From Octopus vulgaris (Eukaryota): a DNA stretch of 64,000 nucleotides. How positions within the stretch are numbered: the stretch's first letter is position 1; the number at the start of each line of letters is the position of its first letter. The translations under genes were made by a program, and so were the position numbers. This document shows, piece by piece, positions 1 through 64,000 of the stretch. A model generated the notes under the pieces. The model searched no databases, was not told the DNA's origin, and was given only the letters and a program-made list of their open reading frames with translations. The stretch is from positions 31,930,001 through 31,994,000 of the forward strand of contig OX597842.1 of the NCBI GenBank assembly GCA_951406725.2, read 5' to 3'.

Positions 1-107
<107 letters not shown>

Positions 108-1694
108 TGGCCCTTTGAAATACAGGTACAACAGAAACAGGAGGTAAGCGTGAGAGAAAGTTGTGGTGAAAGAGTACAGCAGGGATCACCACCATCCCCT
201 GCAGGAGCTTCGTGGAGCTTTAGGTGTTTTCACTCAATAAAGTCTCACAACGCCAGGTCTGGGAATCGAAACCGCGATCCTATGACCGCGAGTCCGCTGC
301 CTTAACCACTGGGCCATTGCGCCCCCACGTACAACAGGTATCACCATACAGGATGTCCCAGAAGTCGTGCACCAATCTGGTTTTCCTTAAAAATTCATCC
401 ATCATCATTGTTTAACGTCCATTTTCCATGCTAGCATGGGTTGGACGGTTCAACTGGGGTCTGGGAAGCCAGGAGCCTGCGCCAGGCTCCATTCTGATCT
501 GGCAGTGTTTCTACAGCTGGATGCCCTTCCTAACACCAGCCACTCCATGAGTGTAGTGGGTGCTTTTTATGTGCCACCGCCACAGAAGCCAATTAAGGTG
601 GCGCTGGCATCAGCCACGTATGGATGGTGCTTTTTACGTGACACCAGCACAGGTGCCAGGAAAGGCTGGCAATGGCCACGATTGGTTGATGCTTTTTATG
701 TGCCACCAGCACAGGTGCCAGGGGAGGCTGGCAGCAGTCACGATGGCTTGGTGCTTTTTAAGTGCCACCAGCACAGGTATCACTACAATTTCCATTTGAT
801 TTTTAATTTAATGTTGACGTACTTGACTCAATGGGTCTCCTCAAGCACAGCAGGTCATGTGTCACCAGCACAGAACCCAGTCAAGGCAGTGCTGGCATTG
901 GCCACGTTTGGATGGTGCTTTTTACGTGCCACCGGCACAGGTGCCAGAGGAGGGTGGTAACGTCCACGATCGGTTGGTGCTTTTTACGTGCCACCGGCAT
1001 GGGTATCACAACTACAATTTCCATTTGATTTTTATTTTAATGTTGATGTACTTGACTCAATAGGTCTCCTCGAGCACTGCAGGTCACCCTACGATCCAAG
1101 GTAAGCACAGCAGGCCGTCCTGCAATCCAAGGGACTTTGGATGGGCTGGGGCTATGCAAAACTGGTGCAGGAAACAGCTATGAACTCACATTATTTGTCA
1201 TTTTTTTTTTTTTGCATGTTTTAGTGTAGAGGGAGCTCAATTTGAGCATTTGCTACGATTAATTTCAATAAAGTATTTTTGAAATCAATAAGGGTGTATT
1301 CTTTTAAAAGACCAGGGTGGTGGCAACTTTTGGGACAACCTGTGTGTGTGTATGTATGTCATCATCATCATCGTTTAGCGGCCGCTTTCCATGCTAGCAT
1401 GGGTTTGACGGTTCAACTGGGGTCCATGAAGCCAGAAGGCTGCACCAGGCCCAGTCAGATCTGGCAATGTTTCTACGGCTGGATGCCCTTCCTAACGCCA
1501 ACCACTCCACGAGTGTAGTGGGTGCTTTTTACGTGCCAGACGAGGCTGGCAAACGGCCACGATCGGATGGTGCTTTTTATGTGCCACCGGCACGGGGGCC
1601 AGGCGAGGCTGGCAACGGCCACATATATACACACACAAACATCTAGATATATATAAAAATGCACACATACACACACATATATACAAACATCTAC

Positions 1695-1729
<35 letters not shown>

Positions 1730-3023
1730 GTATACATATCTATATGTATATATGTATATAAATATACACACATACATACGAACATCTATATATACATATA
1801 TAAATACACATATGTATGTGTATATATATATATATATGCAGTACTCCAGCATGGCAAAGGTCTTTGGACATACAAAACGTAAAAAAGAATATATACAACG
1901 GGCTTCTTTCAGTTTCCCTCAAATCCACTGAAAAGGCTTTGGTTGGCCCGAGGCCATAGTAGAAGACACTTGCCTAAGGAGCCACGCAGTGGGACTGAAC
2001 CTGGAACCATGAGGTTAGGGAGAAAGCTTTTCACAAGACAGCCAGGCATTCAGTTGATGAGTTTCCTACAGTGGAAGAAGGTAGACAACCTGCTTTTTTA
2101 ATGAAATGCTTGAGACATGAATAGACGTTCCCTCCGTGGCTACGTTTACCTAATAAAGATATCAATCTATCGTAAACGGAAGCATATTTACGTGCACAGA
2201 TGCTCCATTCATGACCATCCTGCGAATCTTTTTTATATGGGTATCCTACTTTTTAGTGAATCACCCACTGTCCTTCAATATTGTAGATTCAGTAGTAAAT
2301 ATCTTAGCTATTGTTTCTAGCAAATTGCAAAAAAAAACAAACCCACAATAATAAGGGAAGTAACTCTTGAACAAATAAGGGATATAACTCTTGAAAGCTT
2401 TTAACGTCAAATTCAGACATATGCATGAATGTAAAAGAATCTATCCGTGACCACCCTGTGTTTTTTTTTTTATATTGGTATCACTATTTCTGAGTCACTT
2501 AAAGTGTCCTTCAGTGTGGTAGGCCTAAGTCTAGAAAATTTAGCTGCTATTTTTAGCAAATAGCACAACCAATAATTTCAACCGTGACCATCCCGCGTCA
2601 TTCTAATTTCTTACTGAATCATCTAGAGTGTCCTTCAATGTGACACACTAAACCGTAAAGACTCTGACTGCTATTTCTAACAAATTGCAGGACCACAAAG
2701 ATTATTGAGTGACTTTTGTGGAAATATTTTTTTCTCAAAAAAAAAAAAAATGGTTTATGACAAATTCTATTACTCTTTTACTCTTTTACTCTTTTACTCT
2801 TTTACTTGTTTCAGTCATTTGACTGCGGCCATGCTGGAGCACTGCCTTAAGTCAGGCAAACCGCCCCCAGGAATTATTCTTTGTAAGCCTAGTACTTATT
2901 CTATCGGACCTTCCTTTTTGCCGAACCACTAAGTTACGGGGACATAAACACACCAGCATCGGTTGTCAAGCGATGTTGGGGGGACAAACACAGATACACA
3001 AACATATATACACAAACGGCTTC

Positions 3024-6000
3024 CCTGAATAGGAACTCAGCTCTACAGGAAAGCTTCAGTCTTCGGGAAGATGGACAAATCTGGAGATTTGTCAAGACTG
3101 ATGAAACGTGGAAGAGAGATACCAGCTGGTCTGAGTGCTCTCTACCCACAATAACTAAAAAGACTACAGCAACTCAGGGAAACTAAGCCAGGACAACCTG
3201 TCATCCTCTACACACCATCATAAACTGCGAGCAGGGTACAAATTGTTGTCCTTAAATGCTCGCAGTTTATGCAACAAAATACATTTGTTCAACGCCTACG
3301 TCAGAAGTATTGACCCTGACTTCATCACTGTCACGGAAACATGGGCGCATTCCTTACTCTGTGATGGGGTTTTCAACATCACGGGGTACAACCTCTTCCG
3401 TAAGGACCGCACTAACCGCCGTGGTGGTGGTGTGATGATCTACGTTCGTTCAAATTTTTTGGTAATTCCTTGTGCCGATTTGAACGAATCACAAGAAGAA
3501 GTTTTTTTCTGTGACGTACGTATGACCATGTCAACACTCCTGCTTGGCGTTGTTTATCGTCCCCCAAATTACCATCAGGACACACAGCTTTGCAACATCC
3601 TCCGAGCTGCTGCCAGGAAAACAGCCACTTATGTGTTTATTGCAGGCGATTTCAATCATCCTGAGATCAATTGGGAAACCTTCCATTGGCCACAGAGTGC
3701 AAACGATTTTGTTGAGCTTGTGCTGGACTCAAACTGGTCACAAGTAGTCACCTCTCCAACAAGAGGCGACAACACCTTGGACCTGCTCTTCACCACAACT
3801 CCTGAAGCGGTTATCAATTGCACTACGGAGGAACCTCTAGGTGACTCTGATCATGCTATGATCATCGCCAATCTGGCTCTTGCGGGCAACAAACACCTGA
3901 ACCATCTCCAATCTGCTTCCTTTGATTGGAAGAGAGCAGATTGGAACCTGTACCACACTGAACTACAGCACCCAAACTGGCGTGAATTTTACAACTCTGG
4001 AGATGTGAATACTATACTCCAGAGTATCCTGGACTCAATATGGGCAGCATGTGCAGCATCAGTGCCACATAAACAAAAAAAGAACTGCCCCAAAAGGGCA
4101 ATTTGGGAAACTTCAGCGGTCCGACTTGCCAGGAAGGAACGTCGGACTGCTGAACAGGAATACAAGTTGCATAAATCAGACACCAACAGGAAGAAGCGGA
4201 ATAAATCCTCCAACCATCTCAAGCAAGTGACAAAAAAAGCAGCGCTTGAATTTGAACAGTGCATAGCAGCCAATCCTGACAGCAAGGTTTTCTGGAAATA
4301 TGTGCATTCAAAGCAGAGACCTCACTCTCCAGTGGGCCCTCTTCGCAACCCTCACACAAACCAGATCACTGACGACCCCAAGGAATGCGCAGAACTCATT
4401 GCCGAGTGCTATGCAAACATATTCACTGTTGAAAGTCAAAATGTACCATCTTCACCATCACTAACAGCAAACTCCATAACAACTATGGAATTTACACCTG
4501 CAATGCTGCGACGTCACCTTCAAAATAAGCGCAACTATGCCTCCCCTGGTCTCGATGGAGTTACATACCTGCTTCTCAAACGAGGCAGGCACTTCCTTTT
4601 ACACCAGCTTTCTATTTTCTTCCAGTACTGTCTCAACAATGGTGCTACTCCGGAGCAGTGGAAAACTGCCAGTGTCATTCCTCTGTTCAAAAAGGGTGAC
4701 CGCACATCACCTGTCAACTATCGCCCAGTCAGTCTCACTAGCTGTATTGCAAAACTGATGGAATCGTGTGTCAGAGAAACACTCTGGAACTTCTGGAGCT
4801 CTCACAGTCTCATCCGACCCTCACAATATGGATTTGTCCCTAACTCCAGCTGCAGTGACCAGCTTGTCGAGTTCCTTGAGGACATTACTCAGATCACTGA
4901 CAGTGGCTCATGGGTGGATGTTGTCTACCTTGACTTTGCTAAGGCTTTCAACTCTGTGCCACACAAAAGGCTTATGGTGAAACTCTCTGCAATGGGTGTG
5001 GGGGATGACCTTTTTAACTGGTTGAAATCCTTCATCCTCAGCCGAAAGGAGGTAGTCACAGTTCTAGGACAGCACTCTACACCATATGAGATGTCATCGG
5101 GTGTACCACAGGGATCTGTCCTTGGTCCCCTCCTGTTTGTGGCATACTTTAATGACATAGATGCCAATTTAAAGAATGCCACAGTATTGAAATATGCAGA
5201 CGACATCAAGCTGTACCTTGAAATCAAGAGGACTGATCCTGATGTCTACAACTCTTTCCTGCAATCAGACCTGGACACAATGCAGCAATGGATCACAGAC
5301 TGGCAACTGAAACTGGCTGTGGACAAGTGTACCACCATGCATTTTGGGATAAAAAACCCTGCGTCCACATACTCCCTCCACAACACTGATATCAAGAAAT
5401 CCTCTTGCGAGCGTGACCTAGGCATCACTGTCAGCAGTGATTTGCGTTGGACAAAGCACATCTCTAAAATTGTCAGGAGGGCCGAGGGTGTCTTGGCATC
5501 ACTCAGCAAGACTTTTGTTAGCCGCTCTCCAGCCATCTATTTAAAACTGTATACAGCTATGGTACGACCACACTTGGAATTCGCATCATCAGTTTGGAAT
5601 CCCTATCTTGCTCAGAACATTGACCTCCTGGAATCTGTCCAGAGACGTGCAACCAAACGCATACCCTCCATCAGACACCTACCATATTCTGAGCGCCTTG
5701 TTTCCCTGGGCATGGATTCACTGAAGCTCCGGCGTCTGGCGACGGACTTGGTAAACACCCGCAAGGTTATCAACCACCTCACCAACAACAACACTGAACA
5801 CCTTTTTGATCTCCATGTGTCTAACACACGTGGACATATTTACAAAGTCAGAAAACAGCACAGCTCCCATGACTTTCGGAAACATTTTTTCATGCTCAGA
5901 GTTGCTGAAGCATGGAACAAACTGCCTGCGTCAGTTGTTGACTGCCATGACACTGCATCCTTTAAGGCCCTCATGCTTTCCGAAATCCACCGAAACTACA

Positions 6001-6070
6001 CCTGATTATATATACACTTTAGATGAGTTGTAGTGCACCTGAGCACTGTACACAATTATTATTATTATAT
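3024..6070 (+). mobile_element. CR1/L2-group LINE, 5'-truncated, with intact ORF2
   Basis: APE and RT ORF, short 3' UTR with a stem-loop, and an (ATT)n tail. Confidence 0.9.
3243..6005 (+). CDS. LINE ORF2: AP endonuclease plus reverse transcriptase
   Basis: NARS, VTETW, GDFN, LDL and SDH endonuclease motifs; YRPVSL, DFAKAF, GVPQGSVLGP and YADD RT motifs; no stops in 920 codons. Confidence 0.95.
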   Translation: MLSLNARSLCNKIHLFNAYVRSIDPDFITVTETWAHSLLCDGVFNITGYNLFRKDRTNRRGGGVMIYVRSNFLVIPCADLNESQEEVFFCDVRMTMSTLLLGVVYRPPNYHQDTQLCNILRAAARKTATYVFIAGDFNHPEINWETFHWPQSANDFVELVLDSNWSQVVTSPTRGDNTLDLLFTTTPEAVINCTTEEPLGDSDHAMIIANLALAGNKHLNHLQSASFDWKRADWNLYHTELQHPNWREFYNSGDVNTILQSILDSIWAACAASVPHKQKKNCPKRAIWETSAVRLARKERRTAEQEYKLHKSDTNRKKRNKSSNHLKQVTKKAALEFEQCIAANPDSKVFWKYVHSKQRPHSPVGPLRNPHTNQITDDPKECAELIAECYANIFTVESQNVPSSPSLTANSITTMEFTPAMLRRHLQNKRNYASPGLDGVTYLLLKRGRHFLLHQLSIFFQYCLNNGATPEQWKTASVIPLFKKGDRTSPVNYRPVSLTSCIAKLMESCVRETLWNFWSSHSLIRPSQYGFVPNSSCSDQLVEFLEDITQITDSGSWVDVVYLDFAKAFNSVPHKRLMVKLSAMGVGDDLFNWLKSFILSRKEVVTVLGQHSTPYEMSSGVPQGSVLGPLLFVAYFNDIDANLKNATVLKYADDIKLYLEIKRTDPDVYNSFLQSDLDTMQQWITDWQLKLAVDKCTTMHFGIKNPASTYSLHNTDIKKSSCERDLGITVSSDLRWTKHISKIVRRAEGVLASLSKTFVSRSPAIYLKLYTAMVRPHLEFASSVWNPYLAQNIDLLESVQRRATKRIPSIRHLPYSERLVSLGMDSLKLRRLATDLVNTRKVINHLTNNNTEHLFDLHVSNTRGHIYKVRKQHSSHDFRKHFFMLRVAEAWNKLPASVVDCHDTASFKALMLSEIHRNYT

Positions 6071-6087
6071 ATTATTATATATATATG

Positions 6088-6121
<34 letters not shown>

Positions 6122-6143
6122 CATACATACATACATACATACA

Positions 6144-6177
<34 letters not shown>

Positions 6178-6193
6178 CATATATATATATATG

Positions 6194-6425
6194 GGGCGGC
6201 GAGCTGGTAGAAACGTTAGCACGCCGGGCGAAATTCGTAGCCGTATTTCGTCTGTCGTTACGTTCCGAGTTCAAATTCCGCCGAGGTCGACTTTGCCTTT
6301 CATCCTTTAGGGGTCGATAAATTAAGTACCAGTTACGCACTGGGGTCGATGTAGCCGACTTAATCCCTTTGTCTGTCCTTGTTTGTTCCCTCTGTGTTTA
6401 GCCCCTTGTGGGTAGTAAAGAAATA
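6194..6425 (+). mobile_element. SINE family B with Nin-like domain, representative copy
   Basis: GCCTTTCATCCTTT.GGGGTCGATAAATTAAGTACC is a Nin-like core. Other copies at 8133-8360, 24735-25260, 27745-27900, 29170-29740, 35462-35935, 43728-44330, 44394-44612. Confidence 0.75.
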
Positions 6426-6710
6426 TATATATATATATTTTTGGAAAGAAATATATATACATGCCTTGACCTTCGAAACGTGGAGTAGATGAAACAAAGG
6501 CGACTGAAGAAGGGGAATTTTCCTTGCTTTGTATGTCCTGTACTCTATTTTTTCGTTGTTTAAAAGAAATGTCCATTTCCTTGGTTTTGTGTTTGTTTTC
6601 GCTTCTCATCGTGTTCGACGTTTTTTTTTTTGGTGTCCTGTATATATACATGTAGACGTAGGTACATACATATATGTGTGTATATATGCATATGTTTTAT
6701 TTATTTATTA

Positions 6711-6767
<57 letters not shown>

Positions 6768-7042
6768 AATATAGGTATGGTATTATTAAAATACCATCAC
6801 AAGTGGTAATCGAACTATTAGCCGCACGTGCAAATTAATAAGATATATACATACAATATTAAATATAGGTATATATACACAAGGATACTATATGAGTACC
6901 TGTATCGCCAATGATAGAAGTCAAAAAATACTTCTGTACCACCGAATAGCCACAAATCCATTACAGACAAGGTAGGAAATTAAAATCAGTGAACAATAAT
7001 GTTGTCTTACCTCAAATGGGTCAGAACAAGCAAATTCTGGTC

Positions 7043-7105
7043 AACTCGGTACCGGTTTCGAAATTTAGCGCTACCTAGACGCGTGATTTCTCATCAGCCA
7101 AAGTC
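7043..7105 (-). ncRNA. Type I minimal hammerhead ribozyme motif
   Basis: GACTTTGG-CTGATGA-GAAAT...ATTTC-GAAAC-CG-GTA^CCGAGTT. Confidence 0.72.
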
Positions 7106-7403
7106 CGCCAGCTAAAATAACTACTGACACTCTCCCCCAGCATGCCTACGAAAGTCCGTTTGAAGTGACCAAGCACCGTACGAACAAACGAAATGCGTAA
7201 AATCATTTATTAATAAATATAGGAATGGTATTATTAAAATACCATCATGTTCACTGATATTTTTTCCTATCTTGTCTGAAATAGGTTTGGGACTATTCGG
7301 TGGTACAGAAACATTTTTTGACTTCTATCTTTAGCGACATAGGTACTCATGTAGTACCCTTGTGCATATATGTACATATCTAATATTGTTTGTATATATT
7401 TTA

Positions 7404-7810
7404 CTAGCAGTATCGCCCGGCGTTACTCGGGTTTGTAAGGGAAATAACTATATAAGCATTTTTAGAGAGTTACTTCCCTTATATAAACCGAGCGAAAATT
7501 CATTAAAAATGCGGAAAAATTATGGTAAATTTATTTTTAAATCGTAGACTCATCGTAGACATTTTTAGAGAGTTACTCCCTTTATATAATAGCGAAAATA
7601 TGCATTAAAATGGAAAAAAATTATGGTAAAGTTTTTTTTAAATCGTAGACTCATCGTAGACGCGCGCTAATACCCAGAAGGGCTCGATATGAATCACGAC
7701 TATAAGATACCCGGTTTTGGTTAAACTGCACCGCAAAATGTGGGAGTAGTTAGGAATCTAAATCATAGGAGACAGACAGCACACAACTTCTTTTTTATAT
7801 ATATATAGGA
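7404..7810 (-). mobile_element. Non-autonomous Helitron-like element
   Basis: Same family as the 26687 copy, reverse orientation. Confidence 0.7.
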
Positions 7811-8359
7811 ATGGTATTATTAAAATACCATCACGTTCGCTGATATTTTTTCCTATCTTGTCTGAAAAAGATTTGTGACCATTCGGTGGAACAGAAACAT
7901 TTTTTGACTTCTATCTTTAGCGACATAGGTACTCATGTAGTTCCTTTGCGTATATATGTACATAGGTGCAGGAGTGGCTGTGTGGTAAGTAGCTTGCTAA
8001 CCAACCACATGGCTCCGGGTTCAGTCCCACTGCGTGGCATCTTGGGCAAGTGTCTTCTGCTATAGCCCCGGGCTGACCAATGCCTTGTGAGTGGATTTGG
8101 TAGATAGAAACTGAAACGTATATATATATATTTCTTTACTACCCACAAGGGGGTTAATTCAGAGGGGACAAACAAGGACAGACAAACGGGTTAAGTTGAT
8201 AATATCGACCCCAGTGCATAACTGGTACTTAATTTGTCGACCCCGAAAGGATGAAAGACAAAGTCGACCTCGGCGGGATTTGAACTCAGAACGTAACGGT
8301 AGACGAAATATGGCTACGCATTTCGCCCGGCGTGCTAACGTTTCTGCCAGCTCGCCGCC

Positions 8360-8398
<39 letters not shown>

Positions 8399-8410
8399 TA
8401 TATATATATA

Positions 8411-8494
<84 letters not shown>

Positions 8495-9068
8495 ATGTGT
8501 GTGTGTATCTGTCTGTGTGTTTGTCCCCCTAGCATTGCTTGACAACCGATGCTGGTGTGTTTACGTCCTCGTCACTTAACGGTTCGGGAAAAGAGCCCAA
8601 TAGAATAAGTACTGGGCTTACAAAGAATAAGTCCCGGGGTCGATTTGCTCGATTACAGGCGGTGCTCCAGCATGGCCGCAGTCAAATGACTGAAACAAGT
8701 AGAAAGAGTAAAAGAGTAAAGAGTAAAGAGTAAAGAGTAAAGAGTACATTTAATATTGTATGTATATATTTTATTAATTTGCCTATGTGTGTGTGTGTGT
8801 GTGTGTATTTCGTTTTTGGATTTGGTTTGCAAGATTCTTTATATGAGTTTGTGTATTGAAACATACTTTGTTGTGTCTGGGGAGAGTCATTTCCCTTTTG
8901 GGGCCTTATAATCTAACCCTAACTCACCGCTAAAATTTGCACTTTTTTTTTCTTATTTTATATTTTCCTAAAATTTTCGTTGCGTCTTGCAACCTTTTCA
9001 ATAGTTTTGACTCTGTCCCTTATTTACACTGCAATCCCTTTTGCTTGTTTGTGCGCATGTGTGTGGGT

Positions 9069-9118
<50 letters not shown>

Positions 9119-9247
9119 ATGTGTGTGTGTGTTTATGTGCTTGCATGTCCGCGTTTGTGTATTTTCTATGCATGTATGTGTGTGTGTGAGCATGCGTTTG
9201 TATTTGTACAAGGCACAAAAAGAAAATGTCTCTCCCCAGACACAACA

Positions 9248-9374
<127 letters not shown>

Positions 9375-9499
9375 TATATACATATATATATACATATATA
9401 TATACATATATAAAATATTATTAGAGACAAAACCACTATTTTGCAAAACAAACAAGGAAAGACTTAATCAATACATAAAATTTTAATAAATAGTCAAAA

Positions 9500-9561
<62 letters not shown>

Positions 9562-12500
9562 TTAATCCAAACAAGAAAGCACAAAAAACACAACAACCCG
9601 AGGACGTGGAACAAATATAGTATTATTGGACACTCAGGAAAGAAGGAAAGAAGGAGGGTTTAACGTTTCGAGCGCAGCTCTTCGTCGGAAACATAGGAGA
9701 AGGAAGGATCCAGAGAAGGGAAGACAGAAGAAAAAAAATCGCCAACGGTACACACGCGGTCACATTTTGATATATATATATATATATATACACACACGCA
9801 CATATACATATGATGGGCTTCTTTCAGTTTCCGCCTACCAAATCCACCCACAAGGTTTCGGTCGGCCAGAGGTTGGAGCCACGCAGTGGGACTGAACCTG
9901 GAAGTATACAGTCACTCCTGCACCTATGCAAAAAAATATCATTAAGGAATCCATCCGTGACCAGCCTACAGAATCATGTAAAGTTTTCTTCAATTTGATG
10001 ATGAGGATAAATAAATAATATAGGTGTAGGAGTGGCTGTGTGGTAAGTAACTTGCTTACCAACCACATGGTTCCGGGTTCAGTCCCACTGCGCGGCACCT
10101 CGGGCATGTGTCGTCTTCTATAGCCCCGGGCCGACCAAAGCCTTGTGAATGGATTTAGAAGAAGGAAACTGAAAGAAGCCGTCATAAATGTGTGTGTGTG
10201 TGTGTAGGTGGGTGAATGGGTGGGTGTGTGTGTTTGTCTCCCTAATATCGCTTGACACCGATGCTGGTGTGTTTACGTCCACGTAACATAGCGGTTTGGC
10301 AAAAGAGGACTGATAGAATAAGTATTAGGCTTACAAGGAATAAGTCCTGGGGTCGATTTGCTCGACCAAAGGCGGTGCCCCAGCATGGCCACAGTCAAAT
10401 GACTGAAACAAGAAGTAAAAGAGAGAAAATGCACGCTTAGCCTAGACAATTTGACTGCTCTTTCTAGCAAATAACGCCACCGTCAATTGATACGTGCGAT
10501 AGACAAGGGAGACAACTCTTTAGTCCTCCACAAAAAACTTCTTCTCTAACAAACTGATTGGTTTGTCGAATGTACAGGAACTGATGTCGCTTTTGTTGCA
10601 ATTTGAGAAACATTTTTTTTTCTGCTGTGGTCTCTTTATTTATTATTATTTTTTTTTAATAATTGTTATTAGGCCCCTATTATCTCTATGTTCTTTCAGT
10701 CATTAAAGTCAGCGGCCATGCTGGGGCACCGCCTTCGATCTTTTCCGTTTGACCGGTAGTTTTTTTAAATAATTTCCACAGTGGCTGTGTGGTAAGTAGC
10801 TTGCTAACCAACCACATGGTTCCGGGTTCAGTCCCACTGTGTGGCATCTTGGACAAGTGTCTTCTGCTATAGCCCCGGGCCGACCAGTGCCTTGTGAGTG
10901 GATTTGGTAGACGGAAACTGAAAGAAGCCCGTCGTATATATGTATATATATATATAGGCGCAGGAGTGGCTGTGTGGTAAGTAGCTTGTTTACCAACCAC
11001 ACGGTTGCGGGTTCAGTCCCACTGCGTGGCATCTTGGACAAGTGTCTTCTGCTATAGCCCCGGGCCGACCAGTGCCTTGTGAGTGGATTTGGTAGACGGA
11101 AACTGAAAGAAGCCCGTCGTATATATGTATATATATATATAGGCGCAGGAGTGGCTGTGTGGTAAGTAGCTTGCTAACCAACCACACGGTTGCGGGTTCA
11201 GTCCCACTGCGTGGCATCTTGGGCAAGTGTCTTCTGCTATAGCCCCGGGCCGACCAGTGCCTTGTGAGTGGATTTGGTAGACGGAAACTGAAAGAAGCCT
11301 GTCGTATATATGTATATATGTATATAAAACAGATTGAAATGCAATAGATCGATACTAGGGTCATAATTATGGGTGACAATTTCATATGACCCCGCAAGAA
11401 AAAACTGCCGTTCAAACCGAAAAGATTCATTTGTTGTTTTTCTTCTTCAATATCTGCAATTTCAACCAATCAATGACGTCTATTGAGGTAAAAAAAAAAC
11501 ATTCTGTGCCGTATGAATATGACCCTCGTTTAAGAAACAGATTGGGTTTATTTACATTTGAGACGAAAAGAAGATACCCTTCCCCCCTAACCCAAACCCT
11601 AAAACGGATTGAAATGCAATAGATCGATACTAGGGTCATAATTATGGGTGACAATTTCATATGACACCGCTAGAAAAAACTGCCGTTCAAACCGAAAAGA
11701 TTCATTTGTTGTTTTTTTTCATCAATTTCTGCAATTTCAACCAATCAATGACGTCCATTGAGGTAAAAAAACATTCTGTGCCGTATGAATATGTCCCTCA
11801 TTTAAGAAACAGATTTGGTTTATTTACATTTGCGAAAGAAAAAAAGATACCCTTCCCCTCACCCCTAATTCTAACCCTAAAACAGAGTGAAATGCAATAG
11901 ATTGATTCTAGGGTCATAATTATGGGTGACAATTTCATATGACCCCACTAGAAAAAACTTCCGTTCAAACCGAAAAGATCCCAATTTTGAATCAACGGGA
12001 ATTTTTTTTTTGTTTTCTCTTTTAAGCCCAGTACTTACTTATTCTATCGGACCCTTTAACCGAACCGCTATGTTACGAGTATGCAAACACATTAAAACCC
12101 CGGCTGTCATGTAGTAGTCGGGAACAAACAAACAGATTGACGCACACGAAAGGCTTCTTTCAGCTTCCATCTACCTAATCCCTTTGGTGGCCAAAGGTCA
12201 CAAAGTGGGATTGAACTTTGAACCATGCGGTTGGGAAGTCAATTTCTTAGCACACGGCCAAGCCCTGTACACACACAAACAGAGTTAATTCGAGGAGGTT
12301 GTATGTAGGTTTACTCTTTTACTTGTTTCAGTCATTTGACTGCGGCCATGCTGGAGCACCGCCTTTAGTCGAGCAACTCAACCCCGGGACTTATTCTTTG
12401 TAAGCCCAGTACTTATTCTATCGGTCTCTTTTGCCGAACCGCTAAGTGACGGGGACATAAACACACCAGCATCGGTTGTCAAGCAATGCTAGGGGAACAA

Positions 12501-12710
12501 ACACACACACACACAAATATATATACATATATATATATCATCATCATCATCATTCAGCGTCTGCTTTCCATGCTAGCATGGGTTGGACGGGTCAACTGGG
12601 GTCTGTGAAGCTGGAAGGCTTCGTCAGGCCCAGTCAGATCTGGCAGTGTTTCTACGGCTGGATGCCCTTCCTAACGCCAGGGCATCCAGCCGTAGAAACA
12701 CTGCCAGATC

Positions 12711-12742
<32 letters not shown>

Positions 12743-13169
12743 TACGACGGGCTTCTTTCAGTTTCCGTCTACCAAATCCACTCACAAGGCTTTGGTCGGC
12801 CTGAGGCTATAGCAGAAGACAATTGCCCAAGATGCCACTCAGTGGGACTGAACCCTGAACCATGTGGTTGGTTAGCAAGCTACTTACCACACAGCCACAT
12901 ATATATATTTATTTATTTATTTATTTTTGAATTTCAAAATGAACTTTTTTCAACTTGAAAAAGCAAAAGATTCCGTAGATTCATAGAACCATCCTTAGAA
13001 TATCAGACAAACTAGATTGCTGTATACAGCTCAGATACTTTAGGCTCTGAGTCCAAACCCAGCTGGTGTTAACCCGCTCCCTCACATATTCCAGGGGTCA
13101 GATAAAATACAGTACCAGTTACATTCTGGGGTCCATGTACTCAACTGCTCCCATTCAACAAAGAAAGAG

Positions 13170-13223
13170 AAAATATTAAAAAAAACAGGACATGATAACG
13201 TTAATTTAAATTAAAATTTTATT
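13170..13223 (-). terminator. Candidate polyadenylation signal for LIN54
   Basis: AATAAA at 13223-13218 followed by a GU/U-rich element (gttatcatgtcctgtttttttt). Would imply a ~4 kb 3' UTR. Confidence 0.3.
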
Positions 13224-13319
13224 TGATATTCAAATTTAGATATAATTATAATAATTAATATATTAATTAGTGGATTGTTTTAGATTATTTTCTTAGTTTT
13301 CAACAAGCTTATATGTATG

Positions 13320-13367
<48 letters not shown>

Positions 13368-14005
13368 TATGTGTATATATATATATATGTAAATATATAT
13401 AACTCACACATTTATGTCTATATTATACAGATATTCATATGTATATATACCTACATGCATCCATACATTCATGTGCACATACACACTTGTATATATAAAC
13501 ACATACATACACCCCTCATATACAAATCCATAATTACATACACATACATCCATATAGATATACAGACATGCATTCATACATATACACATACATCTATACA
13601 GTTACACACACACATCCATACATATATACTTATATATATATATTAGCTTATAAAATATCCTGTTCATGTCAATGACAACCGAACCTCTTTCCCTGATGAA
13701 CCAATATTATGAAACAGTCAATTACAAATATAGAGATAAGACAGGCATTTTTTTATATAAAGCAGAAGCGTTGGCAATGAAATATATCCTTCACTCTTCC
13801 ATACTGACGTCCCATCATTTTCTTTGTTATATGCGTATATCTGTTTGTCTATATATGTATAAACACACACAAATATATATATATATATATATATGTATAT
13901 TACATCAGGACAATTACCCCCTCTTCAATATATTAAGGTTTAAATCACCTGTTGTCCTTGGGGGTTATTGTCCACTGGAGGGAGGGAGGCAATGTCCTAG
14001 ACACA

Positions 14006-14051
<46 letters not shown>

Positions 14052-14150
14052 GTATGTATATATATATAAATAGATAGATAGATATATATATATAGATATA
14101 CATATATATATATGTACATATATATACATACATATATATGTCATATATAT

Positions 14151-14181
<31 letters not shown>

Positions 14182-14248
14182 TATACATATATACATATAT
14201 GTATGTATGTCATATATATATATAAAAATATATATATATATATATAAA

Positions 14249-14279
<31 letters not shown>

Positions 14280-14376
14280 TATATATACATACAAATATAT
14301 ATATACATACATATATATATGTATGTATGTGTATATATATATATTAGTCACAAGTCAACATCTGTGTGTATATATA

Positions 14377-14560
14377 CAAGGGGGCGATGAAAAGTTCAGA
14401 GCTTTAAGGTTATTGCAAAAGGCCTGGTTGGGGGCCCAACCCTCCGAGTTCTTTTTACAGGGCATAGAAAAAACTGAAGGACCGCTGCAAGAAGTGTGTG
14501 AATCTGAGAGGGGAGTATGTTGAATAAAATCATAATTTACTGATGCTCCTGTATTTTCTA
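14377..14560 (+). mobile_element. Mariner-derived non-autonomous fragment
   Basis: TA|CAAGGGGG...AAAAGTT terminus and a frameshifted transposase tail (FF.QGIEK...KCVNLRGEYVE*). Confidence 0.6.
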
Positions 14561-15001
14561 CACCCTGTGCCCTGCTTGTGTGTGTGTATGTATGTATACT
14601 CTTTTACTTGTTTCAGTCATTTGACTGCGGCCATGCTGGAGCACCGCCTTTAGTCGAGCAAATCAACCCCGGGACTTATTCTTTGTAAGCCCAGTACTTA
14701 TTCTATCGGTTCTCTTTTGCCGAACCGCTAAGTTACGGGGACGTAAAGATACCAGCATCGGTTGTCAAGCGATGTTGGCAGGACAAACACAGACACACAA
14801 ACATATACACACACACACATATATATATATACATATATACGACAGGCTTCTTTCAGTTTCCGTCTACCAAATCCACTCACAAGGCATTGGTCAGCCCGAG
14901 GCTATAGCAGAAGACACTTGCCCAAGATGCCACGCAGTGGGACTGAACCCGGAACCATGTGGTTGGTTAGCAAGCTACTTACCACACAGCCACTCCTGCG
15001 C

Positions 15002-15036
<35 letters not shown>

Positions 15037-15255
15037 CAATAAGGGATTAGCAACAAGTTGCTTGACCACATACCGAAAATTTTAGAAATAGCAGCCAAAA
15101 GACTACAATTTCCTTTTTCTACAAAAATGTCTCCACAGACAACAACATTTGTAACTCACATATGGCAAAAAGAAGGAAAATGTGACTTACAAATATTGTT
15201 GTCTGTGGAGACATACATGCATATATGGGAACAGAAACGAAAATATATAAACAAA

Positions 15256-15293
<38 letters not shown>

Positions 15294-15321
15294 AAAAAGG
15301 AGATGTGGAACACGAGTTGTG

Positions 15322-15624
15322 ATATATAAAATAAGGAAATGAAGAAAATGCTGACAAAATAATTTAAGTAATTTAATTAGGTGAGAGTTCTTTTTACCGG
15401 TTGCGCATTTGTTATGCTTATCAAAAGATATTTTTTTAAGAGAGATAGAGTTCCTTTCTGATAGATAAGAGGAAAAAAAATCTATCAGAAGGGAACTCTA
15501 TCTCTCTTAAAAAAATATCTTTTGATAAGCATAACAAATGCGCAACCGGTAAAAAGAACTCTCACCTAATTAAATTACTTAAATTATTTTGTCAGCATTT
15601 TCTTCATTTCCTTATTTTATATAT
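15322..15624. repeat. Near-perfect palindrome, ~144-bp arms with ~14-nt loop
   Basis: The arms are reverse complements with one visible mismatch (cctttctg vs cagaaggg). Confidence 0.95.
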
Positions 15625-15895
15625 ATATATATATATAGATATGTATGTATGTATGTATATATATATATGTATGTATGTATGTATATATATGTACACACAC
15701 ATATATAAACGACAGGCTTCTTTCAGTTTCCATGTAGCCAATCCATTATGAAGGTTTTGGTCAGCCCGAGGCTATAGTAGAAGACACTTGCCCAAGGTGC
15801 CACGCAGTGGGGCTGAACCCAGAACCATGTGGTTGGGAAGTAAGCTTCTTACTACACAATCACACTTCCACCTATATATATATACACATATACAC

Positions 15896-15926
<31 letters not shown>

Positions 15927-16435
15927 TACATACATACACACACACACATATACTGTCACAAATGGAAGATGAGGGCACCCAATTTCTTGCCAAAGAACCT
16001 GTACAAAAGATTTGTTATGCTTATAGTGATCAAATCAACATTGTCTGGACAGGTGTTCCACGCGTCAGGTGTCAAAGTGATCCCAGAGCAAATTGAGATG
16101 AAGGGTTTTGTTCAAGAACACAATGTACCGCCCAGTCCAGGAATTGAACCGACAATCTTTATTGTGAGTGCATCACCCTAACCACTAGGTCATGTGCCCG
16201 CAAATACACATATATAAACACACACATACATTGCTCCAACCACGACCATCACCGCAGTCAGGTGTACATTTTTAAGTCAAAGTAGAAGAGACTCGTCCAA
16301 AGTGCCACAAGGTGGAATTGAACTTGGAACCAGAGAGTTGCAAAGCAAACTTAATATCCACATACAAACATCTATAAATACACACACACATTTACACACA
16401 CATACACACAGTTCTGACTATGGCCATCACTGCAG

Positions 16436-17053
16436 ATCAGTCCAGTCCAGTCCAGTCCTGTGCTGTCCAGTCCAGTCCTGTCCAGTCCAGTCCTGTCTAG
16501 TCCAGTCCAGTCCAGTCTAGTCCAGTCCTGTGCTGTCCAGTCCAGTCCAGTCCAGTCCAGTCCTGTCCAGTCCAGTCCAGTCCAGTCCAGTCCTGTCCTG
16601 TCCAGTCCAGTCCAGTCCTGTCCAGTCCAGTCCTGTGCTGTCCAGTCCAGTCCTGTCCTGTCCAGTCCAGTCCTGTCCAGTCCAGTCCTGTCTAGTCCAG
16701 TCCTGTCCAGTCTAGTCCAGTCCTGTGCTGTCCAGTCCAGTCCTGTGCTGTCCAGTCCAGTCCTCTCCAGTCCAGTCCTGTCCAGTCTAGTCCAGTCCTG
16801 TGCTGTCCAGTCCAGTCCTGTCCTGTCCAGTCCAGTCCTGTCCAGTCCAGTCCTGTCTAGTCCAGTCCTGTCCAGTCTAGTCCAGTCCTGTCCAGTCCTG
16901 TCCAGTCCAGTCCAGTCCAGTCCTGTCTAGTCCAGTCCTGTCCAGTCTAGTCCAGTCCTGTCCAGTCCTGTCCAGTCCTGTCCAGTCCTGTCCAGTCCTG
17001 TCCTGTCCAGTCCAGTCCAGTCCTGTCCTGTCCAGTCCTGTCTAGTCCAGTCC
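16436..17053. repeat. Pentanucleotide satellite (TCCAG/TCCTG/TCTAG)n
   Basis: About 120 pentamers, directly visible. Confidence 0.97.
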
Positions 17054-17284
17054 ATTCTAATTTCAGCTCCAACAGTCGAACTATTTTTCAGAGGGGTGCT
17101 GCTGCAGCTGGGGCTTGTTTCAACTCACAGCCAGAATCTCTAAGGAACACAGGACAAAGCAGTGAGCCATGATGGTGGTAGGAGGGAGTGAAGGGGAGGG
17201 GGGAGAGAAAGAGGGAGCGATGGCCGGTCCTGATCTGTGGTGGTTGTTCTGTTTTGCATGTTCTTGTTTCCCTTTGCTGGTTCT

Positions 17285-17307
17285 TCAGAGAGAGACATCA
17301 GCCAGAA
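17285..17307 (-). CDS. LIN54: Candidate terminal LIN54 exon, coding part (VLADVSL*), followed by 3' UTR
   Basis: (ct)n-ttccag acceptor where the satellite meets unique sequence; joined to the phase-1 donor at 22734 it reads VLADVSL then TGA. Confidence 0.6.
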
Positions 17308-17310
17308 CTG

Positions 17311-17413
17311 GAAGAGAGAGAGGGAGAGAGAGTGAGAGAGAGAGAGAGAGAGAGTAGTAATTGGAGAGAGAGAGAGAGAGAGTAGTAATTGGAGAGAGAG
17401 AGAGAGTAGTAAT

Positions 17414-17465
<52 letters not shown>

Positions 17466-17468
17466 TAA

Positions 17469-17499
<31 letters not shown>

Positions 17500-18757
17500 A
17501 GTAATTGGAGAGAGAGAGAGAGAGAGTAGTAATTGGAGAGAGAGAGAGAGAGAGAGAGAGTAGTAATTGGAGAGAGAGAGAGAGAGAGAGAGTAGTAATT
17601 GGAGAGAGAGAGAGAGAGAGAGAGAGTAGTAATTGGAGAGAGAGAGAGAGTAGTAATTGGAGAGAGAGAGGGAGAGAGAGTAGTAATTGGAGAGAGAGAG
17701 AGAGAGAGTAGTAATTGGAGAGAGAGAGAGAGAGTAGTAATTGGAGAGAGAGAGGGAGAGAGAGTAGTAATTGGAGAGAGAGAGAGAGAATAGTAATTGG
17801 AGAGAGAGAGAGAGTAGTAATTGGAGAGAGAGAGAGAGAGAGAGTAGTAATTGGAGAGAGAGAGAGAGAGAGAGAGTAGTAATTTGAGAGAGAGAGGGAG
17901 AGAGAGTAGTAATTGGAGAGAGAGAGAGAGAGTAGTAATTGGAGAGAGAGAGAGAGAGAGTAGTAATTGGAGAGAGAGAGGGAGAGAGAGTAGTAATTGG
18001 AGAGAGAGAGAGAGAGTAGTAATTGGAGAGAGAGAGAGAGAGTAGTAATTGGAGAGAGAGAGAGAGAGTAGTAATTTGGAGAGAGAGAGAGAGAGAGTAG
18101 TAATTGGAGAGAGAGAGAGAGAGTAGTAATTGGAGAGAGAGAGAGAGTAGTAATTGGAGAGAGAGAGAGAGAGTAGTAATTGGAGAGAGAGAGAGTAGTA
18201 ATTGGAGAGAGAGAGAGAGAGTAGTAATTGGAGAGAGAGAGGGAGAGAGAGTAGTAATTGGAGAGAGAGAGAGAGTAGTAATTGGAGAGAGAGAGAGAGA
18301 GTAGTAATTGGAGAGAGAGAGGGAGAGAGAGTAGTAATTGGAGAGAGAGAGAGAGAGAATTGGAGAGAGAGAGAGAGAGTAGTAATTGGAGAGAGAGAGA
18401 GAGAGAGTAGTAATTGGAGAGAGAGAGAGTAGTAATTGGAGAGAGAGAGAGAGTAGTAATTGGAAAGAGAGAGAGAGAGAGAGAGTAGTAATTGGAGAGA
18501 GAGAGAGTAGTATTTGGAGAGAGAGAGAGAGAGAGTAGTAATTGGAGAGAGAGAGAGAGAGAGTAGTAATTGGAGAGAGAGAGAGAGTAGTAATTGGAGA
18601 GAGAGAGAGAGAGAGTAGTAATTGGAGAGAGAGAGAGAGAGAGTAGTAATTGGAGAGAGAGAGAGAGAGTAGTAATTGGAGAGAGAGAGAGAGAGAGAGT
18701 AGTAATTGGAGAGAGAGAGAGAGAGTAGTAATTGGAGAGAGAGAGAGAGAGTAGTAA

Positions 18758-18788
<31 letters not shown>

Positions 18789-18856
18789 AGTAATTGGAGA
18801 GAGAGAGAGAGAGAGAGTAGTAATTGGAGAGAGAGAGAGAGAGAGAGAGTAGTAAT

Positions 18857-18890
<34 letters not shown>

Positions 18891-21800
18891 TAATTGGAGA
18901 GAGAGAGAGAGAGTAGTAATTGGAGAGAGAGAGAGAGAGAGTAGTAATTGGAGAGAGAGTAGTAATTGGAGAGAGAGAGAGAGAGAGAGTAGTAATTGGA
19001 GAGAGAGAGAGGGAGTAGTAATTGGAGAGAGAGAGAGAGAGTAGTAATTGGAGAGAGAGAGAGAGAGTAGTAATTGGAGAGAGAGAGAGAGAGAGAGAGT
19101 AGTAATTGGAGAGAGAGAGAGAGAAGTAATTGGAGAGAGAGAGAGTAGTAATTGGAGAGAGAGAGAGAGAGTAGTAATTGGAGAGAGAGAGGGAGAGAGA
19201 GTAGTAATTGGAGAGAGAGAGAGAGAGAGAGTAGTAATTGGAGAGAGAGAGAGAGAGAGAGTAGTAATTGGAGAGAGAGAGAGTAGTAATTGGAGAGAGA
19301 GAGAGAGAGAGTAGTAATTGGAGAGAGAGAGAGAGAGAGAGAGTAGTATTTGGAGAGAGAGAGAGAGAGAGAGAGAGTAGTAATTGGAGAGAGAGAGAGA
19401 GAGAGAGTAGTAATTGGAGAGAGAGAGAGAGAGAGAGTAGTGATTGGAGAGAGAGAGAGAGTAGTAATTGGAGAGAGAGAGAGTAGTAATTGGAGAGAGA
19501 GAGAGAGAGAGAGTAGTAATTGGAGAGAGAGAGAGAGTAGTAATTGGAGAGAGAGAGAGTAGTAATTGGAGAGAGAGAGAGAGTAGTATTTGGAGAGAGA
19601 GAGAGAGAGAGTAGTAATTGGAGAGAGAGAGAGAGTAGTAATTGGAGAGAGAGAGAGAGAGAGTAGTAATTGGAGAGAGAGAGAGAGAGAGTAGTAATTG
19701 GAGAGAGAGAGGGAGAGAGTAGTAATTGGAGAGAGAGAGAGAGAGTAGTAATTGGAGAGAGAGAGAGAGAGAGAGAGTAGTAATTGGAGAGAGAGAGAGA
19801 GAGAGAGTAGTAATTGGAGAGAGAGAGAGAGAGTAGTAATTGGAGAGAGAGAGAGAGTAGTAATTAGAGAGAGAGAGAGAGAGTAGTAATTGGAGAGAGA
19901 GTGAGAGAGAGAGTAGTAATTGGAGAGAGAGAGAGAGAGTAGTAATTGGAGAGAGAGAGAGAGAGAGAGTAGTAATTGGAGAGAGAGAGAGAGAGTAGTA
20001 TTTGGAGAGAGAGAGAGAGAGAGTAGTAATTGGAGAGAGAGAGAGAGAGAGAGTAGTAATTGGAGAGAGAGAGAGAGAGAGTAGTGATTGGAGAGAGAGA
20101 GAGAGTAGTAATTGGAGAGAGAGAGAGAGTAGTAATTGGAGAGAGAGAGAGTAGTAATTGGAGAGAGAGAGAGTAGTAATTGGAGAGAGAGAGAGTAGTA
20201 TTTGAGAGAGAGAGAGAGAGAGTAGTAATTGGAGAGAGAGAGAGAGTAGTAATTGGAGAGAGAGAGAGAGAGAGTAGTAATTGGAGAGAGAGAGAGAGAG
20301 AGTAGTAATTGGAGAGAGAGAGGGAGAGAGAGTAGTAATTGGAGAGAGAGAGAGAGAGTAGTAATTAGAGAGAGAGAGAGAGAGAGAGAGTAGTAATTGG
20401 AGAGAGAGAGAGAGAGAGTAGTAATTGGAGAGAGAGAGAGAGAGAGTAGTGATTGGAGAGAGAGAGAGAGTAGTAATTGGAGAGAGAGAGAGTAGTAATT
20501 GGAGAGAGAGAGGGAGAGAGAGTAGTAATTGGAGAGAGAGAGAGAGTAGTATTTGGAGAGAGAGAGAGAGAGAGTAGTAATTGGAGAGAGAGAGAGAGAG
20601 AGAGTAGTAATTGGAGAGAGAGAGAGAGAGAGAGAGTAATAATTGGAGAGAGAGAGTAGTAATTGGAGAGAGAGAGGAGAGTAGTAATTGGAGAGAGAGA
20701 GAGAGAGAGAGTAGTAATTGGAGAGAGAGAGAGAGAGAGAGTAGTAATTGGAGAGAGAGAGAGAGAGAGTAGTAATTGGAGAGAGAGAGAGAGAGTAGTA
20801 ATTGGAGAGAGAGAGAGAGTAGTAATTAGAGAGAGAGAGGGAGAGAGTAGTAATTGGAGAGAGAGAGGGAGAGAGAGTAGTAATTGGAGAGAGAGAGAGA
20901 GAGAGTAGTAATTGGAGAGAGAGAGAGAGAGTAGTGATTGGAGAGAGAGAGAGAGAGAGAGTAGTAATTGGAGAGAGAGAGAGAGAGAGTAGTAATTGGA
21001 GAGAGAGAGAGAGTAGTAATTGGAGAGAGAGAGAGAGAGTAGTAATTGGAGAGAGAGAGAGTAGTAATTGGAGAGAGAGAGAGAGAGAGTAGTAATTGGA
21101 GAGAGAGAGAGAGAGTAGTAATTGGAGAGAGAGAGAGAGTAGTAATTGGAGAGAGAGAGAGTAGTAATTGGAGAGAGAGAGAGAGAGAGAGTAGTAATTG
21201 GAGAGAGAGAGAGAGAGTAGTAATTGGAGAGAGAGAGACAGAGTAGTGATTGGAGAGAGAGAGAGAGTAGTAATTGGAGAGAGAGAGAGAGAGTAGTAAT
21301 TGGAGAGAGAGAGAAAGTAGTGATTGGAGAGAGAGAGAGAGTAGTAATTGGAGAGAGAGAGAGAGAGTAGTAATTGGAGAGAGAGAGAAAGTAGTGATTG
21401 GAGAGAGAGAGTAGTAATTGGAGAGAGAGAGAGAGAGTAGTAATTGGAGAGAGAGAGAGAGAGAGTAGTGATTGGAGAGAGAGTAGTAATTGGAGAGAGA
21501 GAGTAGTAATTGGAGAGAGAGAGAGTAGTCTTTGGAGAGAGAGAGAGAGTAGTATTTGGAGAGAGAGAGAGAGTAGTAATTGGAGAGAGAGAGAGAGTAG
21601 TGATTGGAGAGAGAGAGAGAGTAGTGATTGGAGAGAGAGAGAGAGAGTAGTAATTGGAGAGAGAGAGAGAGTAGTAATTGGAGAGAGAGAGTAGTAATTG
21701 GACAGAGAGAGAGAGAGAGAGTAGTAATTGGAGAGAGAGAGAGAGTAGTATTTGGAGAGAGAGAGAGAGTAGTATTTGGAGAGAGAGAGAGAGAGAGTAT

Positions 21801-22080
21801 TTGGAGAGAGAGAGAGTAGTATTTGGAGAGAGAGAGAGTAGTAATTGAAGAGAGAGAGAGTAGTAATTGGAGAGAGAGTAGTAATTGGAGAGAGAGAGAG
21901 TAGTATTTGGAGAGAGAGAGAGAGTAGTAATTGGATAGAGAGAGAGAGAGAGAAATATATATATATATGTTAGAGAGAGAGAGAAAAAGAGAGAGAAATA
22001 TATATATATATGTTAGAGAGAGAGAGAGAGAGAGAGAGTAGTAATTGGAGAGAGAGAGAGAGAGAGTAATTGGAGAGAGA
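17311..22080. repeat. (GA)n-GTAGTAATTG satellite, ~4.7 kb
   Basis: Roughly 200 units (estimate) with variable GA run length. Confidence 0.97.
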
Positions 22081-22119
22081 GAGAAAGAGAGTTATAATAA
22101 TGATAAAGAGAGATATACA

Positions 22120-22632
22120 TGTTATAGAGAGAGAGAAAGTAAAAGAGAGGGAGGCAGAGAGAGAAAGTAAGAGAGGGAGGCAGAGAGAGAGAGAGAAAGT
22201 AAGAGAGGGAGGCAGAGAGAGAGAAAGTAAGAGAGGGTGGCAGAGAGAGAGAGAAAGTAAGAGAGGGAGGCAGAGAGAGAGAAAGTAAGAGAGGGAGGCA
22301 GAGAGAGAGAAAGTAAGAGAAGGAGGCAGAGAGAGAGAGAAATAAGAGAGGGAGGCAGAGAGAGAAAGAAAGTAAGAGAGGGAGGCAGAGAGAGAGAAAT
22401 AAGAGAGGGAGGCAGAGAGAGAGAGAAAGTAAGAGAGGAAGGCAGAGAGAGGGAGAAATAAGAGAGGGAGAGAGAGAGAAAAGTAAGAGGAGGCAGAGAG
22501 AGAGAGAAATAAGAGAGGGAGGCAGAGAGAGAGAGAAATAAGAGAGGGAGGCAGAGAGAGAAAGTAAGAGAGGGAGGCAGAGAGAGAGACAGAGAGTAAG
22601 AGAGACAGAGAAAAGACAAATAGAGAGAAGGG

Positions 22633-22660
<28 letters not shown>
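22120..22660. repeat. GA-rich ~28-30 bp minisatellite
   Basis: Unit AA(G/A)TAAGAGAGGGAGGCAGAGAGAGAG. Confidence 0.9.
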
Positions 22661-22668
<8 letters not shown>

Positions 22669-22710
22669 TAAAATTAACAGTGAAATGACATCCACTTTGT
22701 TTCATGACCA

Positions 22711-22909
22711 TCACCACTGATGGATTTCCTCACCTTTTGTTTTATGCGCCGAATCAATGATTCTCATTAGACATCGACCGAATTCCTCAATCACCATCCG
22801 TTCCTGGACGACGGTGGGCAGCTTCAGCTTCTCAGACTCTTCAGCTCTGGCCATCAGGCAGACGCACGTCTCCTCCACCACATCACTTGTTACGAACGTG
22901 TAAGGCAAC
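22711..22909 (-). CDS. LIN54: LIN54 C-terminal helical exon (LPYTFVT...EEFGRCLMRII); ends at TGA 22711-22713 or splices out after 22734
   Basis: cctgttccag acceptor; EEFGRCL motif; internal strong donor AAG|GTGAGG at 22734/22733. Confidence 0.93.
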
Positions 22910-23770
22910 CTGGAACAGGACAGACCATGGGTTAAACAACAACAACAACAACAACAATAACAACAACTATAGCCACTATACTAAACATCGGATAATGTAG
23001 TCCTAGATACACTATGCCTGAATAAAAAACGAGATGGTCACAGATGGAGCGTCTTTGATGATGTGTCTGCTGGATCAGGACTGACCATGGGTTAAACATG
23101 AACAACTATAGCCACTATACTAAACATTGGATAATGTAGTCCTAGATACACTATGCCTGAATAAAAAACGAGATGGTCACAGATGGAGCGTCTTTGAACA
23201 CAGGCCTGTCTGGATCAGGCCTGACCTGGAGTTAAACAACAACTCTAGCCACTAATACTAACTACAATACTATACATTGGATAATGTAGTCCTAGATACA
23301 CTATGCCTGAATAAAAGGAGGGATGGTCACATTGGAACATCTTTGATCATGTGTCTGCTGGATCAGGACTGACCATGGGTTAAACATCAACAACAGCCAC
23401 TAATACTTACTACTATACTAAACATTAGATAATGTAGTCCTAGATACACTATGCCTGAATAAAAGATGGGATGGTCACAGCTGGAACATCTTTGATCATA
23501 GGTCTGTCAGGATCAGGACTGACCTGGGGCTAAGCAACACAACTATAGCCACAAATACTTACTACTATACTAAACATTAGATAATGTAGTCCTAGATACA
23601 CTATGCATGAATAAAAAACGAGATGGTCACAGCTGGAGCATCTTTGATCATAGGCCTGTCAGGATCAGGACTGACCTGGGGTTAAACAACAACAACCACA
23701 GCCACTAATACTAACTACTCTACTATACATTAGATAATGTAGTCCTAGATACACTATGCCTGAATAAAAG
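22910..23770 (+). repeat. Tandem array of a ~120-130 bp dispersed repeat
   Basis: Unit ...ATAATGTAGTCCTAGATACACTATGCCTGAATAAAA...GGATCAGGACTGACC..., about 7 copies. Also at 37580-37890 (+). Confidence 0.9.
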
Positions 23771-23857
23771 AAAAGAAAAAGAAATAAAAAGAGGTTAAAA
23801 AAAGAAAAGAAGAAAAAAAAGAAATAAAAGGAGGTTAAAAAAAAAAAAAGGCCTCAC

Positions 23858-24057
23858 TTTTCTCCGGTGGCGGCAAACATCGGGGGCCGTGATGGTAAAC
23901 TGGAGATTTGGGAAGAGAGTTTGCTTTTGGCTGCAGTCTGTTGTTGCACGCGCACTTCTGCTGCATCTGCAAGGTGCATGAGCGTTTTCCGTTCCATGCT
24001 CTCCTCAAAATTCTTACAACCAACACACTTGCAGATGCTTGAGCACATGATCTTTGC
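23858..24057 (-). CDS. LIN54: LIN54 exon, end of CXC2 ([20 protein letters not shown]...[17 protein letters not shown])
   Basis: ttttccag acceptor, AA|gtgagg donor; closely matches the LIN54 sequence I recall from vertebrates. Confidence 0.95.
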
Positions 24058-25430
24058 CTGGAAAATACACACACACACATATATATAAATATTTCCTTCT
24101 TGTGACACTTGTGAAGACCTGTTGAGGCAAGTGAAAATCAAAACAAATCAAAATAGATGAACATCAATGGAATTTGTATCTTTGTGGTACCAGTGCCGGT
24201 GGCACGTGGCACACAAGAAAACCATCCGAACGTGGCCGTAGCCAGTACCGCATCGACTGGCCTCCGTGCTGTGGGCACGTAACAAACACCATCCAAGCGT
24301 GGCCGTCTGCAAGCCTCATCTGGCACCTGTGTCGGTGGCACATAAAAACACCATCCGAGCGTGGACGTCTGCAAGCCTCATCTGGCACCTGTGTCGGTGT
24401 CACATAAAAAACACCATCCGAGCGTGGCCGTTTGCCAGCCTCGTCTGGCACCTGTGTCAGTGGCACATAAGATCACCCACTACACTCTCAGAGTGGTTGG
24501 CGTTAGGAAGGGCATCCAGCTGTAGAAACACTGCCAGATCTGACTGGACTGGTGCAGCTTTCGGGCTCCCCAGACCCCAGTTGAACCGTCCAACCCATGC
24601 TAGCATGGAAAGCGGACGTTAAATGATGATGATGATGATGATGATATCTATATAAATAAAATTGAAATTCTGTCCGTCTGGGACTCCTGTATATCAGCCT
24701 ACATTTGCCCTACATAGACATAATATACCGTTCTTATTTCTTTGTTGCCCACAGGGGGCTAAACACAGAGGGGACAAACAAGGACAGACAAAGGGATTAA
24801 GTCGATAACATCGACCCCAAGTGCGTAACTGGTACTTAATTTATTGAACCTAAAAGAATGAAAGGCAAAGTCGACCTCGGTGGAATTTGAACTCAGAATG
24901 TAAGGACAGACAAAATACCGCAAAGCATTTCACCTGGTGTGCTAATGTTTATCATTTCTTTGTTGCCAACAAGGGGCTAAACATAGAGGGAACAAACAAG
25001 GACAGACAAAAGGATTGACCCCAGTGCGTAACTGGTACTTATTTAATCGACCCCGAAAGGGTGACGGGCAAAGTCAACCTCGACGGAATTTGAACTCAGA
25101 ACGTAGCAGCAGATGAAATACCGCTAAGCATATTGCCCAGCGTGTTAACGTTTCTTTTTTTTTTTCATTTACCACATGGGGCTAAACATAGAGGGGACAA
25201 ACAAGGACAGACAAAAGGATTAAATCGATTATATTGACCCCAGTGCATAACTGGTACTTGAAATTTTCCCAGAATCCTTTTTAGCGCCAACTGAAGAATA
25301 TCATAGGAAAAAGCAGTCATGGAGCACAGGTTGACAACAGATTTGTGGGAGACACCCAAATTCTTTGACCGATTCTGTGTCTGTGACAAGCCTTGTTTTG
25401 GATCACAACTGACTTCAACAACAGCAGCAG

Positions 25431-26160
25431 TGGAGGTGCAATGGCCCAGTGACTAGGGCAGCGGACTCACGGTTGGAGGATCGCAGTTTCAATTCCCAAA
25501 CCAGGCGTTGTGTGTGCTTATTGAGCGAAAACACCTAAAGCTCCACGAGGCTCCGGCATGGGTTGGTGGCGACCCCTGCTGTACTCTTTCGCCCCAACTT
25601 TCTCTCACTCTTTCTTCCTGTTTCTTGTCCCCGACTTCTTACGCAACCGCTGAGCCTGGATGTGCATCCATCCATCCGTCGATGCTCTCAGTGTCGGGGG
25701 TTGACCTGCTTTCTCTTCTGCAAATCTTACAAATAGCAAAGGACCACATTTCGGATTTCTCCCACAAAGGGACAAAGACCGCTTCGCTCAACAATAACAG
25801 CAGGAGGCACAATGGCCCAGTGGTTAGGGCAGCGGACTCGTGGTCGGAGGATCGCGGTTTCGATTCCCAGACCGGGCATTGTGTGTGTTTATTGAGCGAA
25901 AACACCTAAAGCTCCACGAGGCTCCGGCAGGGGGTGGTGGCGACCCCTGCTGTACTCTTTCGCCCCAACTTTCTCTCACTCTTTCTTCCTGTTTCTTGTC
26001 CCCGACTTCCTACGCAACCGCTGAGCCTGGATGCGCATTTATCCATCCGTTGATGCTCTCGGTGTCGGGGGTTGACCTGCTTTCTCTTCTGCGGGTCTTA
26101 CGAATAGCAAAGGACCACGTTTCGGACTTCTCCCACAAAGGGACGAAGACCGCTTCGCTC
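25431..26160 (+). mobile_element. Two tandem SINE family C copies, tail type 2
   Basis: Same head and core as the 50961 copy but a different 3' half ending GACCGCTTCGCTC(AAC)n. Confidence 0.8.
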
Positions 26161-26204
26161 AACAAACAAACAAACAAGCAGCAACAACAAGAACAACAAC
26201 TCAC

Positions 26205-26299
26205 CTCGTAGCATTCGCAATAATTCTTCAGACAGCCGGACCGTTTGCAATTGCAGCCCTTGTTGTGGCGCCGATCGCCATCACCGTCTTTGCCTTTAC
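26205..26299 (-). CDS. LIN54: LIN54 exon, start of CXC2 ([32 protein letters not shown])
   Basis: ctacag acceptor, GAG|gtgagt donor, 95 nt, phase 1/0. Confidence 0.95.
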
Positions 26300-26686
26300 C
26301 TGTAGAAGAGTGTGGAGGAGAGAAAAATGGTAGAGGTGAGTGGTGGTGGTGGTAATGGTAGTGGTTGTGGTGGTAGTGGTTGTGGTGGTGGTGGTAGTGG
26401 TGGTGGTGGTAGTGTTCACTGGTCTCCTCTGACCCTAATTAGGGGCACATACATATGTATGTGTGTGTATATGTTTGTGTGTCTGTGTTCCCCCCTTCTT
26501 CACTTGACAACTGATGTTGGTGTGTTTACGTTCCCGTAACTTAGTGGTTCGGCAAAAGAGACCGATAGAATAAGTACTAGGCTCACAAAGAATAAGTCCT
26601 GGGGTCAGTTTGCTCGACAAAAGGCAGTGCTTCAGCATGGCTGCAGTCAAATGACACAGACACACAAACATATACACACATACATA

Positions 26687-26994
26687 TCTTTATATATAAA
26701 ATTGAAGTTGTGTGTGTGAGACTCTGTCTCCTCTGATTTAGATTCCTAACTACTCCCACATTTTGCGGTGCAGTTTAACCAAAAGCGGGTATCTTATAGT
26801 CGTGATTCATATCGAGCCCTTCTGGGTATTAGCACGCGTCTACGATGAGTCTACGATTTAAAAAAAAAATTTACCATCATTTTTCCGTATTTTTAATGAT
26901 TTTTGCTCGGGTTATATAAGGGAAGTAACTCTCTAAAAATGCTTATATAGTTATTTCCCTTACAAACCCGAGCAACGCCAGGCGATACTGCTAG
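26687..26994 (+). mobile_element. Non-autonomous Helitron-like element
   Basis: 5' TC, 3' CTAG, inserted between A and T, subterminal GC hairpin CCCGAGCAACGCC(A/G)GG, no TSD. Confidence 0.75.
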
Positions 26995-27125
26995 TATATT
27001 ATACATATATACGACAGGCTTCTTTCAGTTTCCGGGAACAACGGGAATAAATAAGAACTACACCTGACAGGGCCCAAACATTCTACCTGTTTTATATTCA
27101 AACATGACAACATACGCACCTTTAC

Positions 27126-27271
27126 CAATCTTTGGGTGGAAAGCCAGAGGGTTGCGATCGAGGCAGGCCTTGATGGCGCGGGACCTCTCCTCTTCGTGTT
27201 CCAGGTTGTTAGCACAGTTCGTACAGTTGCAGTTGTGACAGAACTCACCATTTGCAAAGCAATCACAATAC
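27126..27271 (-). CDS. LIN54: LIN54 exon, CXC1 end and hinge ([11 protein letters not shown]...[11 protein letters not shown])
   Basis: ttgcag acceptor; YCDCF and the RNPxAFxPK hinge are diagnostic of LIN54/tesmin. Confidence 0.95.
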
Positions 27272-27292
27272 CTGCAAATGAAAAGCAAAGCT

Positions 27293-27745
27293 TCATCATC
27301 ATCAGCATAATCATAATCGTCGTCGTCATCATCGTCATCATCATTGTCAGCGTCATCATCATCATCTTCATGATCGTCATCGTCATTGTCAGCGTCATCA
27401 TCATCATCATCGTCGTCATCATCGTCATCATCATCATTGTCAGCGTCATCATCATCATCTTCATGATCGTCATCGTCATTGTCAGCGTCATCATCATAAT
27501 CATCATCATAATCGTCATCATCATCATCATCATAATTGTCGTTGTCGTCATCATCATAATCGTCATCATCATCTTCATGATCGTCATCGTCATCATCATC
27601 ATCATAATTGTCGTCATCGTCATCATCATCATCATAATTGTCGTCGTCGTCATCATTATCATCATCATAATCATCATTGTCAGCATCAGCATCATCATCG
27701 TCGTCATCATCATAATCATCATCACTACCATTACATCATCATCAT
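27293..27745. repeat. Imperfect (ATC/GTC)n trinucleotide tract
   Basis: Visible directly; intronic. Confidence 0.9.
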
Positions 27746-27984
27746 CCCCAGTGTGCAACTGGTACAGTTTTTAATCGACCCTGAAGCGATGAAAGGCAAA
27801 GTCGACCTTGGCGGAATTTGAACTCAGAACGTAACGGCAGACGAAATACGGCTACGCATTTCGCCCGGCGTGCCAACGGTTCTGCCGGCTTGCCGCCTTC
27901 TTCTAGAACTCAGTTTTGCCGACACGGATAAACAACAATGGCAAAAACCTAAGAAAAAAAAATCATAAAAGAAAATTTACTTAC

Positions 27985-28056
27985 AGCTTTAAACACTGAG
28001 ATTTTGTACAATTACAAGGTTTCCTAGGTCTTGCCCCGGTGGCTTCAATGTTCGTC
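27985..28056 (-). CDS. LIN54: LIN54 exon, start of CXC1 (TNIEATGARPRKPCNCTKSQCLKL)
   Basis: tttacag acceptor, CT|gtaagt donor. RPRKPCNCTKSxCLKL is the tesmin/TSO1 CXC signature. Not in the supplied ORF track. Confidence 0.95.
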
Positions 28057-28165
28057 CTGTAAATGGTAAATAGAGGAAAAATTTTAAAAGCTTATGGAAT
28101 AATCAGAATTAGCAAATTCTTGCAGAGAATAGAGCCAAAAGTTAGCCAGCAGGATGAAGGGAAGA

Positions 28166-28747
28166 GTCTTCTATTATAATTCCATTGACATCTTGGATGT
28201 TTTATAGGAATATTAAATCTACCCCAGTATATCACTGCTACTTTATTTTATCAACCCCACAACAATGAAAGGTAAAGTTAGTGTTAGTCTTCAATTATAA
28301 TTCCATTGACATCTTGGATGTTTTATAGGAATATTAAATCTACCCCAGTATATCACTGCTACTTTATTTTATCAACCCCACAACAATGAAAGGTAAAGTT
28401 AGTGTTAGTCTTCAATTATAATTCCATTGACATCTTGGATGTTTTATAGGAATATTAAATCTACCCCAGTATATCACTGCTACTTTATTTTATCCACCCC
28501 ACAACAATGAAAGGTAAAGTTAGTGTTAGTCTTCTATTATAATTCCATTGACATCTTGGATGTTTTATAGGAATATTAAATCTACCCCAGTATTTCACTG
28601 CTACTTTATTTTATCAACCCCACAACAATGAAAGGTAAAGTTAGTGTTAGTCTTCTATTATAATTCCATTGACATCTCGGATGTTTTATAGAAATATTCT
28701 ATATACCCTGGAATTTCACTGCTACTTTATTTTATCCACCCCACAAG
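28166..28747. repeat. ~122-bp tandem repeat, about 5 copies
   Basis: Near-identical units that fill most of an intron; part of the unit resembles a reversed family B SINE. Confidence 0.9.
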
Positions 28748-28761
28748 GATTTGAGACATAC

Positions 28762-28874
28762 CCATTGATTGTATTCCGTGCCAGTGTGTTGGCAGTGACG
28801 ACTGGATTGTTGCTAGCGATGGGGATGAAGTCCTGCTTCAGCTGAGCGTTGACCACAGCTGGACTCTTGGAATT
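28762..28874 (-). CDS. LIN54: LIN54 exon (NSKSPAVV...FIPIASNN...TING)
   Basis: Donor GG|gtatgt, phase 2, fits the next exon. Acceptor taken as the first AG after the pyrimidine tract; an in-frame alternative start at 28841 is possible. Confidence 0.75.
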
Positions 28875-29903
28875 CTGGTTAAGAGGTACAGCATGCGTAA
28901 CCATGGTGATCAATGATGGTGGTTGAGGTGACAGGTAACAGATATGGTACGTGGAAAGAAAGAAGGGAAAAAAAAATCACTTTATTAGTATCATCATTAT
29001 TACTATTATCATTGAAGGAAACTGGGGGGGGGGGGGGGAATGAAGAAGAAAAAAAACTTGGCCCAGGAGAGGAAACAATTACCAAGAACCAATCTGGAAA
29101 CCCACATAATAATAATAATAATCCTTTCTCTTATAGGTACAAGGCTTGAAATTTGTGTGGGGGGGGGCAGTTTGTTACATCAATGACAGTACTTGACTGG
29201 ACCTTAAATTTATCGACCTCCAAAAGGATGAAATGCAAAGTCGACCTCGGCGGAATTTGAACTCAAAATGTAATGGTAGGCGAAATACCTATTTCTTTAT
29301 TACCGAGAAGGGGCTAAACACAAAGAGGACAAACAAGGACAGACAAACGGATTAAGTCGATTATATCGACCCCAGTGCGTAACTGGTACTTATTTAGCAC
29401 GCAAGGCGAAATGCTGAGCGGTATTTCGTCTGCCGCTACGTTCTGAGTTCAAGTTCCGCTGAGGTCGACTTTGCCTTTCATCCTTTCGAGGTCGATAAAT
29501 TAAGTATCAGTTACGCATTGGGGTAGTTGTAATCGACTCAATCCGTTTGTCTGTCCTTGTTTGTCCCCTCTGTGTTTAGCCCTTTGTGGGTAGTAAAGAA
29601 ATAGGTACTTATTTAATCAACCCCGAAAGGATGGAAGGCAAAGTCGACCTCGGTGGAATTTGAACTCAGAACGTAGCAGTAGACGAAATACCACTAAGCA
29701 TTTCGCCCGGTGTGCTAACGTTTCTGCCAGCTTGCTGCCTTATATACACATACACTATGTATATATAATGACATGAAGACGGGAGGCTGGTATGCATGGG
29801 CTTAAACAACCATACCCAGACTTGTGCCTTGGAGGGAAACTTTCTAGGTTCAATCCCATGGTGTTTCATGACCAAAGGGGGCCCTTCACCCTTTACCCCA
29901 TGT

Positions 29904-31937
29904 CAGTGCTTTTCAACCTTTTTGCTGGAGCGGAACCCCAAGGAAACATTCCACTGGCTCGAGGAACCCCTGTGCAATAATTTAATAGTCTTATGCACAC
30001 ATATCTGCACAGGAGAATTAAAAATTACTGCCGATTTTAGCAGTTTTGTAACTTCTTGCGGAACCCCTGGACTGTACTGGCAGAACCCTGGTTGAAAACC
30101 ACTGATATATACACACACACACACATATATATATACACACACACATATATATATATACACACACACACATATATATATACACCAGTGCTTTTCAAACTTT
30201 TTGCTGGAGCGGAACCCCAAGGAAACATTCCACTGGCTCGAGGAACCCCTGTGCAATAATTTCATAGTCTTATGCACACATATCTGCACAGGAGAATTAA
30301 GAATTACTGTCGATTTTAGCAGTTTTGTAACTTCTTGCGGAACCCCTGGACTGTACTGGCAGAACCCTGGTTGAAAACCACTGGTATATATATATATACA
30401 CACACATATATATATATACACACACACATATATATATACACCAGTGCTTTTCAAACTTTTTGCTGGAGCGGAACCCCAAGGAAACATTCCACTGGCTCGA
30501 GGAACCCCTGTGCAATAATTTAATAGTCTTATGCACACATATCTGCACAGGAGAATTAAGAATTACTGTCGATTTTAGCAGTTTTGTAACTTCTTGCGGA
30601 ACCCCTGGACTGTACTGGCAGAACCCTGGTTGAAAACCACTGGTATATATATATATACACACACATATATATATATACACACACACATATATATATACAC
30701 CAGTGCTTTTCAAACTTTTTGCTGGAGCGGAACCCCAAGGAAACATTCCACTGGCTCGAGGAACCCCTGTGCAATAATTTCATAGTCTTATGCACACATA
30801 TCTGCACAGGAGAATTAAGAATTACTGTCGATTTTAGCAGTTTTGTAACTTCTTGCGGAACCCCTGGACTGTACTGGCAGAACCCTGGTTGAAAACCACT
30901 GGTATATATATATATACACACACATATATATATATACACACACACATATATATATACACCAGTGCTTTTCAAACTTTTTGCTGGAGCGGAACCCCAAGGA
31001 AACATTCCACTGGCTCGAGGAACCCCTGTGCAATAATTTAATAGTCTTATGCACACATATCTGCACAGGAGAATTAAGAATTACTGTCGATTTTAGCAGT
31101 TTTGTAACTTCTTGCGGAACCCCTGGACTGTACTGGCAGAACCCTGGTTGAAAACCACTGGTATATATATATATACACACACATATATATATATACACAC
31201 ACACATATATATATACACCAGTGCTTTTCAAACTTTTTGCTGGAGCGGAACCCCAAGGAAACATTCCACTGGCTCGAGGAACCCCTGTGCAATAATTTCA
31301 TAGTCTTATGCACACATATCTGCACAGGAGAATTAAGAATTACTGTCGATTTTAGCAGTTTTGTAACTTCTTGCGGAACCCCTGGACTGTACTGGCAGAA
31401 CCCTGGTTGAAAACCACTGGTATATATATATATACACACACATATATATATATACACACACACATATATATATACACCAGTGCTTTTCAAACTTTTTGCT
31501 GGAGCGGAACCCCAAGGAAACATTCCACTGGCTCGAGGAACCCCTGTGCAATAATTTAATAGTCTTATGCACACATATCTGCACAGGAGAATTAAGAATT
31601 ACTGTCGATTTTAGCAGTTTTGTAACTTCTTGCGGAACCCCTGGACTGTACTGGCAGAACCCTGGTTGAAAACCACTGGTATATATATATATACACACAC
31701 ATATATATATATACACACACACATATATATATACACCAGTGCTTTTCAAACTTTTTGCTGGAGCGGAACCCCAAGGAAACATTCCACTGGCTCGAGGAAC
31801 CCCTGTGCAATAATTTAATAGTCTTATGCACACATATCTGCACAGGAGAATTAAGAATTACTGTCGATTTTAGCAGTTTTGTAACTTCTTGCGGAACCCC
31901 TGGACTGTACTGGCGGAACCCTGGTTGAAAACTACTG
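29904..31937. mobile_element. Tandem array of 8 hAT-like MITEs (201 bp MITE plus microsatellite spacer, 259-bp period)
   Basis: TIR CAGTGCTTTTCAA...TTGAAAACCACTG. Starts at 29904, 30183, 30442, 30701, 30960, 31219, 31478, 31737. Outer 8-bp TSD CCCCATGT/CCCTATGT. Confidence 0.85.
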
Positions 31938-32163
31938 CCCTATGTACATATAATGGCATGGAGAGGGGAGGCTGGTATGCATGGGTGACTGCTGGTTTTT
32001 TATAAACAAACTTACCTGGACTTGTGACTCGGAGGGGAACTGTCTGGGTTCAATTCTATAGTCACCCATGACCAAAGCAAGGCCCTTTACCTTTTTAAAT
32101 ATATATGTATATTATAAATATAAGAGCATTTGTGTATGTGTGTAGATGCCAACATAATCATAC

Positions 32164-32469
32164 CTGAGGAATCAACGTGGTTATGGCATAACTTTGCCCT
32201 GTGTTACCCGACGGAATGAGGGCTGTGCTAGGCAGGATCTGCGCAAGGGTTGGTGGTCGGGGAGAACTCGTGCCTCCACCAACACCGGCTGTTGGCAGGT
32301 TCGGTCGTATCTGCGTGAGGGTGGTGCCCGGTCCACAGTTGGGGACAATTGACGGCGTGGAAGAAGTGTTGGAGGAGCGGAGGGAGAGCTGAGAGGTGGC
32401 TGGTAAAATGATCCGCTGGACAGACGGGGCGTTTGATGACGTGTGACTCGAGGCGGCTTTCGGCACTCC
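32164..32469 (-). CDS. LIN54: LIN54 exon (GVPKAASS...VQRIILPAT...TTLIPQ)
   Basis: Polypyrimidine tract with attag acceptor, CAG|gtatga donor, 306 nt, phase 0/0. QRIILPAT resembles vertebrate LIN54 QRLIMPAT. Confidence 0.85.
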
Positions 32470-32532
32470 CTAATGGTTGGAAAAGAAAAGAAAAAAGAAA
32501 TAAAACACAAGATTATAGACATATAAATGTGT

Positions 32533-32653
<121 letters not shown>

Positions 32654-33569
32654 ACAATTTGCTCTTAGCTTAATTTTTCTTTGGGGCTGGCCAGATTGGA
32701 GTGATCTCAAGTTTAATCAGCCAAAATTGCGAAGATGATCCGGTTCTTGACCGAAGATTAAAGGCTTCGAATGACCAGTCCTTGTTTTTTGTATCGTCTT
32801 TCTGGATGTTTTGCGTTCTTGTCCAATTTTGTATTTATATATATATATATATCACCGTGACCATCGTGACCGACCAGGCCATCAGATGTTGCTACACATC
32901 GCTGGTCACAATGCACTTTGCATTGTTTTAGCCTTCAAATGACGCCACCCCGCTGGCCAAGCGAGCAGGCCAATATATATATATATATATACGCTCTCTT
33001 TTACTCTTTTACTTGTTTCAGTCATTTGACTGCGGCCATGCTGGAGCACCGCCTTTAGTCGAGAAAATCGACCCCGGGACTTATTCTTTGTAAGACCAGT
33101 ACTTATTCTATCGGTCTCTTTTGCCGAACCACTAAGTGACAGGGACGTAAACACACCAGCATCGGTTGTCAAGCAATGCTAGGGGGACAAACACACACAC
33201 ACAAACACATATATACGACAGGCTTCTTTCAGTTTCCGTCTACCAAATCCACTCACAAGGCATTGGTCGGCCCGGGGCTATAGTAGAAGACACTTGCCCA
33301 AGGTGCCACGCAGTGGGACTGAACCCGGAACCATGTGGTTGGTTAGCAAGCTACTTACCACACAGCCACTCCTGCGCCTATATATATATATATATTTTTC
33401 TATCTTTTTTTTTCTCTTCTTGCTTTTTCTGAGTCCCTTTCTGTAGAAGAGCGTAGGCTCGAAACATAAAAGACTTTTTCTATTCCTGAGCGTTATACTA
33501 ATACATGTTTGTTTTCTACACCACCTGTCTTCGTCTTTTGTTTTTTTCGTAAACTCTCCCTATATATCA

Positions 33570-33752
33570 TCATCATCATCATCATCATTGTTTAGCGTCC
33601 GCTTTCCATGCTAGCATGGGTTGGACGGTTCAACTGGGGTCTGGGAAGCCAGGAGGCTGCGCCAGGCTCCAGTCTGATCTGGCAGTGTTTCTACAGCTGG
33701 ATGCCCTTCCTAACGCCAACCACTCCATGAGTGTAGTGGGTGCTTTTATATA

Positions 33753-33805
<53 letters not shown>

Positions 33806-33973
33806 TCATCGTTTAACGTCCGGCTTTCCATACTAGCACAGGTTGGACGGTTCAACTGGGGTCTGGGAAGCCAGGAGGCTGCGCCAGGCCCAGTCTCACC
33901 TGGCAGTGTTTCTACAGCTGGATGCCCTTCCTAACGCCAACCACTCCATGAGGGTAGTGGGTGCTTTTATATA

Positions 33974-34022
<49 letters not shown>

Positions 34023-34189
34023 TCATCGTTTAACGTCCGCTTTCCATACTAGCACAGGTTGGACGGTTCAACTGGGGTCTGGGAAGCCAGGAGGCTGCGC
34101 CAGGCCCAGTCTCACCTGGCAGTGTTTCTACAGCTGGATGCCCTTCCTAACGCCAACCACTCCATGAGTGTAGTGGGTGCTTTTATATA

Positions 34190-34225
<36 letters not shown>

Positions 34226-34393
34226 ATCATCGTTTAACGTCCGCTTTCCATACTAGCACAGGTTGGACGGTTCAACTGGGGTCTGGGAAGCCAGGAGGCT
34301 GCGCCAGGCCCAGTCTCACCTGGCAGTGTTTCTACAGCTGGATGCCCTTCCTAACGCCAACCACTCCATGAGTGTAGTGGTTGCTTTTATATA

Positions 34394-34430
<37 letters not shown>

Positions 34431-34720
34431 CATCATCGTTTAACGTCCGCTTTCCATACTAGGACAGGTTGGACGGTTCAACTGGGGTCTGGGAAGCCAG
34501 GAGGCTGCGCCAGGCCCAGTCTCACCTGGCAGTGTTTCTACAGCTGGATGCCCTTCCTAACGCCAACCACTCCATGACTGGAGTGGGTGCTTTTTATGTG
34601 CCACCGGCACAGGTGCCAGACGAGTCTGGCAAACGGCCACGATCGGATTGGTGCTTTTTACGTCCCCCTGCCACGGGGGCCAGGCAAGGCTGGCAACGGC
34701 CACAATCGGATGGTGCTTTT
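33570..34720 (-). repeat. Tandem array (5 units) of RTE 3' tail plus (TA)n
   Basis: Period ~204-220 bp. Confidence 0.85.
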
Positions 34721-35069
34721 TACGTGATATATATATATATGTATGTATGTGATTTACATAGGTACGGCTGTGTGGTAAGAAGCTTGCTTCCCAACAACAT
34801 GGTTCCTACTGTGTAGCACCTTGGGCAAGTGTCTTCTACTATTCCCTCGGGGAAACTAGAGCCTTGTGAGAGGATTTGATAGGCGGAAACTGAAAGAAGC
34901 CTGTCATATGGAGGAGTGGTAAGTAGCTTGCTAACCAACCACATGGTTCCAGGTTCAGTCCCACTGCATGGCACCTTGGGCAAGTGTCTTCTACTATAGC
35001 CCCGAACCGACCAATGCCTTGTGAGTGGATTTGATAGACAGAAATTGAAAGAAGCCTGTCGTATATATG

Positions 35070-35103
<34 letters not shown>

Positions 35104-36014
35104 CATGTATGTTTGTGTGTCTGTGTTTGTCCCCCTAGCATTGCTTGACAACCGATGCTGGTGTGTTTACATCCGCGTCACTTAGCGGTTCGGCAAAAAG
35201 AGACTGATAGAATAAGTACTAGGCTTACAAAGAATAAGTCCCGGGGTCGATTTGCTCGACTAAAGGCGGTGCTCCAGCATGGCCACAGTCAAATGACTGA
35301 AACAACTAAAAGGGTAAAAGAGTATATATATATATATAAGTTCAGCAAAATTTAGATTCAGATGAATATGGTACTTAAGTTAAAGGCACCAGAATTTGGT
35401 ATGGTATTATCCATATAAATCAAATGGGGTGATTATAATCAAAATAAGCAAGAAAGACACATAAGTACCAGTTACACACTGGGGTCGATATAATCGACTT
35501 AATCCCTTTGTCTGTCCTTGTTTGTTCCCTATGTGTTTAGCCCCTTGTGGGAAATAAAGAAATAGGTATTTCGTCTATCTTTACGTTCTGAGTTCAAATT
35601 CCGCTGAGGTCGACTTTGCCTTTCATCCTTTCGGGGTCGATTAAATAAGTACCAGTTACGCACTGGGGTCTACATATATTCAACTTAATCCCTTTGTCTG
35701 TCCTTGTTTGTCCTCTTTGTGTTTAGCCCCTTGTGGGAAATAAAGAAATAGGTATTTCGTCTATCTTTACGTTCTGAGTTCAAATTCCGCTGAGGTCGAC
35801 TTTGCCTTTCATCCTTTCGGGGTCGATTAAATAAGTACCAGTTACGCACTGGGGTCGATATATTCGACTTAATCCCTTTGTCTGTCCTTGTTTGTCCCTT
35901 CTGTGTTTAGCCCCTTGTGGGTAGTAAAGAAATAGGGATCTGCCATGAATGTGATTTTACTTGGCTTGATGGGTCTTCTTACATATTAATACACACACAC
36001 AAAATGCTACCCAC

Positions 36015-36166
36015 CCCCGGTTCACTTACTGGAATTGATGTCGGCAGAGGGAGGGTAATGGTCACTTGTGAAGGTGTTGTCTGAGACTGAATGGTAGAGG
36101 AACCAGTGGCTGGAACTATTGGCTGAGTCTGCAGCATGGGACTGACCGCTGGGTTGCTTTTCGACA
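36015..36166 (-). CDS. LIN54: LIN54 exon (VSKSNPAVSP...VSEPG)
   Basis: cattttcag acceptor, GGG|gtgggt donor, 152 nt, phase 1/0 consistent with both neighbours. Confidence 0.75.
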
Positions 36167-36204
36167 CTGAAAATGGACAAAGGAAGAACATGGAGCAAAA
36201 ACAG

Positions 36205-36840
36205 ATTATTAGAGGGAGAGGTAGACCCAGGAAAACCTGGGATGAGGTGGTGAAGAACGACCTTCGAACTTTAGGTCTCACCGAGGAAATGACCAGAGAC
36301 CGAGACCTTTGGAAGTATGCTGTGCGTGGGAAGACCCGGCAGGAGAAGTGAGACCATAACCCGTGGCCCCTACGTGGGACATAGCCAGCCCACTTATGCA
36401 TACCGTTCCTTCTTGTGACACAAACCCTACTTGTGAAGACCTGTTGAGGCAAGTGAAAATCAAAATCAATATCAAAATCGAAATCTTTCAACATCAATGG
36501 AAATTGTAGCCAAGATACCAGTGCCGGTGGCACGTAAGAGAACCGTCCGAACGTTTGCCGTTACCAGCGCCGCCCCGACTGGCCTGTGCCGGTGGCACGT
36601 AAAAGGCACCATCCGATTGTGGCCATTTGCCAGCCTCGTCTGGTGGCACCTTGCAGGTGGCACGTAAAAAGCACCCGCTACACTCTCGGAGTGGTTGGCG
36701 TTAGGAAGGGCACCCGGCTGTAGAAACACTGCCAGATCAAAACTGGAGCCTGGTGCAGCCTTCTGGCTTCCCAGACCCCAGTTGAACCATCCAACTCATG
36801 CTAGCATGGAAAGCAGACGCTAAACGATGATGATGATGAT
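36205..36840 (+). mobile_element. 5'-truncated RTE-clade LINE (ORF end, 3' UTR, (GAT)n tail)
   Basis: RGRGRPRKTWDEVVKNDL...DRDLW is an RTE C-terminus. The UTR ends catgctagcatggaaagc...(gat)n. Other UTR copies at ~400-1060, 1360-1620, 12540-12710, 24100-24645, 33570-34720, 36878-37025, 51400-52480. Confidence 0.8.
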
Positions 36841-37273
36841 ATATATATATATATATATACATACATACATATATATGTTGGCGTTAGGAAGGGCATCCAG
36901 CTGTAGAAACACTGCCAGATCAGACTGGGCCTGGCACAGCCTCCTGGCTTCCCAGACCCCAGTTGAACTGTCCAACCCATGCTAGCATGGAAAGCGGACG
37001 TTAAACGATGATGATGATGATGATGATAGCAGAGATGCCTGGCCTTGCTCGGGATTAAAATGGCATAGTTTTTTTATTGATTTACTTGTTTCAGTCATGT
37101 GACTGTGGCCATGCTGGAGTAATGCAAATCGACCCCAGGACTTATTCTTTGTAAGCCTAGTACTTATTCTATCAGTTTCTTATGCCGAACCGCTAAGTTA
37201 CAGGGATGTAAACACACCAACATCAGTTGCCAATCAATGGTTGGAGTATAAACACACACACACACAAACACAA

Positions 37274-37319
<46 letters not shown>

Positions 37320-37928
37320 CAGATTCCTTTCAGTTTCCGAGTACAAAATCCACTCACAAAACTGAGGCTATAATATATATATATATGTGCGTGTGTGTTT
37401 ATATATATATATATATATATATACACCTATTCTCTCTTTTACTTGTTTCAGTCATTTGACTGCAGCCATGCTGGAGCACCGTCTTTAGTCGAGCAAATCG
37501 ACCCCGGGACTTATTCTTTGTTACCCCAGTACTTCTTCTATCGGTCTCTTTTGCCGAACCGCCAAGTGACGGGGACGTAGGTCTGTCTGGATCAGGACTG
37601 ACCTGGGGTTAAACAACAACTATAGCCACTAATACTAACTACTATACATTAGACAATGTAGTCCTAGATACACTTTGCCTGAATAAAAGATGGGATGGTC
37701 ACAGCTGGAACATATCTGATCATAGGCCAGTCTGGATCAGGACTGACCTGGGGTTAAACAACAACAGCTATAGCTACTAATACTAACTACGATATAATAC
37801 ATTAGATAATGTAGTCCTAGATACACTATGCCTGAATAAAAGATAGGATGGTCACAGCTGGAACGTCTTTGATCAGACTGAATCAGGACCTTTCCCTCAC
37901 ACACACACACACACACACCTTTACTCAC

Positions 37929-38127
37929 CTGTTGTGGTCTTTGCTTGCTGCGTGTTTGGCGTGACCAACCTCACATAATGGAGATTCTCCGAGACTGTGT
38001 GATGAATGGAAGGCGTTGAGACGGCGACCTGCCGGAGGGTGGCCGGGGCCTGCGAATAGGAGACCACCTGGACTGGCTTGTTTCCCACTGACAGCTGCAG
38101 GTGCTGCGTACACGAGGGCTTCGGCTG
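37929..38127 (-). CDS. LIN54: LIN54 exon (QPKPSC...NLHYVRLVTPN...KTT)
   Basis: ttcttcag acceptor (NAGNAG) and G|gtgagt donor. HYVRLVT matches a motif I recall from vertebrate LIN54. Phases 0/1 fit the neighbours. Confidence 0.85.
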
Positions 38128-39364
38128 CTGAAGAAACAGAAGAAAATATAACAAAAAAGGTGAAAAACCATTTTGGTGGAGGGATGTGGGTCAGTGGTTA
38201 GGGATATCGGACTCATGGTCATAAGATTGCGGCTTCCATTCCTGGACTGGGTGGTGGGTTGTTTTAGGTGCAGGAGTGGCTGTGTGGTAAGTAGCTTGCT
38301 AACCAACCACATGGATCCGGGTTCAGTCTCTCTGCGTGGCATCTTGGGCAAGTGTCTTCTACTATAGCCCCGGGCCGACCAATGCCTTGTGAGTGGATTT
38401 GGTAGATGGAAACTGAAAGAAGCCTGTCGTATATATATATACACATATATATGTATGTGTGTCTGTGTTTGTCCCCCTAGCATCGCTTGACAACCGATGC
38501 CGGTGTATTTACGTCCCCGTTACTTAGCGGTTCGGCAAAAGAGACCGATAGAATAAGTACTGGGCTTACAAAAGAATAAGTCCCGGGGTCGAGAAAATTA
38601 ACACAGGCTGTGTGGTATGTAGCTTGCTAACCAACCACATGGTTCCGGGTTCAGTCCCACTGCGTGGCATCTTGGGCAAGTGTCTTCTACTATAGCCCCG
38701 GGCCGATCAATGCCTTGTGAGTGGATTAGGTAGACGGAAACTGAAAGAAGCCTGTCGTATATATGTATATATATGTATGTGTTTGTGTGTCTGTGTCTGT
38801 CTCCCTAGCATTGCTTGACAACCGATGCTGGTGTGTTTACGTCCCCGTTACTTAGCGGTTCGGCAAAAGAGACCGATAGAATAAGTACTGGGCTTACAAA
38901 AGAATAAGTCCCGGGGTCGAGAAAATTAACATAGGCTGTGTGGTATGTAGCTTGCTAACCAACCACATGGTTCCGGGTTCAGTCCCACTGCGTGGCATCT
39001 TGGGCAAGTGTCTTCTACTATAGCCCCGGGCCGACTAATGCCTTGTGAGTGGATTTGGTAGACGGAAACTGAAAGAAGCCTGTCGTATATATGTATATAT
39101 ATGTATGTGTTTGTGTGTCTGTGTTTGTCTCCCTAGCATTGCTTGACAACCGATGCTGGTGTGTTTACGTCCCCGTTACTTAGCGGTTCGACAAAAGAGA
39201 CCGATAGAATAAGTACTGGGCTTACAAAAGAATAAGTCCCGGGGTCGATTTGCTCGACTAAAGGCGGTGCTCCAGCATGGCTGCAGTCAAATGACTGAAA
39301 CAAGTAAAAAATAAATAAAAATAAATAAAAAGAAGAGGAAGGAAGGTAAATGGGAAATATTTAC

Positions 39365-40809
39365 CTGCTTGATAATGAGCTTCGAAGGGGACTTCACCGT
39401 GCCCCCAATGGCAGTCGCCGAGTTGTTGGTCATTGTGAAAACGGACCTATCACTGCCCGCGACAGTCCTCGTTACCATGGTAACAATCGATGAGGCAGCA
39501 GATGAGGAAGGGGACTTGGACATGGAAACGGGGATCATGGTGATTTTCGTCGGGGTCTTCGCGGGGGACAGTGGCACTTTGCTGATCTGCAGCGCTGTTG
39601 ATTTCGTAGGGGTTCCAGCACCGGCGGGCGTCATTGCCGTGACAACGGTCTGCGTGGGGCCGCCCGTCGTCAGCGACGGCATGATTGTTTGTTGCGGGGT
39701 TATGGTGATGGTCTTGGGCGTCGATGGGGTCTGCGAGCCGTGTTCTTGGCCGGCGACGGCCGTCAGCCCCGGGACGAGGGACGTGAGCGTCATCATTTGT
39801 CCCTGGACCTGCAACGGTATCGCTTGTTGCTGGAGGTGGTGGTCAAGCGAGGAAGAAGAAGAGGAATTCTTCGTGGCAACAGTGGCACTGCCCGATGGTG
39901 TGGTGATGATGAACTTCGCAAGTACAGGTGACATGTTTGAAGTACCGATCAACGAGCGTTTGGTGGTCGCAGCCGCCGTAGAAGAAGGGGTCGCAGCAGT
40001 GAGCAGGGTCTTGTTAGCATGGGGCATACCAACAGCCACATCTGAAGGCCCCACTGCGACAACATATGTCGCAGTGGGCGTCACAGCAGCCTTCGACATC
40101 GGCCTGTTGCTACTACTGCTACTACTAATAACAAGGTTACCCAGGTCAGCGGACACTGTTGGCACGGCAGCGGAACTGGCAGCGGAATTTGCAGCGGAAC
40201 TTACAGTGGTACTGGCAGCACCCACTACCGACGGCAACGTGATGCAGTCAAACGCCGCACTTGGTTTAGCAGCCGGCACCACAGTAAGGCCACTGTCGTT
40301 GCAGCCTGTGTCCGGCAGAGCAATGAACGTGCCAGAGAGGGGCAGCGAATGGCGCTGCTGTTTGCTGTCCACGACAATCACGCTGCCGGCGCCGGCCTCT
40401 TGGAAAGCCGGTTGCTGCTGCGGCTGAGGCTGCAGCTGCGTGAGGTCCGAAGCGATGTTTGAGGGCCCGGCGTTGGATATGGTGGGGGTGGCGGCAGCGT
40501 TCGGGGTCGGCGCGGCGTTGATGAGGGTGGCGGCGGCGATGGTGGTGGGGGTCGCCGCGGCGGCGACGACGCCGGCATCTTCGAGGGAGTTGAGCTGGCC
40601 GCCGGACAGCGACGCGCCCGCCGACGACAGCGAGGCCGACGACAACGAGGAGTGGAGCGTGCCGCCCACCACGTTGAACGAGGACGTCGACGATGACGAG
40701 GAGGACGATGAGGAGGAGGAGGATGCGGAGGAGGAGGAGGAAGCCAGGCCCACCGTGTCGGAGTCGGACGGAGTCTGGGCAATGCCCACGACGACATCTT
40801 TGTCTGGGC
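39365..40809 (-). CDS. LIN54: LIN54 large exon, Ser/Ala/Thr-rich low-complexity N-terminus
   Basis: tttctatttcag acceptor and CAG|gtaaat donor; 1445 nt open; GC-rich coding-like composition; several S/T-P-x-K motifs. Confidence 0.85.
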
Positions 40810-40945
40810 CTGAAATAGAAACAAAAGGCAGATTGTAACGAAATGAACTGCAGCAGAGACAACAACAACAATAACAACAACAACAACAACGACAGCAGCG
40901 GCAACAACAAAGTTATGAGGAAACAAAGTCGAAGGGGCGAGTTTG

Positions 40946-42259
40946 GGATCTTTTCTGTTTGACCGGCAGTTTTTTAGCATAATTTCTAGTTAACTAAACT
41001 CTTTTAAACTTCGTATACTGGTAGAATGTGTTTATAAAACATCTTTTTCTCTTGGCTTTATTGAGAAAATTCTATAGTTTGTAAGATATTTGTTGTTTTT
41101 TTTTCTTCAATTTCTGCAATTTCAACCAATCAATGACGTCTATTGAGGTGAGAACATCCTGTGCCGTATGAATATGGGTGCTGTTAGGTTTATAAAACAG
41201 TTAGGTTTATAAAGTTTATAAATAAATACATTTCATTCCATGTTCTGTTTAAACTTTATAAATAAATATATTCTTGCATTATTCATTATTGTTTTTAAAA
41301 AAGAAATCACACCAAATCCGCACAAATGACCACCACCACTGCGATCACATACACCAATCATACACACGTATGTGTGTCTGTATTTATTGTATGTGTATAA
41401 GTAGTTATATGCTTATATTATCCATCATAGTAATATTTGTCTGTTGAAATCCGTTTTAAGGTGGTCAATAGTTTAATTAAAGATGTGTCTATACATGTGT
41501 ATACATATATATCTCTCTCTATATAAACGGCAGTTTGTCTGTGTGTGTTTCTGTGTGTCTCTTTGGTTGTACCCTCACCCTGACCACGGCTTTCAACCGA
41601 TTCTGATGAAACTTGACACACACATAGCCCAATGTCATAATTCAAAACTAACGCAGCGAAAATTTTGAAAAGTTCCCCCAGTTCTGAAAAAAATCGATAA
41701 ATTCGACATGGGGTCAAGAATCAGAAACACAAACCGCAAACTGTCTAGGGGACGCAACTCCACCTTTTTAAATAAAAAAAATTTACCATCATTTTTTTCC
41801 CATCTTTTTGCTGTTTTTTGGCTATAACTCTCTAAAAATGCTTTATAGTTATTTCCCTTACAAACCTGAGCAACGCCGGGCGATACTGCTAGTGTATATA
41901 TATATACATGTGTATACATTACACATGAAATGTATTTATTTATAAACTTTAAACTGAACTTCAATTGTTTTATGTGATCGCAGTGGTGGTGGTCATTTGT
42001 GCAGATTTGGTGTGATTTCTTTTTTAAAAACAATAATGAATAATGCAACTCTTTTACTCTTTTACTTGTTTCAGTCCTTTGACTGCGGCCATGCTGGAGC
42101 ACCGCCTTTATTCGAACAAACCGACCCCGGGACTTATTCTTCGTAAGCCCAGTACTTATTCTATCGGTCTCTTTTGCCGAACCGCTAAGTGACGGGGACG
42201 TAAACACACCAGCATCGTTTGTCAAGCAATGCTAGGGGGACAAACACAGACACACAGAC

Positions 42260-42290
<31 letters not shown>

Positions 42291-43354
42291 TACGACGGGC
42301 TTCTTTCAGTTTCCGTCTACCAAATCCACTCACAAGGCATTGGTCAGCGCAGGGCTATAGTAGAAGACACTTGCCCAAGATGCCACGCAGTGGGACAGAA
42401 CCCGGAACCGTGTGGTTGGTTAGCAAGCTAAGAATATATTTATTTATAAAGTTTAAACAGAACATGGAATAAAATGTATTAATTTATAATCCTAATTGTT
42501 TTATAAACCTAACAGCGTGGTGGTACGTAAATAAACGGCGTAAATTAACGAAGGTATAAACCTGACGACGGAAATACACGAAGTTCACTACTTTCACTTC
42601 TGACAACTAAAAACATTCTGTGCCGTATGAATATGTCCCTCGTTTAAGAAACAAATTGGGTTTATTTACATTTCGGAAAGAAAAAAAGATACACTTAACC
42701 CCACCCCTAACCCTAAATCTAAAACAGATTGAAATGCAATAGATCGATACTAGGGTCATAATTATGGGTGACAATTTCATATGACACCGCTAGAAAAACC
42801 TGCCGTTCAAACCGAAAATATCCATTTGTGGTTATATTTCTGCAATTTCAACCAATCAATGACGTCTATTGAGGTAAAAAAAAAAAACATTCTGTGCCGT
42901 ATGAATATGTCCCTCGTTTAAGAAACAGATTGGGTTTATTTACATTTGTGAAAGAAAAAAAAGATACACTTACCCCCACCCCTAAATCTAAAATAGATTG
43001 AAATGCAATAGATCGATACTAGGGTCATAATTATGGGTGACAATTTCATATGACACTGCTAGAAAAACCTGCCGTTCAAACCGAAAAGATCCATTTGTGG
43101 TTATATTTCTGCAATTTCAACCAATCAATGACGTCTATTGAGGTAAAAAAAACAAAAACATTCTGTGCCGTATGAATATGTCCCTCGTTTAAGAAACAGA
43201 TTGGGTTTATTTACATTTCTGAAGAAAAAAAGATACCCTTCCCCCACCCCTAAAACAGATTGAAATGCAATAGATCGATACTAGGGTCATAATTATGGGT
43301 GACAATTTCATATGACACCGCTAGAAAAAACTGCCGGTGAAACCGAAAAGATCC
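40946..43354. mobile_element. TIR element (GGATCTTTTC... termini) with nested insertions
   Basis: TIRs GGATCTTTTCNGTTT/AAACCGAAAAGATCC; 8-bp TSD CGAGTTTG/CGAGTCTG; 3' part triplicated. Relatives at ~10737-11981, 47837-48170, 57324-58703. Confidence 0.75.
41512..41892 (+). mobile_element. Non-autonomous Helitron-like element with a different 5' half
   Basis: TC...hairpin-CTAG|T ends; 3' ~130 bp shared with the other copies. Confidence 0.7.
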
Positions 43355-45200
43355 CGAGTCTGTGTAATTATACCAGCATAATTAATCCTCCCTAGCTCCC
43401 ACCGGAAGTTAGTTACGCAAGGAACCGTTTATGACCGAACACCAAATGTGATACGTTAGTGGAGGTGTGTCGTGTGCATAAAAATGTTGGCGCGGAAAAT
43501 TAAGGGGTACTCATGGAGTATAACGTTCCTCAAAATATACGCAGAAAAGGAGTATTGAAAGCATTCAAATATCAATAATGTAGTTTTTTTAGTTCGAGAT
43601 CATTACTGGGTACCCGAGGAGAATAACATTCCTTAAAAGTAACGCAGAGATTTGGCTGTTGTTTCCAGCATATCCCTTGACCACCTTCCTCGTTTCTTTC
43701 TTAAGTATTGATGTGTTTCAATATTCTGCGAGCTGGCAGAACCGTTAGCACGCCGGGCGAAATGCTCAGAGGTATTTCGTCTGTCTTTACGGTCTGAGTT
43801 CAAATTCCGCCGAGGTCGACTTTGCCTTTCATCCTTTCGGGGTCGATAAATTAAGTATCAGTTACGAACAGGGGTCGATATAACCGACTTAATCCGTTTG
43901 TCTGTCCTTGTTTGTCCCCTCTGTGTTTAGCCCCTTGTGGGTAATAAAGAAATAGGTATTTCGTCTGCCATTCCATTTTGAGTTCAAATTCCGCCGAGGT
44001 CGACTTCACCTTTCATCCTTTCGGGGTCGATTAAATAAGTACCAGTTACGAACTGGGGTCGATATAACCGACTTAATCCGTTTGTCTGTCCTTGTTTATC
44101 CCCTCTGTGTTTAGCCCCTTGTGGGTAATAAAGAAATAGGTATTTCGTCTGTCTTTACGGTCTGAGTTCAAATTCCGTCGAAGACGACTTTGCCTTTCAT
44201 CCTTTCGGGGTCGATAAATTAAGTACCAGTTGCGCACAAGAGTCGATGTAATCGACTTAATCCCCTTTTCCGTCCTTGTTTGTCCCCTCTATGTTTAGCC
44301 CCTTGTGGGTAATAAAGAAATAGGTATTTCCTCTGACACACATCACAATTTTTTTTCGAAATATCTAAGGTTTATTTTGTAGATATATATGTATTTCTTT
44401 ACTACCCACAAGGGGCTAAACATAGAGGGGACAAACAAAGGGATTAAGTCAATTACATCGACCCAGTGCGAAACTGGTACTTTATTTATCGACCCCGAGA
44501 GGATGAAAGGCAAAGTCGACCTCGGCGGAATTTGAACTCAGAACGTAGCGACAGACGAAATATCGCTAAGCATTTCGCCCGGCGCGCTAACGTTTCTGCC
44601 AGCTCACCGCCTTAAATATATATGTAGATATATATGTGATGTATAAGGGTGATTGCCCAAATACGAATTTAACAGTAAAGAATACCACCTGAAAGGTATT
44701 TGTAGAAAATTTCATTTAAAAATATCAATATTTCTGAAAGTTATGAGGAAACAAAAGCTACGGGTGTGAATTTCCCGAAATTCCTCTCTCTACCCACGGA
44801 AAGAAATACTCGCAACAAATTGTTATATAAACGTGATCCACAGCATATGAAGCATGTTGACTCTTTTACTTGTTTCGGTCATTTTGACTGCGGCCATGCT
44901 GGAGCACTGCCTTTTAGTCGAGCAAATCGACCCCCCCCCCAGGACTTATTCTTTGCAAGCCCAGTACTTATTCTATCGGTCTCTTTTTGCCGAACCGCTA
45001 TGTCACGAGGACGTAAACACACCAGCATCGGCTGTCAAGCGATGTTGGAGGGGACAAACACAGACACACAAACTAGTTGGCTGGACTTCACAACCTCATA
45101 TGTTCTTAAAATTTAAATCTACATTTTTATCTGTATATCTACCTTCTCTAAAATGTTACTACTTGATTTGAAAGCTTTTGTATTATTGGAAAACCTATAT

Positions 45201-45292
45201 AAATTGGCTGAAGAGCACTCAGCATCTTAAATCTGCTGTAATACTTACAACCTTTAATAAAATGTTGTAGTGCGAAACAATTGTACCAAATT
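45201..45292 (+). ncRNA. Type I hammerhead ribozyme motif
   Basis: AAATTGG-CTGAAGA-GCACT...AGTGC-GAAAC-AATT-GTA^CCAAATT: complete core, and stems I, II and III pair. Confidence 0.75.
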
Positions 45293-45415
45293 ACCGGAGT
45301 CATTCTTGTTGCTTATTTTTTATTATAATCACCCCGCAAATTTTTATGGATAACACCATACAAAATTCTGGTGCATCTAAATTAAGTACCATATTCATTT
45401 GAATCTAAATTGTTA

Positions 45416-45823
45416 CAGGAGTGGCTGTGTGGTAAGTAGCATGCTAACCAACCACATGGTTCCGGGTTCAGTCCCACTGCGTGGCATCTTGGGCAAGTGT
45501 CTTCTGCTATAGCCCCGGGCCGACCAATGCCTTGTGAGTGGATTTGGTAGATGGAAACTGAAAGAAGCCTGTCGTATATATGTATATATATACATGTATG
45601 AGTGAGTGTGTGTGTGTTTGTGTGTCTGTGTTTGTCCCCCTAGCATTGCTTGACAACCGATGCTGGTGTGTTTACGTCCCCGTCACTTAGCGGTTCGGCA
45701 AAAAGAGACCGATAGAATAAGTACTGGGCTTACGAAAAGAATAAGTCCCGGGGTCGAGTTGCTCGACTAAAGGCGGTGCTCCAGCATGGTCGCAGTCAAA
45801 TGACTGAAACAAGTAAAAGAGAG
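45416..45823 (+). mobile_element. Abundant tRNA-derived SINE (family A), representative full-length copy
   Basis: Head CAGGAGTGGCTGTGTGGTAAG...GGTTCAGTCCC, CORE-like CTTGGGCAAGT, internal (TA/TG)n, tail AAACAAGT(AAAAGAGT)n. More than 20 copies on both strands, e.g. 10021-10425, 14598-15003, 32995-33380, and tandem sets at 10780-11320, 38266-39310, 48170-49117, 53575-54218. Confidence 0.85.
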
Positions 45824-46053
45824 ATATATGATGGCCATCTTTCAGTTTCCATCTACCAAACCCACTCCCAAGGCTTTGGTCAGCCCGATGCTATAATAAT
45901 AAGAGACACTTCCCCAAGGTGACGCGCAGTGGGACCGAACCAGGAACCAAATCTCATATAAAAAAAAAAACATACCCAATTTTCTGGTAGTTATAAAGAA
46001 ACGAAGTCGGTTGGGGCACTATAGTGTAGGTGTGTCAATACATAAAGTCTTAC

Positions 46054-46128
46054 CTGTCACTGTTGAGTAGAAATCTGGCTGTCTCAGGGGACTTTGACGC
46101 AAACATACATACATTGTCGAGCCTCTGA
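46054..46128 (-). CDS. LIN54: Possible 75-nt symmetric cassette (or alternative first) exon of LIN54
   Basis: Unique island with strong donor CAG|GTAAGA. From the acag acceptor it is 75 nt, phase 1/1, open (VRGSTMYVCLRQSPLRQPDFYSTVT). No polypyrimidine tract. Confidence 0.25.
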
Positions 46129-46545
46129 CTGTGTGTATATTGTGCGAGTGTATATATATATATATAGTGTGCGTATATGTACGTATGCATGTATATTGTG
46201 CGTGTATATGCATTTTTCATGTGTATGTATATGAAAAATATGTGCGTTTGTGCGTGTGAGTGTTTGAGTATGTATATACATGAGTATGTATATACGTGTG
46301 TATATACATACATACACACGTGTGTATATGCGACGCGTTTCGTGTGCATATAATGTACATAATACACACACACACACAATATACATATATATATAGAGAG
46401 AGAGAGAGGGGAGAGAAAAGACAGTGTGTGTGTATATATGTGTATATACATGCGTATGTATATATATATATATATACACATCTCTATCTATTATATATAT
46501 ATATATATATATATTATATATTATATATATACATATATGTATATA

Positions 46546-46576
<31 letters not shown>

Positions 46577-46954
46577 TATATATATACATATATACATTAT
46601 ATATATATATATATACATACATACATTATATATATATATATACATACATATATGTATATATATACATACATATATGTATATATATATATATATACATATA
46701 TGTATGTATATTTATATATATATATATATATATATATTGTGTGTGTGTATGTATGTGTATAATAGATATATGTGGTGCGTGTGCGCGTTGCGTCTTGTAT
46801 GTTTCGCTCAGCGCGTGTGAGTATGTATAGCGTTTTGTATGCGTGTGTGTTCAGGTCGCCTTGTGTGTATGTGTATGTGTGGCGTTTCGATTATGTATGC
46901 GTGGAGGCGGTTTGGAGGAGTGTGTGGGGGTGGGGGGGGGGGGTAAATAACGTG

Positions 46955-47835
46955 GGTTGTTTAGCCCCAGGTCAGTCCTGATCCAGCAGACAGACCTATG
47001 ATCAAAGATGTTCCAGCTGTGACCATCCCATCTTATATTCAGGCATAGTGTATCAAGGACTACACTATCTAATGTATAGTAGTTAGTATTAGTGGCTATA
47101 GTTATTGTTGTTTAGCCCAAGGTCAGTCCTGATCAAGACAGACCTATGATCAAAGAAGTTCCAGCTGTGACCATCCCATCTTATATTCAGGCATAGTGTA
47201 TCTAGGACTACATTGTCTAATGTTTAGTATAGTAGTTAGTACTAGTGGCTATAGTTTTAGTTGTTTAACCCCAGGTCAGCTCTGATCCAGACAGACCTAC
47301 GATCAAAGATGTTCCAGCTGTGGCTATCCCATCTTATATTCAGGCATAGTGTATCTAGGACTACATTGTCTAATGTATAGTAGAGTAGTTAGTATTAGTG
47401 GCTATAGTTTCAGTTGTTTAACCCCAGGTCAGTCCAGATCCAGACAGACCTATGATCAAAGATGTTCCAGCTGTGACCATCCCATCTTTTATTCAGGCAT
47501 AGTGTATCTAGGACTACATTGTCTAATGTTTAGTATAGTAGTTAGTACTAGTGGCTATAGTTTTAGTTGTTTAACCCCAGGTCAGTTCTGATCCAGAAAG
47601 ACCTACGATCAAAGATGTTCCAGCTGTGACCATCCCATCTGTTATTCAGATTTAGACATAGTGTATCTAGGACTACATTGTCTAATGTATAGTAGAGTAG
47701 TTAGTATTAGTGGCTATAGTTTCAGTTGTTTAACCCCAAGGTCAGTCCAGACCCTAATAGACCTATGATATCAAAGATGTTCCAGCTGTGGCCATCCCAT
47801 CTATTATTCAGGCATAGTTTATCTAGGACTATATT
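46955..47835 (-). repeat. Inverted array of the same ~125-bp repeat
   Basis: Reverse complement of the 22910-23770 unit, about 7 copies. Confidence 0.9.
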
Positions 47836-48341
47836 AGGATCTTTTCCTTTTGAACGGCACATGTCAACACAATTTCTAGTTAACTAAACACTTTTAAACT
47901 TCGTATACTGGTTGAATGTGTTTATAAAACATCATTTTTTCTTGGCTTTATTGAGAAAATTCTATAGTTTGTAAGATATTTCCACTTTAATTTCAAGCAT
48001 TTTGGCAATTTTAACCAATCGCTGGAGTCTATTTGGGGTGAAAACATTCTGTGCTGTATGAATATGTCCCTCCTTTAAGAAACAGATTGGGTTTATTTAC
48101 ATTTGCGAAGTAAAAAAGATACCCTTCCCCCACCCCTAACCTTAACCCTAAAAGAGATTGAAATGCAATAGGTGTAGGAGTGGCTGTGTGGTAAGTAGCT
48201 TGCTAACCAACCACATGGTTCCGGGTTCAGTCCCACTGCGTGGCATCTTGGGCAAGTGTCTTCTGCTATAGCCTCGGGCCGACCAATGCCTTGTGAGTGG
48301 ATTTGGTAGACGGAAACTGAAAGAAGCCTGTCGTATATATG

Positions 48342-48372
<31 letters not shown>

Positions 48373-49224
48373 TTGTGTGTCTGTGTTTGTCCCCCTAGCA
48401 TTGCTTGGCAACCGATGCTGGTGTGTTTAAGTCCCCATCACTTAGCGGTTCGCAAAAGAGACCGATAGAATAAGTAGCTTGTTTACCAACCACATGGTTC
48501 CGGGTTCAGTCCCACTGCGTGGCATCTTGGGCAAGTGTCTTCTGCTATAGCCTCGGGCCGACCAATGCCTTGTGAGTGGATTTGGTAGACGGAAACTGAA
48601 AGAAGCCTGTCGTATATATGTATATATATATATATATATGTGTGTGTGCATGTATGTTTGTGTGTCTGTGTTTGTCCCCCTAGCATTGCTTGACAACAGA
48701 TGCTGGTGTGTTTAAGTCCCCATCACTTAGCGGTTCGGCAAAAGAGACCGATAGAATAAGTAGCTTGTTTACCAACCACATGGTTCCGGGTTCAGTCCCA
48801 CTGCGTGGCATTATGGGCAAATGTCTTCTGCTATAGCCCCGGGCCGACCAATGCCTTGTGAGTGGATTTGGTAGACGGAAACTGAAAGAAGCCCGTCGTA
48901 TATATGTATATATATGTGTGTCTGTGTTTGTCCCCCTAGCATTGCTTGACAAACGATGCTGGTGTGTTTACGTCCCCGTCACTTAGCGGTTCGGCAAAAA
49001 GAGACCAATAGAATAAGTACTGGGCTTACAAAAGAATAAGCCCCGGGGTCGATTTGCTCGAGTAAAGGCGGTGCTCCAGCATGGCCGCAGTCAAAGGACT
49101 GAAACAAGTAAAAGAGAGGTTGTTGCCAAGGGCTGTGGAATCGGAAACAGTTAAGGGGTAGCCGGATGGCATAGGAGTCGGTAAAACTATACCAATTCTG
49201 ACTCACATTATTTTTATTATTTAA

Positions 49225-49724
49225 CTAGCAGAATTGCCCGGCGTTGCTCGGGTTTGTAAGGGAAATAACTATATAAGCATTTTTAGAGAGTTATAGCCAA
49301 AAAATAGCAAAAAAATGCATTAAAAATAGAAAAAAAATTATGGTAATTTTTTTTTTAATCGTTGACACATCGTAGATATTTTTAGAGAGTTACTTCCCTT
49401 ATATAATAGCGAAAAAATGCATTAAAATGGAAAAAATGGTAAATTTTTTTTTAAATTGTTGACTCATCGTAGACATTTTTAGAGAGTTACTTCCCTTATA
49501 TAATAGCGAAAAAAATGCATTAAAATGGAAAAAATGATGGTAAATTTTTTTTAAATCGTAGACTTATCGTAGACACGTGCTAATACCCAGAAGGGCTCGA
49601 TATGAATCACGACTATAAGAGCCCGCTTTTGATTAAACTGCACCGCAAAATGTGGGAGTAGTTAGGAATCTAAATTGTAGGAGACAGAGTCTCACACACA
49701 CAACTTCAATTTTATATATAAAGA
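49225..49724 (-). mobile_element. Non-autonomous Helitron-like element with internal tandem subrepeats
   Basis: A|CTAG...GA|T ends, hairpin, ~85-bp internal repeats. Confidence 0.75.
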
Positions 49725-49749
49725 TATAAGCCTACTCAAAGTATAAATA

Positions 49750-49987
49750 TATGCATCTGATGCTTCTTAGGTCCAACTTTTCTCTCAAGGTACCTACACT
49801 CTGTCGAGTATGAACACTGACATTACACATCCATCGGAGCATACTGTCTTCATTGCTTGCAAACTTACACATGTCCTCAGCAGTCACGGCCCATGTTTCA
49901 CTGCCATGCACCATACATTCTACCTTTTACTCTGAGCAAGGCCCTTTGTCACCAGCAGAGGTAGGAGCTCTTTAAACTTTGCCCAGG

Positions 49988-49988
<1 letters not shown>
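49750..49988 (-). mobile_element. Degraded RTE ORF fragment
   Basis: HGSETWAVT...MLRWMCNVS resembles the RTE post-RT domain. Confidence 0.7.
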
Positions 49989-50026
<38 letters not shown>

Positions 50027-50546
50027 AGTGGCTGTGTGGTAAGTAGCTTGCTTACCAACCACATGGTTCCGGGTTCAGTCTCACTGCGTGGCATCTTGGG
50101 CAAGTGTCTTCTACTATAGCCCCTTGTGAGTAGTTTTGGTAGACGGAAACTGAAAGAAGCCCGTCGTATATATGTATGTGTTTGTCCCCCTAGCATTGCT
50201 TGACAACCGATGCTGGTGTGTTTACATCCCCGACACTTAGCGGTTCGGCAAAAGAGACCGATAGAATAAGTACTAGGCTTACAAAGAATAAGTCCTGGGG
50301 TTGATTTGCTCGACTAAAGGCAGTGCTCCAGCATGGCCGCAGTCAAATGACTGAAACAAGTAAAAGAGTAAAGAGATATATATATGTGTGTGTGTTTGAC
50401 GGGCTTCTTTCAGTTTCCGTCTACCAAATCCACTTACAAGGCTTTGGACTGCCCAAGGCTGTAGTAGAAGACACTTGCCCAAGGTGCCACGCAGTGGGAT
50501 TGAACCCAGAACCATGATTCTGACTCACAATATCTTTATTCTTTAA

Positions 50547-50937
50547 CTAGCAGTTTCGCCCGGCGTTGCTCGGGTTTGTTTTGACCCTTTAGAATTGGAA
50601 TTTTTGAAAAGTAAAAACTTTTGCATTATGTAGCTTGTTATCCTCTTTAAGTGAACATTTTCTGGTTGAAATACACTGAAAAATGGCGACACAGCAGTAA
50701 AAAAAATCGTTAAAAAATAGGGATTTTCATAGAAAAAACAGCACCTTTTTGATGTAAATAATTTTTGGTGTTAACATGGTCCGATTTGAATTTTTTCTTC
50801 TACGGAAGGAAGAGCAAGCCTTCTCCTATCATACTCTCAATTTTGGTCAACTTGTGCCGCAGGGTCTCGGAGGAGATAGTGTTAGTTGAAGGCTACCAAA
50901 CCTGCCACACACAGACAACTTCAACTTTATATAAAGA
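50547..50937 (-). mobile_element. Non-autonomous Helitron-like element with a different interior
   Basis: Same termini as the 49225 copy, unrelated middle. Confidence 0.7.
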
Positions 50938-50960
50938 TAGACATAAACCCTAACCCTAAC

Positions 50961-51333
50961 CGGAGGCGCAATGGCCCAGTGGTTAGGGCAGCAGACTCGC
51001 GGTTTCGATTCCCAGACCGGGCGTTGTGAGTGTTTATTGAGCGAAAACACCTAAAAGCTCCACAAGGCTCCGGCAGGGGATGGTGGTGATCCCTGCTGTA
51101 CTCTTTCACCACAACTTTCTCTCACTCTTACTTCCTGCTTCTGTTGTACCTGTATTTCAAGGGGCCGGCCTTGTCACTCTCTGTGTCATGCTGAATATCC
51201 CCGAGAACTACGTTAAGGGTGCACGTGTCTGTGGAGTGCTCAGCCACTTACACGTTAATTTCACGAGCAGGCTGTTCCGTTGATTCGGATCAACCGGAAC
51301 CCTTGTCGTCGTAACCGACGGAGTGCTTCCATC
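50961..51333 (+). mobile_element. tRNA(Arg-like)-derived SINE family C, tail type 1
   Basis: A box TGGCCCAGTGG and B box GGTTTCGATTCC. Other copies at 52660-53015 (+) and 110-328 (-). Confidence 0.8.
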
Positions 51334-51552
51334 CAACCCTAATCCTAACATATAAGCCTACTCTAAATATAAGTGTACGCATATGCTTTATGAAAAGGAC
51401 AAGTGAGACCATAACCCGTGGCCCCTACGTGGGACGTAGCCAGTCCACTTATGCATACCTTTCCTTCTTGGGACACAAAACTCTACTTGTGAAGACCTGT
51501 TGAGGCAAGTGAAAATCAAAATCAAAATCGATCAACATCAATGGAAATTGCA

Positions 51553-52315
51553 GCTGTGATTCAGTGCTGGTGGCACATAAGAGAAGCATCTGAACGTGGC
51601 CGTTGCCAGCGCCACCCTGACTGGCCTCCGTGCTGGTGGCACGTTAAAATACCATCTGATCGTAGCTGTTTGCCAGCCTCGTGTGGCCCCCATGCCAGTG
51701 GCACATAAAAAGCACCATCGGATCGTGGCCGTTGCCAGCCTCGTGTGGCCTCCATGCCGGTGGCACATAAAAAGCACCATCCGATCGTGGCTGTTTGCCA
51801 GTCTCGTCTGGCCTCCGTGCCAGTGGCACATAAAAAGCACCATCGGATCGTGGCCGTTGCCAGCCTCGTGTGGCCTCCATGCCGGTGGAACATAAAAAGC
51901 ACCATCCGATCGTGGCTGTTTGCCAGCCTCGTCTTGCCTCCGTGCCGGTGGCACGTAAAAAGCACCATCCGATCGTGGCTGTTTGCCAGCCTCGTGTGGC
52001 CTCCATGCCGGTGGAACATAAAAAGCACCATCCGATCGTGGCTGTTTGCCAGCCTCGTGTGGCCTCCATGCCGGTGGCACATAAAAAGCACCATCCGATC
52101 GTGGCTGTTTGCCAGTCTCGTCTGGCCTCCGTGCCGGTGGAACATAAAAAGCACCATCCGATCGTGGCCGTTGCCAGTCTCGTCTGGCACATAAAAAGCA
52201 CCATCCGATCGTGGCCGTTGCCAGTCTCGTCTGGCACATAAAAAGCACCATCCGATCGTGGCTGTTTGCCAGCCTCGTCTGGCACCTGTGCCGGTGACAC
52301 GCAAAAAGCATTCAT
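51553..52315 (+). repeat. ~60-bp double-hairpin unit expanded about 12-fold within an RTE 3' UTR
   Basis: GTGCCGGTGGCAC-ATAAAAAGCACCATCCGATCGTGGC-GCCAGCCTCGTCTGGC. Confidence 0.85.
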
Positions 52316-53517
52316 TACACTCACGGAGTGGTTGGCGTTAGGAAGGGCATCCAGCTGTGGAAACACTGCCAGATCAGACTGGGCCTGGTGCAGCCATCTG
52401 GTTCGCCAGCCCTCAGTCAAAATCGTCCAACCCATGCTAGCATGGAAAGCAGACATTAAACGACGATGAGGATGATGATGTAGACCACAATCACTTAATT
52501 ACATAAAGAGAAGTCAGAGGTACTGATAGTTGAGGAGTCAAAGTTTTTAGTTTCGACCCCACTGCCGCGGTTGTTGCAGTGTATCTTGGTCAAGAAAGCC
52601 TAGTGGCGCCAATCCCTCTCCAGGCTAAACTCATTTCTATAGTTGAGTGTACTGGAGCAGGAGGCGCAATGGCCCAGTGGTTAGGGCAGCGGACTCGCGG
52701 TCGTAGGACCGCGGTTTCAATTCCCAGACCGGGCGTTCTGAGTGTTTATTGAGTGAAAAACACCTAAAGCACCACGAGGCTCCGGCAGGGGGTGGTGGTG
52801 ATCCCTGCAGTACTCTTTAACCACAACTTTCTCTCACACTTACTTCCTGTTTCTGTTGTACCTGTATTTCAAAGGGCCGGCCTTGTCACTCTCTGTGTCA
52901 TGCTGAATATTCCCGAGAACTACGTTAAGGGTGCACGTGTCTGTGGAGTGCTCAGCCATTTACACGTTAATTTCACGAGCAGGCTGTTCCGTAACCGACG
53001 GAGTGCTTCCATCCATATTGTACTGGAGCAACAAAAAAAACACAATTGAACGCCCAATCCTGGAATTGAAACCACAATCTTATGGTCAGAATGTAAAGAC
53101 AGACGAAATACCGCAACCATACGGCAACTGAAGCCAACATCTTATCAGAAGGGGAAATGACAGAATTGGCCTCTTTCGGTTTCTGCTGACCAAGTCCACT
53201 CAGGAGGCTTTGGTCAGCCTGGGGTTGTAGTAAAACGAATCGACCCTCAGTACTGAATTTTTTAAGCCTCGTATTTAAGTTTATCAGTCTCTTTTGCCAA
53301 ACTGCTAAGTTACAGGGACGTAAACACACAGACACTGGTTGTCAAGCAGTGGTGGACAAACATGAGCACAAAGGCACACACACACACATATATATCTGTA
53401 TATGATGGGCTTCTCTGTTTCCATATAACAAATCCACTAAAGTGTTGAGTAGACCTCAGACTGTGGCAGGAGATATTTGGTGCATCTGTGCCAGCTAGTC
53501 GTAAGTAGTCGATCCTA

Positions 53518-53566
53518 CAACCCTAATCCTAAACCTAACCCTAACCCTAATCCTCACCCTAACCTT
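53518..53566. repeat. Short degenerate interstitial telomeric repeat (CCCTAA)n
   Basis: About 7 imperfect units; smaller runs at 50945-50960 and 51335-51349. Confidence 0.7.
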
Positions 53567-55910
53567 AGTTTGTTTACTCTTTTACTTGTATCAGTCATTT
53601 GACTGCGGCCATGCTGGAGCACCGCCTTCAGTCGAGTAACTCGACCCCGGGACTTATTCTTTGTAAGCCCAGTACTTATTCTATTGGTCCCTTTTGCCGA
53701 ACCGCTTAGTGACGGGAACGTAAACACACCAGCATCGGTTGTCAAGCAATGCTAGGGGGACAAACAGACACACACATACATATATATATATACATATATA
53801 CGACAGGCTTCTTTCAGTTTCCGTCTACCAAATCCACTCACAAGGCATTGGTCGGCCCGGGGCTATAGCAGAAGACACTTGCCCAAGATGACACGCAGTG
53901 GGACTGAACCCGGAACCATGTGGTTGGTAAACAAGCTACTTATTCTATCGGTCTCCTTTGCTGAACCGCTAAGTGACGGGGACGTAAACACACCAGCATC
54001 GGTTGTCAAGCAATGCTAGGGGGACAAACACAGACACACACATATATACATATATACGACAGGCTTCTTTCAGTTTCCGTCTACCAAATCCACTCACAAG
54101 GCATTGGTCGGCCCGGGGCTATAGCAGAAGACACTTGCCCAAGATGACACGCAGTGGGACTGAACCCGGAACCATGTGGTTGGTAAGCAAGCTACTTACC
54201 ACACAGCCACTCCTGCGCAAAAAATAATTTATTTACTTAGTTTAAAAAATTATTTAGGATCGACTACTTACGACTAGCTAGCACGGATGCGCGCACCGGG
54301 ACCACTGATCGCTAGTAGTACAAGATATTTGACCAAGGTACCATGCAGTGGGATTGAATCCGGAATTGTGTGGTTGGTAAGCAAACTTCTTAACCACACA
54401 GCTAAATCCTGTGTGTGTGTGTTAGAGAGAGAGAGAGGGGGGTGGAGGATGTACAGGATCACCAATAACAAGAGGTATTGGTGGTCCTAGAAATAGCAGC
54501 CTAGTCTCCCTAAAAATCACATCCAGCCATGTTAAAACGACGGGGTGGCCACGGCTGGAATGCTTTTGATTGTAAAGGTCTGCTGGAGACAGAAATAACG
54601 AAAGGAGAGAGGATCACTGAACGACAACAACTGCAAGCGAACGAGGAAGCCTGTTTCTGTTAGAAATAGCAGCCAAATTTCCCTTAAAATTCAAACCTCT
54701 ACAGGTCTTGCGGTGGGGGGGGGGAGCAGAAATGGTGGTGGATATGGGGGGGCTAAACAATAACAACACAAACAACAACAACTGCAAGCCAACGAGGGAG
54801 CCTGTCTCTGCTAGAAATAGCAGCCAAATTTTTCTTAAATTCAAATCCAAACCTTCAGTGCGTTAAATAGGGACACATTGGGGAGCTAAAGCATCGTCCA
54901 ATGCTAAAAATAGAAGTCAAATTCATTTCCTTCCCTTTGATTATCCCCACTTCCTTTTAAAAGACGATGCAAAGATCATATTAGGAACGGATATGATCAC
55001 CGTGTTTCCTCTATCTGGCTTGACTTGGGGTTAAGTAACTAACATTAATGCACCTATACAACCGCTCTGCGCTGGAAATAACAGCTGAGTTCCCTCCAAA
55101 TGAAGCACCACTCACTTAGATGTTGCTTTCCCACCGAAAGAACAACATTTACGCTTCTACGTTGCTAGAAATAGCAGCTAAGTCTCGAGTCAGTCAGCTG
55201 TACTGATGTATTTTAATAATAAACGTTTTAAATAGGAAGTTAAAGTCATATGGAAGTGTTTGGTGAGTGAATGTAGGGCAGGATGGGATGGGATGGGATG
55301 GTCGTGTTTGGAACGTCGATCGTTGAACGCGGTTTATTGTGAAAAATAAAACAAGGTTTCGGATAATAACAGAGGGAGGGAGGGGGGATAGAGGGAGGGT
55401 GTAGAGAGAATAGAGAGAGGGGGAAGGGAAAGAGAGAGAGATGAGACATGGAAAGAGAAAGACATTCAAAGGACGGAGAAAGGGGGGGAAAAGAAAGACT
55501 AAGAAATAGAGAGCGAGAGAGACAGGGAGAAAGAGAAATATAGATATATATGTAAGGAGAGAGAGAGTAAGAGAAGAAACAGGAAGAAGAGTAGAAGGGA
55601 GAGATGAAGGCAGTGGAGAGAAGGAAAGAGAGACAAAGAGAAAGAAATAGGAAGAGAGGGAGGGTAAGAGATAGTGAGAGACAGAAAGACAACAGAGAGA
55701 GAGTACACAGAAAAATAGAAAGAAAGTAAAGAGACAGAGAGAGAGAGAGACGCTCCTGTTCACGCGCTGTCACCCGCCACTAAGCCGCCGACTTGGGTCT
55801 GTCCAGAGAATATTAGGGTTATAGTGTTGTTGTAGAAGTAGGGAAAGCTTAAAGGAGTCCGAGGCCCCAGGAAAGGGGCCAGAAAAACCCAAGCAAAACC
55901 ATCAACTAAC

Positions 55911-55929
55911 CTGTATTCTCAGCAGGCAT
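55911..55929 (-). CDS. LIN54: LIN54 candidate first coding exon (MPAENT-G, phase 1)
   Basis: ATG CCT GCT GAG AAT ACA G followed by donor GTTAGT. Phase 1 matches the acceptor at 40809. Lies in a unique, CpG-containing stretch with CDE/CHR and ETS motifs. Confidence 0.6.
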
Positions 55930-55944
55930 TCTGGATATTTTCCG

Positions 55945-55960
55945 TTCAAAATCACGCGCC
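55945..55960 (-). promoter_or_regulatory. CDE/CHR tandem element (GGCGCG-TGAT-TTTGAA)
   Basis: Minus strand reads GGCGCG, 4-nt spacer, TTTGAA: the canonical CDE/CHR spacing, 15 nt upstream of the candidate ATG. ETS-like CGGAAGT at 56000-56006. Confidence 0.65.
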
Positions 55961-56104
55961 CACCATTAATGATATCCCATAATAGTGTGTATAACACCGA
56001 CTTCCGTTACTGAGAGAGAAAGTGGGAGGAGAGAAACATAGCGAGAGAGAGAGAGGGTGACGCGGAGAAAAAGGAGGGAGTAGGAGAAGGCAGAGAAAGA
56101 TATA

Positions 56105-56540
56105 TAGCTAGAGAGGGAGAGTGAAGAGAGCCGTAGAGAGGGGGGGAAAAGCTAGAGAGGGAGAGTGAAGAGAGCCGTAGAGAGGGGGGAAAAGCTAGTG
56201 AGGGAGAGTGAAGAGAGCCGTAGAGAGGGGGGGAAAAGCTAGAGAGGGAGAGTGAAGAGAGCCGTAGAGAGGGGGGAAGCTAGAGAGGGAGAGTGAAGAG
56301 AGCCGTAGAGAGGGGAAAAAGCTAGAGAGGGAGAGTGAAGAGAGCTGTAGAGAGGGAAAAAGCTAGTGAGGGAGAGTGAAGAGAGCCGTAGAGAGGGAAA
56401 AAGCTAGAGAGGGAGAGTGAAGAGAGCCGTAGAGAGGGAAAAAGCTAGAGAGGGAGAGTGAAGAGAGCCGTAGAGAGGGGGGGAAAAGCTAGTGAGGGAG
56501 AGTGAAGAGAGCCGTAGAGAGGGGGGAAAAAGCTAGAGAG
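56105..56540. repeat. ~38-bp GA-rich VNTR, about 11 copies
   Basis: Unit GCTAGAGAGGGAGAGTGAAGAGAGCCGTAGAGAG(G)n(A)n. Confidence 0.9.
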
Positions 56541-57734
56541 GAAGAGATAGAGTGAGATAAAGGCAAAGGGAGAGAGAAGAAGAAGGAATAGAGATAAAGG
56601 AAATTAGAGGGAGAGAAAGAGTAAGAAAAAGGGAAAGAGAGAAGAAGAAGGAAAAAGATATAAAGAAAATGAGAGGGAGAGAAAGAGCGAACGGAAAAGT
56701 GCGGAGCAGACGTTGCTTCCGTATATTTAACTACTCATACCACTACTCCATCGGTTTCGTTCTTTCATTTCACCTTACTGGCTTTATAATTTCTAATTAT
56801 AGTTTTTAAATTATAAATTATAATTAAAAATTATAATTATAGTTTTTAAATCACTTGATTCGTGTGTCTTGCACTTCGATTTCTTGCTTATCCCTTACCC
56901 CTCTCTCTCACTCACATTTAACTCCGAGCCTGCTCTGCTCCTATTTCCGCTTCGCTTAGTTACATCACTCTTACCGCCACTCTCTCAACTCCACTCGTTA
57001 AGCTTCACTCATACATACGTTGCAGAGTAGAGTAACGCTGAGGTCCCTTCGCTACATTCAACTACTCAGCCCCATTTATTCCCCTCTCAACTTAGTTTGC
57101 TTTACTTCTGCACTTTTAATAAATAATAATAATAATAAAACATTGTGTACGGTGCTCAGGTGCACTACAACTCATCTAAAGTGTGTGTATAGTACATAGG
57201 GTAATGTACAATCGTCAGGTAAAGAACAGTGCATGGGTCGTGACATATACACATATGTGTATGAGTATGGAAAGGGGACAATCAGGTCGGAAAGGATGAG
57301 GGGCCCCACTTGACTTAAGTGCGGGATCTTTTCGGTTTCACCGGTAGTTTTTCCTAGCGGTGTCGTATGAAATTGTCACCCAAAATTATGACCCTAGTAG
57401 GATCTTTTCAGTTTGCTAGAAAAATCTGAAAAATCTGGCCTTCAAACTGAAAAGATCCCCCTAGTATCGATCTATTGCATTTCAATCTGTTTTAGGGTTA
57501 GGGGTGGGGGAAGGGTATCTTTTTTTTCTTCACAAATGTAAACAAACCCAATCTGTTTCTTAAACGAGGGACATATTCATACAGCACATAATGTTTTTTT
57601 TACCTCAATAGACGTCATTGATTGGCTGAAATTGCAGAAATTGAAGAAAATAAAACAACAAATATCTTACAAACTATAGAATTTTCTCAATGAAGCCAAG
57701 AGAAAAAGATGTTTAATAAACACCTTCTAGGTAC

Positions 57735-58612
57735 TAGTCTCGTAGACTGGACCCGGATTGCGCTCACGCGGAGGCACGCGTGCGCGCACTAGCCAGACGT
57801 AGGTACTCGATACTCGATCCTACGACGTGGCATGCGCTGTGCGCGATTCTCGCATGCGCGTTTTAACATGCGCAATTTCACTACGGAATTTTTTTTTTTT
57901 TTAATTCGGATTTTGTTTCTTATAGCGGTTTAAAGGACACAAACTATTCAACATATATATATATGGTCGTTCAGTTAAAAGGAAAAAAATTTTTTTTTAA
58001 GATTCGTTACTTGGGTTTGTTTCGACCCGTTGCAATTTGAATTTTGGAAAAGTATAAATTTTGCATTATGTAGTTTGTTATTGTGTTCAAGTGAACATTT
58101 TTCTGGTTGAAATACACCGAAAAGTGGCGACACAGCAGTGAAAAAATGTTTTTAAAAAATGTTAAAAAATAGGGATTTTCATAGAAGTACGCTACCAAAA
58201 TTTAGCGACAGAAAATAAATTAAAAACCAATTCACCTTTTCTGTTGAGTTATGGCAATTCGACCATCGGTGTGTGTTTTGCAAATGTGTTCGAATGAGAA
58301 ACTGAATATATCGAAACAAACCCGAACAACGAAACTTTAAAAAAAAATTTTTTCGGGGGGTGGGGGCTAACCGAACGACCATATATGTTGTATATTTTGT
58401 GTCCTTTAAACCGCTATAAGAAACAAAATCCGAATTTTAAAAAAAAAAAATTTTATCAGTGAAATTGCGGGTGGGGGTGGGTGGGGGGTAAACGCGCATA
58501 CGCGAATCGGAAAAGCGCATGCGCAAGTCACGTCGTAGGATCGAGTATCGAGTATCGAGTACGTACGTCTGGCTAGCGCGTGTGCGCAAACCGGGTCCAG
58601 TCTACGAGACTA
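57735..58612. mobile_element. Non-autonomous DNA transposon with ~250-bp TIRs (Academ-like)
   Basis: TAGTCTCGTAGACTGGACCCGG...CCGGGTCCAGTCTACGAGACTA, flanked by GTAC on both sides. Confidence 0.75.
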
Positions 58613-58719
58613 GTACCCGCAATTCTACCAGTATACGAAGTTTGAAAGTGTTTAGTTACGTGGAAATTATTTTAAAAAACTGCCGGTCAAACGGAAAAGA
58701 TCCGAAAAAATAAAGAAAA

Positions 58720-59345
58720 TACAATAAGGAGAATGGGTGAGAGAGAATAACAGGGAGAATGAGAGAGGGGGAAAATACAGAGGAAGAGAGGGTAAAAGAA
58801 TACGAGAGAGAATGGGCGAGAGGGAAATACAGAGAGAGAGAGGGGGTAAAAGAATAAGAGACAGGAAAATACAGAGAGAGAGAGGGGGTAAAAGAATAAG
58901 AGACAGGAAAATACAGAGAGAGAGAGGGGGTAAAAGAATAAGAGACAGGAAAATACAGAGAGAGAGAGGGGAAAAGAATAAGAGACAGGAAAATACAGAG
59001 AGAGAGAGGGGTAAAAGAATAAGAGACAGGAAAATACAGAGAGAGAGAGGGGGTAAAAGAATAAGAGACAGGAAAATACAGAGAGAGAGAGGGGGTAAAA
59101 GAATAAGAGACAGGAAAATACAGAGAGAGAGAGGGGGTAAAAGAATAAGAGACAGGAAAATACAGAGAGAGAGAGGGGGTAAAAGAATAAGTGAGAGAAT
59201 GAGAGAGGGGGAAAATACAGAGAGAGAGATAGGGTGAGAGAATAAAAGGGAGGATGGGAGAAGGGGAAATACTGATAGAAAAATACAGTGTGAGGAGGAA
59301 AAAGGGTGAGAGAGAGAGAGCATAAGGAGAATGGGTGAGAGAGAG
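58720..59345. repeat. GA-rich ~40-bp minisatellite
   Basis: Unit GGGTAAAAGAATAAGAGACAGGAAAATACAGAGAGAGAGAG. Confidence 0.9.
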
Positions 59346-62300
59346 TATTTCTTTATTCACCATAAGGTTGAGAAAAGAGGGGACAAAACAAACGTTGGGG
59401 TCAGGGTATCGAATGAGACGAAACATATGAATAAACAAACGAATTAAAATATATACAATTAAATGAGAATGAGTGATTAACAAAAAAATGAAGCGGAGGA
59501 CGCGGTTGACCCCACAAACCACATCCTCACACTGAAGACTTTGCTTTCTCCTTTTTCACATTCTCGATTAAACAGGTTCTTTCACTCGCAACATACTTGC
59601 TGTAGACTTCCATCTTTTACGAAACACACTTTGCGACAGGCATTTCTTCTCCAGCCTTATTTTCCGTTTCATGTGGAAAACGAAAAAGTCGATTAGCTCG
59701 AGACTGGAGATAAACATGCCTGTTGCAATTCCTTTTACTCTCGTCTTCCACACTACTTCTTTCGCCATAGCAACTACCGAGAGAAAACAGGCTCGCTCCT
59801 CCCTATTCAGGAAGGTCGGCGGAACTATCTTAATTACAGATTCGCTCGACAGTTGTACTCTTCTCGAATGCGACAGCAGGTGTTCGACATAAGTCCAGAG
59901 TTCAGTCACCTTGGGGCATTGCACAATCGCGTGCAGGACAGTTTCACTGTCCCTCTTACATCTTGCACAAACCGGCGAAGGTGCACACCCATGTCTAAAG
60001 AGCTTATCTCGAACCGGTAAAGCTCCTCTGTAACATTGCCAGGCCAGGGACTTTTGGTAATTATCCATAGGCCCCGGACCGAATGTTCTTTGGAACAGGC
60101 TGGCCAGTTGATTTTCGGCGAAGCCCAGAGTTTCTCCTAGGACGTCGTCACACTTAAACTCTACTAACCCTCTATAGAAGAACGCGGTAGTAGCCCCGCC
60201 ACCGGCGTTGCCCGACTGGGAGAGAAGCACGAGTGCCTGATAGCACTCTGCATGCCACATGCCCAACCTCGGTCTACACTTGATCCATGGGTTCAGTTCG
60301 TTAAACGATGTGAACTGTGGAAATAACAGCTTGACAAACGGAGACCACACCTGCTCACCGTCCAGGTAAATCCAGAGGTGCCTAAGCCTGAGCGCATGTC
60401 TGCGCATTTTTAGCCACGGCATCCCTAACCCACCGTTCAGCGGCTTTTGGCAGCAAATAGAGCGCCTTACAAGAGGTCTGCTGCCCCTCCACAAAAAGCG
60501 AAAGAGCATGCGTTCCAGTTTGTTCAGCCACGAATCGGGGCAAGGCACTACGGTTAGGCGGTAAGTGATTACAGAGGCGATAAACACTTCTGCAACCTCC
60601 GCCTTCCCTTTCAAGGACAGATTCCGTTCAGACCATGTCTGAGTTAGGAGAGCCACCTTTCTCGCCACCTCGCTCCAATTCTTCTCTATCTGGAGATCTG
60701 GACCTAACCAGATCCCAAGCATTTTCACCGGTCCTTCCGTCCAACGTCCTACGACGCTGTCGGAAGACATCGACTTGCCCCTCCAGGTGCCGAGTTGCAA
60801 GCCGACCGATTTATCCCGGTTGACTTTCGCTCCTGCCACCGCTTCGTAGTCCCTTAAGGCCTCACCCACCCACTGTAGGTGCTCGACTCGGGAAACGATG
60901 ACGGTGATGTCGTCCGCATACGCCGAAGCTGACTTTCCGCACCCTAGATCTTGCGGGGTGCCTCTCATAGTTTCCAACCTCCTCAGCAATGGCTCGAGGG
61001 CCAAAACGTAGAGAAGCGGGGAGAGAGGACACCCTTTACGTACCGAACGTTCAATGCTGAACGGTTCCGAAAGGAAACCATTTACCCGAACTACCTATTC
61101 GATGTTGCTGTATAAAGCGATGATCCATCCGCGGAAGGTCGGGCCGAAGCCAGCCGCCGCGAGGACCGCCGCCAGATACTGATGGTCCACCCTATCAAAC
61201 GCTTTCGATTGGTCCAAGTGGACCATAGCCCCACCCTTGCCAGGAATCCTATTTACCCTTTCTAAGGCATAGCGTAGAAAGTGGAGATTGTCGTGGATGG
61301 TCCTTCCAGGGATGGCGCAAGTTTGCACCTCGCCAACAAGTTCACCCACGACCCTCGCCAACCTTTTTGCTAAGACCTTGGCCAAGATCTTCAACTCTGC
61401 GTTAAGCAGAGTGATAGGCCGGAAATTATCAATTAAATCCCCCTTGTTTGGGTCCTTTCTTAACAGCGCTACCACTCCTCAGCTCACAGACTTAGGAATT
61501 CTCCCGTTCTGCTGCCAGTTGGTGTACACGCATGCAAGTAGGTGCCCAAACAAGTCTGGCATGCTACTATAGAGTTCGTAAGGCAGACCATCGAGTCCCG
61601 GCGATTTGTCCCCGCCGCATTCTGCCAACATATCCTTGACTTCTTTGGCTGTGATCGGCGCCTCACAAGATTCCGCGTCCGGCCCCGATAGACGCGGCGA
61701 ACCGGCTAGGAAGTCTGCGAGCTTCTCCCCGCGCTCCAGCTCGCCGCTCCTCCCGAATAGCTGGGCGAAATGATCATGAAACACCTTGCACATCTCCTCG
61801 GGTTCGTTTACTAATCGACCATTTGGGCCCGTCAAGGATCGAATGGTTGAGCTGTTGCCACGCTGGCCCTCTACCACCCGGGCCCATCCGGCTGCGTTGA
61901 TCCCTTCCTGTCTCATTGCACGGATTTTAGCCCTAATAATGCACCCTTCATGTTTAGCTTGGAGATGTTGGTCTAGTGCTAACCTCGCCGCTAACACTTT
62001 CGATGTACTGCCTGACCTCATTGCCTCCTCTATTGCCTTAACTAGTTCCTTTTCTACTTTGTTTCTAGCACTAGCTAGTTCTTTGCTAAACCTAATTGAC
62101 TCAAATTTGATGGCTCTTTTCAGGGCGTACCACCATTTATTGTTGATAATGGATCCGGTTAACGCCCTCATTACTAATTGTTTAATCCGATTCCTGTAGG
62201 CTTCACAGTCCAATAGTGACTTGTTTAGCTTCCAGTAACCGGTACCTCGTCTACACATGCTATCTATGTCGAGCGTACAGGTCACTAATTTGTGATCGCT

Positions 62301-63260
62301 GTAGCTGACGATATGGTGTTGTGGACAGCTAAGTATTTTCTTATCTTTCCTTCTAGTTATGATTCTATCGATATAAGATCTGGACGACCCGTCGTTTCTT
62401 GCCCAGGTCCACTCTGGAGTGTCTGGATGGTCCAGTCTGAATCTATCTGCCAATTCGAAACGACTTAGCATATCGTTGAGGTGAGGTAATCCCCTCGTAT
62501 TCTTTCTCGAGCCAACATAATCTACGCTTGCATCGCAAATTATGTTGAAGTCACCTAGCAATACTAACGTGTTCGACGTGCCAAGAAAATTCTCTAGGCT
62601 TTTGAAATACTCTTTCTGCCCGGCTTTTCCTGCGCAGGGAGCATAGACAGCGACCAGCCTGAACACTTTACCACTGCTGTGCGTCACATCCAAAACGACC
62701 AACCTGCCTTCCGGATCTATAAAGACAGTTCTAATCTCTAAATCCAGGTTTTTCCTGACCAGCACTGCCACTCCTCCTCCCCCTCCAGGTCGACAGGGAG
62801 AAATGTATTTCTCGTAGCCGTTTAGAAGGGCCGAAAAAGCCTGCAGCCCACTCAGTCTGGATTCGGTAATTACCACTACATCCAAACGATGCGACCTAAG
62901 GTCGTTAAGGAGGTAGCCTTGCTTCCAATACGACCCCAGGCCGCGAGTATTTATACAACCGAGTTTAAACGAGAATGTGAAAATTTAGTCGAATGTTTAA
63001 AACTTACTGTTTTAACGGAAGAGAGGATGTAGTTTCACCCTCATCTTTTCTGTCTGTGAGTGTTGTGTTTTGCGAGGTCAGTTTTTTTGCGAATTGCTTG
63101 TACAGATGGCTTGAAAAGTTCATCTGTAACGGGCCTACATCCTCCGCTAAAGATTTTTTAATTTCAAAATAATCCGCGTTATCTATCGTATAAAATTCTA
63201 CATTTTCGGATATAATACTATTTATATCTGTTGCGATATATTTTTTCGCCGATTTCAGAA
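59346..63260 (-). mobile_element. Tx1/L1-clade LINE, 5'-truncated within ORF1
   Basis: Open ORF1 tail ~63258-63004, then ORF2, then a 3' UTR ending AATAAAGAAATA. GA/TC minisatellite on both sides. Confidence 0.9.
59568..62970 (-). pseudogene. Tx1-type ORF2 (APE, RT, C-terminal Cys/His finger) with two in-frame stops
   Basis: The three listed ORFs share one frame, with stops at 61479-61481 and 61095-61097. Motifs: INTRGL, GDFN, SDH, WKLN, KSPGLDG, DQSKAFD, RKGCPLSP (usually RQG), YADD, CARC...H...C. Confidence 0.9.
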
Positions 63261-64000
63261 AATGGGAGAGAGAGAGAGGGTTAAAGAATAAGAGGGAGAA
63301 TGAGAGAGAGGGAAATGCAGAGGGAGAGAGGGTAAGAGAATAAGAGGGAGAATGAGAGAGAGGGAAATGCAGAGGGAGAGAGGGTAAGAGAATAAGAGGG
63401 AGAATGAGAGAGAGGGAAATACAGAGGGAGAGAGGGTAAGAGATTAAGAGGGAGAATGAGAGAGAGGGAAATGCAGAGGGAGAGAGGGTAAGAGAACAAG
63501 AGGGAGAATGAGAGAGAGGGAAATGCAGAGGGAGAGAGGGTAAGAGAATAAGAGGGAGAATGGGAGAGAGGGGGAAATGCAGAGGGAGAGAGGGTAAGAG
63601 AATAAGAGGGAGAATGAGAGAGAGGGAAATGCAGAGGGAGAGAGGGTAAGAGAATAAGAGGGAGAATGAGAGAGAGGGAAATGCAGAGGGAGTGAGGGTA
63701 AGAGAAGAAGAGGGAGAATGGGAGAGAGGGAAAAGCAGAGGAAGATAGGGTAAGAGAATAAGAGGGAGAATGAGAGAGAGGGTAAGAGAATAAGAGGGAG
63801 AATGGAGAGAGGGTAAGAGAATAAGAGGGAGAATGGGAGAGAGGGTAAGAGAATAAGAGGGAGAATGAGAGAGAGGGAAATGCAGAGGGAGAGAGGGTAA
63901 GAGAATAAGAGGGAGAATGGGAGAGAGGGAAATGCAGAGGGAGAGAGTAAGAGAATAAGAGGGAGAATGAGAGAGAGGGAAATGCAGAGGGAGAGAGGGT
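63261..64000. repeat. GA-rich ~52-bp minisatellite related to the 58720 array
   Basis: Unit GGGTAAGAGAATAAGAGGGAGAATGAGAGAGAGGGAAATGCAGAGGGAGAGA. Confidence 0.9.

Follow-up and report, generated by a model that had tools for sequence, protein, structure and literature searches.

A tandem array of GGACU-type m6A motifs in the likely 3′ UTR of octopus LIN54 is predicted to pair with itself

The window analyzed here, a stretch of 64,000 nucleotides of Octopus vulgaris DNA, carries the end of a LIN54 gene on its minus strand. At 22909-22734, an exon shares 95% identity with LIN54 of Octopus bimaculoides, confirming the gene assignment made in a preliminary description of this DNA, and other mollusc LIN54 proteins match at 68-74% similarity. 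Protein searches found no full-length Octopus LIN54 besides the O. bimaculoides model P0001. This penultimate coding exon (22734..22909) is followed by a GT donor at 22733, by the last intron (17308..22733; 5426 nt, mostly CT-rich satellite) and, after the acceptor AG at 17309-17308, by the coding part of the last exon (17285..17307), which encodes the KTKVLADVSL end of the protein and terminates at the TGA at 17287-17285. To follow the transcript, public assembled contigs of four runs, each from a different study, were aligned on the unique flank 17056-17312. The splice from 22734 to 17307 was present in contigs of 4/4 runs, the loose end at 17309 being the upstream exon. These data demonstrate that the four runs contain RNA, although no run carrying this flank is registered as RNA, that the 5426-nt intron is removed, and that the exon starting at 17307 and its stop at 17285 are used, as had been proposed.

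The intron itself is peculiar. Its sense strand is 85% pyrimidine, and a CAATTACTAC unit is present in it 141 times; only six AG dinucleotides occur, none of them over the 4.2 kb before the acceptor. AG is thus missing over a very long zone that offers many potential branch points, and yet the intron is spliced in 4/4 runs. In the O. bimaculoides model P0001 the last donor is read through (window 22711-22734), and mollusc LIN54 proteins diverge directly past the same KTK-like position (5/17 fetched), which fits a shared intron there.

Downstream of the stop codon, a unique proximal 3′ UTR of 231 nt (17054..17284, minus strand) contains 7 DRACH motifs and is covered by contigs in 4/4 runs. It is followed by a pentamer satellite of GGACT, GGACA and variant units (16439..17053, minus strand; 615 bases), which the tandem-repeat table and a unit count resolve into 123 phased pentamers, from 17053 to 16439, without indels. 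The computed distance of 231 nt from the TGA agrees with the onset at about 230 nt given previously. The units comprise 75 GGACT, 31 GGACA, 5 AGACT, 5 AGACA, 6 GCACA and 1 GGAGA, so that the transcribed strand bears 116 DRACH motifs, 75 of them GGACU, and the plus strand none. The dense, tandem, GGACU-type satellite described on the LIN54 strand is therefore real. GGACU, GGACA and AGACU are indeed DRACH; GCACA, however, is not the only unit outside the consensus, as GGAGA is another, and AGACA, a DRACH variant as frequent as AGACT, had been overlooked. Mononucleotide shuffles yielded 12 ± 3 DRACH (maximum 21, n = 1000), and across the window the median count is 10-11 per 618 nt, against 116 in the array. 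This excess is a signal of repetition rather than of selection, since a high score is expected whenever a DRACH unit is repeated in tandem. Open reading frames in the array are repeat translations; an ATG just upstream opens a short frame that ends at 16927, with no support for translation. The window as a whole carries 139 TRF rows.

How much of the array is present in the mRNA? Contigs extend 36-47 letters beyond 17056 in 3/4 runs. In run X14, a single contig comprises the splice junction and 47 letters past 17056, indicating that spliced mRNA enters the array, as the preliminary description had supposed, at least as to its beginning. Judged by its length, this contig ends exactly where a 31-mer graph break is predicted in the assembly's array. 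No contig bridged the whole array in the four runs. Beyond it, near-identical contigs of two of the four runs cover a unique stretch (15955..16141) that is likely distal 3′ UTR. In these two runs its depth is 68 and 55.8, and that of the last exon 54.5 and 46.6. The segment 16243-16465 is without contig cover in 4/4 runs, but repeats are skipped in the alignment and the gap is thus uninformative; likewise, the missing cover of the unique downstream flank in runs X16 and X19 proves nothing. Runs of organisms B and C also yielded no usable contigs over this flank. The first AATAAA past the array (16158..16163, minus strand) lies within a SINE-like stretch; as contigs exist beyond it, the main poly(A) signal may be another one. 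Taken together, these results suggest that the whole array is likely included in LIN54 mRNA, the contigs being strandless and none of them bridging it. It is very unlikely that most LIN54 mRNAs stop inside or just past the array, or are heterogeneous, with only part of the array in the mature form and the downstream contigs stemming from another transcript or nascent RNA: the unbridged array, the strandless contigs and the read-through of the 22734 donor in P0001 would fit such partial inclusion, whereas the splice in 4/4 runs, the downstream depth at least matching that of the last exon, and the absence of AATAAA or ATTAAA both between 17307 and 16163 and in the last intron, where it could end a read-through form, speak against it. 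Allelic differences were also visible in this region, with a 5-nt deletion at 16016 in run X8 and, next to the array (17056-17093), a one-letter bubble in X4 and X8.

We then asked whether the array belongs to a family. In the 2.8 Gb genome, a six-unit pattern gave 21 matches at 3 places, and a GGACT-led pattern of four units matched 72 times, 37 of these in the array and 35 at 25 other loci. All of the 21 loci fetched among these 25 contain 4-12 units, and their flanks share merely bits of common repeats. The LIN54 array, on the sense strand and near a stop codon, is hence the sole long GGACT-led array found, and these counts lend no support to (GGACT)n arrays as a recurrent feature of UTRs across the genome. 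A single long array together with frequent short seeds points to the singleton expansion of a recurrent seed, not to a UTR cassette family. At least one long DRACH array of another unit does exist: among the first 100 of 249 matches listed, a (GGACA)150 array preceded by four AGACA units, amounting to 154 DRACH in a row, was found at about 11.9877-11.9885 Mb of G000:C1, downstream of SINE-/LINE-like sequence whose tail carries a similar AAGAC repeat, and with repeat-like ORFs only in the 10 kb fetched around it. (AGAC)9, in which DRACH recurs at 4-nt intervals, matches the genome 29,709 times, overlaps included; the search for (AGACA)7 returned none, showing that not every DRACH pentamer forms common arrays. 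Of 204 pentamer classes, 18 make DRACH arrays.

The order of the units bears on the origin of the array. GCACA follows GGACT-GGACT-GGACA in 6/6 cases and AGACW follows two GGACT in 10/10, fixed contexts that are expected to arise from block duplication. The longest repeated block spans 20 units, against a mean of 9.9 and a maximum of 21 in 200 shuffles, which makes this a weak test. As for selection to maintain DRACH, two of the four distinct changes from GGACT keep the motif, compared to 5 of the 15 possible ones; with four classes the comparison has almost no power.

Nearest-neighbour predictions indicate that the array RNA would fold strongly, at -280.3 kcal/mol against -123.5 ± 8.1 in 20 dinucleotide shuffles, the antisense strand folding at -127.8 kcal/mol. 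The predicted architecture alternates 3-bp stems with 2x2 GA/GA loops: GGAC would pair with GGAC (G-C, G.A, A.G, C-G), the fifth bases of the units would form U-A pairs or U.U mismatches, and the m6A target A would thereby sit within the 2x2 G.A loop. Among 200 sampled structures, the A lies in a closed 2x2 loop for 67% of RGAC units. The predicted probability that a whole motif is unpaired is 0.032 over the 116 array sites (about four open at once), against 0.15 over 18 flanking DRACH. For the array, the value obtained at 18 °C was identical to that at 37 °C and is given no weight here. The fold holds under local span (-239 at 50 nt) and has no dominant register, the minimum-free-energy structure having a frequency of 0.0015 and the centroid being mostly open. 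It depends on the unit: GGACU x123 folds at -184 kcal/mol, GGAAU x123 at 0.0, and (GAACU)n, a DRACH control sequence, at 0.0 as well, while the Turner model assigns -2.6 kcal/mol to the (GGAC)2 loop. The m6A parameters of ViennaRNA left the fold unchanged, but they do not cover the GGAC loop. The idea of a hyper-methylatable cassette thus sits poorly with the model, in which the array is strongly self-paired with about 3% of its motifs open. Three reports bear on this structure. In PMC5900564, the (5′-GGAC-3′)2 loop forms Watson-Crick-like imino G.A pairs by NMR. PMC8917230 gives 0.33 ± 0.53 kcal/mol for a G-m6A tandem loop of the sheared type, whose geometry differs from that of the GGAC loop. 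In the reporter assay of PMC10870504, methylation dropped when a DRACH was shifted from a loop to a stem, the stems used being perfect ones and not G.A-mismatch helices.

The native unit order folded better than 100/100 plain unit shuffles at span 150, and its fold was reached by 1 of 15 global unit shuffles. However, 13/80 shuffles keeping unit pairs and 60/80 keeping triplets folded at least equally well, and selection for the fold was therefore rejected. The array overlapped none of the 34 sub-threshold Rfam hits. At the DNA level, the G-rich strand folds at -28.9 and its complement at -13.8 over 300 nt, and the better folding of the G-rich strand may provide a mutational route to expansion.

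The writer and reader components of the m6A proposal are represented in the genome, with MT-A70 matches at three loci, one of them carrying DPPW (METTL3-like), and YTH matches at three loci. The METTL3-like locus contains a 594-aa open frame that spans the whole MT-A70 domain, and this part of the gene looks intronless. The position is favourable too, as had been suggested, a distance of 256 nt separating the last exon junction from the first target A of the array, which lies outside the junction-exclusion zone. Indeed, oyster m6A peaks around stop codons (PMC10787124), junction exclusion of m6A reaches up to about 200 nt in planarians (PMC13594981), and it also operates in zebrafish (10.64898/2026.07.03.736379). 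Being near the stop and more than 200 nt past the junction, the array DRACH resemble the expected substrates of such default last-exon methylation (PMC13594981; 10.64898/2026.07.03.736379). Ordinary last exons differ in that their sites are dispersed (7 per 231 nt in the proximal UTR here), whereas the array has one every 5 nt, and the exclusion model is shown in planarian and zebrafish rather than in a cephalopod. Our literature search found no octopus m6A map, and the accessible part of PMC13629450 mentions no octopus or cephalopod. Position and machinery nevertheless appear permissive for methylation of the array.

We consider it somewhat probable that the array is a neutral pentamer-satellite expansion in the LIN54 3′ UTR, which would form sliding G.A-mismatch hairpins, receive a low default m6A level per site and exert at most a by-product effect. 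A short GGACT seed would have expanded by slippage, and the resulting RNA would fold into sliding hairpins that hide most of the 116 motifs. Because the sites lie more than 250 nt from the last junction, METTL3 would by default methylate those that are transiently open or in loops; occupancy per site would be low, yet the sum over 116 sites could add up to an m6A peak. If LIN54 mRNA were affected at all, this would be a by-product, not the cause of the array's existence. The array shares with ordinary micro- and minisatellites its phased short units, block-propagated variants and short seeds elsewhere; it differs from them by belonging to a motif class that is rare in the genome and by matching, in sense orientation, the consensus preferred for m6A. 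Against neutrality, the sole long GGACU array is in sense and near a stop codon, for which we roughly estimate, post hoc and with an assumed UTR share, a chance of about 1% for a random array; this argument from coincidence is tempered by the existence of many rare-motif arrays. Also against this reading, the native unit order outdid all plain unit shuffles in the model, though one global shuffle equalled it. Against hiding by the fold, no register dominates the prediction, the reporter assay used perfect stems, and methylation could be co-transcriptional, ahead of folding.

Alternatively, the array might be heavily methylated and serve, through selection or co-option, as a multivalent YTH platform tuning LIN54 mRNA decay or localization. 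The 116 DRACH, 75 of them GGACU and all in sense, the 256-nt junction distance, the oyster stop-codon peaks (PMC10787124), the planarian exclusion zone of up to about 200 nt (PMC13594981), and the presence of a DPPW-bearing METTL3-like gene and of three YTH loci are all consistent with this possibility. A precedent is human HSat3, a (GGAAU)n lncRNA that is about 10% methylated and sequesters YTHDC1, the writers binding GGACU repeats better (PMC10505914). Like HSat3, the octopus array would be a pentamer satellite RNA with a GGA-core unit and many tandem potential m6A sites, and it could work in the same manner by analogy. HSat3, however, is a pericentromeric lncRNA induced by stress, whose motif departs from the consensus and whose m6A has been measured; the octopus array offers perfect consensus over 0.6 kb within the 3′ UTR of one mRNA and is predicted to be self-paired. 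We regard the YTH platform as unlikely, given the predicted self-pairing (0.032 open versus 0.15 in the flanks), the absence of a selection signal in the variants, where power is minimal, and in the fold, the lack of a family of such UTR arrays in the genome and of an octopus m6A map in the literature search, and the finding in zebrafish that clearance depends more on m6A in the CDS than on m6A in the 3′ UTR (10.64898/2026.07.03.736379). In planarians, the direction of the m6A effect varies with cell type (PMC13594981).

Less likely still, the array would act independently of methylation, through its fold or as a sponge for repeat-binding proteins, by means of a long G.A-mismatch helix or GGAC-binding proteins, like other short-tandem-repeat RNAs. 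Its predicted fold is strong and strand-specific (-280.3 versus -127.8 for the antisense), and repeats of 5-6 nt are thought to be suited to concentrating RNA-binding proteins (PMC10505914), but unit composition and short-range order alone explain the fold, and none of the 34 sub-threshold Rfam hits overlaps the array. A slim chance also goes to a natural self-pairing m6A switch, in which folding and methylation would compete over the 116 sites, because the GGAC core is its own pairing partner via imino G.A pairs, resulting in cooperative, all-or-none methylation of LIN54 mRNA and repeat-length-dependent control of this DREAM/MuvB subunit. Two array units that pair can give precisely the (5′-GGAC-3′)2 tandem imino G.A loop, which is known from short model duplexes (PMC5900564), while the octopus array is a natural polymer that would place the target A in the G.A pair. 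Our literature search, with thin coverage of subscription papers, found no natural GGACU or GGAC polymer in an mRNA, nothing on octopus LIN54, and no papers on tandem GGACU with structure or on GGACU repeats with YTHDF phase separation.

Even if neutral, as we favour, the array packs the preferred m6A motif into a natural mRNA at an unusual density, and offers a natural test of sequence versus structure in m6A deposition. It could reveal the single-molecule methylation of 116 adjacent sites and whether GGAC self-pairing blocks METTL3, and synthetic GGACU-repeat substrates should fold likewise. If methylation or array length were to set LIN54 levels, the array would amount to an m6A dial, encoded by a repeat, for a core cell-cycle gene. 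The case is at present one locus in one species.

Two further elements were noticed in the window. About 800 nt beyond the array, an inverted repeat (15322-15624; 145 bp, 99% complementary, 13-nt spacer) is MITE-like and could be an ADAR substrate if the UTR reaches that far. On the plus strand, positions 3159-6005 hold an intact LINE ORF of 948 aa with endonuclease and reverse-transcriptase.

Follow-up and report, generated by a model that had tools for sequence, protein, structure and literature searches.

A putative CDE/CHR element where transcription of an octopus LIN54 gene probably begins

Introduction

A hybrid E2F/CHR motif has been described in worm, fly and human, together with occupancy of the lin-54 promoter by LIN-54 and of the genes of its own subunits by DREAM; upon depletion of LIN-54, expression of the subunit genes changes little in fly and worm (PMC3093354). 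A second study is in agreement on the worm hybrid motif and on lin-54 self-binding (PMC5683655). For human LIN54 itself, conserved CHRs are given at -95 and +99 (PMC4176359, Table S3), and the gene is listed as a DREAM target (PMC5729532). In human promoters, CHRs are located at the start site or close to it, and 23% of CHR promoters also carry a CDE (PMC4176359). The CDE is written in IUPAC code as SGCGCS and the CHR consensus as TTYRAA (PMC4974476).

In the literature searched, which left most subscription papers outside, we found no report of a molluscan CDE/CHR or DREAM promoter. Here we describe a candidate CDE/CHR element at the first exon of LIN54 in Octopus vulgaris and compare it with these systems. 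The window analysed is the whole stretch of 64,000 nucleotides (assembly GCA_951406725.2, contig OX597842.1, positions 31,930,001 to 31,994,000), and positions are counted from its first letter.

Results

Composite element and its surroundings

On the minus strand of the window, the hexamer GGCGCG (55960-55955), a 4-nt spacer (55954-55951) and TTTGAA (55950-55945) follow one another, and a further 15 nt lead to the ATG at 55929. The features at this end of the gene are as follows.

56001..56006, minus strand: putative ETS-like word CGGAAG upstream of the start zone, from a motif scan
55966..55980, minus strand: tiny upstream ORF 1 of 4 codons, upstream of all six contig 5' ends, from sequence and contigs
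55952..55966, minus strand: tiny upstream ORF 2 of 4 codons, overlapping the CDE, from sequence and contigs
55939..55975, minus strand: zone of RNA-contig 5' ends (55939, 55940, 55952, 55954, 55970 and 55975), likely transcription start region, a weak hint from contigs
55955..55960, minus strand: CDE-like hexamer GGCGCG, fitting SGCGCS, predicted E2F/DP contact
55945..55950, minus strand: canonical CHR TTTGAA, 4 nt downstream of the CDE and fitting TTYRAA, predicted LIN54 site
55911..55929, minus strand: coding part of LIN54 exon 1, 19 nt with a phase-1 donor, from junction contigs and similar molluscan N-termini
39365..40809, minus strand: LIN54 exon 2, 481 codons of low complexity, from the open frame and acceptor

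The motif scan also returned CGGAAA directly 3' of the CHR (55944-55939), and we take both words to be ETS-like. It gave no CCAAT box within ~1 kb upstream in the LIN54 promoter, and no TATA match was present at the element. By eye, a purine/pyrimidine-rich minisatellite occupies 56110-56540 immediately upstream, so that a unique core promoter of ~100 bp remains. A MITE-like element with long inverted ends (57730-58620) and a GC-richer segment resembling a LINE-type retroelement on the minus strand (59500-63000) were likewise recognized by eye.

First exon and transcript 5' ends

The coding part of exon 1 runs from the ATG at 55929 to 55911, where a GT donor follows, and the exon 2 acceptor AG lies at 40811-40810; joined in phase 1, they continue into the 481-codon open frame of exon 2. 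We compared the stretch 55770-56030 with eight sequencing runs, one of which was DNA-like and one of unclear kind, while six were guessed to be RNA, none being recorded as such. In six of the seven non-DNA runs (6 studies, 2 organisms), a contig departs from the window at 55910 and its loose end is the start of exon 2, with one base fitting on either side of the junction. In contrast to these contigs, the DNA contig covers the entire stretch. Among 21 homologues hand-picked by eye for their N-termini, 20 share the pattern MP[AIT][QE]xx[GDA], 19 of these at residue 1; other starts occur in several gastropod LIN54 proteins and in the best-matching homologue.

The original prediction, made from the letters alone, had read a CDE, four bases, a CHR and 15 nt before a start codon with a phase-compatible next exon, as well as two tiny upstream ORFs, the second overlapping the CDE. 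All of this is found at 55960-55929 and directly upstream, and the junction contigs and molluscan N-termini support both the start codon and the proposed 55911-40809 junction. All six contig 5' ends lie at most 15 nt from the edges of the element, none extends past 55975, and they are thus well within 200 bp of it; contig ends being only a weak hint on the exact start, they bracket the element and weakly suggest that transcription of LIN54 starts on or around it. The second organism's DNA matches at every one of the 261 bp, intron included, and therefore gives no signal of selective conservation.

LIN54 protein and DREAM partners

When the CXC-region exon was used as query, LIN54 proteins were returned, and the named top matches were molluscan. 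The best-matching homologue maps LIN54 exons from 40069 to 22735, among them the following.

27118..28067, minus strand: CXC domain 1 exons, with the counterpart of human tyrosine Y536, from homologue mapping and alignment to human LIN54
23857..26297, minus strand: CXC domain 2 exons, with the counterpart of human tyrosine Y610, from homologue mapping and alignment to human LIN54

These exons align with the solved human LIN54 domain (PDB 5fd3), and both tyrosines that read DNA in the minor groove are kept, their numbering being deduced from PMC4974476. The tandem CXC domains with minor-groove tyrosines place the protein in the LIN54/tesmin family, and a splice within the first CXC domain leaves the motif intact. 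Exon 2 encodes 481 Ser/Ala/Thr-rich residues where the closest homologue has ~296 up to the corresponding position, so that the low-complexity N-terminus is expanded; a weak homologue search with exon 2 gave no match among longer proteins.

Elsewhere in the genome we found a gene with the LIN9 DIRP domain and genes with E2F/DP-family domains. A LIN52 family search of the genome gave no match anywhere and is thus uninformative. Two E2F/DP-domain exons with nearly equal scores stand ~57 kb apart on C20, possibly a tandem or an assembly duplicate. On C21, an E2F-domain exon belongs to a two-domain E2F7/8-like gene; a number of E2F-like sites and a single loose CDE-N4-CHR precede this exon by 3-6.6 kb.

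Frequency of the motif

The window contains the composite a single time and none of 100 shuffles contains it, whereas TTYGAA by itself is at chance level in the window (79 versus 75 expected). The 251-bp region around the element is single-copy in the genome. Across the 2.8 Gb genome, strict GGCGCG-N4-TTTGAA has 48 matches, about 2e-6 per 100 bp by hand arithmetic, versus 40 for the reversed control. The strict motif is thus without genome-wide enrichment, and it is the location of the match, rather than the string, that gives it weight. By eye, 12 of 30 fetched strict matches form one dispersed repeat family, many copies of which carry the strict motif.

In a weak test of motif-to-gene association, a Pfam scan of 283 of 337 ORFs at 16 of 20 fetched loci, with four repeat-embedded loci dropped, no cell-cycle gene could be assigned to any of these 16 loci; the Pfam matches nearby comprised retroelements, IFT140 and, ~8 kb downstream of one motif match, a cyclophilin exon. 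On C3 (142.549-142.554 Mb, approximately), the strict motif is part of a promoter-like block duplicated in inverted orientation, and the cyclophilin-type exon lies downstream of one copy of this block on the same strand. At 44531-44546 of the window, and at many other loci, an abundant short repeat holds a GC-rich hexamer, four bases and TTTGAA; it is presumably the reverse complement of the Pol III B-box. As this repeat looks like a loose CDE/CHR site, it will raise the counts of motif scans. A metagenome scan yielded at least 119 matches. Among the matches listed, seven had a loose CDE and none a strict one, and none showed LIN54 similarity by tblastn, so no orthologous promoter was obtained.

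CHR promoters at other G2/M genes

Cyclins, CKS, SMCs, kinesins and Ras-family genes were located by Pfam search and the DNA upstream of them was read; the individual cyclin, CKS, SMC and kinesin names were given by eye from known motifs and are to be taken as presumptive. For cyclin B, cyclin B3, CKS and KIF11, the promoter was tied to an ATG that had been located without reference to the motif. At cyclin B, a pair of CCAAT boxes spaced by 32 bp precedes TTCGAA, which lies 225 nt upstream of the ATG; KIF11 also has two CCAAT boxes, and its two CHRs stand 119 and 179 nt upstream of the ATG. A CCAAT box accompanies a reverse CHR 103 nt upstream of the ATG at cyclin B3, and a reverse CDE-N4-CHR 212 nt upstream at one CKS. 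SMC2 carries a reverse CHR 60 nt upstream of its ATG. In two further genes, the sites lie just upstream of likely donors: a CCAAT box flanked by two CDE-N4-CHR sites at KIF4, and a CCAAT pair with a CHR after it at CENP-E. Among the cyclin B, KIF11, KIF4, CENP-E, cyclin B3 and CKS promoters, there are three cases of CCAAT pairs 26-32 bp apart. This predicted arrangement, CCAAT beside CHR just upstream of the likely first exons of G2/M genes, is a vertebrate-like late-cell-cycle layout.

For the counts that follow, up to 5 kb upstream of 16 test and 51 control genes were used with repeats masked; the thresholds were set when part of the data was already known, and many control windows probably lack promoters. 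A CHR lay at most 60 bp from a CCAAT cluster in 11/20 test versus 3/31 control cases (Fisher p 8e-4). The Ras-family controls alone had a nearby CHR at three of ten CCAAT clusters. For mitotic kinesins the figure was 8/12, two of the eight being KIF22 matches in a repeat and two KIFC1 matches at only candidate promoters, versus 0/21 for other kinesins; six settings gave p values between 4e-5 and 3e-3, against p >= 0.06 for reversed or shuffled CHR words. A CDE at N4 was present at 4 of 129 test CHRs, of which one belongs to a repeat copy that had escaped masking, and at none of 220 unmasked control CHRs (p 0.018).

An apparent CDE/CHR upstream of SMC5 was rejected, as it lies within an inverted-repeat element. 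No promoter-assignable element was found in 20 kb upstream of each of KIF18, KIF20 and KIF23 or in 30 kb upstream of LIN9, genes whose first exons were not located. A Nuf2 family search of the genome gave no match, and a HORMA search a single internal exon. Together, there is good but not rigorous support for predicted CHR-based promoters in this genome, with the CDE optional as in humans.

Discussion

Our results suggest a real, well-placed and probably functional CDE/CHR where this molluscan LIN54 gene begins. We consider it likely that this element at the probable LIN54 start is bound by the octopus's own MuvB/DREAM, and that LIN54 is cell-cycle-regulated and self-buffering as in other bilaterians. 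Following the mammalian model, LIN54 would bind the CHR and E2F/DP the CDE; DREAM would repress LIN54 in quiescent cells, and Myb/FOXM1-MuvB would activate it later in the cycle. The feedback would probably be modest, buffering the level of the complex and not acting as a switch. The string itself is no marker, but of all genes it is LIN54 for which precedent predicts such a site, and the match is found at its start, which we count for function. The orthologue precedent in human, fly and worm likewise speaks for a self-site, while the small change of subunit genes upon LIN-54 depletion in fly and worm speaks against it.

Because the LIN54 promoter has ETS-like words and is without CCAAT, a reading driven by E2F or ETS has to be weighed, in which the GC box is a working site for E2F or another factor, the ETS-like sites drive the promoter and TTTGAA is incidental core-promoter sequence, with no self-regulation by LIN54. 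Two such words flank the element, the other G2/M promoters seen do have CCAAT, and TTYGAA is common, at about 2 per kb of control DNA. However, the spacer has the exact length of 4 nt, the CHR shows the canonical word, a CDE at that spacing accompanies no control CHR, and the human orthologue has conserved CHRs; we regard this reading as unlikely. That the element is a chance match or a repeat relic without function gains from the near-equal counts of strict motif and reversed control, from the many matches within repeats, from the look-alike carried by the abundant short repeat, and from the fact that scanning many windows will turn up such matches. At the genome-wide density of the strict motif, a chance match at this very position has a low probability, and a single-copy region coinciding with transcript 5' ends, in a gene whose orthologues are DREAM-bound, makes this reading quite unlikely here.

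The sequence might instead act mainly through its upstream ORFs, damping LIN54 translation. Both upstream ATGs are present, at 55980 and 55966, the second sharing one base with the stop codon of the first ORF, and two of the six contigs take in the second. However, the first is reached by no contig, four contigs begin downstream of both, and chance readily yields four-codon ORFs. The upstream ORFs look largely irrelevant; we dropped such control as the main explanation and judge it very improbable.

A wider claim, that a cephalopod has retained the vertebrate late-cell-cycle layout whole (a CCAAT pair ~32 bp apart, a CHR, sometimes a CDE, and a LIN54 self-site), we hold to be slightly favoured. 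If true, the layout would date to the bilaterian ancestor, and a molluscan cell-cycle regulon could be read from sequence. The octopus element itself would add molluscs as a third bilaterian branch to the grammar and self-feedback already described for humans, flies and worms, and would give cephalopod work on proliferation in brain growth and regeneration concrete promoter elements. A DREAM specialist would expect a self-site at LIN54, so the surprise is low; more can be gained from following the CCAAT-plus-CHR arrangement seen at cyclin B, KIF11, KIF4 and CENP-E.

Neither the grammar in invertebrates nor LIN54 self-feedback is new; the molluscan instance is, as far as the literature searched goes. 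The original prediction had called the grammar vertebrate-style and proposed that LIN54 feeds back on its own promoter. CHR-type promoters do appear at octopus G2/M genes, but the hybrid motif is not specific to vertebrates, and the feedback was already described; for both, PMC3093354 covers worm, fly and human.

Compared with known DREAM/MuvB CDE/CHR promoters, the octopus element has the same GC-rich CDE, 4-nt spacer and canonical TTTGAA near the start without a TATA match, and the LIN54 CXC tyrosines are conserved; it differs in its molluscan host and in lacking an upstream CCAAT, and here binding and cell-cycle timing are predicted. The human LIN54 promoter belongs to the same gene, has a CHR near the start and is a listed DREAM target, whereas its two conserved CHRs and E2F sites contrast with the single compact CDE/CHR 15 nt before the octopus ATG, and positional homology between the two would be conjectural. 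The C. elegans DRM motif for E2F/DP and LIN-54 is likewise an invertebrate hybrid CDE/CHR, and the worm complex occupies its own subunit genes; the worm case, in another protostome clade, was established by ChIP and one-hybrid, whereas the octopus case is drawn from sequence and transcript position.
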